A stretch of DNA of 62,948 nucleotides, counting the filler, from an uncultured bacterium (GTDB taxonomy: Bacteria; CAYJOG01): NCBI GenBank assembly GCA_964371695.1. It is 24 parts of 24 records of this genome, joined end to end, with 100 filler letters (N's around TTAATTAATTAA, not from the genome) between each part and the next. Parts side by side here need not be neighbours in the genome. Positions count along the whole stretch, not along the records: positions 13,456 to 16,022 come from CAYJOG010000492.1; 23 more parts are not named here. One strand, 5' to 3'. The number at the start of each line of letters is the position of its first letter. The stretch's first letter is position 1. This document shows, piece by piece, positions 1-62,948 of the stretch. The position numbers and the translations under genes were made by a program. The notes below the pieces were generated by a model. The model was given only the letters and a program-made list of their open reading frames with translations, made no database searches and had not been told where the DNA came from.

Positions 1-112
1 CGGGGTGGACACCGCCGCTACGCCTGGAAGGTTAACTGCGATGGACGTGAGCACCGCTACTCCTTGGGTTGGTTGGGTGCGCCGCCTGGTCGTCAATTCC
101 TGCACGATTTAC

Positions 113-139
113 TTAAGTTCGCCCCAAGGGAGACGAAAA
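113..139 (+). promoter_or_regulatory. putative sigma-28 (FliA) promoter of first flagellin
   Basis: TTAAGTTC-N11-GACGAAAA resembles consensus TAAAGTTT-N11-GCCGATAA; lies upstream of a flagellin. Confidence 0.4.
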
Positions 140-190
140 GCCGAATGAGGATGTCGTGTGACCCCATGAGGCAGAGGCGTAATTCAATCA

Positions 191-282
191 GCCACGGAAA
201 GGAGGTGAAAACCTTGTCGCCTGTCCGTGGGGTCCTTGCATTTTCACAAGGGCACGGACGCCCGATAAACCATTCAAGGAGG
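191..282 (+). promoter_or_regulatory. CsrA-type binding sites in flagellin leader
   Basis: ACGGA at 194-198, hairpin GGC-ACGGAC-GCC at 251-262, and AAGGAGG overlapping the SD. Confidence 0.55.
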
Positions 283-292
283 AAATTTTTCC

Positions 293-1312
293 ATGTCCGT
301 AATCAATACCAACATCAACGCCCTTACCGGGCTTTCAAACCTCCGCAAGACCAACCTGGGCATCAAGAACAGCCTGGAAAAACTCTCCAGCGGCTACCGC
401 ATCAACAAAGCCGCGGACGATCCCTCTGGTCTTGCCATTGTGCAGGGGATGGAAGGTCAGATCGGTGGTCTGCGCATGGCTGTGCAGAACTCCGAGGACA
501 CCATCAACCTGATTCAGACCGCCGACGGTGCGCTCATCGAATCCGGCGAAATTCTGCAACGCATGCGCGACCTCGCGGTGCGGGCGGCCAACCAGGCCAC
601 CCTCAGCGGCCAGGACAGGCTGAAATTGCAGCAGGAATTCGTGAGCCTGCGGGACGAACTCAACCGCAAGTCCGCCGCCATCACCTTCAACACCAAAAAG
701 CTGTTTGTGCGCAGTGGTGTGGCGGGCAGCTTCAAGATCATCGAGCTGGACAAATACATCCAGAGCACCTTTACGGCGTTTGGCACGCAGGTGGCGCAGG
801 TGGGGCCGGACAACGGCACGCAATATCGCCTGAACGTGAAACTCAGCAGCCTGGACACCTCTGGTCTGGGTCTGGGCACAGCGGGCACGGCCACCACGGC
901 GGTTTCCGAAGGCTTCACGATGGCGAACTACAACGCCTTCAAGGCCAACATCTCGGCGGGTTACATCCGCCTGGTGGGTGGCGACAACACGGGGGCGGCG
1001 GGTCACAGCGTCGCGCTTTCCACGGGTGTGGGCAACGCCCAGCGCGCCATCAGCGCGGTGGACCGGGCCATCAACAACGTGGCGCGTCTGCGCTCCACAC
1101 TGGGTGTGCAGCAGCGGCGTCTGGTTCACATCGTGAACGACCTTACGGCCCAGGACATCAACATCAGTGCGTCCAAAAGCCGCATTCTCGACGCCAACAT
1201 GGCCACGGAAATCACCAACTTCACCAAGCTGCAAATCCTTCAGCAGTCTGGCACGGCCATTCTGGCGCAAGCCAACGCGCAACCTCAAAGCGTGTTGCAG
1301 TTGTTGCAGTAA
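293..1312 (+). CDS. fliC: flagellin (339 aa)
   Basis: MSVINTN...LEKLSSGYRINKAADDPSGLAI N-terminus and ILQQSGTAILAQANAQPQSVLQLL C-terminus; SD AAGGAGG. Confidence 0.97.
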   Translation: MSVINTNINALTGLSNLRKTNLGIKNSLEKLSSGYRINKAADDPSGLAIVQGMEGQIGGLRMAVQNSEDTINLIQTADGALIESGEILQRMRDLAVRAANQATLSGQDRLKLQQEFVSLRDELNRKSAAITFNTKKLFVRSGVAGSFKIIELDKYIQSTFTAFGTQVAQVGPDNGTQYRLNVKLSSLDTSGLGLGTAGTATTAVSEGFTMANYNAFKANISAGYIRLVGGDNTGAAGHSVALSTGVGNAQRAISAVDRAINNVARLRSTLGVQQRRLVHIVNDLTAQDINISASKSRILDANMATEITNFTKLQILQQSGTAILAQANAQPQSVLQLLQ

Positions 1313-1460
1313 ATCTTTTTTCCTCACGGCGCTTCGTTGTCGTGTACGAAGCGCCGGGCATGGTGTTACGGCATGTTGGCCGCGGAAACGTCAAACAGGT
1401 GGTGACAACTTTTCGCAAACGGTTTCAACCCGGCAAGCATGTCCGGCACAATCAAAAAAA

Positions 1461-1511
1461 GGTGGTACGGATGCCGCCCCCTGGCCATTGGCCAGGGCAA
1501 AAACAAGGAGG
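1461..1511 (+). promoter_or_regulatory. CsrA-type hairpin and SD in second flagellin leader
   Basis: GGTGGT-ACGGAT-GCCGCC hairpin at 1461-1478; CAAGGAGG SD. Confidence 0.55.
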
Positions 1512-1515
1512 AACT

Positions 1516-2349
1516 ATGTCTGTTATCAACACGAATATCCAATCCCAAGTAGGGATCAACAACCTGCGGGTGACCAACCTCGGTATTTCCACCGCGCTGG
1601 AACGGCTGAGCAGCGGCTATCGCATCAACAAGTCCGCCGATGATCCGTCGGGTCTTGCCATCGCCACACTGCAAACCGCGCAAATCCGCGGTCTGCGCAC
1701 GGCGGTGCAGAACGCCGAAGACACCATCAACCTCATCCAGACTGCAGACGGCGCACTCAAGGAAACCGACTCCATTTTGCAGCGCATGCGCGACCTCGCC
1801 GTGCGCGCCGCCAACCAGGCGGTGCTCACCACGGCTGACCAGGCCAAACTGAACGCTGAGTTCCAGGCCCTGATGAGCGAGCTGGACCGCAAGGCCAGCG
1901 CCGTGACGTTCAACACCAAGAAAATCCTGGACGGCACCACTGCCCTGAAAACCGGCGCTGTGGCGCAAATCGGCCCGAACAATGCGGCCGAGTATCGCCT
2001 CACCATCACGATCCCCGACACCCAGCCTGCCGCACTGAGCATCAGCACCCAGAAAATCACTTCGGTGAAACTCGCCCAAAGCGCTATCACCAAGATTTCC
2101 CGGGCGATCAACAGCGTGGCGGCCATGCGGTCGAACCTGGGCGTGACGCAACGGCGTCTGGGCCACATCATCAACGATCTGGTTGCCGAGGACATCAACA
2201 TCAGCGCAGCCCGCAGCCGCATCCAGGACACGGACTTCGCCGCGGAAATCAGCAACTTCACCAAGCTGCAGATTCTCCAGCAGTCCGGTACTGCGATTCT
2301 GGCTCAGGCCAACGCGCAACCGCAGAGCGTTCTGCAACTCTTGCAGTAA
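1516..2349 (+). CDS. fliC: flagellin, minimal type (277 aa)
   Basis: ATG at 1516 after AAGGAGG; conserved flagellin termini and very short variable region. Confidence 0.97.
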   Translation: MSVINTNIQSQVGINNLRVTNLGISTALERLSSGYRINKSADDPSGLAIATLQTAQIRGLRTAVQNAEDTINLIQTADGALKETDSILQRMRDLAVRAANQAVLTTADQAKLNAEFQALMSELDRKASAVTFNTKKILDGTTALKTGAVAQIGPNNAAEYRLTITIPDTQPAALSISTQKITSVKLAQSAITKISRAINSVAAMRSNLGVTQRRLGHIINDLVAEDINISAARSRIQDTDFAAEISNFTKLQILQQSGTAILAQANAQPQSVLQLLQ

Positions 2350-2381
2350 AAACCCCTTACAAGGGTTGTCACCACCGATAC

Positions 2382-2416
2382 AGAAGGGGGGCCGGAAGGC
2401 CCCCCTTTCTTTTTTT
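2382..2416 (+). terminator. rho-independent terminator
   Basis: GGGGGGCC-GGAA-GGCCCCCC hairpin followed by a T-rich tract, after the flagellin stop. Confidence 0.85.
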
Positions 2417-2419
2417 AAC

Positions 2420-2558
2420 GTAGCCCCGGCGTCTCGCCGGGGGTGTTTGCCGCGCAGAGGCGCGCACCTTGCAGTTTTTCTGACTTATTTCTTGGAAAAA
2501 CTTCTGTTTTGTGCCGCCTGCGGCGGTTTTTATCCTCCCGGCGAGACGCCGGGGCTAC
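2420..2558. repeat. GTAG-type REP doublet (REPIN)
   Basis: GTAGCCCCGGCGTCTCGCCGGG at 2420 with an inverted copy ending GGGGCTAC at 2558; right half recurs at 37235-37286. Confidence 0.75.
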
Positions 2559-2560
2559 TT

Positions 2561-2615
2561 ATACCAATGAACATTCAAAACAGCAGGAATGTTCATTGGT
2601 TTTAATGGCCTTGCC
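2561..2615 (+). mobile_element. end of repeated IS/MITE-like element (ATACCAATGAACATTC family)
   Basis: Identical >=52 nt at 2561, 15971 and 55198, each next to a contig end; internal 14-bp inverted repeat. Confidence 0.65.
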
Positions 2616-2715
2616 NNNNNNNNNNNNNNNNNNNNNNNNNNNNNNNNNNNNNNNNNNNNTTAATTAATTAANNNNNNNNNNNNNNNNNNNNNNNNNNNNN
2701 NNNNNNNNNNNNNNN
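2616..2715. other. artificial contig spacer (first of 23)
   Basis: 100 nt of N with central TTAATTAATTAA (stops in all six frames), recurring every ~2.6 kb. Confidence 0.99.
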
Positions 2716-2832
2716 TTTTTTATTTTTTTATCTTGCACCCCCGGTTGCGCTTAATCCCCGGCGGGGGGGGGCGGAGGAAGTCGGCTCTTTTCTTTTACCA
2801 CGCACCAACTTCCAGCCACCAACTACCGCTCT

Positions 2833-5112
2833 TCAGTCCCTGGCGTTTTCCTGCGCCACCGAAAGCTGGGCGAATTCCCAGGCCAGCCAGCGGTCATTGC
2901 CGTCGTCAAAGTCCACCTGCACGCGGTCGTCCATCACCGCCAGCACGGTGCCCAGGCCCAGCACCGGGTGGCTCACCCGCGTGCCCGGCGGCACGCCCAG
3001 GTGGCGGCTGCGGGGGGTGCTGATTTCCGGTGACTGGGCCCGCAGGCTTTTGACCACGCGGGCGCCGGTGGCGTCGGTGTCGCTGCGTTTGCCTGCTCCC
3101 GCCCGCCCCCCCGCCAGGGGCCACTGGCGGCCACCACCCCGGCTGCCGCCGCCGCCCCAGGGGTTGTGCAGTTGTCCCGGCGAGCCGGGGGGCGGCGCGG
3201 CTTCTTCCACCACCAGTTGTTCTTTGGGAATCTCACTCAGAAAACGGCTGGCGATGCCCGGCTGCGAGCGGTTGTAGACAAACCGGCTCTGGGCATAACT
3301 CAGGTGCAGGTGTTTGCGGGCGCGGGTCATGCCCACATACATCAGGCGGCGTTCTTCCTCCAGGGCGTTTTCGTCGCCCAGGCTGCGGCTGTGGGGCATC
3401 AGGCCCTCTTCCAGCCCCGGCAGAAACACCACCGGATACTCCAGCCCCTTGGCGCTGTGCAGCGTCATGAGGGTGAGCTTCTGGCCCTCCTGCCGCTGGT
3501 CCATGTCGGTGTAAAGGCTCAGGCTGTCCATGAGTTGGCCCAGCGTGAGGTCTTCGTCTTCTTCCATCTGTTCTTCCACCACGCGCTGAAACTCGGCAAG
3601 GTTGTCCAGCCGCTGGTTGGCTTCTTCGGTGCGTTCCTGCACCAGCATGGCTTCATATCCCGTGTCGCGCAGCAGGGTTTCGATGAGTTCCAGCGGTGTG
3701 AGGGTGTCCTTCTGTTCGTTCAGGGCGCTCATGGCCTGCACAAACGGCGCGAGTTTTTTGCCCGTGGGGCCAAGGCTGGCGAGTTGCTCTGGCGAAAACG
3801 CCATGGGTGAGGTGTTGGACTCCTTGGCGAGGCTCTCGATTTTGGCCAGCCCCGTGGCGCCGATGCCCCGGCGGGGCGTGTTCAGAATCCGGCCAAAGGC
3901 CACCAGATCCATGGGGTTCACCAGCAGGCGCAGATAGGCCATGAGGTCCTTGATTTCCTTGCGCTGATAAAACCCCACGCCCCCCAGAATGCGATAGGGA
4001 ATGTCGGCCCGGCGCAGGCTTTCTTCCAGCACGCGGCTCATGGCGTTGGTGCGATAGAGCACGGCCATGTCCTCCAGCGAGAGGCCGTCATCCTGATGCA
4101 CCCGCACCTGGGCGGTGAGGCCCGTGCCTTCGTGGCGGTCATCGCGGTAGACCTTTAACTGCACGGGGGCCGAAGAGGGTTTTTCGGTCCACAGGGTTTT
4201 GCCCTTGCGGCGGCTGTTTTTGGCGATGACGGCGTTGGCGGCGTTCAATATCTGCGGTGTGCTGCGGTAGTTCTGCTCCAGACGCACCAGCCGCGTGCCG
4301 GGGAAGTCCTCGTCAAAGCGGAACATGTGGTCCACATTTGCGCCGCGCCAACTGTAGATGCTCTGGTCGTCGTCGCCCACCACAAACAGGTTGTTGCGCC
4401 CCCCCATCAGCAGATGCACCAGGCGGTATTGCACCGGGTTGGTGTCCTGAAACTCATCCACCAGCAGGTAATGAAAACGGTCGCGGAACTCCTTGAGGAT
4501 GTCGGGGTTGTAGGTGAGAAACGACACCACCCGCAGCAGCAGGTCGTCAAAATCCAGGCCGTTGCGCAGGTGCAGGGCCATCTGGTATTTGTGAAACACG
4601 TCGGCGAGGCGTGGCAGGTGATAACGGTCTGCCGCCACGGTGTCAGGGTCCAGCAACTGGTTTTTGACATGGCTGATGAAGCCAGAGCAGGTGGCCACCG
4701 AAATGCGGCTGTCCTGCACCATGAGTTCTTCCAGCACGCCATCGAGAATTTTTTTCTGGTCGGAATCGTCGTAGATGGTGAAGTTGGGGTCCAGGTTGAT
4801 GCGCTCTGCCTCTTGCCGCAAAAAACGCACGCAGGCGCTGTGAAACGTGCTCACCAGCATGCCCCGCGCCTGGGGGCCCACCAGCCGCTCCACGCGCTCG
4901 CGCATTTCCCGCGCCGCCTTGTTGGTGAAGGTGACGGCCATGATTTCATTCGGCGCAAAGGCCTTTCGCTGATCCTGTTCCTGATCCAGCAGCCAGGCGA
5001 TTTTGGCCGTGAGGGTGCGGGTTTTGCCCGTGCCCGCGCCCGCCAGCACCATCAGGGGGGTGTCCATCCATTCCACGGCTTCCCGTTGCCGCTCATTCAG
5101 CCCGCTCAACAT
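2833..5112 (-). CDS. pcrA: ATP-dependent DNA helicase PcrA/UvrD
   Basis: LNERQ, AGAGTGKT, VDEFQDTN, VGDDDQSIYSWRGA, LEQNYRST, TLHSAKGLE, EEERRLMYVGMTRAR; C-terminal Tudor-like tail; start set at ATG 5112. Confidence 0.95.
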   Translation of the reverse strand: MLSGLNERQREAVEWMDTPLMVLAGAGTGKTRTLTAKIAWLLDQEQDQRKAFAPNEIMAVTFTNKAAREMRERVERLVGPQARGMLVSTFHSACVRFLRQEAERINLDPNFTIYDDSDQKKILDGVLEELMVQDSRISVATCSGFISHVKNQLLDPDTVAADRYHLPRLADVFHKYQMALHLRNGLDFDDLLLRVVSFLTYNPDILKEFRDRFHYLLVDEFQDTNPVQYRLVHLLMGGRNNLFVVGDDDQSIYSWRGANVDHMFRFDEDFPGTRLVRLEQNYRSTPQILNAANAVIAKNSRRKGKTLWTEKPSSAPVQLKVYRDDRHEGTGLTAQVRVHQDDGLSLEDMAVLYRTNAMSRVLEESLRRADIPYRILGGVGFYQRKEIKDLMAYLRLLVNPMDLVAFGRILNTPRRGIGATGLAKIESLAKESNTSPMAFSPEQLASLGPTGKKLAPFVQAMSALNEQKDTLTPLELIETLLRDTGYEAMLVQERTEEANQRLDNLAEFQRVVEEQMEEDEDLTLGQLMDSLSLYTDMDQRQEGQKLTLMTLHSAKGLEYPVVFLPGLEEGLMPHSRSLGDENALEEERRLMYVGMTRARKHLHLSYAQSRFVYNRSQPGIASRFLSEIPKEQLVVEEAAPPPGSPGQLHNPWGGGGSRGGGRQWPLAGGRAGAGKRSDTDATGARVVKSLRAQSPEISTPRSRHLGVPPGTRVSHPVLGLGTVLAVMDDRVQVDFDDGNDRWLAWEFAQLSVAQENARD

Positions 5113-5235
5113 GCCCGCATTGTGGCCGGGGGCGAACATTTGTTCAAGAAAAGAAGAAGGTGGGAGGTGGGAGGTTGATTGTTGGAGGCTGGTGGCTGGA
5201 AACTGAAAAATAAAACACCGCCCTCGCTCCCCCGC

Positions 5236-5263
5236 CGTCATTCCCGCGAAAGCGGGAATCCAG
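5236..5263. repeat. CGTC-type REP (CGTCATTCCCGCGAAAGCGGGAATCCAG)
   Basis: Palindromic ATTCCC...GGGAAT unit; further copies at ~34692, 39353, 39577, 44616, 57838 and degenerate at 18582. Confidence 0.85.
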
Positions 5264-5523
5264 TAAAACATGGGCAAAAACCCTCCTTATCTTTTGGTAG
5301 TGGATCAGGCNNNNNNNNNNNNNNNNNNNNNNNNNNNNNNNNNNNNNNNNNNNNTTAATTAATTAANNNNNNNNNNNNNNNNNNNNNNNNNNNNNNNNNN
5401 NNNNNNNNNNCGGCCAGATGCCCCAATGGGCATCTGGAAAGACTCCTCGCAAACTACCGCACCAATCAAGCAGCGATGGGGACATCGCTGCTACTCATTT
5501 TAAATCGGACGAACCACTGGCGG

Positions 5524-6828
5524 TCAGTTCTGTTTGCCCGCCATGCGCCAAGTGAACTTGTCGGCCTTGCCCGCCCGCAGATACTTCACCGCGTCGTTCA
5601 GCATGGGGTCGTCGCCCTTTTTGGCGGCGGCTTCAAGCTGTTCGTCGGTGTATTTCAGGGGTTCGTCGGGCACGATGCCAGCCTTATTGATGTCCCGGCC
5701 CTTGCTGGTGAGGTAACGGGCCGTGGTGATGACCACCGCCGTGTTGTTGCGCAGGTGATAAATCGTCTGCACCAGCCCCTTGCCAAAGGTTTTCTGGCCC
5801 ATCAGCACACCCAGTTTGTTGTCCTGAATGCACCCGGCGAGAATTTCGCTGGCGCTGGCGCTGGAGCCGTTCACCAGCACCACCGTGGGCACATCCACAA
5901 TGCGCATGCCCTTGCGCGACATCTGCGTCATGCGCCGTGTTCCCCGTTCCTCCACATGCACCACGGGGCCGTCTTCCAAAAACAGGCTGCTCATTTCCAC
6001 CGCCTGATCCAGCAGGCCGCCGGGGTTGCTGCGCAGATCAAACACCAGCTTTTTCATGCCTTTTTTGATGAGTTCACGGTAAGCCTTGCGAAACTCGTCG
6101 GACGTGTGCTCGTTGAACTGGCGAATGCGGATCATGCCCACGTCTTTCTTTTTCGCGTCCACAAACTTGTAATCCATGATGGGCACCACCACCTTGTCGC
6201 GCTCCATCTTGAAATCTTTCGGTTCCTTGAATCCCTTGCGGTAAACATTGAGCGTGACGGTGGAGCCACGGGGGCCGCGAATGAGGGCCACCGCCTGATC
6301 CATGGCCATGTCGGTGGTGTCCTTGCCGTCAATCTTGAGGATGTAATCCTTGGCTTTCAGCCCCGCCTTGTAGGCGGGTGTGCCCTGAATCGGCTCGATC
6401 ACCGCCAGACTGTTGTCGATGTAGCCGATGAAAATGCCCACCCCATAAAACTCACCGGAGGTGTCAATTTTCATGTCCTCGTTGGCTTTCGGGTCCAGAA
6501 ACCGGGTGTAAGGCTCCTCCAGGGAATCTCGCAGCAGGCCCCGGATGGCGCCATGCACGGCTTTGTCATTCAGCTCATAGGGCTTGTAATAAACCTGCCG
6601 GAGCTGGTCCACCACATCCCACAGCAGGCCAAAATCCTGGGTATACCGTTCGTGGTCGAACTGATTGCCCGCCCCCTGCAACGTGGGCACACCCGATGGC
6701 CCGTTGCTGGCCAATGTGGGCCGCCCCTGAAAGGGCACCCCATAGGCCCGGCTGGAAGCTCCCATACCCGCCACAAACGAAAGTGGCAAAAGCGCCACCA
6801 CCAGCAAACCCAGCACAAAGCGTTTCAT
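5524..6828 (-). CDS. ctpA: S41A carboxy-terminal processing protease
   Basis: Signal/TM segment, PDZ domain (GVGI..GTPA..AGL), DLRSNPGGLL, SASASEI, TFGKGLVQ; start ATG 6828. Confidence 0.95.
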   Translation of the reverse strand: MKRFVLGLLVVALLPLSFVAGMGASSRAYGVPFQGRPTLASNGPSGVPTLQGAGNQFDHERYTQDFGLLWDVVDQLRQVYYKPYELNDKAVHGAIRGLLRDSLEEPYTRFLDPKANEDMKIDTSGEFYGVGIFIGYIDNSLAVIEPIQGTPAYKAGLKAKDYILKIDGKDTTDMAMDQAVALIRGPRGSTVTLNVYRKGFKEPKDFKMERDKVVVPIMDYKFVDAKKKDVGMIRIRQFNEHTSDEFRKAYRELIKKGMKKLVFDLRSNPGGLLDQAVEMSSLFLEDGPVVHVEERGTRRMTQMSRKGMRIVDVPTVVLVNGSSASASEILAGCIQDNKLGVLMGQKTFGKGLVQTIYHLRNNTAVVITTARYLTSKGRDINKAGIVPDEPLKYTDEQLEAAAKKGDDPMLNDAVKYLRAGKADKFTWRMAGKQN

Positions 6829-6937
6829 CTGGCCATTGTAAAAGAACGCTCTGAAAACGTAAAGGTACGGCTGCAACACCCACCCAGGAAGACACGCCAC
6901 CCGCTGTTTTCAATATCAGCCGGTGTGGCGGCGGTGT

Positions 6938-6997
6938 TGCTATCGCCTTTGCTCGGCCAGATTCCCCAATATGCATCTGAAAAAACCCCTCGCAAAC
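6938..6997 (+). repeat. 60-nt structured repeat module (CGCTATCGCCTTTGCTCGGCCAGATG...CTCGCAAAC)
   Basis: Copies at 5411 (partial), 6938, 13457, 26577 (partial), 44398. Confidence 0.8.
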
Positions 6998-7176
6998 GAC
7001 CACTGTGAAGGGCAAAAACCCTTGAGCCAAAAGCAATGGAAACATCCCCAGCATCTCCCCGCCCCTTCACACCAGCGCTTTGTTTGTGGAACATTGGTTC
7101 TGTCTGATTTCGATTTGTCTTAACCGGGTGAAAAAAGTTGCCCTTGACTGAACAGGTTTGCTACACTCCGTTAACC

Positions 7177-7419
7177 ATGACAAACGGGCGCGTCATCATC
7201 CGGCAAACTCATCCGCGCATTGATGTGGCTTATAACCCTCATCGCATCAACCTGTACAACGCCCGAGGCCCCTTTGACCACAACAGCCCGCTCAAGACCG
7301 GCGCCACGCCGTCTGCCGAGCTGGGCAACAATTCGCACCTGCCCGTGGAGGTGCGTGTGCGAGGAACATCCTCCGTAACCTTTGATGGCGTTGGGGTTCA
7401 GCTGGATACACTGAGCTAA
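7177..7419 (+). CDS. small hypothetical protein
   Basis: TTGCCC-N18-TACACT promoter-like sequence then ATG; stop 2 nt before the next gene. Confidence 0.5.
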   Translation: MTNGRVIIRQTHPRIDVAYNPHRINLYNARGPFDHNSPLKTGATPSAELGNNSHLPVEVRVRGTSSVTFDGVGVQLDTLS

Positions 7420-7421
7420 GG

Positions 7422-8001
7422 GTGATCAAAACGTTTTCTGGCATCTTTCGCCTCGCCGGGGCAGGCGTTTTTCTGCTGGCGGTGCTGGCCCTTGGCCTGA
7501 GCGCCCCGCCCGCCCAAGCCGGTTTTGTAGACCAGTTCGCCGTGGTCGATGACATTGGCCGCAACAAGATTCCCCGCCTGGGCAAGAGCCGCATTCTGGC
7601 CATTCCCGTGGTGATTGAGAACCTGCGCACCCCCGACCTGAAACGCTGGGAGAAGTTTTTTGGCCCCGGCCCCGGTCCCACGTTTGCCGGTTATTACGCC
7701 GCCGCCAGCCTGGGACGTTACACCCCAGAGGTTGTCCTGGCCAAACCCGTGACCTGGCCCACCTGCCCCCTGCCCCCAAGCTGGAAGGGCTGCGCCATTC
7801 CACGGGGCGACATCACCGCCCTGGGGGTGGGGGTGAAGTTTCTGCACGAGGTGCTCAACCGCGCCCTCACCGAACAGAACCTGGACCTGCGGCAGTTTGA
7901 CACCAACGGCCCCGGTGGCGCGCCCGACGACTGGGCCGACGGCATCCTCATTCTGCCCAACGGCGACTTCCCCGGCGTGGCCCTGCCCATCAGCAACCCC
8001 A
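7422..8001 (+). CDS. secreted protein, probable M6 (immune inhibitor A-like) metalloprotease N-terminus, partial
   Basis: Signal peptide; YYAAASLGRY and DLRQFDTNGPGGAPDDWADGILIL resemble M6 N-terminal motifs; HEXXH not reached before contig end. Confidence 0.55.
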
Positions 8002-8336
8002 NNNNNNNNNNNNNNNNNNNNNNNNNNNNNNNNNNNNNNNNNNNNTTAATTAATTAANNNNNNNNNNNNNNNNNNNNNNNNNNNNNNNNNNNNNNNNNNN
8101 NCCCCGTAAAGGGGAGAGGGTAATAAGGTGGGTTTTTTGTTTCAGGCGGGCGTTCTAGCCCGCCTCATTCAAAAACAGAAAAAACACCTCCGGCCCCCCG
8201 CTCTCGCTCAAGCCTGTTCTTCTGATTGCCGCCTAATCATTTGAACTCACCCTGTTTTTTGCGGTACAACAGCACTTCCCGTTTTTGGGGGGTGTTCTGA
8301 AAGATTTACCCACTTCTTCTTTTCAAAGGAAAAACC

Positions 8337-10607
8337 ATGCCCTTTCGCAAGGAAGCCCTTGAATATCACGCCAAACCCACGCCCGGCAAGATCAGCGTGG
8401 TGCCCAGCAAGCCCTGTGACACCCAGCGGTCCCTGGCCCTGGCCTATACCCCCGGCGTGGCCGCCCCCTGTCAGGAGATCGTCAAAAACCCTGAAAATGC
8501 CTTCAAATACACCAACCGGGGCAATCTGGTGGCGGTGATCACCGACGGCACCGCCGTGCTCGGCCTGGGCAACATCGGCGCTTTGGCGGGCAAACCGGTG
8601 ATGGAGGGCAAGGCGGTGCTGTTCAAACGCTTTGCCAACGTGGATGTGTTCGACATCGAGCTGAACACCCAGGACGCCAACAAAATCGTGGAGATCATCA
8701 AGGCCATGGAGCCGACCTTTGGGGGCATCAACCTGGAGGACATCGCCGCACCCGCCTGTTTTGAAATCGAGGATCGCCTGCAAAAGGAAATGGCGATTCC
8801 GGTGTTTCACGACGACCAGCACGGCACGGCCATTGTGTGTGCGGCGGGTCTGTTCAATGCGGTGGAAATCAGGGGCAAGGCCATCGCCGACCTCAAAGTC
8901 GTCATCTGCGGCGCGGGGGCGGCGGGCATCGGCTCGGCCCGCCTGATGGTGGCCATGGGCGTGAGGCGCGAAAACGTCTTTTTGGTGGACACCAAAGGCG
9001 TGTGCTACAAGGGCCGCAAAGAAGGCATGAACAAATATAAAGAGGAGTTCGCCCAGGATACCAAGGCCCGCACGCTCTCAGACGCCATGCAGGGCGCGGA
9101 CGCGTTCATCGGCGTGAGTGTGAAAGGCAACGTGACGCAGGAAATGGTCAAGAGCATGGCCCCAGGCCCCATCGTGTTCGCCATGGCCAACCCCGACCCG
9201 GAGATTTCTTATGAAGAAGCCATGGCCGCCCGCGACGACCTCATCTTCGCCACGGGCCGCAGCGATTACCCCAACCAGGTCAACAACGTGCTGGGGTTTC
9301 CGTTTATCTTTCGCGGCGCGCTGGACGTGCGGGCCACCACCATCAACGAGGCCATGAAAATCGCCGCCGCCCAGGCCCTGGCCAAGCTGGCCAAAGAGGA
9401 AGTGCCCAAAGAGGTCAAGGCCGCTTATGAAAGCGAAGACCTGCGCTTTGGCCCCGGCTACATCATTCCCAAACCCTTTGACCCCCGCGTGGTGTATTGG
9501 GTGGCCCCGGCGGTGGCCCAGGCGGCCATGGACACCGGCGTGGCCCAGCAGAAGGTGGACATCGAGGTTTACAAAAAAACCCTTCAGCGGTTGCAGCACC
9601 GCAGCCTGCTTTTTGTGGACCGCGTGTTCAACGAAGCCCGCCGCCACAAAAAACGCATTGCCTTTTCAGAGGGCGAAGACGAACGCGTGCTGCGCGCCGC
9701 CGACGTGCTGATGCAGGAGCATATCCTCAAGCCCGTGCTGGTGGGCGATCGCAAAACCATCGAGGCCAAAATCACCGAGCTGTGCCTGGAGCACCTGCAC
9801 GGCGTGGAAATCATCGACCCCCACGACAACGAGTTTCAGGACGAACTGGCCGAGGAGTATTACGCCCTGCGCCAGCGCAAGGGCCTGACCATGAGCCGCG
9901 CCCACGTGCGCTTGGCGATGCCGGGTTATCTGTGCGCGCTGCTCTTGAACACGGGCAAGATTGACGGTTATCTGAGCGGCCTGGACATGCCCTATGGCGA
10001 GGCCCTCATGCCCGCTTTGCAGATCATCAAGATGGCCGAAGACGCCAAACTCATCAGCGGCCTGGACATTCTGGTACACAAACAGAAAACCTTTTTCTTC
10101 ACCGACTGCTCGGTGAACATTGACCTGAACACCGAAAACCTGGCCCAGACCGCCATCAACGCCGTGCGCACCATCCGCCGCCTGGGGTTTGACGCCCGCG
10201 TGGCCATGATCAGCTTCAGCAACTTTGGCAGCGTGGCCCACGACAAGGCCCTGAAGGTGCGCCGCGCCATGAAGCTGGTGCAGGAGGAGTTCCCCGACCT
10301 GGAAGTGGACGGCGAAATGCAGGCTGACGTGGCCATTGACGAGTTTTATCTGCGCACCCAGTTCCCCTTCAGCAAACTCACCCGCCGTGCCAACATTCTG
10401 GTGTTTCCCAACGCGCAGACAGGCAACATCGCTTTCAAGCTGGCCCAGAAGTTCGCCGACGCCACGGTGATCGGCCCGCTGCTGGTGGGCATGCGCAAAC
10501 CGGTGAACATTTTGCAGCGCAACGCCACGGTGGAGGAAATCGTGAACCTCGCCGCGCTCACCGCCGTGGGCGACATCTGGATGAAAAAAGTCGGCCCGGA
10601 GGATTAG
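8337..10607 (+). CDS. maeB: NADP-dependent malic enzyme with PTA-like C-terminal domain
   Basis: [53 protein letters not shown]. Confidence 0.97.
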
Positions 10608-10780
10608 AGCGGTTTCTGCATTGACACGGGAAAAGTAGTGGGGTTTTTTGCCCTCTCCCTGAGGGAGAGGGCAGACCGCGNNNNNNNNNNNNNNNNNNNN
10701 NNNNNNNNNNNNNNNNNNNNNNNNTTAATTAATTAANNNNNNNNNNNNNNNNNNNNNNNNNNNNNNNNNNNNNNNNNNNN

Positions 10781-10996
10781 GGCGTGAACCCCGTCACCGG
10801 CGAGTTCAGCCTGGGGGCCTATGGGCGGCGCATCCGCAAGGGCAAACTGGCGGAGCCGGTGGCCAACGTCACCATCGCCGGGCGGCTGCAGGAAATCCTC
10901 TGCAACATTGACCTCATCGCCGACGACGCCCGCCCCGACACCACCCTGCGCGTGCCCACACTGCGTGTCACGCAGATGATGGTGGCGGGGAAGTAG
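10781..10996 (+). CDS. TldD/PmbA family protein, 3' fragment
   Basis: NPVTGEFSLGAYG..I..G....PV...TIAG..., ending PTLRV..MMVAG. Confidence 0.85.
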   Translation, partial: GVNPVTGEFSLGAYGRRIRKGKLAEPVANVTIAGRLQEILCNIDLIADDARPDTTLRVPTLRVTQMMVAGK

Positions 10997-11101
10997 GTTA
11001 AATTTTTACGCGTTGCGGCGACGCCCCCATCGCCGTTTACGTCATGCGCGGTGCGGACACCGCGCCTACTCCTCTTGAAATGCCTGGTTGAAAAAGCGTG
11101 A

Positions 11102-13222
11102 TCACTGCTTGCCAAGCCGCTCCAGCAAGCGCCGCCCCAGGTTGGTGAGGAAATCCGCTTCGCCATCACCAAACAGGCAGAACATGGTTTCATAGGGGCG
11201 CTTGTGATATTGCGGTTTGGGCACGATGTAGCCGATGGTGTCGCTGGTGAGGCCCAGGAGCGCCACTTCCTTAAATCCCAGGGTCTTGCCAAACGCCTTC
11301 ACCTCCTGGCCCGGCTGAGAAAAAAGCTCGCCCGGAATGGTGAGCAGCCCCAGGTCGTTGATGCGCAGCGCCTGCATGAGGGATTCGTATTGCCGGGTTT
11401 CGCTCAGGAGCATTTTTGACCACGTTGCGCCCAGGCGGATGTCCGGGCTGGTCTGGATGGTTTTGGTGAGCGCCACCACCTGTTTGCCCATGCTGTCGCC
11501 AACGTATTCATCCCCCAGTCCCCGTGGAGACTGATCGCCCTGGGCGGCATTGATGAAAATGCCCTGGGCGCCGGGCCAGGCTTTTTCGACATATCCCCGC
11601 GCCACACCGGGAAAGTCGGGCGAAAACTTGTAGTTCATGTTGATGCTGGTGGGGTGCGTGCCGTAGTTGAACAACACCGCCATGGGTTTGCCCTTGATGT
11701 CATCCACACGAATCACCGTGAGTTGGTGGTCCTCCGGGCCGTCTTTCACCACCCGGTTGTTGGTCATGTCCACCGTGGCCACGCCCCAGCCCAGGCGCGC
11801 CGGTTTTTTGGCCTTGTGGGCCTTGAGGATGGCCTGGGCCACCTTCTCCACCAACGCCGCCTGCACCGCCGGGTTATACCGCCCGGTGATGATGGCGGGC
11901 ATGGGGTGAAACGCCCCGCTGCCGTTGTGGGTGTGGGTGGCGGCGATGGAAATCTGATAACGCCCCAGGCCCGTGGCGGCCTCGACTTTGCGCACCACTT
12001 TTTCGAACATGTCGTGGGTGAACAGCACGATGTCCACCGACACCAGCACGTGTTCACGCCCGCCCGATTCCAGGTCCAGCGCAAAGGCCTTCACCGGCGA
12101 ATCCACACCGGTGGAAGGCCGCCCGCCGCGCCCCGTGTAACCCCCCAGGGGCGTGCCGATGGGCGGTGTCACGTCCACCCAGGCCACACCGGCCTTGAGG
12201 GGCGCGGGTTTGGGCGCGGTGTCAATCTTCACCCGGTGCTGGGCCTGCTGCAAAAACACATAAGGCCCCATCTCGCGGGGCAGCGGATTGGGTTTGGCCA
12301 TGTCGTCCACCGCACCGGTGAAACACCCCACCTCAAACAGCCCCTGGGGATTTTTCCCCAGCAGTTCAAAAGGAATCTGCATGCTCAGGTGCGAACCACT
12401 GGCCATGTGTTTCATCTCCGGGTGATCAATGCGCGACTTGCCCAGGGCCTCGATGCTGTCAATCTTGCTGAAGGAATAGAGACCGTTTTTGAAGGGGATG
12501 ACGGCGTTCAGCAGCGGTGCGTAAATGAACGCGGGCACGTCCAGAATGTCGGCCAGCCCCTGATGAATGGAGCGGTTCACCAGAAAACACGCATAGAGGT
12601 GAAAGTTCGCCGGGGCCACCCGCCCCTTGTTGATCTTGCCTGCCACGCTCAGGTCCACCAGCAGGTGTTTTTCGGTGCGGGCCACTGTGGTGGTGACAAT
12701 GTCCAGGTCATCGGGCACCTCCAGGGGCGCGTCGTCCGCGTCCAGCGCGGTCACCGCTTCGGGAGCGGAAAAATCTGGAAACGCGCCGCTGTAAACCGGG
12801 GCATCCTGCAACACATGCCCAGCGGCGTCTTCCACCCGTAGGGCATATTCAAAATCGGCCCCCTGGGGCGGCAAATGGGCCATGTAAAAGGTGGGGTCGG
12901 TGAGCGTGGCCGTCATGGTCAGTTCACGCCAGGGTTTTTCCCCCACTGGCCGCCAGCGCACCGTCACGTTTTTCACCGGCAGCGCACTGCCGCGCTCTGG
13001 CGGTGTCACTTTGGCGGTGAAGGTGATCCACTCGTCCGGCGCCGGATTGGGCGGAAACACCCGCACCTCTTTCACGCGGGCGATGTCATCAAAAATGAGA
13101 TAACCGTGCGAGGCGGTGTCTCCGGTGACATGCACGGGCCGGTTTTCATCGGCCAATGCCGGCAGAACACCGGCCAGCACACCCGACAGGATGAGAGTCC
13201 ACAAACGTTTGAGAAAAGGCAT
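11102..13222 (-). CDS. secreted protein with C-terminal neutral/alkaline ceramidase-like domain
   Basis: Signal peptide; AGVAWVDVTP, ATHTHNG, NYGTHPT, SPDFPG, AQGDQSP, IPGELF; ~330-aa N-terminal region unrecognised. Confidence 0.75.
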   Translation of the reverse strand: MPFLKRLWTLILSGVLAGVLPALADENRPVHVTGDTASHGYLIFDDIARVKEVRVFPPNPAPDEWITFTAKVTPPERGSALPVKNVTVRWRPVGEKPWRELTMTATLTDPTFYMAHLPPQGADFEYALRVEDAAGHVLQDAPVYSGAFPDFSAPEAVTALDADDAPLEVPDDLDIVTTTVARTEKHLLVDLSVAGKINKGRVAPANFHLYACFLVNRSIHQGLADILDVPAFIYAPLLNAVIPFKNGLYSFSKIDSIEALGKSRIDHPEMKHMASGSHLSMQIPFELLGKNPQGLFEVGCFTGAVDDMAKPNPLPREMGPYVFLQQAQHRVKIDTAPKPAPLKAGVAWVDVTPPIGTPLGGYTGRGGRPSTGVDSPVKAFALDLESGGREHVLVSVDIVLFTHDMFEKVVRKVEAATGLGRYQISIAATHTHNGSGAFHPMPAIITGRYNPAVQAALVEKVAQAILKAHKAKKPARLGWGVATVDMTNNRVVKDGPEDHQLTVIRVDDIKGKPMAVLFNYGTHPTSINMNYKFSPDFPGVARGYVEKAWPGAQGIFINAAQGDQSPRGLGDEYVGDSMGKQVVALTKTIQTSPDIRLGATWSKMLLSETRQYESLMQALRINDLGLLTIPGELFSQPGQEVKAFGKTLGFKEVALLGLTSDTIGYIVPKPQYHKRPYETMFCLFGDGEADFLTNLGRRLLERLGKQ

Positions 13223-13564
13223 GGGGCAAACATATCAAACAAGCGGCGGCGGCCACAAGGCGAAGTTTGATTTCCAGCTTTTTCTCACCACGGGGACTCC
13301 GTCCCCGAACCCCTGCCGGGGGAACAGCGGTTCCCCCGGACCCCCTGTGCATGGCNNNNNNNNNNNNNNNNNNNNNNNNNNNNNNNNNNNNNNNNNNNNT
13401 TAATTAATTAANNNNNNNNNNNNNNNNNNNNNNNNNNNNNNNNNNNNNNNNNNNNCCGCTATCGCCTTTGCTCGGCCAGATGCCCCAATGGGCATCTGGA
13501 ATGACTCCTCGCAAACTCATGGATTTTTCAGGGTGCTTATCAACACCCTGCTAGCCTTATTGAG

Positions 13565-15955
13565 ATGGTTTTGAAACTGCGTCCTGGTTTTTTTGTCTTC
13601 TTCTTTTTACTTCTGTCGGCCCCTTGCGCGCTGGCCATGAACTGCCGCGTGGCGGGGGGCGGCAGCGGCCAGCCGGTGCAGGCAGACCTCACTGCCCTTG
13701 GCACGGTCATCACCACCGGCGTGGACGCCACGGGGGTGTGCGCCAGTGGCGGCTGCAACTATGACGGTCAGGGCGGGGCCACCCCCACCGTGGGAGACAT
13801 GGCGCTGTTGCAGCAGGTTTTTCTCACCGGCAGCGACACCGCTGGCCTGTGTGGCGTTAGCGGCCTTTTCCGGCTTTATGGCGAACTGCTGCTGGACCCC
13901 AACACGCCCCGTGGGGTCATCAGCGCCACCCGTGCGGCACGGGCCGCTTCCTCCGCGCCGTCGTTGCAGGCTCAGGCCGAGGCGCTGGCGGCCCAAGCCC
14001 GCGAACTGGCGCTGTCGCTCAGCACACCTTTTGTTTCACAACCACTGCCCCTGCCAGATTGGCCCGCAACGCTGCCGCTGGATGCTTATTGTGACGCCGC
14101 CGAAGTATGGCCCGGCGAACTCATCCTGCGTCTTAAGCCCGGCACGCTGGCCGCGCCGGTGCTGGAGCTGGCCCAGGGCCTGGGGTTCAGTGTTTTTCCC
14201 AGCCAGTTGCCGGAACGTTTTCTGCTGAAGCTGCCCCAGGCGGGCACGGTGTCACCGCTGGTTTCTTCGGCGCTGGGCGCACAACTCAAACAGACGGCGG
14301 CTGCGGCCTGTCGCGCCCTGCTGGCGCTGCCGGGCGTGGCTTATGCCCACCCCAACGGTGTGCGTTATGCCCGCGCCGCGCCCACTGATTCGCTCTATGC
14401 CGCCCAGCAGTGGAACATGGCCATGATCCGCCTGCCCCAGGCCCGCAGCGTGACTTTGGGCGGCGTGAACGTGGCGGTGGTGGACACGGGTATTTTCAGC
14501 GCCCAGAGTGAGTTCAGCGGCAGGCTGCTGGCGGGTTATGACTTTGTCACCGACCCCACCATCGCCGAAGACGGCAGCGGGCGCGACAGCAACCCCGAAG
14601 ACACCAGCGCCGGCCTGCGCACCAGCGATTTTTCCCACGGCACACACGTCACGGGCATATTGGGGGCGGCCACCGACAACGGCGCGGGTGTGGCGGGCAT
14701 CTGCCCCCGCTGCGACATTTTGCCCCTGCGGGTGCTGGGGGGCGCGTCGCTCACGCTGGGGTCGGTGGATGACGAGGTGGCGGCCATCCGCTGGGGCGCG
14801 GGGCTTTCCGTAAGCGGCATGACCGTGAACCCCAATCCGGCCAGGGTGCTGAATCTTTCCCTCGGCGGTGAAGACAGTTGTTATCCCGATGAACAGGCAG
14901 CCATCAACGAACTCACCGCCGCAGGCGCGGTGTTGCTGGCCGCCGCGGGCAACAGCGCCACCAGCGCCGAACTGGACGCCCCCGCCAAGTGCCAGAACGT
15001 GTTGGCGGTGGGCGCGGTGAACAACCAGAAACAGCGGGCGGCCTACAGCAACCGTCACCTGCTGGGGGGCTGGGGTTTTGTGGCCCCCGGCGGCAGCAGC
15101 AACGACATCATCAGCACCACCGATCAAACCCCCTTCACCGGCGGCATGAACGGCACCAGTCAGGCCACACCCCACGTGAGCGGTGTGGTGGCCCTCATGA
15201 AAACCGTCAACCCCAACCTCACCACGTCACAGGTTTTTGACCTGCTGCGGCAAACCAGCGAAGACCTGGGTGCTGCGGGTGCGGACAACGACTATGGATA
15301 CGGCCTGGTGGACGCCTATAAGGCCGTGATGGCGGCAAAGGGCCTCAGCCCCGCCAGCCCTGCGCCGGTGGCGGATAAATCCGCCCTGGATTTCGGCGCG
15401 GACACCACCAGTCTGGTGAGTCTGGTGCAGCACATTCATCAGGATGATTTCACTTTTTCCACCCCCACCGCCACCACACAAAGCGGCGGCAACTGGCTGT
15501 CGGCTGCCGCCGTGAAAAGCAACGTGCTGGTGGACGGCCAGTCGGTGCCCACCCTGCAACTCACCGCCACCGTCAACCGGCAGGCCATGACCACCGGCAG
15601 CCACACGGCCACGGTGTCGCTGGTCACCTCGGTGGGCACGGTGACCTGGGCGGTGAGCGCCAGCAAATCGGGCGCGTGGCGCGTGCGGGCGCTGGACACC
15701 GGCGGCGGCACACTGGCCACGGCAGCGGTGAGCCAGCCCGGTTATGGTTTTGCGGTGGGGGGCCTGCCCGTGGGCGCAGCCATCAAACTGATTGCCGAAG
15801 AAGACGCCGACAGCGACGGCGCGTATTGCGAAACCGGCGAGTATTGCGGTTATTACGGAAGCGGGGGATTTGTGGGGAGTTTCTCCTCGGCCACCGCCCT
15901 CACCGGCAGCGCCGACACCAGCCAGGGCGGCCTGATGATCACGGTGAGGCGGTAG
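13565..15955 (+). CDS. secreted S8 subtilase with N-terminal dockerin-like module
   Basis: Triad VAVVDTG / HGTHVTG / GTSQATPHVSG, oxyanion AAAGN, signal peptide, Thr/Ser-rich beta C-terminus. Confidence 0.93.
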   Translation: MVLKLRPGFFVFFFLLLSAPCALAMNCRVAGGGSGQPVQADLTALGTVITTGVDATGVCASGGCNYDGQGGATPTVGDMALLQQVFLTGSDTAGLCGVSGLFRLYGELLLDPNTPRGVISATRAARAASSAPSLQAQAEALAAQARELALSLSTPFVSQPLPLPDWPATLPLDAYCDAAEVWPGELILRLKPGTLAAPVLELAQGLGFSVFPSQLPERFLLKLPQAGTVSPLVSSALGAQLKQTAAAACRALLALPGVAYAHPNGVRYARAAPTDSLYAAQQWNMAMIRLPQARSVTLGGVNVAVVDTGIFSAQSEFSGRLLAGYDFVTDPTIAEDGSGRDSNPEDTSAGLRTSDFSHGTHVTGILGAATDNGAGVAGICPRCDILPLRVLGGASLTLGSVDDEVAAIRWGAGLSVSGMTVNPNPARVLNLSLGGEDSCYPDEQAAINELTAAGAVLLAAAGNSATSAELDAPAKCQNVLAVGAVNNQKQRAAYSNRHLLGGWGFVAPGGSSNDIISTTDQTPFTGGMNGTSQATPHVSGVVALMKTVNPNLTTSQVFDLLRQTSEDLGAAGADNDYGYGLVDAYKAVMAAKGLSPASPAPVADKSALDFGADTTSLVSLVQHIHQDDFTFSTPTATTQSGGNWLSAAAVKSNVLVDGQSVPTLQLTATVNRQAMTTGSHTATVSLVTSVGTVTWAVSASKSGAWRVRALDTGGGTLATAAVSQPGYGFAVGGLPVGAAIKLIAEEDADSDGAYCETGEYCGYYGSGGFVGSFSSATALTGSADTSQGGLMITVRR

Positions 15956-15970
15956 GGGTTTATCCGGCTT

Positions 15971-16022
15971 ATACCAATGAACATTCAAAACAGCAGGAAT
16001 GTTCATTGGTTTTAATGGCCTT
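15971..16022 (+). mobile_element. ATACCAATGAACATTC element end, copy 2
   Basis: Identical to 2561-2612. Confidence 0.65.
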
Positions 16023-16122
16023 NNNNNNNNNNNNNNNNNNNNNNNNNNNNNNNNNNNNNNNNNNNNTTAATTAATTAANNNNNNNNNNNNNNNNNNNNNN
16101 NNNNNNNNNNNNNNNNNNNNNN

Positions 16123-16946
16123 GAGGTGCCCGGCACGCCGGTGGCGAGCACCTGCAACACATAACCAGGGTTCCACTCGCTGCCTGCCAGATTTTGCGCC
16201 CTGGGGGTGAGAAAAGGTTTGGCCGTGCTCTGGCCATCAGCCGTGTCGCCGTGGCAGCCTGAGCAGTTTTCGCCAAACAGTTCCTGACCGCGCTTGAGGA
16301 GGATGTCGCGCATTTCGGCGTCTTGCGGGATGCCCACCGAGGCCAGGTTTTCACCGGCGTAATGGTCATCGGCGGCCTGTTTCATCTTGTCGCGTTTCAG
16401 GCGGCCCAGGCTTTGCAGGTAGTTGACCAGATCAACGGCCTTCTGCTTGGGTTTGAACGATTTGCCGTCCACTTCAAACAGCCACGAATAACCCGGCATG
16501 TTGCTGTCGGGCACGGTGATGCGGGGGTTGTAGAGGTGGGCAAAGTGCCAGTCGTCGGGGCGTTTGAAACCTTCCCGCGCCAAGTCTGGCCCCACACGGC
16601 GGGTGCCAAACAGATGGGGGATTTCATAACGGCTTTCGATATCCTGGCTGGGGGGGCCATAACGCATGGCCTCGTTGGCGGTGGGGCGCACAAACTGGCT
16701 GTGGCAGTGCAGGCAGCCCTGGCTCATGAACTGATGCCGCCCCCGCTGTTCGCTGGCCAGCAGCTTTTTGCCTTCTTCATCTTTGGGGAACTGCGCGTCG
16801 CGCAGAATCGCGTCCACGGGTTTGTCCTTGATGGCCAGCCAGCCGCTGAGGCCCATGCCAAACAGGGAGATGAGAAAAAACACCACGCCTGAAATCAGGA
16901 ACACCGCGCCGAATTTTTCCAGGGGATTGTTGCTGTTCGCGCTCAT
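16123..16946 (-). CDS. ccoO: cbb3-type oxidase subunit II fused to a further cytochrome c domain, partial
   Basis: GCLHCHSQFVRP, GTRRVGPDLAR, HLYNPR..VP.SNMP, then a second CXXCH (CSGCH); 4-nt overlap with ccoN. Confidence 0.9.
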
Positions 16947-18370
16947 GCCACCACCTCCGCCGGGTTGATCAACGCGCCGGTGGCGGGTGTGCGGGCCGGT
17001 TTAAGCGCCGTGAGCGCCATGTTGGCCGCCAGACACACAAAGCCCGCATAAATCACCGAGCCGCCGATGGTGCGGAAAACCCAGATAGACCGGCTGGCCC
17101 GCACCGATTCGATGAAAGGCGCGCCGGATTCCCAGAAATATCCCTGAATCAGACCCGAACAGGTGACCGGGATGAAGTAACCGAAATAAAACCCCAGAAA
17201 CAGCAGCCAGAAGCTCCACTCCGCCAGTTTTTTGCTGTAAATGGGTTTGCCCGTGACCTTGGGCCAGATGTAGTAATAGGCTCCGATGATCCACATGCTG
17301 AACACGGCGATCATGGGGATGTGGGCGTGGGCCACGATCCAGTCGGTGAAGTGGATGATGGGCTGCATGAACAGGTTGTTGTGCAGCGGCCCCTGGGTGC
17401 AGGTGAGCATGTAACCGAACATGCCCGCCACCAAAAACCGCAGGCTGATGTTGTCTTGCAGATACTTCCAGCCGTTCTTCATGGTGCCCACCCAGTTCCA
17501 GATCACCGTGATCACCACAATGAGCAATGTGCCCGTGAGGGGCACCGCGAGCATCTGGATGAACCGGGGCACGGGGCTGAAGTAGTAGTGGTGGCTGCCG
17601 CCCAGGGGATAGAAAAACGCCAGTGTCCAGAAACCCAGCAGCGACAGGGAGTGGCTGAAGATGGGTTTTTTGAGGTTGGCCGGCAGGAAGTAATACATGA
17701 TGCCCACGCCGATGGGGGTCACCCACAGGCCCACGGCGTTGTGAATCCACAGGCCCGTCAGCTCTGCCCCCGCCGCGCCGGGAATCACGAAGGCGGGCAG
17801 TGTGCCACCCATCACGAAGTTGAGCGCCGTAAAGATGAAGCCCAGGATGAAATACCACGAGGCCACGTAGAGATTCTTTTGCGGGCTGAGGATGAAGGTG
17901 CCCAGAATGTTCACCGTGACCAGCACAAAGGCCAGGGCAAAGGGAATGTCAATCCACCACTCGAACTCGTGGTATTCAATGCCCTGAATGTGGCCCATGA
18001 GAATGCTCGCGAGGCCGCCGATGAGCGTGACGCCATAAAGCGCCAGCGACACCCAGGCCAACGGCTCGCTCATCAGCGGCCGCCGCGCCAGCTTGGGCAC
18101 GCAGTAATAAAGGATGGACAGGAAGCTCACGCTGATCCAGCCAAAAATGGCCCCCAGGGTGTGAAAGATGCGGATGCGTCCGAAAGTGAGGTATTCACTC
18201 TTGCCCAGAAACTCGGGGTTGTGCATCTTGATGGAAAGAATGAGCGCGATGAACAGCGGCACCAGCAGGCCCAACAGGGCGATGTAAGCGTGCGCTCTTA
18301 CGAGCGCGCCGTTCACAATCTGGTGGCTGCCCCGCGCTGGAGGGGAGGTCGGTGTGGTCAATGGAGTCAC
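16943..18370 (-). CDS. ccoN: cbb3-type (C-family) heme-copper oxidase subunit I
   Basis: TFGRIRIFHT, WIHNAVG, FYPLGGSHH (helix-7 Tyr), HFTDWIVAHAH; highly hydrophobic. Confidence 0.92.
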   Translation of the reverse strand: MTPLTTPTSPPARGSHQIVNGALVRAHAYIALLGLLVPLFIALILSIKMHNPEFLGKSEYLTFGRIRIFHTLGAIFGWISVSFLSILYYCVPKLARRPLMSEPLAWVSLALYGVTLIGGLASILMGHIQGIEYHEFEWWIDIPFALAFVLVTVNILGTFILSPQKNLYVASWYFILGFIFTALNFVMGGTLPAFVIPGAAGAELTGLWIHNAVGLWVTPIGVGIMYYFLPANLKKPIFSHSLSLLGFWTLAFFYPLGGSHHYYFSPVPRFIQMLAVPLTGTLLIVVITVIWNWVGTMKNGWKYLQDNISLRFLVAGMFGYMLTCTQGPLHNNLFMQPIIHFTDWIVAHAHIPMIAVFSMWIIGAYYYIWPKVTGKPIYSKKLAEWSFWLLFLGFYFGYFIPVTCSGLIQGYFWESGAPFIESVRASRSIWVFRTIGGSVIYAGFVCLAANMALTALKPARTPATGALINPAEVVA

Positions 18371-18627
18371 CTCGTTGAAGCCCCGTGGGCCGATTCAGAT
18401 TCAAGGATAAGGTTATCTTGTTACAAAACGAAAATCAAGAAGTACCAACTCGAACTGATTTTGACAGCTTTGTTGCAGGTGTTTGGTTCTGCTCCATGGG
18501 TTGCCCGATTCAAAATGACGGGGACAGGCGGCGGGCGCAACAGCGCCGGGGTAAACATAAACAAAAACCCACATCCCCCGGCGTCATTCCCGCAAGGGGG
18601 GGGAAGTTGGTGGTGGGTGGTTTGTAA

Positions 18628-18680
18628 GAGCCTGTTTTAAAATTAGGGCATGTGGAACATGGTCTGATTTTAAGCAGGCT
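18628..18680. mobile_element. minimal MITE-like element with IS5-like ends
   Basis: GAGCCTGTTTTAAAAT...ATTTTAAGCAGGCT inverted ends; related GAGCCTGTTTTGAACAGGCT at 22163. Confidence 0.45.
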
Positions 18681-18780
18681 NNNNNNNNNNNNNNNNNNNN
18701 NNNNNNNNNNNNNNNNNNNNNNNNTTAATTAATTAANNNNNNNNNNNNNNNNNNNNNNNNNNNNNNNNNNNNNNNNNNNN

Positions 18781-20393
18781 AGGAAATCCTTGAGATAACC
18801 ACAGCCGGGGCGGGGTTTCAGTTCCTCGGCGCGGGGCGTGACGCCGATGAAAAAGCCGTTGGGTTTGTCTTCGGAGTAGGGTTTCCACTCGGGCAGATCC
18901 TTGGCTTTGGGTTGTCCGTCGTGGGCAAAGGAGGTCCACAGGGCGATGGCCTTGTCGGAAATGGCCCGGTTGCGGGGGTTGTCAAACTTGAAGCCCAGAA
19001 AGTCGAACACGCCGAATACAAAAGGCAGTTCGCTGCCGTGAAACGCTCCCAACAGGCCAAAGGTGCCTTTGTCCGCCGGGCCGTCGGGATATTCATAAAC
19101 GAACACCTGCTTGTTTTTGCGGGCCAGTTGGCCGGCGTTCATGCGGGCGGGGCAGCGGAACGCGAGGTCCGTGCTGGCCTGCACCGCTGCGTCGCGCACG
19201 GTGGGGAAATTCTTGAAGTCGTACAGGCCAATGAACTTCTCCATGTCAAAGTCCAGATTCAGCAGGGTTTTGAGGGTTTCCTTGTTGTCGTTCACCATGG
19301 CCAGGGCCTGCTCTTTGGTGTCCAGGGCCTTGCCCATGAGGAACAGGGCCATTTCGTCTTTGGTGTTGCCAATCAACGTGGGCACATCGGCGAACTTGCC
19401 CTGCTCGAACAGTTTGTGGGAGTGGGCGGGCAGGATTTTGCCGTCCACCACCGGGCCGTAGCGAAAGCTGGGGCCCGTGGGTTTGGTGGGCGAGGCCAGT
19501 TTGAAAGACGACGGGGCCTTCATGAACAGGTCGCGGGCGCTGAGTTTGCGCAGGCAGGCGGGGGCCTCGGCGGGGTTGGTGCAGCCCACGGTCTGGGCCA
19601 GCAGTTCGCCTTCTTTCAGGCCCTCCGACAGATCGGTCTGCATCATGGCCAGGGGGCCGCTCTGGTTGATGGCTTTGTGAAACAGGCCCTTGGCCAGCGG
19701 GCTGAGCATGAGGGCAGCCACGCTGATGCCCCCGGCGGACTCCCCAAAAATTGTCACGTTGTTTTTGTCGCCGCCAAACTCGCCGATGTTTTTCTGCACC
19801 CATTGCAGGGCAAAAAGCATGTCGTAAAACGCCAGGTTGGGGGCGCTGTCGGCCTCTTTGACAATGGCGGGGTGATTGAGAAACCCAAAGGGCCCCAGGC
19901 GGTAGTTGATGGTGACCACCACCACGTCGCCCTGGTTCACCAGCCGCGTGCCGTCATAAAAATCGCTGCCGCCTTCGCCGGTGACAAATCCGCCGCCGTG
20001 AATCCAGAACATCACGGGCCGTTTTTTGCCGTCATTTTTGGCGGGGTGCCACACGTTCAGGTGCAGGCAGTCTTCGTCTCCCACCGGCACGGGGCGCATG
20101 GGAAAACTGATGGGGAACCGCCAGCAGCCTTTGTCGAACTTGAGCGCAGGCAGCGGTTCCTTCCAGGGGGTGGGTTCCTGGGGCAGCTTCAGCCGCAGCG
20201 GCCCCACGGGGGGGGCGGCGAAGGGCACACCCTTGTAGCCGCACACCTGGGTGGCGGTGTCCAGCTTGCCGCTGAGGGGGCCGCTGTGGGTGGGCACGGC
20301 CTGGCAGTCTGTGACCGAAGCGCGGGCGGGTGCGCCAAGCAGCAAGGCTGCGCCCAGCCCCAGCAACGAAAGAGAAAAGGTGTGTTTGAGCAT
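18781..20393 (-). CDS. secreted type-B carboxylesterase, nearly complete
   Basis: Signal peptide, EDCLHLNVW, WIHGGGF, FGESAGG, FHGSEL. Confidence 0.95.
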
Positions 20394-20503
20394 CGTCTGC
20401 CTCCAGCAACTGCAAAAAGTTCGGGTAATGACTGGAACATCATTCCAGCGTGGGGGCCGGTGTCAATGGCGAAAATCGGATTCCTTCATCGTACAATTCA
20501 GCG

Positions 20504-21336
20504 ATGTCGCCAGAAGAATATTCCCAAGTCGTCAACGCAGCGGCTTTTTCAAAAGACTACTGGTTGTCGCTGTGCCCCTGGATGCACATCGAAGACCTCG
20601 ATCTGATCCACGGCACGGAGCACATGGATTTTGACGCCAAAGACCTGCGCCGCTGGCGGCTTTTGCTGCTCAAGGAAGGGTATTTCCAGTTGCCCCCCAT
20701 GGCAGAGTTGCTGGGCACAGACAACCTGCGTCGCGCCGTGGTGAAACTGGTGGAAGAAGGCTGGATGTCGCCGTTTGGGTTTATGTATGACGAGTTCTGG
20801 TTGTTGTTCCTGCGGCTGGGAAAACTCATCGCCACCGTGATGCACGAGGATTTTTACCGCCTGCCGGATTTCTGGATCTGGCACATTGACCCCAAAAAGG
20901 AAGAAAGCGGTTTTGTGCCCCACCGGGACAAAGGGCGCATTGCCCTGTTTGAAGATGGCCGCCCGAAGTCCGTCACCATCTGGATATCCCTCAGCCGCGC
21001 CACGCCGCTGAACGGCTGCATGTATCTGGTGCCGGCCCACCGCGACCCCACCTACAACACTGAAAACGAACGGAAAATTGGGTTTGCCTATCAAGACATC
21101 CGCGCCCTGCCCGCCGAGCCGGGCACGGTGTTCATGTGGAACCAGTCGGTGATGCACTGGGGCTCTCACGCCAGCCACAACGCCACCGAGCCACGGGTGA
21201 GCGTGGCGGTGGAGTTTCAGCGGGCCGATGTGCCCCCGTTCAACCAGCCCCTCAGCCGGGTGGAGGACATTCCCCTGCTCAAAAGTCGTGTGAGGCTCAT
21301 CTGCAAACAGACGCTGCAATACACCCACCTCTATAC
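20504..21336 (+). CDS. phytanoyl-CoA dioxygenase (PhyH)-like 2OG-Fe(II) oxygenase, partial
   Basis: PHRD (HxD), TIWISL...NGCMYLVP, MHWGS, R-V-S motif. Confidence 0.8.
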
Positions 21337-21436
21337 NNNNNNNNNNNNNNNNNNNNNNNNNNNNNNNNNNNNNNNNNNNNTTAATTAATTAANNNNNNNN
21401 NNNNNNNNNNNNNNNNNNNNNNNNNNNNNNNNNNNN

Positions 21437-22012
21437 ACGAAAACCGTCCGTGCCCACCACAGTCACTTTTTCAGCGGCAGCATGGAAATAAATTCCGTTA
21501 AAATATAAACGAACATCGTTATATGCCGATGAGAAGCGTGTCCGGTTGATCAGCTTTTTAAGAAATAAGGCATCAAACGTCATGGCCGGGTAGACCACTT
21601 CTTTATGCGCCTGCACCGAGGGATATTCCGAAGCCGCCTGACCCGTGAAGCGGAAAAAGGTTTTTTGTGGCCGGGAGGGGTCCGCCACCTCAATGGTGTA
21701 ATCCGCCCCCACACTCAGCAACACTTTTTCCACAACCAGCGACCCCAACACCTCCTGCAAACGGTCCCGCTTGGTAAGCACTTCGCAGGAACCCTCTGCC
21801 CGCGAGATGGTTTCCGTCACGCTCGAGGCCACAATGGCAAAAGAAAGGTCATAACCCGTCACCCTGATGCCCTTGTCAGAGCAATCCAGTTTCAGACTGT
21901 CCAGAAGCGCCACCAGCGCTTTACCCGGCATGGCTTTGCCCGCAGCCTGAATCAGCTTGAGAAGCTCCTGACGGTCAATTTCACAGGTAAACAAGGGTTT
22001 GTCTTTAGACAT
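21437..22012 (-). CDS. dnaN: DNA polymerase III beta sliding clamp, 5' part
   Basis: YDL, EYP, RTRFSSAYNDVRLYFNGIYF, VVGTDGFR match beta-clamp motifs. Confidence 0.85.
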
Positions 22013-22366
22013 GGGCGACCAGTTTACCAACCCACACAAAAGACACAAACAGGCAACATGCACCAACAGGGTGTTTATCAACACCCTGCTCTTCCTTTTT
22101 TATAAGGTTAAAAGAAAACAGCAGTGGAAACAGTCATGGGAAGTATGTGAAAAACCATATACGAGCCTGTTTTGAACAGGCTGCTTGATGTGATGAAGGT
22201 GTGGTGTGAAATGAGGGATTGCGAAAAAAAGCACAAGTGGCGGACCTGTTGTGTGGTTAAACCGGTTTGTTCAAGGGTTGTTCCCAAAAAAGTCGAAGAC
22301 GCTGTGATTTTTGTCTGGCTTCACGGCACAAGTTGGCCAGAGGTCCATTGTTATTTTATGAAGAAC

Positions 22367-22457
22367 CCCTCACCCGGCAGTTTCGCGCTTCGCGCTCAGG
22401 CGGGCGGGGGCGCCCGCCCTACGTACGCGCCACCCTCTCCCCATAAAGGGGAGAGGG
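22367..22457. repeat. CCCTCTCCC...GGGAGAGGG palindromic element carrying a nested GTAG REP
   Basis: Near-identical inverted copy at 36978-37068; insert-free form at 39408-39457. Confidence 0.7.
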
Positions 22458-22622
22458 GACAATGTTGCCGGGTAGGGTGGATGAGCGAGGGGAGGGAATC
22501 GCCCTTCGTGGCCTCGCCATCCTGGCTTGGCCAGCCAGGCAGGGTCGCGCCCTTTCGCGCCATCCATGGCGCTCAGCGCTATGCGCCGGGCGCTTCCTTC
22601 GATTCTCTCCCTGACCACTTCG

Positions 22623-22695
<73 letters not shown>

Positions 22696-22826
22696 TAACT
22701 GTCTGAGGCAAAGAGTTTAAGAAAAGCGCGTCTGTCCTGCAATGGCCAAAGTTTTTATCCCGTGCTGCGTGCCCATTCACGCCCCGTGATAAAATCACGC
22801 CCCAACTCTTGTTCAGGAGCCTTTTC

Positions 22827-23933
22827 ATGCCTTCATTCATTCGCACCGCCCTGCTGGCAGTGGCGGCGGTATTCTGTTTCGCCGCGTCTCCCTCCCACGC
22901 GCTGGACCCGAAAAACAAACCGGCCTACGACCACTGGATCAAACTCAAGACGCGTTTCAAAACCGCCAAGACCTTTTCCTGCGACCTCTTCAACTGGGGG
23001 TTTCAAACCGCCCACTTCATCAAGGTGTTCAAAGAGAAGCACTCCTATGTGCCGCCGGAAAAACGCGCCACCGAGCCGCCCCTGGTGCCCGACTGGCGTT
23101 ACCGGATCTATAACCTCAAATATCTCGCGCCCGACCACATCATGGTCACTTACAAAAAATCTCTGAAGGAAGACACCGAGCGCGGCACCATCATCAACAA
23201 GGCCGTGGGCCTGGTGCTCAAACACGTGCCGGGCACCATTATCACTTTTGGCCATTACAAGTCGTGGGAGTTTGACGACCGGGGCAACAAACGCCGCGCC
23301 CTTGGCCCCACCGAGGCCTTTGCCCGCAGCAAGCTGCACCCCAACCTGCAATCCGTGGCCCTCAAGCCCCTGGGCCTTTTCGACGCCACCATCAAGTTCC
23401 CCTACATCACCAACGAAAAATTCGCGGTCATTCCCGTGCCCTTCCTTTATAAGGCGGCCATGAAAATCATGATGATCGCCAGCCGCAACGAGATTTACCG
23501 CAAGCCCAACCGCGAAATGCTCGACACCCGCGGTTACTCCATCCGCGACGTGGCCATCCACCGGGTGATGGACCAGTACGAGCATTATTTCAACGACGGC
23601 GTTGTCACGCTTCAGCCCAGCGCCCAGTTCACCGAAAGCGACTACGCACTCAACGAGTCCACCGGCTGGCTCACCCTCAAAAACGTCAACAAACCCAAAA
23701 CCATCATGAAGTTCGTGATGATTCCCAAAGACCTGAAAAAGGCCAGGGGCATCACCAAAATGGAGGCTTTCTTCGACCCCAAAGCCAACCTTTTTTATGG
23801 CCTGCACGAATATGAAAACGGCAAGCTGGTGGGCGTGATGCAGTTTCAGGGCCTGAAAATGGAAGACCCCACGGTGAACCTGAAGGTGTGGGAAGACTAC
23901 TTCAAGGGCCGGAAAATCTCCGAGACCAGCTGA
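22827..23933 (+). CDS. secreted hypothetical protein
   Basis: SD AGGAG, signal peptide (..PSHA), host-like codon usage, no motif recognised. Confidence 0.8.
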   Translation: MPSFIRTALLAVAAVFCFAASPSHALDPKNKPAYDHWIKLKTRFKTAKTFSCDLFNWGFQTAHFIKVFKEKHSYVPPEKRATEPPLVPDWRYRIYNLKYLAPDHIMVTYKKSLKEDTERGTIINKAVGLVLKHVPGTIITFGHYKSWEFDDRGNKRRALGPTEAFARSKLHPNLQSVALKPLGLFDATIKFPYITNEKFAVIPVPFLYKAAMKIMMIASRNEIYRKPNREMLDTRGYSIRDVAIHRVMDQYEHYFNDGVVTLQPSAQFTESDYALNESTGWLTLKNVNKPKTIMKFVMIPKDLKKARGITKMEAFFDPKANLFYGLHEYENGKLVGVMQFQGLKMEDPTVNLKVWEDYFKGRKISETS

Positions 23934-24077
23934 CCGGTTATTGAGAAAGGCCCTCCTGGCCTTTCTCAATCCATTTTNNNNNNNNNNNNNNNNNNNNNNN
24001 NNNNNNNNNNNNNNNNNNNNNTTAATTAATTAANNNNNNNNNNNNNNNNNNNNNNNNNNNNNNNNNNNNNNNNNNNN

Positions 24078-24616
24078 GCCGTTCCACCCAGGGCCACGGC
24101 CACGCGCTCGCGCACTTCTTCCACATAATCCACCACCAGGCTGTCCTGGCTGTGAAACGAGAACTCAAGCGTGAACACGCCGCCGGGGTTGCCCGCCGCG
24201 TGCTGCTTGGCCTTGCCGATGAAATCCACCAGGGCGGTGTAACCCTCCTGGTCGCGGGCCTTGAGAAACGACCCCGCCGCCAGCACCATGTTGCGCTGGT
24301 CTTCGGTGAGAGAATCAAAACCATCCAGGGCAGCGTGAAGCTCTGAGAGCGCCGGGTCGTTTTTGGCCTGGGCCACGGTGGTTCCGTCCACCTTGGCGCC
24401 GCCGCCGCCCCCCACCGTGAGCTTCATGTCCACCTCGGTGAGACGATGCTGCTCAATATGCACCTTATAGGCGCGGGTGCGCTCCAGCACGGTCTCGAGG
24501 GCGGGGTCACTCTCTCGCCGCACGGCCTGATTGCCCGTTTGAGGGGGCAAAGAAGGCAGCCGCAAGGCGCTCTGAAGCGGTGAAAGGCTGTTGGGATTAA
24601 TGCGGCCCAGATCCAT
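24078..24616 (-). CDS. hypothetical protein, partial
   Basis: SD GGAGG before ATG 24616; open to contig end. Confidence 0.7.
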
Positions 24617-24649
24617 GGCGGTCCTCCAGGGAGTCGTTCCCTGTTCTTA

Positions 24650-24676
24650 TCTACGGCAAAAAAAGACCTGTCTTTA
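24650..24676 (-). promoter_or_regulatory. putative sigma-28 promoter
   Basis: TAAA-N15-GCCGTAGA upstream of 24616. Confidence 0.5.
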
Positions 24677-24835
24677 GAATCTGTTTTTAAAGTCCATCCT
24701 GGACTTTAAAAACCAAACGCCTTCGGGGGCAAAACCCCCTCGGCGTGGCGAAAACCTGTGCTTTTTCAAAGCTCCGGTTTTCGGGCGCGGGCATCCATGC
24801 CCGCGTTGCACATGGCGCAATTTATTAACAGGCGA
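24677..24835. mobile_element. ~160-nt multi-hairpin MITE-like element
   Basis: Core GCGAAAACCTGTGCTTTTTCAAAGCTCCGGTTTTCG and hairpin layout shared with 46658-46819. Confidence 0.65.
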
Positions 24836-24843
24836 TCAAACCT

Positions 24844-25488
24844 TCATGTTTGATCTATCAGGGGTTTACAGAGACGGCTAAAAACCCGTTTAACGGGGTC
24901 ATAGGCCCACAGTTCCCCTTTGTTCAGATCAAAATGCCAGCCGTGCAGGTGCAGCGTGCCCTGCTTCACCCGGTCTTTCACCCAGGGAAAAGTGGCCGTG
25001 TTTTTCAGGGACAGCAAAACGGCGGCCTGCTCCAGAGACCGGGCCCGCAGAGCCTGGGACTTGCCGGGCAGCTCGGCCAGCACTTTTTTGCGGGCCGGGG
25101 CGGCCATGCGCACCCACTTGCCCAGAAACTCCCGGTCGGCTTTTCCCTCCAGGAGCGCCTGAATGCCCCCGCAATCGCTGTGGCCCAGCACCACGATGTG
25201 TTCCACGTCCAGGTCCCGCACCGCAAATTCCAGCGCGGCGCTCACCCCGTGATAGTGGCCGTCGCGCTCATAGGGCGGCACCAGATTGGCCACGTTGCGC
25301 ACCACAAACAGGTCGCCGGGCTTCCCCCCCAGCAACAGGGCCGGGTCCACGCGGCTGTCCGAGCAGCCGATGAGCATCACCTTGGGACTTTGTTTCTCCT
25401 TGAGTTGCTCGAACAGGCCGCTGTCGCTGCTGAAATACGCCTGTTTGAACTTGGCGAAACCTTCGATGAAATGGGCGATGTCCTTCAT
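24844..25488 (-). CDS. can: beta-class carbonic anhydrase
   Basis: GCSDSRV, RNVAN, GHSDCGG Zn ligands. Confidence 0.96.
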   Translation of the reverse strand: MKDIAHFIEGFAKFKQAYFSSDSGLFEQLKEKQSPKVMLIGCSDSRVDPALLLGGKPGDLFVVRNVANLVPPYERDGHYHGVSAALEFAVRDLDVEHIVVLGHSDCGGIQALLEGKADREFLGKWVRMAAPARKKVLAELPGKSQALRARSLEQAAVLLSLKNTATFPWVKDRVKQGTLHLHGWHFDLNKGELWAYDPVKRVFSRLCKPLIDQT

Positions 25489-25562
25489 GGGGCCAGGGAT
25501 TCATTGTGGGGGAAAAAGTGGGCGACTGAAAAAGATGGGAGCTTTTTTCTTTTTCCGACTCC

Positions 25563-26459
25563 CTATTTTTTCTTCTCCATCTTCTTAAGCCACGCCTGAC
25601 GTTTTTGCCGCAGGGCTGGGGCGCGACCGGACAACTCATAGGCAACGGCCTCGGACAGAAACCACCTGGGGGCATAACGCACCCATTGCAGCGTGAGGCC
25701 GCCGGGCGGGGCCACGCGCATGAAGGGGCTGTCCTGCGGGTGACGCAGGGCGCGGCTGATGGCGGCGGCGGGTTGCTCGCCCCGCCCCACGTTCACCAGC
25801 GCCCCCATCAGGCGGCGCACCATGCGATATAAAAAACCATTCGCCTCAAAACTGAAGCGCCACAGGTCCCCTTCCCTTTTCAGGCGGGCCGCAGACAGGT
25901 CGCGCACAAAGGTCAGCTCATCGCCGCGCTCGGTGCAAAAAGCGCGAAAATCGTGCCGCCCCTTCAGGCGGTTCAGGGCGTCGCGCACGGCGGTTTCATC
26001 CAGCGTGTCGTGCAGAAACCAGCAGCGGTCCCGCAGCAGGGGGTGGCGATGGGTGCGGGTCATCAGCAGGTAGTCATAACGTTTGCGCCGGGCGTCGTGG
26101 CGGGGGTGAAAGTCACCCTGCACGGGCTTCAGATCCACCACCGCCACAGCAGGGGGCAGGCAGGCGTTGATCCCCAACTTCAGACGTTCCGGCTCCCAGG
26201 GCCGGGGCAACATCACCATCACCGGCATGGCCAGGGCATGGACACCCGAATCGGTGCGCCCCGCCGACAAAGCGGGCACGGGCCTGCCGCCATGAACCCG
26301 CGCCAGGGCTTCTTCCAGGGCCTTTTGCACCGTGGGTTTGTGACCCTGACGCTGAAAACCGGCAAAATCCGCGCCGTCGTATTCCACCCACAACACCACC
26401 GGCCACACCAGCCCCTGTGTGGCCAGTTCCGGCGGCAACGGTGGCACAAACGTTTCCAT
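25563..26459 (-). CDS. truA: tRNA pseudouridine(38-40) synthase
   Basis: EYDG..F.GFQ, AGRTDSGVHA, GRHDF..F, NGFLYRMVR, APPGGL. Confidence 0.95.
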   Translation of the reverse strand: METFVPPLPPELATQGLVWPVVLWVEYDGADFAGFQRQGHKPTVQKALEEALARVHGGRPVPALSAGRTDSGVHALAMPVMVMLPRPWEPERLKLGINACLPPAVAVVDLKPVQGDFHPRHDARRKRYDYLLMTRTHRHPLLRDRCWFLHDTLDETAVRDALNRLKGRHDFRAFCTERGDELTFVRDLSAARLKREGDLWRFSFEANGFLYRMVRRLMGALVNVGRGEQPAAAISRALRHPQDSPFMRVAPPGGLTLQWVRYAPRWFLSEAVAYELSGRAPALRQKRQAWLKKMEKKK

Positions 26460-26715
26460 GGGCGAAGGATAATGCCGCTCCCTGCGGATGGCACACCCCA
26501 TTTGCCGTTGGCTCAAAGTGAGTAGCGGCGATGCCCCTGTCCATAGCCGTTAACCCTACTGGAGTAGCGGCGGTGTCGCTATCGCCTTTGCTCGGCCAGA
26601 TGCCCCAATGGGCATNNNNNNNNNNNNNNNNNNNNNNNNNNNNNNNNNNNNNNNNNNNNTTAATTAATTAANNNNNNNNNNNNNNNNNNNNNNNNNNNNN
26701 NNNNNNNNNNNNNNN

Positions 26716-26862
26716 GGCCTCTCTGGCGCGCTTCAGGCCCTCCTGGGCGTTGGTGAAGCCCTCAAAGGCATATCCCTCGCCCGACAGCATCTCTCCCACG
26801 ACTTCCACGATTTCCGCTTCATCGTCAATGAACAGAATGCGTTTTCCGGCCTGGGCTGTCAT
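26716..26862 (-). CDS. response-regulator receiver domain, 5' fragment
   Basis: RILFIDDE...L..EGY. Confidence 0.8.
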
Positions 26863-26953
26863 GGGCTTCATTATGCCTCAACGCGCCGAGTGGTAAAGGG
26901 CAGGAATGATTCCGGCTTGTGGCCTTCCCCCCCTGTTTTTATAGTGGCCCTCC

Positions 26954-28723
<1,770 letters not shown>

Positions 28724-28733
28724 AACTCCCGGC

Positions 28734-29240
28734 CTACTCTTTGCGTGTTGACGCAACGGACGCCAGGGGCAAAAAAAGCATCAGCGGTGTGCTGGGCAAG
28801 GGCATGAAACCATGGTGCCGGTAAAAGGCGGCGGCGGTTTCGTCTTTTGCGTCCACCAGCAGGGCATAGGCGACAATCTCGGAACGCGCGGTGCGAAGCA
28901 GGGCGTCGGCCAGCAGTGCGCCCCCCAGTCCCTTTCCCTGAAAATGCCTGTCCACCGCCAGCCGCCCCAGCCGCACCGCCGGAACAGAAGGATAACGGGG
29001 CAGCTTTTTGGCCAGTTTCTCTGGCAGGTCGCCCAGCAGCACGCTGGCAGAGGCCAGGGTGTAAAAACCTGCGATTTGGTCTTTCTGTGTGAGGGCCACA
29101 AAACAGGCGGCCACACGGCGGCGAATGTCCTGTGTGACCTGCTGGTGGAAATAAAGGTCAAGGGCCGGTGAGCCGCTGTGAAAAGCTGTGCGGTCCGTTG
29201 CAGGGTCCAGCGGCGCAATGCGAAAAGGCGCGTCTTTCAC
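28734..29240 (-). CDS. GNAT acetyltransferase toxin (TacT/AtaT-like)
   Basis: F.SG...LD.Y, LPRYP.VPAVRLGRLAVD...QGKGLG, VDAKD..A..FY; the expected DUF1778 antitoxin would lie beyond the contig end. Confidence 0.85.
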   Translation of the reverse strand: MKDAPFRIAPLDPATDRTAFHSGSPALDLYFHQQVTQDIRRRVAACFVALTQKDQIAGFYTLASASVLLGDLPEKLAKKLPRYPSVPAVRLGRLAVDRHFQGKGLGGALLADALLRTARSEIVAYALLVDAKDETAAAFYRHHGFMPLPSTPLMLFLPLASVASTRKE

Positions 29241-29515
29241 TCAGATTTCACCNNNNNNNNNNNNNNNNNNNNNNNNNNNNNNNNNNNNNNNNNNNNTTAA
29301 TTAATTAANNNNNNNNNNNNNNNNNNNNNNNNNNNNNNNNNNNNNNNNNNNNGGGAAGCCCATTGCCCTCCATGGCGGCTGGTCCCAGGGCAGTCATTCA
29401 TGACTGCCCGTTCGGCGGGGGGTTTGGGGGGCAACGCCCCCCATCCGCAACTTTTCTAAAAACATAATCGGAGCTTGCTTGTTCGGGCCTGTTGAGTTCG
29501 GGACAATAAACACCC

Positions 29516-30631
29516 GTGTCCACCCCACTGCTTCAAGCCGCCATTCTGGGCGCAGGGCGCATTGCCCTGCCCGCCCACGGCCTGCCCCTGCTGCTGCACC
29601 CGCTGGCGCAGACCGCCGCCGTGTGCGACGTGAACGAAACCGCCGCCACGCGGCTGGCCCGTCTGGTGAACGCCAAAAAGGTTTACACCAGCGCCCAGGA
29701 AATGCTGGCCCAGGAAAAATCGGACTTTGTCTGCATCTGCACACCCCCCTGGCTGCATGAGGAACACACCCTGCTGGCGCTGGAACACGGCGCAGCGGTG
29801 CTGGTGGAAAAACCCCTCACGTCCGACGCCGCTGCATCGGCGCGTCTGACCAAAGTGGCGCAGAAATTTTCGCCGCCCGTTTGGGTGGGTTATCACAAAC
29901 GGTTCGACGCCGGGCTTCAACACCTGGCCCAGGAGCTTCAGCAGCAGACCTTCGGCCCCTGTTTTCACGCCGATTTCAACTGGCGGGGTCTGTGGACCGT
30001 GGCCAACGTGCCCGCCGTGAAGGAGCTCAAAAAAACGGCCTCGGCGCTGGGCCTGAGCACCGAGGCGCTTTTTCCCGCGTGGCGCGACGAAGACCCCCGC
30101 AGCCCCGGCGCAACCGCCACGGTGTTTTGTCACCTGCTGGATTTGGCCATGGCGTTTTTTGGTCAACCGGAGCGCTGGCACGGCGAGGCGCTCGCCACCA
30201 GCGGCGGCAAGGCGGACCACTTTGTCGTCACCCTGCGGTTTGCCACCGCCACCGCCACACTGCGCATGAGCGCCAGCGAGTTGAGTTTTGAAGAAAAAGA
30301 AGAGGGTGTGTTCTACACCCCCCAGGCCACTTACCGCTATGAAACCAACAGCAACCGTCAGGCCCTGTTGCCCGCACGGGTGTGGCGCACCACGGCGCGG
30401 GGTGCGTTTGCCCACCAACAGGAAATCACGCCGCGCACCGGCGCGGACCCACGGCGGCTCTCGGCCCATTACCGCAAGCTGGACGCCCTGATCAAAACGC
30501 TGTCCGGCACTCCCCCTGCCCTTTCTCTGACGCCCTGCTCACTGGCGCAAGCCACGGTGGTAGACAGCATTGTGCAGCAACTCACCCAGGGCAAAACCAG
30601 CGGCGGCACACGGGAGAAAAAACATGGTTGA
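29516..30631 (+). CDS. Gfo/Idh/MocA family oxidoreductase
   Basis: GAGRIA, CTPPWLH, VLVEKP, VGYHKRF, CHLLD. Confidence 0.88.
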   Translation: MSTPLLQAAILGAGRIALPAHGLPLLLHPLAQTAAVCDVNETAATRLARLVNAKKVYTSAQEMLAQEKSDFVCICTPPWLHEEHTLLALEHGAAVLVEKPLTSDAAASARLTKVAQKFSPPVWVGYHKRFDAGLQHLAQELQQQTFGPCFHADFNWRGLWTVANVPAVKELKKTASALGLSTEALFPAWRDEDPRSPGATATVFCHLLDLAMAFFGQPERWHGEALATSGGKADHFVVTLRFATATATLRMSASELSFEEKEEGVFYTPQATYRYETNSNRQALLPARVWRTTARGAFAHQQEITPRTGADPRRLSAHYRKLDALIKTLSGTPPALSLTPCSLAQATVVDSIVQQLTQGKTSGGTREKKHG

Positions 30632-31889
30632 GCGCGTCAAGTTCCCCATGCTCGGACGCCACAAAACCGTGGCGGCCTTCAAGGATCACTTGGCCGCGCT
30701 GGACCCTTCCGTGCCCTGCGACGACGAGATTTTGCCCGCGCCCCAAAACCCCCTGGCCCAGCCCCTCACCCTGTTTGGCAAAACCCTGTTCAACCGCTTT
30801 GCCATTCAACCCATGGAAGGCTGGGATGGCGACACGAACGGCAACCCCGGCCCCCTTACCATTCGGCGGTGGGAGAACTTTGGCAAGAGCGGCGCAGCGC
30901 TGATTTGGGGCGGCGAGGCCGTGGCGGTGCAGGCCAGCGGCCGGGCCAATCCCAATCAGCTTCTGATCAATCCAGACACACTGCCGGGCCTTGAAAATCT
31001 GCGCCTGTCACTGATGAAGGCGCACCATACACAGTTTGGCCCGGACAACACGCCGGTGATCGGTCTGCAACTCACCCACAGCGGGCGGTTTGCCCGGCCC
31101 CGCGACAAAACACGTCTGGAACCCCGCATCGCCTGCGCCCATCCGGTGCTGGATAAAAAGTTTGACGTGGAAACCAACACCGCCGTGTTGACCGACGACG
31201 AGGTGCGCGCTCTCATCGGCGACTTTGTGCAGGCTGCCGTGCTGGCGCAAAAAGCGGGTTATGACTTTGTGGACATCAAGCATTGCCACGGTTATCTGCT
31301 GCACGAATTTCTGGGGGCCCATCAGCGCCAAGGCCCCTATGGGGGCACTTTTGAAAACCGCACGCGCATTTTGCGCGAGGTGGCCGCAGGTGTGCGGCAG
31401 GCCGCGCCGGGGCTGGCCATTGGGGTGCGGCTGAGCGCCGTGGACATGGCCCCCTGTCGCAAGTCCCGCGGTGGCCAGCCGGTGGGCGTGGCCGAAGGCA
31501 GCCCGCCGGACGCCCCCCGCTGGGGCTTTGGTATCCATCCGCAAAACCCCCTGCTGCCCGACGCCACCGAGACCCACGCCTTTCTGGATCTGCTCACCAA
31601 ACTGGATATCGAAGCGGTGAACATTTCCATCGGCAGCCCCTATTACAACCCCCACATTCAGCGCCCCGCCGCTTATCCGCCCAGTGACGGTTATCTGCCC
31701 CCGGAAGACCCCCTGCTGGGCGTGGTGCGCCACCTGCAACTGGTGCGGGAACTGAAAGCCCGCCATCCTGCACTGGTGTTCGTGGGGTCGGCCTATACCT
31801 ATCTGCAACAGTTTCTGCCCCACGTGGCCCAGGCCGTGGTGCGCGAGGGCTGGGCCGACGTGGTGGGCCTGGGGCGCATGGTGCTGAGT
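30624..31889 (+). CDS. NADH:flavin oxidoreductase (Old Yellow Enzyme family), partial
   Basis: NRFAIQPMEGWD, QLTHSGR, DIKHCHGYLLHEFL, YGGTFENRTR. Confidence 0.92.
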
Positions 31890-31989
31890 NNNNNNNNNNN
31901 NNNNNNNNNNNNNNNNNNNNNNNNNNNNNNNNNTTAATTAATTAANNNNNNNNNNNNNNNNNNNNNNNNNNNNNNNNNNNNNNNNNNNN

Positions 31990-32633
31990 ACCCCGCCCTT
32001 GATTTTCACCACGCCCACAAAGTTCACGCTGCCCGTGGCCAGACACACGTCGCCATCCACCAGAAAAATGGGGCTGACTGAAATTTTGCTGTCACGCCAG
32101 ATCACCTGACCATCAATGCCGCTGTAGGCCGCGTTGCCATCGGGACTGAGGCGCACGTTGGCCCCCACCGGCAGGGCGATTTCCTTGCCCGGCGCGGCGG
32201 GAATCATCCGTCCCCGGATGCTCATGCCGTCCTGTCCCATTTCGGGGGGAATCTTGATGGCCAGCAACTGCCCCTCGGTGACGTTGTTGATGGCGCTGGC
32301 CTTGCGCCAGTCCACCCGGCCTTCGTCGTCGGTCATCTGTTTGGATTCAACACCATCCAGACTCACCTGCCAGTCCACCGTGGCGTCTTTACCGGGCCTG
32401 GGCGATTCGCCCTTGGCCACTACCACCTTCTGGTTGAACTGGCCCAGCACGATCATCTCCTCAATGGTCTGCATGTCCACGCCGTGATTGACATGAGCCT
32501 TGCTCAGGGCCTCCAGCGCGGCCTCCTTGCTCACCGGCTCGCCCCCGAAATCGGGCGGCACAATGGTGAGGAACGCTTTCATGGCGTCCCCGGAAATCTC
32601 CACAATGGCCTTGCCGTTGGGGTCTTTATCCAT
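31990..32633 (-). CDS. FapA/DUF342 family protein, partial
   Basis: D.M.A.L, VAKG..P..GKD, G.VDW, V..GQLLA, VDGDV..ATGSV.F.G.V.I.G. Confidence 0.85.
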
Positions 32634-32636
32634 GGG

Positions 32637-33260
32637 TTACTGTTCGGCTCCCAGGGATTTGAGTTTTTCCTCGGCTTCTTTGTAAAACACCGAATCGGTG
32701 TCCGGCTCCAGGCTCAGGAAGTGTTTCAGGTGCTCGGCGGTGGTCTCTTTGTCGCCCCGTTTTTCAAACAGCAGCGCCAGATTCCAGTGAATGGACGAGC
32801 GGTTTTCCTTGTCCAGCCGCAGGGCGGCGTTCAGGGATTCCTCGGCTTCGTCCAGTTGACCCATCTGCACCTGCACATAACCCAGGTTGTCCAGCGCCAC
32901 CACATAGTCGGGGTTCAGCTTGATGGCTTTTTTGTACCAGGTGCTGGCTTTTTCGTTTTGGCCCTTCAGGCGAAAAAGCGTGCCCTTGGCGCACACGGGT
33001 TTGTCAAAGGAAGGATCAGCCGCGATGGCTTCATCCAGCAGCGTCATGGCGCTGTCCAGGTCTTTTTCCACCTTGGCGTCGTCTTCCTTTTCTCCCTTTT
33101 TCTTGCCGGAGTCAATCCGCTCCAGAATCATGATGGCCTTGTCGGTGTTGTCCTGGGCCACCTGCTTTTTGTTGCCGCAGCCCGAAAAAGTCAGACCCAG
33201 AACAAAAAGCAGGCAAAGGGATCCCCACCGCGGGAGGTGTCGTTGTTGGGTCTGGGTCAT
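32637..33260 (-). CDS. TPR lipoprotein
   Basis: Lipobox FSGC; repeats AIKLNPDY..ALDNLG, HWNLA. Confidence 0.85.
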   Translation of the reverse strand: MTQTQQRHLPRWGSLCLLFVLGLTFSGCGNKKQVAQDNTDKAIMILERIDSGKKKGEKEDDAKVEKDLDSAMTLLDEAIAADPSFDKPVCAKGTLFRLKGQNEKASTWYKKAIKLNPDYVVALDNLGYVQVQMGQLDEAEESLNAALRLDKENRSSIHWNLALLFEKRGDKETTAEHLKHFLSLEPDTDSVFYKEAEEKLKSLGAEQ

Positions 33261-33703
33261 GGATGATGCTCCTCTTGTCCGTTTTGTTGATGAATGGCGG
33301 CCACGGCGGGTGTTTTCTTCTTTTTCACCACCACCGGGTCGCCTTCGTTAAGTTCCTTTAATAAAGTCAGGTCTTCCTGCGAAATTTTGCCAATAACCGT
33401 CACGGCGCTGGCGGGGCGACATTCTTCATCCAGCGAAGCGGGTGTCGGCCCCCAGAAAAAACACAACGCGCTGCCCGGCGCCCACCAGCACACATCCCCC
33501 ACTTCCACCACTTCCTGCAATTCACCGGCAGCGATGGGCAGTTCGGTGGAAAGATACATTTCGTCTCCCCACAACTTGGCCGAGGCCTGCAACGGCAGCG
33601 ACTGGAACACCTTTTTGGCCACGGGGTTATCCAGCAGGGCAATGTTCAGCACACCCTGTCCCAGGGCGGCCTCCATGTAAAGTGATGGTGAACTCTCATC
33701 CAT
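33257..33703 (-). CDS. cyclophilin-like fold protein (TM1367/DUF369-like)
   Basis: LPL.....WGDEMY, GDVCWW.PG.ALCFFWGPTP.S, PASAV.VIG. Confidence 0.8.
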   Translation of the reverse strand: MDESSPSLYMEAALGQGVLNIALLDNPVAKKVFQSLPLQASAKLWGDEMYLSTELPIAAGELQEVVEVGDVCWWAPGSALCFFWGPTPASLDEECRPASAVTVIGKISQEDLTLLKELNEGDPVVVKKKKTPAVAAIHQQNGQEEHHP

Positions 33704-33815
33704 AAAGAAGAAATCCTAGCGTCCGTTTCACCGCCGGGCAATGGCACAACCCCCGATACCAGCAAAGAGGAAAATCGGGGAAACCTGATTTCTTTTCAAA
33801 GGCCAATCATTCCGT

Positions 33816-33844
33816 TTGCCAAGCCAACCCCCTGCGATTAGAGT
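33816..33844 (+). promoter_or_regulatory. sigma-70-type promoter of infB
   Basis: TTGCCA-N17-TAGAGT followed by SD AGGAGG. Confidence 0.55.
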
Positions 33845-33875
33845 TATTGGTCCATTTTTGGCCTCAGGAGGCATT

Positions 33876-34512
33876 TTGGCGGGTACGAAGATTAAGATAT
33901 TTGAACTGGCGAAAGAGCTGGATCTGGAAGCCAAAGCCGTGCTGATGCAGCTCCGTGACGCGGGGCTGGGAGTCAAAAGCGCGTCCTCCACCGTGGATAA
34001 GGACGAAGCCATGATGTGCCTGGGCAAGGGGGGTAACAACACCCCAAGCCCCGGCGCAGAAGCCCTTCCTCCCCGGCCACCGCTCCGGCCACAGGCCCCG
34101 GCGGCCATGGCCCCACCCAAACCACCGGTGGCCAAGGTCATCAAAAAAGCCGCCCCCATTCCTGAAAAGAGAACGGGTCGTCTGGGCAGCACGCTGAAGG
34201 TGGTTACCCCTGGCGTCACCCGCCCAGCCCCCGGCACAGTCCCCGCCGAGCGGCGTCCGGATGGCCGCAGTGGCCCGGCAGGGCCGGGTGGCCCCCCAGG
34301 CGCTGGCGGGCCCCGCGGTCAGGTGGGGCGTCGCCCCCCCATGGGCGGCACGCCGCCGCCGCCATTGGCAACGCCCGGCAAACCCGGCGCAGAGGCAGGC
34401 GCTGGCCGCACCGCCGCCAAAAAAGGCGTTCAAAAGAAAAAGTTCTTCAAGCTGCCCCCCAAAAAGAAAAGGGAAGGCTCCACCTCCCTGCTGGGTTCCC
34501 ACGCCTCTGCTG
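33876..34512 (+). CDS. infB: translation initiation factor IF-2, N-terminal part
   Basis: TTG start; KIKIFELAKEL...L...G..VKSASSTV IF2_N motif then Pro/Gly/Lys-rich linker; GTPase domain not reached. Confidence 0.8.
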
Positions 34513-34819
34513 NNNNNNNNNNNNNNNNNNNNNNNNNNNNNNNNNNNNNNNNNNNNTTAATTAATTAANNNNNNNNNNNNNNNNNNNNNNNNNNNNNNNN
34601 NNNNNNNNNNNNCAGCCACCCTCTCCCCGTAAAGGGGAGAGGGCAAAAAGGTGGTTTTTCTTTTTTACGCAGGCGTCCCGCCTGCGCTACTGATTCCCGC
34701 TTTCGCGGGAATGACGGCCTGTGGGACAACAATCCTCATGCCCCCCCGCCTGTTATAAGATGCGTCTTCCATAAGACTGTTCTGCAAGGATGAACGATTG
34801 CCGGAAATAAGGACGCACC

Positions 34820-36973
34820 GTGGGCCAAAGTAAAGGATTTCTGGGGGTTCGCCGCCACACACTGGCGCTGAGGGCCGGTTGTCAGGGCCTGGGCCTGGAG
34901 GTGCTGGTGGTGCAGGTGATGGGCGAGCTGACCCTGGGGGGATACCTGCTCATCAATCCGGCGGGCCTCACCCTCACGCTGTTGGGCCGGGCCTTGGACC
35001 TGAAGCAGTTTCTGGTGTGGTGGCGCGAGCGCTGCCCCCATGACTGGGTGAAGGATTGGGAAATCCTGAGCGAAGAAGACCTTCTGCCAGAAGACCTTCA
35101 GAACACCGGCGTGCTGGATATTCAGGTGGTGGCCGGGGGAGAAGTCGGCTCGGTGGTGCTGCCCTGCGCGCCCGACCTGGGGCTGACGCCCGAACTGGCC
35201 TTTCAGCTCATGGACGAAGGCAACCCGCGCCAAGCCTATGCCCCTGCCCTCAGCATGAAGTCCGGCCCCCGCTACAGCCTCATGACCAAGGTGCCGTTTT
35301 TGCGGATGCACTCCACACTGGCCGACACCGCCCGACCCTGCGACTGCCTGCTGGACGGCCTGGACGAATACACCGCGCCCCTGGTGCTGGCGCGGGATTT
35401 TTCCACCTGCGCCAGATGCGGCCCCCCCTGGTGGCTCAAGGTGCCGCCCGACCCGGCGCCCAAACGCCCCGATTTTGAGCATCTTTCCCTGGCCATCGCC
35501 AGCGGCGGCATTGTGGCGGCCAAGGGCATTGGCGGTTTTTACTGGATGGGCGACGCCACCAGCGGTGGCGTGGTCAACCGCCTGCGGGAGTTCAAGAACA
35601 ACCCCTTCCGCCCCTTTGTGGTGATGTACGCCACGCTGGAAATGGCCGCCGCCGATTTTGTGATTGACGAGGCCTCGGCGGCCCTCATGCGCAGCGCACG
35701 CCGCCCGGCGGTGAAATGTTTTGCCCGCGCTCAGGAGACGGGGCGTTTTGGCTGGGTGCAGGGGTTTGACTGCCGACTGGCGGTGCGGCTGGCGGTCACG
35801 CCCTTTGAGTTCATGCTCTCGCGGGTGAGCGGGCGGCCCCTGATGGTCACCAGCGCCAACGACCCCGGCCACGGCATCAGCCTGAAGGCCGAGGAAGTGC
35901 CCGATCACCACGGCCAGCACGCCGTGGTGGACGACGCCCTGCCGGTGCACAACCCGGTGGAAGACTCGGTGATGCAGCACCTGCCCCAGCACGGCGACCA
36001 GATGCTGGTGCGCAGCCGGGGCTGGGTTCCCCTGCCCGAAAGACTGCCCGCCCCGCTCCCTTTTCCGGTGCTGGCCCTGGGCGACGGCAAAAACGGCGTG
36101 CTGGCCCTGGGCGCTGGGCGCGACGTGACCCTCAGCCCGCCCCTGGGCGACCTGCGCCAGCCCGGCCCCAGCGCGCGGGCGGCCCGGTGGATCAGCCGGA
36201 TGCTGCAATGGACCGGCGTGTTGCCCGGCTGCATCATGCTGGACGAATACCCCGCCGACTGGGAGCGCCCCCTGCTGCACGTGTTCGAGGATTTTCCCCA
36301 GCAGCGCCTGCCCCGCGCCACCGCCCTGTGCCACGGACTGCTGGCCCACGAGGGTTACGACGGCGACGCCGCCGTGGTGTTTGTGTGGGACACCGAGGTG
36401 GAAGGCCCCGACGCAGGCGTGGTTTTTCACGGCGGCACGCACAACCTGCGCCCCGTGGGGGGCACGATGATGGACGGCGAACTGGTGGGGGTGGGTCAGG
36501 TGCTGCGGCGCATGGCGGGCGTGCTGGGGCTGGACGGATTGTGCGGCCCCACGCCCAGTTATGCCAACGAAACCATGGACCTGCTCTATGCCGAGGGCAT
36601 GAAGGCCATCGGCGGGCCTCTGGGCCTGCTGGTGCCCCAGTGGATGCAGCGCGACGACGGCCTGCTGATCATGTCGGTGGACGACGTGCTGGCGGACATG
36701 GCGAAACAGAAAGAAGCAGGGGCCAGCGTGGCCCGTCTGGCGCTGACGGGGCACTGGGTGATGACCATTGCGGGCAGCGCCCTGGTGGAGTGGCTGGAAC
36801 AGGACAAACCCGTGGACTTTATTGGCGGGGCCGGGGCGGTGTTCACCAACTCGCTGGTGGTGGATGGTTTTGACGGCGAACTGGTGTACCCCATTCACGT
36901 GCCGCTGCGGATTCCCCCCGGCGGCGGCGGCGTGGCCTGGGGACAGGTGGCGGCCTGTCTGGCGGAGGCGTAA
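34820..36973 (+). CDS. divergent HypF (carbamoyltransferase) paralog
   Basis: HypF-collinear motifs GPRYS, CARCGP, KGIGGF, RPFVVM, VTSAN, EDSV, RSRGWVP, GGV..GQ; catalytic motifs degenerate. Confidence 0.8.
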   Translation: MGQSKGFLGVRRHTLALRAGCQGLGLEVLVVQVMGELTLGGYLLINPAGLTLTLLGRALDLKQFLVWWRERCPHDWVKDWEILSEEDLLPEDLQNTGVLDIQVVAGGEVGSVVLPCAPDLGLTPELAFQLMDEGNPRQAYAPALSMKSGPRYSLMTKVPFLRMHSTLADTARPCDCLLDGLDEYTAPLVLARDFSTCARCGPPWWLKVPPDPAPKRPDFEHLSLAIASGGIVAAKGIGGFYWMGDATSGGVVNRLREFKNNPFRPFVVMYATLEMAAADFVIDEASAALMRSARRPAVKCFARAQETGRFGWVQGFDCRLAVRLAVTPFEFMLSRVSGRPLMVTSANDPGHGISLKAEEVPDHHGQHAVVDDALPVHNPVEDSVMQHLPQHGDQMLVRSRGWVPLPERLPAPLPFPVLALGDGKNGVLALGAGRDVTLSPPLGDLRQPGPSARAARWISRMLQWTGVLPGCIMLDEYPADWERPLLHVFEDFPQQRLPRATALCHGLLAHEGYDGDAAVVFVWDTEVEGPDAGVVFHGGTHNLRPVGGTMMDGELVGVGQVLRRMAGVLGLDGLCGPTPSYANETMDLLYAEGMKAIGGPLGLLVPQWMQRDDGLLIMSVDDVLADMAKQKEAGASVARLALTGHWVMTIAGSALVEWLEQDKPVDFIGGAGAVFTNSLVVDGFDGELVYPIHVPLRIPPGGGGVAWGQVAACLAEA

Positions 36974-36977
36974 TTTC

Positions 36978-37068
36978 CCCTCTCCCCTTTACGGGGAGAG
37001 GGTGGCGCGTGAGTAGGGCGGGCGTCCCCGCCCGCCTGAGCGCGAAGCGCCAAACTGCCGAATGAGGG
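36978..37068. repeat. CCCTCTCCC element with nested GTAG REP, copy 2
   Basis: Inverted near-copy of 22367-22457. Confidence 0.7.
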
Positions 37069-37350
37069 CGTTAGAGCATTTTCGGAAACGGTAGAACATT
37101 AACTGAGGCTTCATGTCCAAACCTTGGCCAACCCNNNNNNNNNNNNNNNNNNNNNNNNNNNNNNNNNNNNNNNNNNNNTTAATTAATTAANNNNNNNNNN
37201 NNNNNNNNNNNNNNNNNNNNNNNNNNNNNNNNNNTTTTGTGCCGCCTGCGGCGGTTTTTATTCTCCCGGCGAGACGCCGGGGCTACAGGAAAACCTGACA
37301 GCAATGGACGCCGCACTCATTCTCATCGCATGTTAGAATATTCCGCTCAG

Positions 37351-37435
37351 GCCGGGATGGCGGAACTGGTAGACGCAGTGGACTCAAAATCCACCGGGCC
37401 TTGCGCCCTTGGGGGTTCGATTCCCCCTCCCGGCA
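37351..37435 (+). tRNA. tRNA-Leu(CAA)
   Basis: Acceptor GCCGGGA/TCCCGGC, GTGGA-CTCAAAA-TCCAC anticodon arm, long variable arm; CCA not encoded. Confidence 0.96.
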
Positions 37436-37466
37436 CGAACAAGCCGAACTCACCCAGGAGAAATTC

Positions 37467-39347
37467 ATGCGAAAATACCACCTGCCCCTGTGGGCGGCCC
37501 TGTTGTTTGTCCTGACCGTGGCGCAAAACGCTCTGGCCCACCCGCTGGACAAAGTGTATGGCGCACGCTCAAACGGCCAGATCGACCTGGACACGTTTTA
37601 CCGCTATCTCATTCTGGGACTGCACGCCCCCGTCCAGTTGCCCGCCGAGTTTCAGGACACCCGCCCCACCCGCATGGTCACCATGGCCAAAGCCGACCTG
37701 AACCGCAACTACGACCGCCTGAGCGAGGCCAACAAATCCCTGCTGCGGTCTTTTGGCGTCACGGGCCGCGCCGCCAGCGCCACCGCCGCCTTCACCGGCG
37801 TGGGCAACCTCACTGAAACCACCGACGTCACCGTGGGGGGCACCACCTATCGCATTCACTACACCACCAACACCGGCAACCTCGATGTCACCACCCCCGC
37901 TTTTGTCAACGGCGTGGCCGCCGCCCTCACCACCACGGTGAACTTTCAGAAAAACACGCTGGGTTACCCCATGCCCTACCGCGACCAGCAGGACGGCGTT
38001 TATGACGTGTACCTCTCTGGCCGCGAATGCGGCGACCAGTCCACCTATGGTTATGTCAGCGCCCAGGGCACTCTGGGCGACAACCCCAACAGCACCGCCA
38101 CCGAGACCGATTCGCTGCCCAGCTTTCTGGTGCTGGACAACGACTATGCCGAGTTTCAGGGCGACCCCACACAGAACATGCAAATCACCGTGAGCCACGA
38201 ACACTTTCACTCGGTGCAATTCGGCGTCTCTTATTTCAACACCGCCACCGACACCAGCGGCGTGGAAGGCTCGTGGCTGGCCGAGAGCACCGCCACCTGG
38301 ATGGAAACCCAAGTATACGACGTGTCGGGCACCTACACCGAATACATGGACTCCATTTTTCTGGATCCCGAACTGGGCCTGTTCAATTACGACAACAACA
38401 ACCTGCGGCAATACGGCCATTTCATGCTGCACAAATACATGGAAGAAAACGGCACCGTGGGAACCTCCCAGGCCGAGGGCCGGGCCGCCATTCAGAACAC
38501 CTATTTCACGGCCCGCACCACCGCCAACCAGACAGGCAAATCCATCACCCAGATTTACCGCGAGCAGGTGCAGACGGCCACGCGTTTCACCACTTGGCTG
38601 GACCTGGTGAAGGAGTTTTCCATTGCCGTGCTGCTGCGCACCGCCGACCTGAGCGGCTCAGACGCCTACCAGTTCTCCAAAGCCAGCACCCTGCAAACCA
38701 GCACCAAGGGCAACGGCACCATCACGCCGCCCTTCGTCAACACCAGCCAGACCTTCACCAGCACCACCCTCACCCACAACGGCACGGGCCTGCGGCCCCT
38801 GGGTTATCAGTATCTCAAACTGGTGGTGAACGCCCCCGCCCAGGTGACGGTGGACAACGTGACCGGCGCGGCGCTTTCGCTGAGGGGTGTCACCTTCGCC
38901 GCCGGCGCAGGCACCGACCTCACGGCCACCAGCGCCCGCACTGCTGTCAACGCCACCATTTCGCCAGAGGTGGCGGCCACGTCCACCGCCAGCGCCACCT
39001 TCAACCTCAGCGTGGGCACACACATCCTGCGGGTGCTGAACACCACCATCAATCCGGGGTCCACCACCGCCGCCACCTATCGTGTCACCGTGGCCGCCGC
39101 GCCCCAGGTGAACATCAACTGCAACCTCACCGCCGACAGCGCCGCCACCCATCCCCACGTGGGAGACGCCGCCCTGCTGCTGGACATTGTGCTGGGCACC
39201 AACGCCAGCACCGCCTGCGCGGGCGGGGCCTGTGACTATGACAAATCAGGCAACGCCACGCCCGATGCTGCCGATGTCACCGCGCTCGCGGGCATTGTCA
39301 CCGGCGGCGACACCGCCAGCGTGTGCAACAGCGTGTTTGGTCAGTAA
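37467..39347 (+). CDS. secreted zinc metallopeptidase-like protein with C-terminal dockerin-like module
   Basis: SD AGGAG, signal peptide, SHEHFHSVQ (HEXXH) followed by WLAESTATWME, Thr-rich beta domain, 4-Cys duplicated tail. Confidence 0.85.
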   Translation: MRKYHLPLWAALLFVLTVAQNALAHPLDKVYGARSNGQIDLDTFYRYLILGLHAPVQLPAEFQDTRPTRMVTMAKADLNRNYDRLSEANKSLLRSFGVTGRAASATAAFTGVGNLTETTDVTVGGTTYRIHYTTNTGNLDVTTPAFVNGVAAALTTTVNFQKNTLGYPMPYRDQQDGVYDVYLSGRECGDQSTYGYVSAQGTLGDNPNSTATETDSLPSFLVLDNDYAEFQGDPTQNMQITVSHEHFHSVQFGVSYFNTATDTSGVEGSWLAESTATWMETQVYDVSGTYTEYMDSIFLDPELGLFNYDNNNLRQYGHFMLHKYMEENGTVGTSQAEGRAAIQNTYFTARTTANQTGKSITQIYREQVQTATRFTTWLDLVKEFSIAVLLRTADLSGSDAYQFSKASTLQTSTKGNGTITPPFVNTSQTFTSTTLTHNGTGLRPLGYQYLKLVVNAPAQVTVDNVTGAALSLRGVTFAAGAGTDLTATSARTAVNATISPEVAATSTASATFNLSVGTHILRVLNTTINPGSTTAATYRVTVAAAPQVNINCNLTADSAATHPHVGDAALLLDIVLGTNASTACAGGACDYDKSGNATPDAADVTALAGIVTGGDTASVCNSVFGQ

Positions 39348-39352
39348 ACCGG

Positions 39353-39604
39353 CGTCATTCCCGCGAAAGCGGGAAGCCAGTTCAAAAAAAAGCAAAAAAC
39401 CACTATTCCTTCTCCCGTCCGAAGGATGGGAGAAGGTGGCCGAAGGCCGGATGAGGGCGTCAAACAAAAAGAAAAATCCTTTTTGGGTGTTTTTTATATT
39501 GCCCGGCGCTGTCGCGCCACACTCTCCCATGCAAAGCACGGGAGAGGGAAAAATGCGGCGTTTTGCTCATGTTTTACTGGACTGCCGCTTTCGCGGGAAT
39601 GACG
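39353..39604. repeat. inverted CGTC REP pair enclosing CCCTCTCCC-type elements
   Basis: CGTC REPs at 39353-39380 and 39577-39604 flank hairpins at 39408-39457 and 39521-39548. Confidence 0.7.
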
Positions 39605-39659
39605 GCAACCCGTGCGGAGCTTTCAGGCGGTGCCTGACGCACCCATTCGGAAAAATTCG

Positions 39660-39752
39660 TTAATCAGCCCTCAACAGCTTCGCCTGCGCCACCCTGTCCT
39701 GAATGATGTCCACCAGCGCCGGGTGCAGACCCAGCGGCTCGGTGATTTCGAC
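39660..39752 (-). CDS. CbiX/SirB chelatase, 3' fragment
   Basis: VEITEPLGLHPALVDIIQDRV...stop. Confidence 0.6.
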   Translation of the reverse strand, partial: VEITEPLGLHPALVDIIQDRVAQAKLLRAD

Positions 39753-39852
39753 NNNNNNNNNNNNNNNNNNNNNNNNNNNNNNNNNNNNNNNNNNNNTTAA
39801 TTAATTAANNNNNNNNNNNNNNNNNNNNNNNNNNNNNNNNNNNNNNNNNNNN

Positions 39853-40345
39853 GTGAAATCCGGACCATGCTTTTTTTTCCATCAGGGATAAGAGGAGAAA
39901 GCGCCATAAAATCGTGCTTGTCAACAGGATCATTTTTTGAAATAAACAAAATGTCAATTGAAGTTGGAACCGGTTCTCCGGTAAACTCAATCAAGGCTAA
40001 GTCCCCCGGCAAAAGGCAGTTAAAGCGTTCTTTATCTCCTTCAGGGTTAAATATGAATTCTCCATTCAGCCGCCAGTTCTTATAAGTCCGGCCTTTAATG
40101 ATTTTTCTCGTCAGGCGATAAAGCCCTTTTTCGCTTGGTCCGAATAAAGATAATGTGACAGGCGCTTCATTTTCTTTTTCACGGACTATTTCGGCGGAAA
40201 GAGGGTAAAACTCTTTCTCAAAAACATCGGCATTGAGGTTGATTGACTTTTGATTTCCAGCATTCCGGTTTCGGAAATGCCATTCAAAAAAAGTCAAGTC
40301 CGAAGCGGTCAGTCGCTTCAAAGCGAGTTTTGAAAACGTGGTCAT
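39853..40345 (-). CDS. probable restriction-system protein with EcoRII-N/B3-like DNA-binding domain, partial
   Basis: ALKRLTASDL...GNQKSI resembles EcoRII-N KRLSAND...GHQ; clearly AT-rich versus neighbours. Confidence 0.5.
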
Positions 40346-40397
40346 TGACACAAAGTATGGTCAAACCAAGTACTACTGTCCAACTTCTTTGGTCCGC

Positions 40398-41048
40398 TCA
40401 CGCCGCTTTTTTGCGACGGCGGGGTTTGGGTTTGGCGGTGGCGGGTGTGTCCGCATCAGCGGCGGCGGGGCGTTTGCCCTTGATGCGAAAACCGGGGTGG
40501 TCTTTTTCAATCAGCCACGGCGGGGCCAGCACCAGGGGCACGCCCACGTCTTCCACCGGCAGCAGGGTGCCGAACAGTTTGTCCCAAAAGTCGGTGCTCA
40601 CGCTGTGGTTCATTTTGGGGTTTTTGAAATGGTGGGCCATGTGGTGTTTCCAGGCCCACTGTTCCCAGGCGTTTTCGGGGGGGCGCTGGTGAATGTCCAT
40701 GTGCAGTTTTTCGTAACGTACCCAGCCGGTGAGAATGCCCGCCGAGAGCGCCGCCGCACGTCGCAACCCCAGCACCGGCACAAAGGCCAGATTCAGCCCC
40801 CCCATCACCTGGGCGGCCAGAGGCCCCATGCGCTTCAGGCCATCCAGATAACCCGCACCGTCCCAGGCGGGCGCGCCGGGGGTATAGCCCTCGCCCTGGG
40901 GATAACGGTGATGGTGCTGGTGCAGGTCATAGCCGTATTCACTGATTTTTCCCTCGTGGCCAATGAACCGGTGAATGCCATATTCCAGCCCCGACCACGA
41001 CAACAGACCAGCGGTGTAAAAGGCGGCGGTGTCAATCAAAGTGAGCAT
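40398..41048 (-). CDS. fatty acid hydroxylase / sterol desaturase family
   Basis: His boxes HRFIGH, HQHHH, HMDIH, HMAHH; WDKLFGT. Confidence 0.9.
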   Translation of the reverse strand: MLTLIDTAAFYTAGLLSWSGLEYGIHRFIGHEGKISEYGYDLHQHHHRYPQGEGYTPGAPAWDGAGYLDGLKRMGPLAAQVMGGLNLAFVPVLGLRRAAALSAGILTGWVRYEKLHMDIHQRPPENAWEQWAWKHHMAHHFKNPKMNHSVSTDFWDKLFGTLLPVEDVGVPLVLAPPWLIEKDHPGFRIKGKRPAAADADTPATAKPKPRRRKKAA

Positions 41049-41228
41049 GTTGGGTCTCCTTTTCAGGGCGTTGGAAGTTTGCCGTGGCGGCCAAGCGAAG
41101 CAGCCCCGTCTGTTTTATCGGCAAAAGCATGGTCAAACGTTTTAGTCATCTGACCCAATCTTATGATTGACTGACGCGTCGGTCAAGGCGACAAAGGAAG
41201 TTCTTGCCGGACCTTCTCGGAACCTGCT

Positions 41229-41524
41229 TAGAGCATTTTCGAAGTAGATGTAGACCACCCGCCGATGGTGGCGACACCCGTGGCCAGAGGCCATGGATGG
41301 CCGTTTCCGCCGCCGGTGAAGCACGGTGGGGGCTTGCAGAAAGGCTTGTTCCAACAAATATATTCGCTCAATGCAACCTTTTTTGGGTCGGGCTGAGCCG
41401 TGCGGCGTTGTTCGCAAGGTTTCACGGATGAAACCGGCGAACCAGAAAATATAAGCAGGGCTGGCTCTTTTTGTCTCGCGGCCAAGTGCCCTTTCTTGTC
41501 TTCATTTACTATGAATTTGCTCTA
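41229..41524. mobile_element. IS630-like MITE (296 nt)
   Basis: Imperfect 22-bp TIRs TAGAGCATTTTCGAAGTAGATG / TAGAGCAAATTCATAGTAAATG (17/22), TA at both ends, no transposase. Confidence 0.65.
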
Positions 41525-41567
41525 AAACCAAATCGTCATTTCCGGGAAGGAGTGCTTTCAGCTTCCC

Positions 41568-42107
41568 TCACGCCTGTTTGGCCATGGCGTCTTTCATGGC
41601 GTTGACCAGAGCGGACATGCCGGTTTCCTGAGCATGCACCAGCGCCGAGGTGCCCCAGCGGTCCACGGTGTGGGGGTCCGCCCCCCCGTGCATCAGGGCG
41701 TGGATCACTTTCACCCACTGGCTCTCGTCAAAACCGGCCCGCATACGGGCGCGGTCGGCCCCCAGCACGGCCTCGTGCAGGGGCGTCTGGCCTTCACGGC
41801 ACGCCCAGCGGGGGTTTTGCCCCGCCTTCAGCAACAGCTCCACCGCATGAAGATGACCGTTTTTGGCGGCCCAGTGCAGGGCGCTGAGGCCCTGGTTGTC
41901 GCGCACTTCAAGATCAGGACTGGAGCGCAGCAGCGCCTGCAACAGACCTTCGTCTCCTTTTTGGGCTGCCTCAATCAGTTGATAACCCCGCGCCCGCTCC
42001 TGCTCTGGCGTGGCGGGCAGCGGTTGGGCCGACTGGCTCACCATCAGCGCCAAGCCACCCAAGCCCAGCAGCGCCACCACCAGCAAAATGAGTCCCAACC
42101 AAATCAG
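41568..42107 (-). CDS. membrane-anchored ankyrin-repeat protein (start uncertain)
   Basis: N-terminal TM; G.SALHWAA..GH, GQTPLHEA, GADP. Confidence 0.8.
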   Translation of the reverse strand: MIWLGLILLVVALLGLGGLALMVSQSAQPLPATPEQERARGYQLIEAAQKGDEGLLQALLRSSPDLEVRDNQGLSALHWAAKNGHLHAVELLLKAGQNPRWACREGQTPLHEAVLGADRARMRAGFDESQWVKVIHALMHGGADPHTVDRWGTSALVHAQETGMSALVNAMKDAMAKQA

Positions 42108-42463
42108 CGCGGCACCCCCGGTTATGAAAATGGAACGAATGGTTATTGTGTACCCGGAAACGGATAATTTGAAACACGAATTTTTGGCCCCAGGCGACGC
42201 GGGGAAGTGGGGCGGGCGTCTCGCTGGTGGCGCGAGTCGCCACAGACGGGGACGCCCATAGCTGTTAACTTTTGGCATGAAATCAGGCTTTTAATACGAA
42301 TTTTCAACCGAAACAGCATTAACCCTGAGCGATGAGCCGGTTTGGAAATGGGTGCTGCGAAGTNNNNNNNNNNNNNNNNNNNNNNNNNNNNNNNNNNNNN
42401 NNNNNNNTTAATTAATTAANNNNNNNNNNNNNNNNNNNNNNNNNNNNNNNNNNNNNNNNNNNN

Positions 42464-43383
42464 GCATGCACCTGCCGGTGCATGCTCAGAATCCGCCTGA
42501 GCACCAGTTGTTCCACCAGCAGAATGGTGAGCGCCGCAAACACCACACCCGCCCCCAACAGGCCCCGCCACAAAAGCGCCAGGGTGCGGCGGGCTTCTTC
42601 GACATAAGGCCGGGCCAGGGTGACGGACACCCGCGCCATGGGCTGATCATAAATATCGGTGATCACCCGGTTGCCGATGACGTAGTTCTGGTTCCACACC
42701 GCCACCGGTTTGAAAAAAAGCGGGTCGCGGTTGGCCCTTTCGTGGCGGCCAAGGGGTTGCACGGTGATGGCCAGCTCCATGTCTTCTTCCAAGTCCTGCA
42801 GGGTTTCAAAAGCCAGAAAACGCCCCATCACCAGCGCCCCGCGAGAAGGGCCGGTTTCGTTGGTGCGCAGGATTTGCCGCGAGGCCACCAGCATCAGGCC
42901 GTCCTGTGTGTTAACCAGCCCCCGCACGCCTTTTTCGGGACTCAGGCGGGTGATGAGTGCCAGGGGGCTGTCGGGCCGCAGGTGCTGCGAGAGAAACTTG
43001 CGGGGCAAGGGCTGCTGGCCGGTGAAGCCGGGTGTGTAACGCCGGGAAAGCACCACCCGGCCCTGGGCATCCAGCAGCACAATCAAATGCACGCTGATGT
43101 TTTTCAGGCTCTCTGGCACGATGTTGGCGGTGAGGAACCGGGGGTTGTGGTCTTCCATGAACTGGTAGGTGTCGTCGAACTCCGCCCAGTCCTGGCAGGT
43201 GGCGTCGAGGTCTTCGATGGTGTAGCGCAGGGTGTTGACGGCGCGGTCGGTGTTGCGCTCGGTGTCCAGGCGTTCCAGTTCCAGATACGACCGGATGAAC
43301 ACTTTTTCGAACACCAGATACAACCCGCCGGTGAGCGCTCCCACGCACACCAGCACATACACCATGGTCCGTAGCCGCAGCAT
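42464..43383 (-). CDS. CHASE4-domain sensor protein, partial
   Basis: TM - DWAEFDDTYQFM...ILRTN..GP.RGALVMGR - TM. Confidence 0.85.
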
Positions 43384-43464
43384 CTTTTTACCTTGACCTT
43401 TTTATTAAAGGCAGGCCATGAGTGTAACCGCCCATCCAATGGATTGGTTGAGCAGGGGAAGCGG

Positions 43465-44220
43465 CTACCGCGCGTTTCCGGCGATAGCGTCAAAAAAACG
43501 GCTCACGATGGGGGCTGGGTCCAGCAGGCCGGTGAAACGCTCATCGATCCATTCCGGGTGCCACTGCACCCCCATGAACCAGCCGTTGTCAAACCGCTCG
43601 ATGCCTTCCACAAGGCCGTCCTCGCTGGTGGCCGACACGGTGAGGCCCTCTCCCAGCTCACGCACCGACTGGTGGTGAATGCTGTTGATGCGGTGCTCGC
43701 CTGCGCCATAAATCCGCGCCAGTTCGCTGCCCTCGTGCAGGGTCACGTTGTGGTGCAGGTGGTCATACACCTCGCTGTCGCGGTGCACCTTTTCGGTGGG
43801 GCCGTATTCCACGTTGTCCTGATGCAGGGTGCCGCCGAAATACACGTTGAGCACCTGCAAACCCCGGCACACTCCCAGCACGGGTTTGCCCTGTTTGCGG
43901 GCTTCTTCAATCAGCGCCAGTTCGTATTGGTCGCGGCGGTAATCCCCCGGCCAGCGGGTGTCGTACTCCTCCTGGCCATAACTCACGGGGCACACGTCTG
44001 CGCCGCCCGCCAGCAGCAGGGCGTCCACCCGCTCCACGGCCCGGCTCAGGGCCAGGGGGCTGTGCTGTTCCAGAATCAGCAGCGGCACGCCGCCCTGCTG
44101 GCTCAGATAACGCACCAGACTGGTTTCGGCGTATTGCAGCTCTTTGCCCCGGAACACGTCGCGGTGCGGGTCGGGGGGCAGCAGGTTGGCGCTGTAACCG
44201 ATGACGGGGTGAAAAGCCAT
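43465..44220 (-). CDS. gamma-glutamyl-gamma-aminobutyrate hydrolase family (peptidase C26)
   Basis: LLLAGGADV, LGVCRGLQ, NSIHHQ, GVQWHPE. Confidence 0.93.
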   Translation of the reverse strand: MAFHPVIGYSANLLPPDPHRDVFRGKELQYAETSLVRYLSQQGGVPLLILEQHSPLALSRAVERVDALLLAGGADVCPVSYGQEEYDTRWPGDYRRDQYELALIEEARKQGKPVLGVCRGLQVLNVYFGGTLHQDNVEYGPTEKVHRDSEVYDHLHHNVTLHEGSELARIYGAGEHRINSIHHQSVRELGEGLTVSATSEDGLVEGIERFDNGWFMGVQWHPEWIDERFTGLLDPAPIVSRFFDAIAGNAR

Positions 44221-44334
44221 TGGGGCATTGTAGAAAAAGTGCCGTCGAGGCGAAGCGATATCCTTTTTATTGGTGGGGCAGGCGTCTCGCCTGCCTTTTA
44301 TATGAACGCAGGCAGGACCACAGGCGGGGACGCC

Positions 44335-44547
44335 CATTGCTGTCAGGTTAGAAGCGAAATCAGGGGTTTGCGGCCTTTTTTTGAGTAGGCGCGACGCCGC
44401 TATCGCCTTTGCTCGGCCAGATGCCTCAATAGGCATCTGGAAAGATTCCTCGCAAACCGTCTTGCAACAACCAACACGAAATCAGGGGTTTTTGCCCTTC
44501 ACGGCGACGGGGGCGTCGCCGCTACTCAGGTAAACCTGACAGCAATG
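44335..44547. mobile_element. IS4-like MITE (213 nt) with 12-bp target duplication
   Basis: Perfect 15-bp TIRs CATTGCTGTCAGGTT/AACCTGACAGCAATG; GGCGGGGACGCC at 44323-44334 and 44548-44559; same right end at 37292-37306. Confidence 0.8.
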
Positions 44548-44666
44548 GGCGGGGACGCCTGTGGCTACTCGCGCCACCAAAGAGCAAAAAAGAAGGTGTG
44601 GTGGTTTTACTTCACCTGGATTCCCGCTTTCGCGGGAATGACGCCGGGTCTACAAAAAACCGTCCC

Positions 44667-44962
44667 TCACACCCTCGCGCCAAACAGGGTTTCGATGTAA
44701 CGCTTTTCGCGCTCGGCGATCAGTTCGTGAAACTGGGCCAGCAGGGCGCGGTGGCTGTCGAACACGCGGTAACCGTCTTTGGCCAGCCTGAGCAGGTCGC
44801 TGTTGCTGATGAGAAAACGCGGCAGGTGGTTGAGAATCGCCTCCAGGTGGAAACGGGGGTTTTCCACCACGCTTTTGACAAAACCGAACGACCCCAGCAA
44901 CAGCGAAAGTTGTCGGGTGCGTTCATCCAGCGTGGTGACTTCGCGGTAGGACTGGTTGTAGA
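44667..44962 (-). CDS. hypothetical protein, 3' fragment
   Basis: Open frame from contig end (YNQSYREVTT...LFGARV*). Confidence 0.5.
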
Positions 44963-45062
44963 NNNNNNNNNNNNNNNNNNNNNNNNNNNNNNNNNNNNNN
45001 NNNNNNTTAATTAATTAANNNNNNNNNNNNNNNNNNNNNNNNNNNNNNNNNNNNNNNNNNNN

Positions 45063-46843
45063 CCCTTGATCAGGGTTTTGCCGCCGGGGTGTTTCAGGCC
45101 GCCAAACACTTCATCAAACGTGCGGTTTTCTTTGGTGATCATCAGCACGTATTTGATCTGCTGGCTGGGGTGACCGGCGACTTCCGCCACCGGCGACATC
45201 ACCGGTTTGCGGGTCGGCGGCGTGAGACCGTTGTTGGCCAGCACCACCCGCGTGCCCTTGGCCAGATCCTGCTTTTCAGGTTGATCAATCACGCTGAGGC
45301 TGCCCCGCATGAGCCGCCCCACATAGGGGTTCAGCCCCCGGAACTTGGGCCCGGCGTTGGGGCCGGAGCCGTAACCCTTGGCGTTGAGCACATAAAGCCG
45401 ATTGCCCGCCGCGTTGAGTTGCAGGGCGCTGGGGTGCCATCCGGCGGGAATGAAACCCAGCACCTTCAGGGTGCGGGTGTCCACCACGGCCACGGCGTTG
45501 AGGCCCGCCAGCGCCACATAAAGGCGGTGCTGCACCGGCGAATGGGCCAGGCCCACCGGCAGCGCGCCTTTCAGCGCCCCCAGCAGGGGGGTGGGACTCA
45601 GCGACACCGTGCGCAGGAGTTTTCCCGTGACGGCGTCCAGCACAGCCACGGTGTCGGTGTGGCCGTTGGAAACATAAACCCGGTCTGCCGTGGCCAGCAC
45701 ACCGGCGGGGCTGGAACCCCCCACCGCCTGATAACCGTTCACCACTTCACCCACCTTGGGGCCGGTTTTCACCTTGAACTTCACCTGCCCCTTGCCGGGA
45801 ATACTCACGTCAATGGCGTGCAGGCTGAAGCTTTCGGGCACGTTGGGATCGCCCAGGCCGGGCACGCGGATGCCGTCCACCACCACGCCTTCCACCGCCT
45901 CTTTGCTGGGCACGCCAAAAGCCGGAAACTTCAGCCCCGTTTTCGCCGGATCCTTGGGGTCATAACCCTCTACCCGGCGATATTGGAACATGCCGGAATT
46001 GACCACATACAGGGTGTGGCCATCTGGCGAAAGCGCCACGCTGAAGGGGTTGCGTCCGGTGGGGAAATTGGCCATGACCTTTTGGGTGGTGGTGTCCACG
46101 GCGGCGATGCGGTAGTTCATCTGGTCAATGACGTAAAGGATTTTTCCGGCCTGATCCAACAACAAATCACTCACAAAAGCGTCGCCAAACTTGCCGTCGG
46201 AAAACTCGCCGTTCAGGTCAATTTCCCCCTTGGTGCGGGTCTGGGCCAGGTCCAGCAGATAGACCTTGCCGCTGTCGCCGCCACTGACATAAGCCGTCTG
46301 GCCATCCGGGTGAATGGCCGCGCCCATAAGCCCCCCCTTGTTGCCGAACTGATGGGGCATCAGTGTTTTGACGGCGGGTTTGGGAGCGTCCAGGTTGCTG
46401 ATGACGCTGATGGCGTCGGGTTTGTCGGTGGTGTTGAGGGTGATGAGGGTTTTTTCGTTGGGCGAAAGGGCCATGCCCCAAGGCCGGGGGGGCAGCATCA
46501 CCACGCGGCCCCAGGGGGTGACCAAACGCCCGCTGGGCAACACCGCCTGCTGTTTTTTTTCTTCAATCAGGCAGGGGGCATCACCCGCAGGAGAAAGCAG
46601 AAAAGGCGGGGGGACCTTGGCCGCCTGGGCCTGGCCCAGGCACAACAGTGCCATCAGAAGCCCTCTCAAAATTACTTTTGAGGGGGTTTCTGACAGGCCA
46701 GGATGGCCTGCCTCGAAAACCGCAGCTTGAAAAAGCACAGGTTTTCGCGCTCGTGGCAGGGAATTATTCCCTGCCACGGCGTTCGAAAAAATCCACGGAG
46801 GGATTTTTGAGAAAGGTTTTAGGATCAGAAAAAACTTTCGCAT
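45063..46843 (-). CDS. secreted YncE/YVTN beta-propeller + phosphoesterase-family protein, partial; signal peptide interrupted by an element
   Basis: SD GGAGG; LPSGR.VTP.G, repeated LYV.N, IPAGWHPS, IKYV..I.KENRTFD. Confidence 0.88.
46658..46819. mobile_element. 162-nt multi-hairpin MITE-like element inserted in-frame
   Basis: Imperfect TIRs sharing TCTCAAAA; core shared with 24677-24835; exactly 54 codons. Confidence 0.75.
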
Positions 46844-46898
46844 ATTGCCTCCATGTGGCCATGAGTCTGAAAAGCGGCTGTTAATTTTGGACGAATCT

Positions 46899-47559
46899 TC
46901 ACGGCCGGGGGTGGTTTTTGAAAAACGCCCACATGGCTTCGTTGGCGCTGATCTCCTGTGTGGGGACATCGCCACCCAGCCAGCCCGTTTTGCCACCGGG
47001 CCAAGCGTGTTTGCCACCCACAATACTCACGTGCTCCACGGCTCCCTGGCGGCAACCGGGGTAAACCCGCCGCACAATGTTGCCCTGTCGGGTTTCCACG
47101 GGTTTGGCGACGCAGCCGCCCACCTTGAGAAACGGCGCGAGGCTCTGTGCCTGCGACATCCGCACATCCTTGGCCAGACCTTTTGGGCCAATACCCCCCT
47201 GCCAGGGCACGTGTTCATCAGCCGTGCCGTGAAAAGCAATGACCGACACAGTCCGCCAGGGGGCGCAGCCATCCAGCGCCAATGACCCCGCCACCGGCGC
47301 AATGGCGGCGAACAAATCGCTGTGTTCGCAGGCCAGCCGGTAACTCATCATGCCGCCGTTGGACAGGCCCGTGGCATAAACCCGCCGGGGGTCCACGGGC
47401 AGTTCGGCCATCAGCGTCTTCACCACCTTGGCGATAAACCCGGCATCGTCCATCCTCTGGTTTTTGGCCCAGCCGCAGCAGCGCCCGGCGTTGAAGGTGA
47501 GCAGGCGGTCGCGCCACCGGCCCGTGCCAAAAGGGAACACCACATACAACCCCTCGCGC
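46899..47559 (-). CDS. LpqC/PHB-depolymerase-like esterase, 3' part
   Basis: NAGRCC, DDAGF, TGLSNGG, FHGTAD, GGKHAWPG. Confidence 0.9.
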
Positions 47560-47812
47560 NNNNNNNNNNNNNNNNNNNNNNNNNNNNNNNNNNNNNNNNN
47601 NNNTTAATTAATTAANNNNNNNNNNNNNNNNNNNNNNNNNNNNNNNNNNNNNNNNNNNNCACCGGCTGAACGATTTTGCAGCGGAATATCTGGCCAACCC
47701 TGATTTTTCCATCCGCCTGCTCACCAGCACCGCCCAGGCCCAGGCGGTGGCCAAGTCTCTGAAGACCCACGGCTTTGCCCCGGCCCAGGTGCTTCCCCTG
47801 GAGGCCTGAGTT

Positions 47813-48382
47813 TTGTCCCCTTCCCTGCCCCGGCTGTTTGTTCATCCCCAGATCATGGCCTGCCGCACCGCCCGTGCGGTGCTGGCCGAAAAAGCGGTGC
47901 GGTTTGAACTGACGCCAGAGCCGGACGGCACTGATCTGCCCCGCTGGGTAACTGAAAAAAATCAGGCCGTCACCGGGCTGGATGCCCTGTTGCTGTTTCT
48001 GGAAAAGGCTTTCCCCTCCCCTGCCCTGCTGGAGGCGCCAAACGGTGAAACGGCTTTCAGGGAATGTCTGCAAAATGTGGCGCTGCCGCTTTATCTCGCC
48101 ACCGAAGAACTGGCCCGCGCCGCCATGGGCCGGGCGGTGGATGAACGGGACCTGCCGCCCCTCACCAAAGCCACAGAAAACGTCTATGCGGCGCTGGACC
48201 GGCTGGAAGACCGGCTGGCGGGCGGCCCCTGGCTGATGGGAGAAGATTTCTCGCTGCTGGACCTGCTGTTCACCGCGCCCCTGATGGCGCTGGAAGAGCT
48301 GGACGTGCCTGTTTCGCCTGGTCGACCCGTGATGCACGAATGGGCGATGGCGTTGCTGGAACGCCCCAGCGCCCAGGCGTGA
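47813..48382 (+). CDS. glutathione S-transferase-like protein
   Basis: L.EK, L.FLE..FP.P.L, LE.RL...PWL.GE.FSL.D, L.RPS. Confidence 0.7.
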   Translation: MSPSLPRLFVHPQIMACRTARAVLAEKAVRFELTPEPDGTDLPRWVTEKNQAVTGLDALLLFLEKAFPSPALLEAPNGETAFRECLQNVALPLYLATEELARAAMGRAVDERDLPPLTKATENVYAALDRLEDRLAGGPWLMGEDFSLLDLLFTAPLMALEELDVPVSPGRPVMHEWAMALLERPSAQA

Positions 48383-48405
48383 CCCCGCTTTATACTGAGT
48401 TGTTC

Positions 48406-49263
48406 ATGAGCCCCCAGCCCCCCGCCTCGCGGCCCGCCGCCGAAGACCTGGCCCTGGCAGACGCCGCGTTTCACGACACCCTGGCCGAGGACTACGCCGA
48501 CCGGGTGCAGTGGTCCACGCCCCGCAACCAGTTGGCCCATGGTTTGATTAATCAGGCCGTGTTGTCGTTTGGCCCTGGCCTGTGGGCCGAGGTGGGCTGT
48601 GGCCTGAGCCTGGATGGCGAGGCCCTGGCAACCCAGGGCGTGAAAGTGGTGGCGGTGGACCCCTCCCGCAACATGCTGCGCCAGGGCATGGCGCGTTTGG
48701 TGGGCACGGGCCTGCCCTGGACACCTCTTCAGGCCCAGGGGGCCGCTCTGCCTTTTCTGGATGAAAGTCTGGCGGGGGTGTTGTGGGTGGCCAGCCTGCA
48801 CCACCTGCCCGATCACGTTCACGCGCTCCGGGAATCGGCCCGCGTGGTGCGCCCCGGTGGCGGCGTGGTGGTGGGCATGGAGCCAGCCCGCTGGTGGCAC
48901 GAACCCGTCGAGCGCTTCATGGAAAAAAAGCGCCCCCAACTGGCGGGTGAAGGCAGTCGCTTTTCGGCCCACGGCAGCCCGGCAGACGAAATGGGCGAGG
49001 GCTTCACCCGCGCCGACTGGTCTCGTCTGGCGGTGCAGTCGGGTCTGCGGCTGAAACAGGTGCAGCCCCTGTGGCTCACCCTGGGTTTTGCCCACCTGGG
49101 GCTGGAGGCCGGTTTTAGACTGCTCAAAACCCGCCAGCGCTGGCGTTTGCCCGCTTTTGTCGAAAAAGCCATGTGGCGGGCCGATTCATTATTGCTGCGT
49201 CTGCCGCCTTTTAACCTCACGCCCTGGCACTGGCTGGCGGTTTTTGAAAAGCCAGGGATGTAA
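48406..49263 (+). CDS. class I SAM-dependent methyltransferase
   Basis: EVGCG, VDPS.NML, LPF.DES, SLHH, RVVRPGG. Confidence 0.9.
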   Translation: MSPQPPASRPAAEDLALADAAFHDTLAEDYADRVQWSTPRNQLAHGLINQAVLSFGPGLWAEVGCGLSLDGEALATQGVKVVAVDPSRNMLRQGMARLVGTGLPWTPLQAQGAALPFLDESLAGVLWVASLHHLPDHVHALRESARVVRPGGGVVVGMEPARWWHEPVERFMEKKRPQLAGEGSRFSAHGSPADEMGEGFTRADWSRLAVQSGLRLKQVQPLWLTLGFAHLGLEAGFRLLKTRQRWRLPAFVEKAMWRADSLLLRLPPFNLTPWHWLAVFEKPGM

Positions 49264-49291
49264 ATTCTGCATTTTTGTTATGGTTTCGGAC

Positions 49292-49318
49292 TAATGGATA
49301 TAGAATAAGTGCCGATAA
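49292..49318 (+). promoter_or_regulatory. sigma-28 promoter
   Basis: TAAT-N15-GCCGATAA (perfect -10), 21 nt before the FliD-like ATG. Confidence 0.8.
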
Positions 49319-49339
49319 GACAGGCGGGGGTGAGCAGGC

Positions 49340-50148
49340 ATGGCCATTGACAGCAGTCTTCTTTCCAGTCAGTTCAATCTGCTCAGCCGCATCAGCTCTC
49401 TGAGCCTGCTCAGCACACTGACACAAAAGGTCGGGGCGTCTCAAAACAATCTGGCTGGCGCGATTTCTGCCGCCACGGGCACGACTGGCCTTCAGTTCAA
49501 CGTGGCGGGCTCAGTGAACAGCGCGGCGGCGGGGCTGGCCTCGGCGGCGCAAAAACTCACCGACACCTCCATCAACAGCGTGCTGAACAGCAAAAAGGTG
49601 CAGGCCGAAGGCTCCACCGGTGACAAAGCCGCCTTCACCGCCACCGCCAGTTCCCTGGCCACTGCGGGTGAGGAATATGACCTGGACATCAACCAACTGG
49701 CCACGGCCAAGGCGGTGCAGACAAGCGCCGTGAGCGCCGCAGGGGCCAGCGCGCTCGCCCCCGGCGTGCAAACCATCGAAATCACGCCCCAGGGCGAAAG
49801 CACCGGCCAGACCTATTCGGTCACCGTCAACCCCGGCGACACCAACCAGACGGTGCTGGACAACCTGGCTGCCGAAATCAACAGCCGCGAGGGCTACACC
49901 GCCGAAGTGGTGGACGTGGGCGGCGGCAACATTCACCTCACCCTCACCGGCCAGGACACCGGCGAGACGGCAACCTACACCGTCAGCGACCTGAGCGGTT
50001 CACTGGCGAGCACCTATCAACTGGATTCCACCGCCACCGTCACCAGCAACGACACCACCGGCGGCGTCACCCAGGCGGCGGTCAACGCCGCGGTCGCGGG
50101 GGACCGGATCGTGATCTCCGGCACCCACGTGGAAAACGGCGTGATCAC
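49340..50148 (+). CDS. FliD (flagellar cap)-like protein, partial
   Basis: TATA...A.AG.Y...INQLATA, L..LA..IN, L.LTG.DTG; sigma-28 promoter; lacks the usual N-terminal G..SG.D. Confidence 0.65.
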
Positions 50149-50248
50149 NNNNNNNNNNNNNNNNNNNNNNNNNNNNNNNNNNNNNNNNNNNNTTAATTAA
50201 TTAANNNNNNNNNNNNNNNNNNNNNNNNNNNNNNNNNNNNNNNNNNNN

Positions 50249-50869
50249 CCAGGGCCCCGCGCCGGCCAGGCGGGCGCTGTCAAAAAGGGAAGGGGAAATC
50301 GGGCGCACCGCCGGGATAAAAATCATGGCGTAATAACCCATGGCGGCCCACACGTCCATGGCCATGATGCTTTTGAGTGCAAAACGCGGGTCGTTCAGCC
50401 AACCCACGGCGGGCAGGCCCAGGCTCATCAGGCCGCTGTTGAGGGGCCCCTGGGGGGCATAGGCGAATTTGAACAGCAGGGCGATGACGACCATGCTCAC
50501 CATCACCGGAAACAGCAGCAGCGACTCAAAAAACTGGCTGCCTCTGGGGCCGGTGAAAAGCAGGTGCGCCAGAATCAGCGCCAAAAGCGTGGTGGCCGGC
50601 AATGTGAACACCGTGAAGAACAGCGTGTTGCTAAGGGCTTTGAGAAAAATCTCGTCCTGCCCCAGTCGGGCATAGTTCCCAAGCCCCACAAAAACTGTGT
50701 GATCTGACCGCAGGGGGTTGAAGTCAGTGAGCGAAAGGCTCACCGCATGGCCCATGGGAAAAAGCCAGAACAGGCCAAACACCACCAGCCAGGGCCACAA
50801 CAACCAGCGGCCCTGACGGGCCTGAAGAAAAATGGGGAGTGGGTTTTGCGTGTGGAGGGCCGTTTTCAC
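50249..50869 (-). CDS. carbohydrate ABC transporter permease, partial
   Basis: FVGLGNY, AL.NT, G.LN, EAA-like LFDSARLAGA. Confidence 0.9.
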
Positions 50870-50917
50870 CGATGGTTTTAATATCCACCCGCCGGGTTCG
50901 ATGGGTGGCGAAAAATC

Positions 50918-52030
50918 CTACAAATGTCCCAGCGCCTTCAGCGCCTGCTTGAGGCCCTTCAAAAACCGCTGGTTGTCCTTGCGCCGCCCCAGCGTCACCC
51001 GCAGGGCACCCGGCACACCAAACGATTTCAACCCCCGCACAATCACGCCCTGATGCAGCAGGTGGTCCACCACCGGCGTGGCGTCCTGGGGCAGCACCAC
51101 CATCAGAAAGTTGGCCTGACTGGGCACGGCCACCAGGCCCAGACGGGTTACTTCGCCCCCCAGCCAGGCCCGTTCCTTTTTCATGAGGTCCACCGTGCGC
51201 TGCAGATGGGCGGTGTCGGCCAGGGCCGCCAGCGCCGCCGCCTGGGCCAGGCTGTTGACGTTGAAGGGGGGCCGCAGGCGCGCCAGCAGGGCGATGGTGT
51301 CTGGGTGGCCCACGCCAAAACCCACCCGCAGGCCCGCCAGGGCATAACTCTTGCTGAAGGTGCGCGTGACGATGAGGTTGGGGGTTTTGATGGCCAGCGG
51401 AACGGGGTCAAAACAGTTCACACCCCGGATTTCCCGATAGGCTTCGTCCAGCACCACCAGCACGTGGGGCGGAACCTGGGCCAGAAAATGTTTCAGGTCC
51501 GTGTCTTTCACCACCGTGCCCGTGGGGTTGTTGGGGTTGGGAATGAACACGATGCGGGTTTGGGGCGTGATGGCTTTTTGCAGGGCTTGCAGGTCCACCG
51601 TCCAGTTTTTCAGCGCCACCCCCACGCTGGTGCTGTTCATCTGGGCCGCCAGAATGGGGTACATCACAAAACTGGTGAGGGGGAAAAGGCACTCGGCCTG
51701 TTCGTTGAGCGTGGCGGCGGCGCACAGGTGCAGGATTTCGTCAGACCCGTTGCCGAACAGCAGGTTCTGGGGGGCCACCTTCAGATGCGTGGCCAGCGCC
51801 CGTCGCAGGTCATGCACCGTGTCTTCGGGGTAATAGTGAATCTCTGGGGCGGCCTGCTGCACGGCCCTGACGGCTTTGGGGCTGGGGCCCAGCAGGTTCT
51901 CGTTGCTGGCCAGCTTGATGACATCGGCAAGCCCCAGTTCCCGCGCCACCTCCTGAATGGGTTTGCCCGGAATGTAGGGTTTGAGTTCGCTGAGGTGTTT
52001 TCTGGCCCAGGGGGGAAGGGGGGCGGACAT
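50918..52030 (-). CDS. hisC: histidinol-phosphate aminotransferase
   Basis: YIPGKP, KLASNEN, GNGSDE, NPNNPTG, DEAY, RTFSKSYALAGLRVG. Confidence 0.96.
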   Translation of the reverse strand: MSAPLPPWARKHLSELKPYIPGKPIQEVARELGLADVIKLASNENLLGPSPKAVRAVQQAAPEIHYYPEDTVHDLRRALATHLKVAPQNLLFGNGSDEILHLCAAATLNEQAECLFPLTSFVMYPILAAQMNSTSVGVALKNWTVDLQALQKAITPQTRIVFIPNPNNPTGTVVKDTDLKHFLAQVPPHVLVVLDEAYREIRGVNCFDPVPLAIKTPNLIVTRTFSKSYALAGLRVGFGVGHPDTIALLARLRPPFNVNSLAQAAALAALADTAHLQRTVDLMKKERAWLGGEVTRLGLVAVPSQANFLMVVLPQDATPVVDHLLHQGVIVRGLKSFGVPGALRVTLGRRKDNQRFLKGLKQALKALGHL

Positions 52031-52051
52031 GTCGGGTGCTCCGTTCGTTGA

Positions 52052-52606
52052 TCAGGGGGTTGCGGGGGCCGTGGCCTTGTGATCCAGCAGGTGCTGTTCC
52101 AGCACACGGGCGGCAAATCGCAGGCGGTCCAGCAGCAGGGCGTCTTCCTGCGGATTTTTCGTGTCCAGGTTTTTCAGCACCAGTGCCACGTCTTCGGGCA
52201 GGTGGGCTTCCAGTTCCAGGGCCTGTTTCTGGGCCAGGGAAAGGAACCGCTTTCCCTCGCCCTGGTCGTTGCGGTTCAGGGCCGATTCGGCTCGGTTCAG
52301 CAGACTCAGCAGCGCCTGGGTTCTGATTTGTGTCTGCAACTGGCGGGTGGCGGCGCGCCATTCCCGGCTGGTGGTTTTGGCGCGGGGGTTTTTGTCAGCC
52401 CCCTGGCGGCTTTGGGCTTCAAGCTGTTTTTCCAGGCCGTTCAGGCGCTTTTCCAGGGCCTTGATTTTTTTGGTGGCAGAGGCAGGTTGGGTGAGGTGCG
52501 GCGCCAGATAGGGCAGGGCCTCTGGCCGCAGGCCCCCATACACACCAATGACCGCCGCCACCAGCCCCGCCAGAAATCCGCTGAAAATCGCCGTGACTAT
52601 TCTCAT
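52052..52606 (-). CDS. membrane-anchored coiled-coil hypothetical protein
   Basis: N-terminal TM, heptad-rich segment; directly upstream of hisC. Confidence 0.7.
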   Translation of the reverse strand: MRIVTAIFSGFLAGLVAAVIGVYGGLRPEALPYLAPHLTQPASATKKIKALEKRLNGLEKQLEAQSRQGADKNPRAKTTSREWRAATRQLQTQIRTQALLSLLNRAESALNRNDQGEGKRFLSLAQKQALELEAHLPEDVALVLKNLDTKNPQEDALLLDRLRFAARVLEQHLLDHKATAPATP

Positions 52607-52834
52607 GGTGCGGCAGTGTAGCAGGGTGGTCCCGCGACGCATCCATGGCGTGTCTACCTCTGGAATGGTTTTTATTTTTGCGGGGGGGGGGGGCCCCCCC
52701 CCCCCCCCCCGGGACGACGTCGAGGGGCGGGGAGNNNNNNNNNNNNNNNNNNNNNNNNNNNNNNNNNNNNNNNNNNNNTTAATTAATTAANNNNNNNNNN
52801 NNNNNNNNNNNNNNNNNNNNNNNNNNNNNNNNNN

Positions 52835-53589
52835 GTCTTGTGCTGGACAGGAAAGCCAAAAACCGCGCCCTGCTGCTGGGCGTGCTGGCCGCTGGCGGTG
52901 TGCTGATTTTTCTCACCCCCATGGGACAGATGGTGATTGACATTTACCAGCGCAAAAGCCTGATGGAGGTGTTTGTCTATGCCCGCACCAACGCCTCTTC
53001 GCCCGAAGTGCTGAAAATGGCCAAGCCCACCGTGGGCAGTCTGGTGAAGGGCACACCCATGGGTTTTGCCCGGCTTTATTTTTCGCCCCTGCCGCTGCTG
53101 TATGAAGCCAGAAAGGACATGCTCTCTCTGTGGCAGTCGCTGATCATGCTGCCGTGGTTTGCGCTGTTTCCGTTTTTCATGGGGGGCGTGTGGTTTTTTC
53201 TCAAGGAGAAATTCCGGCAAGGGGCGGTGGTGTGGATGTATCTGGCGCTCTACACCCTGTTTTTTTCCATGATCGCCTTTGCGCCAGACCCACGGCGTAA
53301 CCTGCACGTTTATCCCGTGTGGCTGTTTTTTGCCGCCATGGGCCTGCGCCGCATGACCTTTGCCCACCCGCTGCCCTGGGCCGTCTATTTCGTTTTTCTG
53401 GTGATCACCATCAACTCGGCCACCACGACGCAGTGGGTTTTTCCCCTGCTCAAACCCCTGCTGGCGGCGGCGGGCTTGTGGTTTTTGTGGCTGTTTTACA
53501 ATGCCAGACTTCCCGGTGGGCGCAGGCCACCGGGAACATTCACTCTTTCCCCTCCAGAATCGCCTGAAGCTTCGCCTGGCCCTCTTTGA
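52835..53589 (+). CDS. polytopic membrane protein, 3' part (possibly polysaccharide polymerase or GT-C type)
   Basis: Several hydrophobic segments; family not recognised with certainty. Confidence 0.6.
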
Positions 53590-54790
53590 GGATGGTCGCG
53601 GGCTTCTCGCCCGCCAGGGCTTTTTCTACCTGAAGGGTGATGGCTTCTTCCATCTTCACCCACTGGGGAACCTGGGGGGTGTCGCGGCTATACAGCATCT
53701 GCTGGGCGAAAACTTCCTGGTGACCGTTGGTGATCCAGCTTCTGTCCTGTGTGGCGTCTTTGTAGCTGGGCATGAGAAAGGGCAGGGCCTTGGTGACCGC
53801 GGCCATCTGGGGGCGCTGACACAGCCAGTCCATCAGGGCGTTGGCGTTCTTTTCGTTTCTGGAATCCTTGAACCGCACCAGCACTTCGGCCCCCGCAAAG
53901 CTGTAGGGCGTTTTGGCGGGGTCGTTGTCTTCGTGGGGCAGCAGGGCCACGCCATAGTCCAGCGTGGGGTTTTCGGCCTTGAGTTTGTTGAGCAGCCACG
54001 CGCCGCTCACGATCATGCCCAGTTGGCCATCCACAAACATCTGGTCGGTTTCTTTCTGGCTCTGGATGGGACCGGTTTTGGAAAGCGCCACCATGAAATC
54101 CAGGGCTTTTCGGGCCTGGGGCGTGTCCAGCGTCACCTTTTTGTGGTCCTTCGAAAGCACGTCGCCCCCGGCGCTCCACAGCAGGGGCAAAAACCGCTTG
54201 AACAGAATCTGACCCTCGCCGCTGTTGCTGCCAAACCCCGCCATCTTGCCCCCCAGGGTGTTGATCTTCTGGCTGGTGCTCAGCCAGTCTGTCCAGGTCA
54301 ATGGGGCTTCGGGCGGCAGGCCCGCTTTTTTGAAAAGGGTTTTGTTGAAGAACATCGCCCGCGATCCCACCAGCCAGGGCAGGGCCACCAGCTTGCCTTC
54401 ATAGGTGCCGGTCTCCACCAGGGCCATGTTTTGGGACAGTTTGCCAAAGGGGGCGGAGAGATCCGCCAACTGGCCATCGGCGGCGAAACGCGCCACCCAG
54501 GTGCTGCCCAGCTCGGCCACGTCGGGGCCTTCGTGGCTTGAGAGCGCCACCAGCAACTGTTCCAGGCCCCCCTCCCAACTCAGTTGACGATGCTTCACGG
54601 TCACGCCGGGGTGTTTTTTTTCAAACCCCTTGATGAGGGTCTGCATGAGGGCGTCGTCGGTGAAGGTCCACAGCTTGAGTTCCTGGCTGGCCTGCTTTTG
54701 GCCGCATCCGGTGAAGACCACCAGACACAACAGGGCCAGGGCGGGCAGAAGGTGACGAAGAGCCTGTTTTAAAGGGCGGTGGTGTCGCAT
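53540..54790 (-). CDS. sugar ABC transporter substrate-binding lipoprotein
   Basis: Lipobox FTGC, FEK.HP, GPDV.ELGSTW, ALPW, FNK.LF, F..G..GM.VSG.W. Confidence 0.92.
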   Translation of the reverse strand: MRHHRPLKQALRHLLPALALLCLVVFTGCGQKQASQELKLWTFTDDALMQTLIKGFEKKHPGVTVKHRQLSWEGGLEQLLVALSSHEGPDVAELGSTWVARFAADGQLADLSAPFGKLSQNMALVETGTYEGKLVALPWLVGSRAMFFNKTLFKKAGLPPEAPLTWTDWLSTSQKINTLGGKMAGFGSNSGEGQILFKRFLPLLWSAGGDVLSKDHKKVTLDTPQARKALDFMVALSKTGPIQSQKETDQMFVDGQLGMIVSGAWLLNKLKAENPTLDYGVALLPHEDNDPAKTPYSFAGAEVLVRFKDSRNEKNANALMDWLCQRPQMAAVTKALPFLMPSYKDATQDRSWITNGHQEVFAQQMLYSRDTPQVPQWVKMEEAITLQVEKALAGEKPATILKEGQAKLQAILEGKE

Positions 54791-54813
54791 CGGCGAATTG
54801 TAGCGGGCCTGGC

Positions 54814-55197
54814 TCATGGGTCTGGCGTGATCGTGGTCAATGGGCGCACAAGACCAGCCCAAGGTGTGTCCGCCACCCGTGTGGCCAGGCGGTCATCGGC
54901 CGTGAGCAGGGCTGTCTGTTCCCGCTCCGCCAGAGCAAGGTAAAGGCAGTCATAAAAGGGGTGGTCCAGAACATGGCTGATTTCAAGGGCGCGGGGGCCA
55001 AGGGGTGCTGAAGGAAAAAGCGATTGAAACAACAGCGGCAGACGCATCATCGCCCTGGCCGCCTGCTCCGGGCGGATTTCTGACCGGCGCAGGGCTTTCC
55101 ACAGGGCGTTGCCTGTTTCTGCGATCAAAAGGTCAGGCGCAATCCAGCCTTTTGCCCCTTGCCAGAGGCGGGCCACCTGTTCGCTCTCAGCCTCCTG
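54814..55197 (-). pseudogene. vapC: VapC/PIN toxin, 5'-truncated by element insertion
   Basis: APDLL.AE..NALWK, YDCLYLALA, LLTAD present; N-terminal VVDAS-type motif replaced by the element at 55198. Confidence 0.75.
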
Positions 55198-55312
55198 ATA
55201 CCAATGAACATTCAAAACAGCAGGAATGTTCATTGGTTTTAATGGCCTTGCCGTTCATCGTGAACGGCTGCGGCCCGGCGCGGCGCAGGCAAAGCCCGCT
55301 TGCGCCGCGAAC
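55198..55312 (+). mobile_element. ATACCAATGAACATTC element, copy 3 (longest visible)
   Basis: Same start as 2561 and 15971, continuing with further hairpins to contig end. Confidence 0.65.
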
Positions 55313-55412
55313 NNNNNNNNNNNNNNNNNNNNNNNNNNNNNNNNNNNNNNNNNNNNTTAATTAATTAANNNNNNNNNNNNNNNNNNNNNNNNNNNNNNNN
55401 NNNNNNNNNNNN

Positions 55413-55529
55413 GTCCAGCACGGCGTCTTCGGCTTTTTCCAGCAACTCTTCGCCAAAACGCAAACCCAGCAGTCGCACCTGATACAGGTCATCCTGCAAC
55501 CGGCGATATTGGCTGAGCGCCTCAGACAT
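55413..55529 (-). CDS. small helical protein, 5' part (putative immunity/antitoxin)
   Basis: ATG overlaps the end of the upstream gene by 8 nt; MSEALSQYRRLQDDLYQVRLLGLRFGEELLEKAEDAVLD. Confidence 0.55.
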
Positions 55530-55914
55530 GGCTTTTTCTCCAAAGTGGCCTCGTGCTGATCAGAGCCGACTCGAATTCCCCCAAGGTGCATTCTACCACA
55601 GGCTCGATTTGGCCGTGGCTGTTGTTCCTCGCCAGCGCCAGTCCGGTGACGTCTGGCGGCCAGTCCAGGCAAAACACCGGATCGCGGCCATCTCCACCCA
55701 GTGAAAGGGGAAGACGGTGTTTGGGCAAAAAATGCGGCTCATCCACCGCCACCGACATCCCCATGCCGGGGTGAACCTTGCCAGAGGCATCTGGGTTGAC
55801 GTCCCACTTGTCCACCCCCAGGCCAGCCACCCGTACACCCAGCCTGCGGGCGTGACGTCCCACCAGGGGCAAGCCATCTGCCGGGTCAGGCTTCATGGCG
55901 CGGAAAACTTTCAA
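55522..55914 (-). CDS. stand-alone Tse2-like ADP-ribosyltransferase-fold toxin (putative)
   Basis: VFRAM, LGVR, GMSV, LP.HR, GG.GRDPV, SHGQIEP pattern recalled from polymorphic toxin tip domains. Confidence 0.55.
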   Translation of the reverse strand: MKVFRAMKPDPADGLPLVGRHARRLGVRVAGLGVDKWDVNPDASGKVHPGMGMSVAVDEPHFLPKHRLPLSLGGDGRDPVFCLDWPPDVTGLALARNNSHGQIEPVVECTLGEFESALISTRPLWRKSHV

Positions 55915-55922
55915 CTGACGAA

Positions 55923-56834
55923 TTACTCCGCCTTGGGCAAGGCGTCATAGGCGTCCCAATATTCGGCCACCATGTCTTCCACCACTTCTTTCAGCGGTTT
56001 GACGCCGCCAATCAGCCCCACGCCCTGGCCAGAGCTGTACACGTCTTTCCAGCGGTTCACCTTTTCGCCCCGCGCAAGGGCCTCTTTGAACTTGTCGTAG
56101 GACGCCTTGAGCCAGTTGGCCTTGGTGCCGCTCACTTCGTCGCTGTAAACCAGGTCTTCGGGGCCGTGGCTCAGCATCATCTCTTTGAAGTCTTCCTGCG
56201 CGCCGCTTTCGGTGGTGGCGATGAAGCGTGTGCCCACATAAGCCAGTTGCGCCCCCAGAGACAGGGACGCCAGCACCTGCCTGCCGCCGTTGATGCAGCC
56301 CGACAAAATGATGGGCGCCTTCACCCGGTCCCGCAGATAGGGGGCCAGCACAAAGGGGTTGAGCAGGCCCGCGTGGCCCCCCGCGCCATAGGCCACGGCG
56401 ATGATGCCGTCAATGTCAATGGCGTCCACCTTTTTGGCGTGGCGTTCGTTGATCACGTCGTGAAACACCAACATGCCGTGCTGGTGGGCTTTTTTCACCA
56501 CGTCGGTGGGCAGGCCCAGGCTGGTGATGATGACGGGCACCTTGTGTTCGATGCAGGCGTTCAGATCGTCATCCAGCCGCCCGCCGTCAAACTTGATCAT
56601 CAGGTTGATGGCGTAAGGCCCCTTGGCGCGGGCGTTCACGTCTTCGAGCAGGTTGCGGAAATCCTCGTGGGTGCGGGCGTTGAGCGCGGGCATGGCCCCC
56701 AGAATCCCCACCTTGCTGGCTTCCACCAGCATGTCGGCGTTGCTCACCAGAAACATGGGCGCGGAGACGATGGGATATTTGAGTCCCAGCTCTTTGCTGA
56801 GGGGGGTGTGAAAAGGGGCGAGTTTGCGGCTCAT
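55923..56834 (-). CDS. nitronate monooxygenase / FabK-like flavoenzyme
   Basis: YPIVSAPMFLVS, GAGGHAG, YVGTRFIAT.ES, SSGQGVG. Confidence 0.92.
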   Translation of the reverse strand: MSRKLAPFHTPLSKELGLKYPIVSAPMFLVSNADMLVEASKVGILGAMPALNARTHEDFRNLLEDVNARAKGPYAINLMIKFDGGRLDDDLNACIEHKVPVIITSLGLPTDVVKKAHQHGMLVFHDVINERHAKKVDAIDIDGIIAVAYGAGGHAGLLNPFVLAPYLRDRVKAPIILSGCINGGRQVLASLSLGAQLAYVGTRFIATTESGAQEDFKEMMLSHGPEDLVYSDEVSGTKANWLKASYDKFKEALARGEKVNRWKDVYSSGQGVGLIGGVKPLKEVVEDMVAEYWDAYDALPKAE

Positions 56835-57028
56835 GGCGGGCCTCCCGGCGTGTGTTGATGCGGCAGTTTAAGCCGTGAGCCAGCCCCTTGCCATGCCCGG
56901 GCCGGGATGAAAAGTGAAAAGCAGGGTGAGGGGATTTAGATTTTGGTAAAGGACTGTCCGGGCATGGTCTCCGCTGCTTTTGAAGATTTACGTTAAAATG
57001 AAAGCCGAAAGCGCCATCCAATCAGGCC

Positions 57029-57253
57029 ATGACAAAACTCGGTACAAAAAGAGGAAAAGACCTGTCTTTGCTCCTTGAGCCGGGGGCGCTCGCTGCCCTG
57101 GACATTGCCGAAGACACGCCGCTCGAAATCCACACCGACGGCCGGTCCATCATCATTTCTCCGGCAGGCGACGCCCATCAGGGCCAGGCATTCGCCCAGG
57201 CCGTGGCCGACCTTCACGCCCAATACGGCGACATGCTCAAAAGGCTTGCTTAG
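57029..57253 (+). CDS. AbrB/MazE-family antitoxin
   Basis: G..LSL, TPLEIHTDGRSIIISP, MLKRLA; 3 nt before doc. Confidence 0.85.
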   Translation: MTKLGTKRGKDLSLLLEPGALAALDIAEDTPLEIHTDGRSIIISPAGDAHQGQAFAQAVADLHAQYGDMLKRLA

Positions 57254-57256
57254 GGC

Positions 57257-57655
57257 ATGCAAGACCCGGTTTTTCTGAACCTGGAAAAAATACTGACCCT
57301 TCACCGTGACCTCATTGAACGCTATGGGGGCACGTTGGGTGTTCGGGATCCGGCGCTGCTGGAGTCCGCCGTTCAAATGCCCCAGGCGGGTTTCGGGGAG
57401 CGATGGCTTCATCAGGACATTTTTGAGATGGCGGCGGCCTACCTGTTTCACCTTGTGGGGAACCACGCTTTTGTGGATGGAAACAAACGGGTTGGCGCCT
57501 CGGCGGCTTATATTTTTCTTCACTTGAATGGGATCCGGCTGATCGCATCTGAAAACGAATATGAGGCGCTTGTGCTCGCCGTGGTCCAGGGCCATGCCGA
57601 CAAAAAGGCCATTGCCGCCTTCTTCAGAAACAACAGTCGGTTATCCGAATGTTGA
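57257..57655 (+). CDS. doc: death-on-curing (Fic/Doc) toxin
   Basis: H..LI.RYGG..GVRD..LLESA, NHAFVDGNKR. Confidence 0.93.
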   Translation: MQDPVFLNLEKILTLHRDLIERYGGTLGVRDPALLESAVQMPQAGFGERWLHQDIFEMAAAYLFHLVGNHAFVDGNKRVGASAAYIFLHLNGIRLIASENEYEALVLAVVQGHADKKAIAAFFRNNSRLSEC

Positions 57656-57750
57656 CAGGCGCACGAAGGGCTTTCTTGCCCGCACCCTGCTGGTCCATCT
57701 GATTAAGCACCCCTGACAAAATTGATTTTGTTGGGGGTGCTTATTCCCTT

Positions 57751-57811
57751 TGGTGGGGCAGGCATCTTGCCTGCCTTTCATATGAACGCAGGCAGGATGC
57801 CTGCGCCACCA
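57751..57811. repeat. GGTGG-type REP doublet
   Basis: GGTGGGGCAGGCATCTTGCCTGC...GCAGGCAGGATGCCTGCGCCACC; relatives at 44272 and 60379. Confidence 0.7.
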
Positions 57812-57965
57812 GAACTGGTTTTTGTTTTTTGTCCTTACTGGATTCCCGCTTTCGCGGGAATGACGNNNNNNNNNNNNNNNNNNNNNNNNNNNNNNNNNNN
57901 NNNNNNNNNTTAATTAATTAANNNNNNNNNNNNNNNNNNNNNNNNNNNNNNNNNNNNNNNNNNNN

Positions 57966-58684
57966 GGGTCACTCGACTGTGTGACGGTGAGGCTGCCCAC
58001 GTACCCCCCCAGCGAGCCACCCAGCAGGCCCGCCGGGCTTTGCTGCTTCATCCACTGCACCATGGCGCGCACGTCGCACACCGCCTGGGCGGCGGCCTCG
58101 ATGCTGCGGGGCAGATCGCCCGACATGAAAAACTCGCCACTGAACTGGGCGTGGCGCGGCTGGCGGTGCATGTGAAACGGAAAGGACATGAGCACGAGGC
58201 GCACCGGCGCGTCGCCCATCAGTTCCCAGGGCTTGAGCGACATGATTTCGGCAAAGCTGGACATGCTCCAGCCGTGCAAAAACAAAATGCCCAGCTTGGG
58301 CGCTTTGCCCTTTGGCTCAAACACCCGCACGGTCACGTTCTGGTTTTCGGGCATGGCATAAAAATAGGGGGCGTACTCCGCGCCATAGGGCGTGTAGGGG
58401 CTTTCAAACGCGCCATCGTAAACCGTGAAATGGGGCGTTTCTTCACGCCGGTTGAGCTGGCGGATTTGAGCGGGCGGCGGCTTGGCGAAAAGTTGCGCCG
58501 GGTTGGCGTCCAGATAAGGCGCAAGCTTGAACCAGGCTGTCTGTCCGTGGTGTTCATAAAATGGCCCCAGCGTGGTAAGGGATTGAATCGACATGCCCAG
58601 CAGGTCCAGCGCCGCCCCCATCAAAAAATCGGGCCAATGCTTTTGGGCGATGGGCAGGAGCTCCTTGGGAATGGTGCGGAACAT
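57966..58684 (-). CDS. alpha/beta hydrolase, partial
   Basis: FLHGW, PFHMHR, GGSLGG nucleophile elbow. Confidence 0.85.
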
Positions 58685-58707
58685 GGGGAAAGAGCCACTG
58701 CCGCCGG

Positions 58708-60239
58708 TCAGGGCGTGGGTGGCTCGGCGTAGACCTCACTGGGTGCGCCGGGCATGCGGCCAAAGGGCCAGTTGGCCGGGTCGTGATTTTGCCAGTCCAG
58801 TTGCAGGGGGTCTGCCGGGGGCGGGCCGCCCGCGCCGGGAATGTATTGGGGGCCACGGGGCCAGTCGTCGGGGTGTTCATCCTGATAGGTTGGCCCAAAA
58901 CCATCCAGCGCGGGCAGTTCGGGTGGTTTTTCCCAGTCCTGACGCACACCGCTGGAACGCGGCGGAGCCACCCAGGTGCCCCCCACGCTGCGTTCAAAGG
59001 TCTGATGCGGGGCATATCGCAGGTCGTGGGGCACGGGGCGGTTTTCCTGCGCCAGTTCCTGCTGCCCCATGGGGTTGCGGCTGCGCACCGGCAGGGCGAT
59101 GTCAAAGGCCAGGGGCTGGCCCTGCTGATCCACCGCCGGGCAAAAACCCGTGGGTTTGAAGTGATACACACCGTCCTGCACCGTCACCGGCCCGGCGCTT
59201 GGGGCCACCAGCATTTCCCACGCGCCGCGCATGGCGGCGCTGCCTGCGGGTGAGGCCTCGAACAGTTTCAGTTCCTGCCCCAGGCGCGGGTTCACGCCAA
59301 ATCGGCCTTCTTCATAAACAAACCGGGCCACGCCCACACCCACGTTTTCATTGCACTGGCGCTCCTGCTGACCTGCCTTGAAATAAAGCACGGGCAGGAG
59401 TTCATCGCCGGGATACACATCTGGCAACGGCTCGGAAAAACCCGCCGGGCCGGGCGGATGAATGAGCTGCACCGGCTGGCCAGCACGCAGCAACACCAGA
59501 AAAAACCGCCGGTCGGTGGCGCGCCAACTTTGTGTGGCGGCGTTCAGTTCGTCCATCAGCAGGTGGGCGATGCCGGTGCCCTGCAACATGGATGCGGTGT
59601 CCAGCGGGCCAAAGCGCCGGGGCAGCGACCAGTCGGTGACCTGGGCCTTGATGAGTTCCCGCAGGCTTTCGGCGTCCACACACCGGCGGCAGTGGTCCAA
59701 TATCCGCCGCCACGCCTGCACGTCCACCGAAAAGTAATAAGGCCCCCACACGCTTTGCCACGCTTCTTCGGGGGACTTCTGCTGGCGGTCTATCTGGCGC
59801 TGCAACACCCGCAGATTGGGGGCAAACGCCGTTTCGGGCCGGGCCTTGAGCACCACCTGCCATTCTTTGCTGGCAGCCACCACCTTGCCCTGACGGGCCA
59901 GGGCGCGGGCCAGCGTTTCGCGCAGAACAAGGTTTTCCGGCTCAAACATCAGCCCCTGGCGCAGCGCCAGCACGGCTTCGTCCAACCGGCCCAGACGCAC
60001 CAGGGTGCTGGCTGTCCAGTGGGCGATTTCGGGGCTTTCGGGATAACGCCGCCACAGTTCATCCCAGTCTCCCAGAGCGGCGTTGTAGTTGCGCAGCTCG
60101 GTGCTGGACTTGGCGCGGTCCACCAGTTCGGCGTCGCTCAGGTCCTGACGGGCGCGGGCAGGCGCGTGGCCGCACAGGCACAACACAGCNNNNNNNNNNC
60201 CAACACCCCACGGGCCAGACGACGCCAGCACACACGCAT
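58708..60239 (-). CDS. TPR-containing exported protein (internal 10-N gap)
   Basis: TPR-like helices LGRLDEAV, LARALARQG; probable ATG at 60239 behind CATAAT, frame across the gap uncertain. Confidence 0.65.
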
Positions 60240-60607
60240 GGCCCACATTATGACAGAGGACAGACCAGCCCGTCACGCCGACTGCTGCAACCTGTCTCGA
60301 CCCCACGATGCTTGCACCTTCGTTTTGGGCCGCGAGGGTCTGCTTAGAGCGTTTTCGAAAATGGTAGAGCATTGACTTGGTGGCGCAGGCATCCTGCCTG
60401 CGTTCATATNNNNNNNNNNNNNNNNNNNNNNNNNNNNNNNNNNNNNNNNNNNNTTAATTAATTAANNNNNNNNNNNNNNNNNNNNNNNNNNNNNNNNNNN
60501 NNNNNNNNNCGCGGTGTGGACACCGCGCCTACTCCTGTAAAGTGAATGAAACCTTAATTTTTTGACAAAAGTCAGCAGCTATTGTGATCCGCCCGTGCCA
60601 AACCTGA

Positions 60608-61771
60608 TTACTCCAGGTGTTCTTTCAACACATCGCCCCGCAGGGGCTGGGCTTCTTTCATGGTTCTTTTGGCCCGTTCGATGTCCTCTTGCAGCATCAC
60701 CAGCGCCAAGCCCAGAAACAGGCCCCCCAGCAAACCAAACAGCACCAGCCGCTTGGGCTGGGGCCGGATGGGCAACAGCGGCACAAAGGGTTTGTCCAGA
60801 ATGGTGTATTTGGAAAGGTTGGCCTCCAGCGTGGGGCGCACCATTTCCAGTTTCTGCTTGGCGGCGGCCAGTTCCAGTCGGCTGCGTTCCACTTTTTCAC
60901 GCAGCACCACATAGGTGCGGCGTTCTTCGGGCATCCGTTTGATGAAGCCCCGCACACGGGCCAGTTCCCGCGCCACCTGGGCGCGTTCCCGGCGGTTGGC
61001 CGCCATGCGCGCCCCGGCGGCGTTGGCCTCCACCGGGTCAATGGCAAACCGTGTGCTCACTTTCAGGTCCTGATATTCCCGGTCCAGTTGTATGACCCGC
61101 AGGGCCAGAGAGGGTTCCTGAGACAGTTCCCGCTGGGTCTGGGGCTCAATGGCCGAAATGCCATGGCGTTTTTCAAACTCGGTCATGGCCTTGAGGGCTT
61201 TTTCGGCGGCGACCTGCTTGCGGTCGAAGTCGTGCTGGATGTATTCCCAGGTGTGGCTGACGTTCTCGCGGAAAAACGCGATGGCCTCTTCGGTGAGCGC
61301 CAGCGAAAGCTCACCCGCCAGCACCGGGTCGGGCCATTCCACCAGCACCGTGGAAATCTGCCCCAGGGAGTCCACCTTCACCAGAGAAAACATGAAATCC
61401 AGAATCCGGTCTTTTCCTTCCAGCCCCGGCGGCAGGTGACCGGTAAAGCGTTTGTCCTGCAAAAATCCGCGTTTTTCGAGCATGCGCCACTGAATGGTGC
61501 GGCTTCTCACCAGTTCCTTGAGCAGGTCCATCTGCGTGGTGTTGGAGCCCAGCAGGCCGTCCAGACTGGTGGGCATCTGCGCCCCGCTGCCCATGGGGCT
61601 GGACAGCAACATGGGGTATTCCCCCTGATAGAGCAGCACTTTGGTGGGGGCGGCGTAATAAGGCACGCGGGTTTTGGCGAACATGGCCGCCCCCGCCGCG
61701 CCCACGAGCATCAGCAGCGTCACGACATACCACCGCGCACGAAGCCGTATGAAAAGTTCTCCCACGCCCAA
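60608..61771 (-). CDS. Wzz/GumC-like polysaccharide co-polymerase
   Basis: N- and C-terminal TMs, coiled coil, ILD.P..P..P..P, Gly-rich last TM. Confidence 0.85.
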   Translation of the reverse strand: MGVGELFIRLRARWYVVTLLMLVGAAGAAMFAKTRVPYYAAPTKVLLYQGEYPMLLSSPMGSGAQMPTSLDGLLGSNTTQMDLLKELVRSRTIQWRMLEKRGFLQDKRFTGHLPPGLEGKDRILDFMFSLVKVDSLGQISTVLVEWPDPVLAGELSLALTEEAIAFFRENVSHTWEYIQHDFDRKQVAAEKALKAMTEFEKRHGISAIEPQTQRELSQEPSLALRVIQLDREYQDLKVSTRFAIDPVEANAAGARMAANRRERAQVARELARVRGFIKRMPEERRTYVVLREKVERSRLELAAAKQKLEMVRPTLEANLSKYTILDKPFVPLLPIRPQPKRLVLFGLLGGLFLGLALVMLQEDIERAKRTMKEAQPLRGDVLKEHLE

Positions 61772-61891
61772 GACAGCGCATTATAGGCCAGAGACCAGAG
61801 GCTGGAAGCTGGAGGCTGGAAGTCGGAAAAAGAAAATGCAGCCTCGTTCCCTCTGCCCTCCGGCTCCCGCCTCAAGCCTATAATCCCCCCC

Positions 61892-62674
61892 ATGAAAGTG
61901 GTCATTCTGTGCGGCGGCCAGGGCACGCGGTTGAGGGAAGAAACCGAGTTCAAGCCAAAGCCCATGGTGCAAATCGGCGACAAGCCCATTCTGTGGCACA
62001 TAATGCGCCACTACGCCCATCATGGATTCAAGGAGCTTGTGTTGTGCCTGGGTTACTAGGGCGACGTGATCCGCGATTATTTTCTCAACTTTTCTTATCG
62101 CAACTGCGACTTCACCGTGACACTGGGCCAGCAGCACGACATCACCCTGCACACGCCGCCCGCCGAGCTGGACTGGCGGGTGACCCTGGCCGAAACAGGT
62201 CAGGCCACGCTCACGGGGGCACGGGTGAAAAAAGCCGCCCGGCACCTGGGGGGCGGGCCTTTCATGCTCACCTATGGCGACGCCGTGGCCGACGTGGACC
62301 TGCGGGCGCTGCTGGCGGCGCATCAAAAATCTGGTCGGCTGGCCACCGTCACGGCGGTGCATCCGGGCAAGAGCCGTTACGGCGAATTAGAGAGTGAAAA
62401 TGACCGTGTGGCGAGCTTTGCCGAAAAACCCGACACCCACCAGAACACCCGCATCTCTGGCGGGTTTTTTGTATTCGAGCCGGGGTTTCTGGATTATCTG
62501 GACGACGACGAAGGGTGTGTGCTGGAGCAGGAACCCATGCAGCGGCTGGTGCAGGATGGCCAGCTTTCGGTGTTTCACCACACGGGTTACTGGCAGTGCA
62601 TGGACACCTACCGCGACACGCTGATGCTCAACCAGTTGTGGCAAAGCGGCGAGGCCCCCTGGAAGGTGGACTGA
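61892..62674 (+). CDS. rfbF: glucose-1-phosphate cytidylyltransferase with in-frame TAG at codon 56
   Basis: [55 protein letters not shown]. Confidence 0.9.
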
Positions 62675-62675
62675 C

Positions 62676-62948
62676 CTGGCCCCGGAAAAAAATATCTGGC
62701 TCGACCGCCACGTTTATGTCACCGGGGCCACGGGCCTGCTGGGGGGCTGGCTGGTGCGCACCCTGGTTGAGCGCGGCGCGAACGTGGTGTGTCTGGTGCG
62801 GGACTGGACGCCCCGCAGCGTGTTGTTGTCTTCGGAACTGGCCGGGTGCGTGACGCTGGTGCGCGGTGATTTGTTGGACGCAGAACTGGCGGGGCGGGTG
62901 CTGGCGGAATATGAAACCGAGGTGGTGTTTCACCTGGCGGCCCAGACC
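62676..62948 (+). CDS. rfbG: CDP-glucose 4,6-dehydratase-like NAD-dependent epimerase, 5' part (start uncertain)
   Basis: [17 protein letters not shown]...VFHLAAQ immediately after rfbF. Confidence 0.8.

Follow-up and report, generated by a model that had tools for sequence, protein, structure and literature searches.

A four-cysteine dockerin-like module on a secreted subtilase and a putative metallopeptidase of an uncultured bacterium: a candidate cohesin-binding tether

The window, that is, the whole stretch of DNA that was analysed (62,948 nucleotides), consists of contigs of approximately 2.5 kb strung together with spacers, and comes from an assembly of 3.43 Mb (672 contigs, 83% complete). 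One of these contigs, C492, carries on the plus strand the gene of a secreted S8 subtilase of 796 amino acids (13565..15955), delimited by its open reading frame, Pfam matches and the layout of its orthologue. The protein begins with a probable Sec signal peptide (residues 1-24, 13565..13636, recognised by eye from the sequence), which is followed by a four-cysteine dockerin-like module (residues 26-96, 13640..13852; Cys 27, 59, 64 and 96), a linker with a probable propeptide (residues 97-270, 13853..14374, placed by a weak match and by the alignment of mature chains), the mature catalytic domain (14375..15343) and a C-terminal beta-rich part, all on the same strand. The Peptidase_S8 match (PF00082) spans residues 300-580 at E 1e-48, and the complete Asp-His-Ser triad (D307, H358, S532), accompanied by the oxyanion residue N463, places the enzyme in peptidase family S8. 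In the pro-region, a Fervidolysin_NPro-like match is weak (E 0.13, under the Pfam cut-off), and in solved subtilases the mature chain aligns from residue 271-273 onward. P0013, the orthologue, agrees in domain order and is 45% identical across 785 amino acids.

A different contig of the same assembly, C501, encodes a secreted putative zinc metallopeptidase of 626 amino acids (37467..39347, plus strand), of the DUF6055 / MXAN_6640-like type, with its HEXXH motif at residues 244-248. It matches PF19527 at E 5.6e-7 (Pfam) and NF045524 at E 1e-37 with 130 bits, slightly below the NCBIfam cut-off of 140, and it carries near its C-terminus the second copy of the module (residues 551-620, 39117..39326, plus strand; Cys 552, 584, 589 and 620). 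A tRNA-Leu(CAA) gene is located 30 bases upstream (37351-37436), and a tRNA-Phe occupies positions 22622-22695 of the window.

As regards the host, its closest kin in the genome-set search are found at the "same domain" level only, and the source genome appears to be the sole member of its own phylum within the set searched. An Omp85 protein and four secretin matches indicate a diderm with type II/IV-type export.

The original prediction held that the two enzymes share a homologous module of two repeats and four cysteines, and this is firmly borne out: the copies have 25 identities over 71-72 columns, their local alignment score of 116 is reached by none of 5000 shuffles (mean 31.9, sd 6.1, maximum 84), and each of them has an internal two-fold repeat. 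A profile built from both retrieved four more copies in the genome, which brings the secreted carriers, whose existence had been anticipated, to six; later profiles found no seventh. A wider search, across 1.84 billion representatives, gave 29 matches, 19 of which contain the full four-cysteine module (15 of those 19 outside this assembly, one being a close relative). The other ten were excluded: four Ig/PKD repeat artefacts, five Dockerin_1-bearing proteins without the four-cysteine bracket and one pilin. P0027, a pilin-type protein of 179 amino acids with an N-methylation motif, ends in a Cys-containing dockerin-like loop pair. A module search among longer proteins returned seven matches, all already known, and the module is absent from all 40 other genomes examined, every one of them kin only at the "same domain" level. 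The search family comprises 19 clusters and the family alignment 21 modules, in which four Cys and two Asp positions never vary, the modules of the other carriers being 25-48% identical to the S8 copy. The idea that the module can be used at either terminus agrees with its placement, which is N-terminal after the signal peptide in 13 proteins and C-terminal in eight.

Peptidases account for two of the six carriers in the genome, both clear, and for six of the 21 overall: two S8 enzymes and four of the DUF6055 type (P0018 assigned by BLAST only). Among the remaining 15 are propellers of the RCC1, NHL and BNR types, proteins with Ig repeats, one with a nuclease/phosphatase fold, three that are choice-of-anchor V or related FN3 proteins, and several of unknown kind; no cellulase is found among the carriers. 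The carrier on C303 (L011) extends beyond an N gap, where Ig repeats occupy over 1000 amino acids, and has a weak transglutaminase-like core (E 0.01). A short Arg-Ala-Ala-Ser-like motif, possibly a processing site, recurs in the linkers of carriers, for example at S8 residues 123-129, with 14 matches against 3.6 +/- 1.8 in shuffles for a pattern that was written after the sequences had been seen.

Dockerins are the plugs by which bacteria attach exported proteins to cohesin sockets. The AlphaFold model of the module (pLDDT 89.9) consists of two loop-helix repeats with antiparallel helices (15-27 and 52-64) and is superposable on solved dockerins. Ranks 1-13 of the VIA structural search are all dockerin-containing entries (Z 7.2 to 3.1, the first unrelated row having Z 2.9), and the best of them (Z 7.2, rmsd 2.2, 60 aligned residues) falls in a range that, as the tool warns, may reflect a common arrangement. 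The top solved matches are PDB 6KG9, 2CCL, 4FL4 and 5NRK. Foldseek also places dockerins first, with a TM of about 0.6 and no E-value below 0.4, and Atlas points to a Dockerin_1 cluster at 0.93 with 151 shared features. It is thus very probable that the module is a dockerin by fold, as had been supposed.

The calcium-ligand positions, which we take to be positions 1, 3, 5, 9 and 12 of each loop (Asp/Asn/Ser/Thr), are kept at at least four of the five in repeat 2 of all 21 modules and in repeat 1 of 15. In the other six, which include both S8 copies and two others, the first loop keeps only one to three. The earlier description is to be corrected for the S8 copy in the window, whose first loop is degenerate (one of five positions); its second loop keeps four of five. 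From these residues we infer that the module would bind calcium. All 42 loops are 13-17 residues long, none having the usual 12, and 39 of them have Pro at position 8. A Val-Gly-Asp loop end is present in 20 of the 21 modules (15 times in repeat 2, five times in repeat 1), where the Val-Gly pair occupies loop positions 10-11, presumably the specificity positions of dockerins, which suggests that the modules have one partner in common. The four cysteines probably form two disulfides, one joining the first to the last and the other across the linker, as the two-fold repeat would have it. A DsbA-like protein is encoded in the genome, and a search of the assembly (83% complete) found neither DsbB nor VKOR.

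The expectation that no characterised family would match strongly has proved correct, since none of the 21 modules rises above a Pfam or NCBIfam cut-off. The gathering cut-off of PF00404, Dockerin_1 (22.9 bits), is not reached, the best value being E 0.2 for a single module, so the module is not a member of that family. NF041540, a named dockerin variant that is called an anchor (GC-type dockerin domain-anchored protein, dockerin_GC), matches none of the 21 at E up to 10; it touches only the ordinary dockerins of the genome, below its cut-off. A profile comparison with the dockerins among the 29 matches gave 95.5% and E 1.5e-8, a value that is partly circular because the module profile had picked them. 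Module profiles found no dockerin in a sequence search of the PDB, where the best match, a type IV pilin (E 0.011-0.02), was treated as chance. Compared with the type I dockerins of clostridial cellulosomes (PF00404), the module is alike in its predicted fold, its two loop-helix repeats, its length of about 70 residues and the Asp at loop position 12, but differs in that four cysteines are invariant, the loops are longer and have a Pro at position 8, and Pfam fails to match it. No description of a natural four-cysteine dockerin was found in the literature searched, whose coverage leaves most subscription journals outside.

Pfam (PF00963) detects no cohesin in the genome, even at E 10, and this blank ceased to count as proof of absence once a structure search found one. 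The C-terminal domain of a protein on C312, incomplete at its N-terminus at the contig, is predicted to have a cohesin fold (Foldseek E 1.6e-9; Z 17.9, rmsd 1.9, 129 aligned residues); the top 20 VIA rows are all cohesins, PDB 2XDH is among the matches, and Atlas supports the assignment. The same genome thus encodes both the module and a cohesin-like candidate partner, as had been predicted, and a cohesin fold is also what it shares with the clostridial cellulosome. In one carrier, P0014, the module stands at the start and a homologue of the C312 cohesin domain at the end. Directly behind the C312 cohesin gene (L025:1902-2609) there is an adaptor-like protein of 235 amino acids, composed of a signal peptide, a dockerin of a second class and a cohesin-like domain, with a weak full-length cohesin match in Pfam (E 0.11). 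Three further cohesin-like domains (C56, C173, C28), candidates chosen by eye and without a Pfam match, bring the number in the genome to five, candidates included. Searches for homologues of the cohesin-like domains returned nothing beyond the query itself or a single close relative, and metagenome scans gave no relatives of the C312 cohesin protein or P0014. Pfam can therefore miss a class of dockerins together with its likely cohesins, so that the number of cohesin-dockerin systems outside cellulosomes is probably underestimated.

Three dockerin classes coexist in the genome: six near-identical ordinary dockerins (class I), three of the second type (class II) and the six four-cysteine modules. 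Class I genes adjoin a cohesin-like gene on C173, and a class II gene adjoins the C312 cohesin, whose true partner this second-class dockerin may be. The C173 run (L021:52-6546) has three genes, two for ordinary-dockerin proteins and one for a protein that starts with the cohesin-like domain and ends, at the contig edge, in a tail that looks of the FlgD-Ig type by eye, a candidate class I anchor. Five of the six ordinary dockerins (C28, C33, C56, C173, C1; L018-L022) are preceded by a Cys-containing domain of approximately 110 amino acids, seen by eye, that recalls X-module-dockerin pairs.

What relatives of the carriers have in place of the module bears on its role. P0008, which has a signal peptide and the module, is 38% identical to the C48 protein of this genome (G000) across 1053 amino acids, starting just after the module, and the C48 protein has no module and a lipobox-like start (lipobox assigned by pattern and by eye). 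A second swap with a lipoprotein is weak (E 3.8e-5 and E 0.003), which leaves this one as the only firm case; it points toward surface anchoring. A paralogous metallopeptidase on C33 ends in an ordinary Pfam dockerin, and a T9SS type A sorting domain is found above cut-off at the C-terminus of 12 of 37 distant metallopeptidase relatives (38 of 80 loci were taken and one open frame dropped; the 42 omitted are mostly actinomycete). Neither the module nor a class I dockerin nor a cohesin of the C312 type occurs in the 80 loci. The module-bearing protein on C289 has a choice-of-anchor V domain. The swaps with lipobox, dockerin and sorting tail suggest that the slot of the module is often an anchor or sorting slot, a comparative argument and not proof.

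Taken together, these observations favour the reading, to which we assign a probability of approximately 0.6, that the module is a general cohesin-binding surface tether. It would be a divergent dockerin, with two calcium-loop-plus-helix repeats braced by the four cysteines, that serves as a portable tag for Sec-exported proteins, C-terminal in some and directly behind the signal peptide in others, and that most likely binds a cohesin of the same cell. The tether would keep mixed passengers at the envelope (peptidases, proteins with propellers or Ig repeats, and one choice-of-anchor V protein), a task for which other bacteria employ lipid anchors or sorting domains. The three dockerin classes would probably be joined via small adaptor proteins and not by one large scaffoldin. 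General linkers of this kind have been described in ANME and other archaea as non-cellulosomal dockerin-cohesin proteins with varied passengers unrelated to cellulose; according to the available part of that report they are, unlike the module, archaeal and seen by standard domain libraries, some having up to five cohesins (PMC9012536).

Subtilases cleave off their own propeptide. Since the S8 module precedes the propeptide, it would depart with it, and maturation probably removes the module. In that case what is tethered would be the zymogen or an inhibited complex, not the free enzyme, and self-cleavage would release the mature protease unless it is still bound to its propeptide. A bolder version, which we regard as doubtful, is that three orthogonal dockerin-cohesin address codes and their adaptors build the surface of this deep-branching diderm, with the four-cysteine class replacing lipid anchors and sorting tails, and that a module placed before the propeptide parks an inactive zymogen until self-cleavage releases it, forming a releasable depot and not a fixed scaffold.

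Another way of looking at the module is to accept the dockerin fold and suppose a partner other than cohesin (the module itself, a surface polysaccharide, the S-layer or the secretion machinery, via calcium), so that it would act as a sorting or adhesion tag. The altered loop length and the nearly invariant Pro would suit this explanation, as would the fact that the module profile does not match the ordinary dockerins of the genome (score 7.9, the level of shuffles) and that cohesin-like genes adjoin those of class I (C173) and class II (C312) dockerins but none of the six module genes, which are scattered. However, enzyme-borne dockerin genes are normally scattered, which makes this arrangement unremarkable, and both the fusion of module and cohesin in P0014 and the residue pair common to 20 of the 21 modules at the recognition positions speak for a cohesin, which renders this explanation rather unlikely.

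The original prediction went further than a tether and proposed a protease-specific complex, in which several peptidases would be brought together on a scaffold of multiple cohesins so as to act jointly, in the manner of a cellulosome. As a new idea it does not stand, since such systems have already been proposed. The planctosome of Nemodlikiaceae has been proposed as a cohesin-dockerin assembly that comprises an anchor protein, an adaptor bearing both dockerin and cohesin, and peptidases as its passengers, and the C312 gene pair resembles its layout, both being known as proposals only; the planctosome belongs to another lineage and has M12B and M14 peptidases, whereas here S8 and DUF6055-type enzymes are found and most passengers are not peptidases, and the accessible text on it mentions no cysteines, of which the module has four (PMC6461901). 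In Ca. Stygibacter (Cloacimonadota), like the module host an uncultured bacterium of diderm type, a cellulosome-like complex has dockerins on S8 and other peptidases; those dockerins, as far as the accessible part of the report goes, are C-terminal and visible to databases and are accompanied by a multi-cohesin scaffoldin of 3755 amino acids (PMC8542988); the former does not hold here, where no such scaffoldin was found either, in an assembly that is 83% complete. S8 proteases are also present in true cellulosomes, according to the portion available (PMC12484212), and dockerin-rich giant proteins occur in Omnitrophota, as the accessible portion of a preprint has it (bioRxiv 2023.11.21.568195). 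These proposed precedents (PMC6461901, PMC8542988) lend the dedicated proteolytic complex some plausibility, and so does the recurrence of both fusions in other organisms (the S8 enzyme P0013; the metallopeptidases P0015, P0018 and P0019), together with a third metallopeptidase of this genome, on C106, which breaks off at the edge of its contig and shares 81% identity with the module-bearing P0019. Against it, no peptidase can be recognised in four of the genome's six carriers or in 15 of all 21, and the cohesin-like proteins that were found have one such domain apiece: no multi-cohesin scaffoldin or tandem array was found in a repeat scan judged by eye (672 contigs, 83% complete, cohesins evading sequence search). 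The host also differs from the clostridial cellulosome in being a diderm, in having no cellulase carriers and in that no scaffoldin was found. That the S8 module lies with the propeptide, ahead of the probable cleavage site of maturation, further weakens a fixed protease scaffold, and the proteolytic complex is accordingly judged improbable, more so than a non-cohesin partner. Least credible of all is the view that the module is a remnant, or serves for stability only, and binds nothing, which the decayed loop 1 of both S8 copies and two others and the small family (19 clusters) might suggest, but against which stand the six invariant residues and the conserved Val-Gly-Asp loop, retained despite 25-48% identity to the S8 copy, and the module's recurrent fusion, at either terminus, with unrelated proteins.

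What is gained under the tether reading is a dockerin variant that standard databases miss, peptide-degrading cohesin-dockerin systems as such having been proposed before. With three dockerin classes and five cohesin-like domains, this one genome offers a small testable set for roles outside cellulose breakdown, and a disulfide-braced, possibly orthogonal dockerin-cohesin pair would suit designed enzyme assemblies.

Some features of the genome were noted in passing. Upstream of the S8 gene (13456-13555) lies an intergenic repeat of 60-100 bases, REP- or MITE-like, with dozens of copies at at least 90% identity on many contigs. C199 (L106) carries a pilin- or pseudopilin-like gene cluster, and one end of this contig shares 55 bases with the S8 contig, a link that is uncertain because the overlap runs through a repeat; contig-end overlaps gave no extension for C312, C303 or C106. 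Very large repeat-rich exported proteins are common (C4, C62, C25, C16, C122 and others), with an open frame of up to 6807 amino acids, and a short motif of the Gly-Trp-Asn-Leu type is shared by seven ORFs, lying inside a C-terminal domain in C51 and C75.
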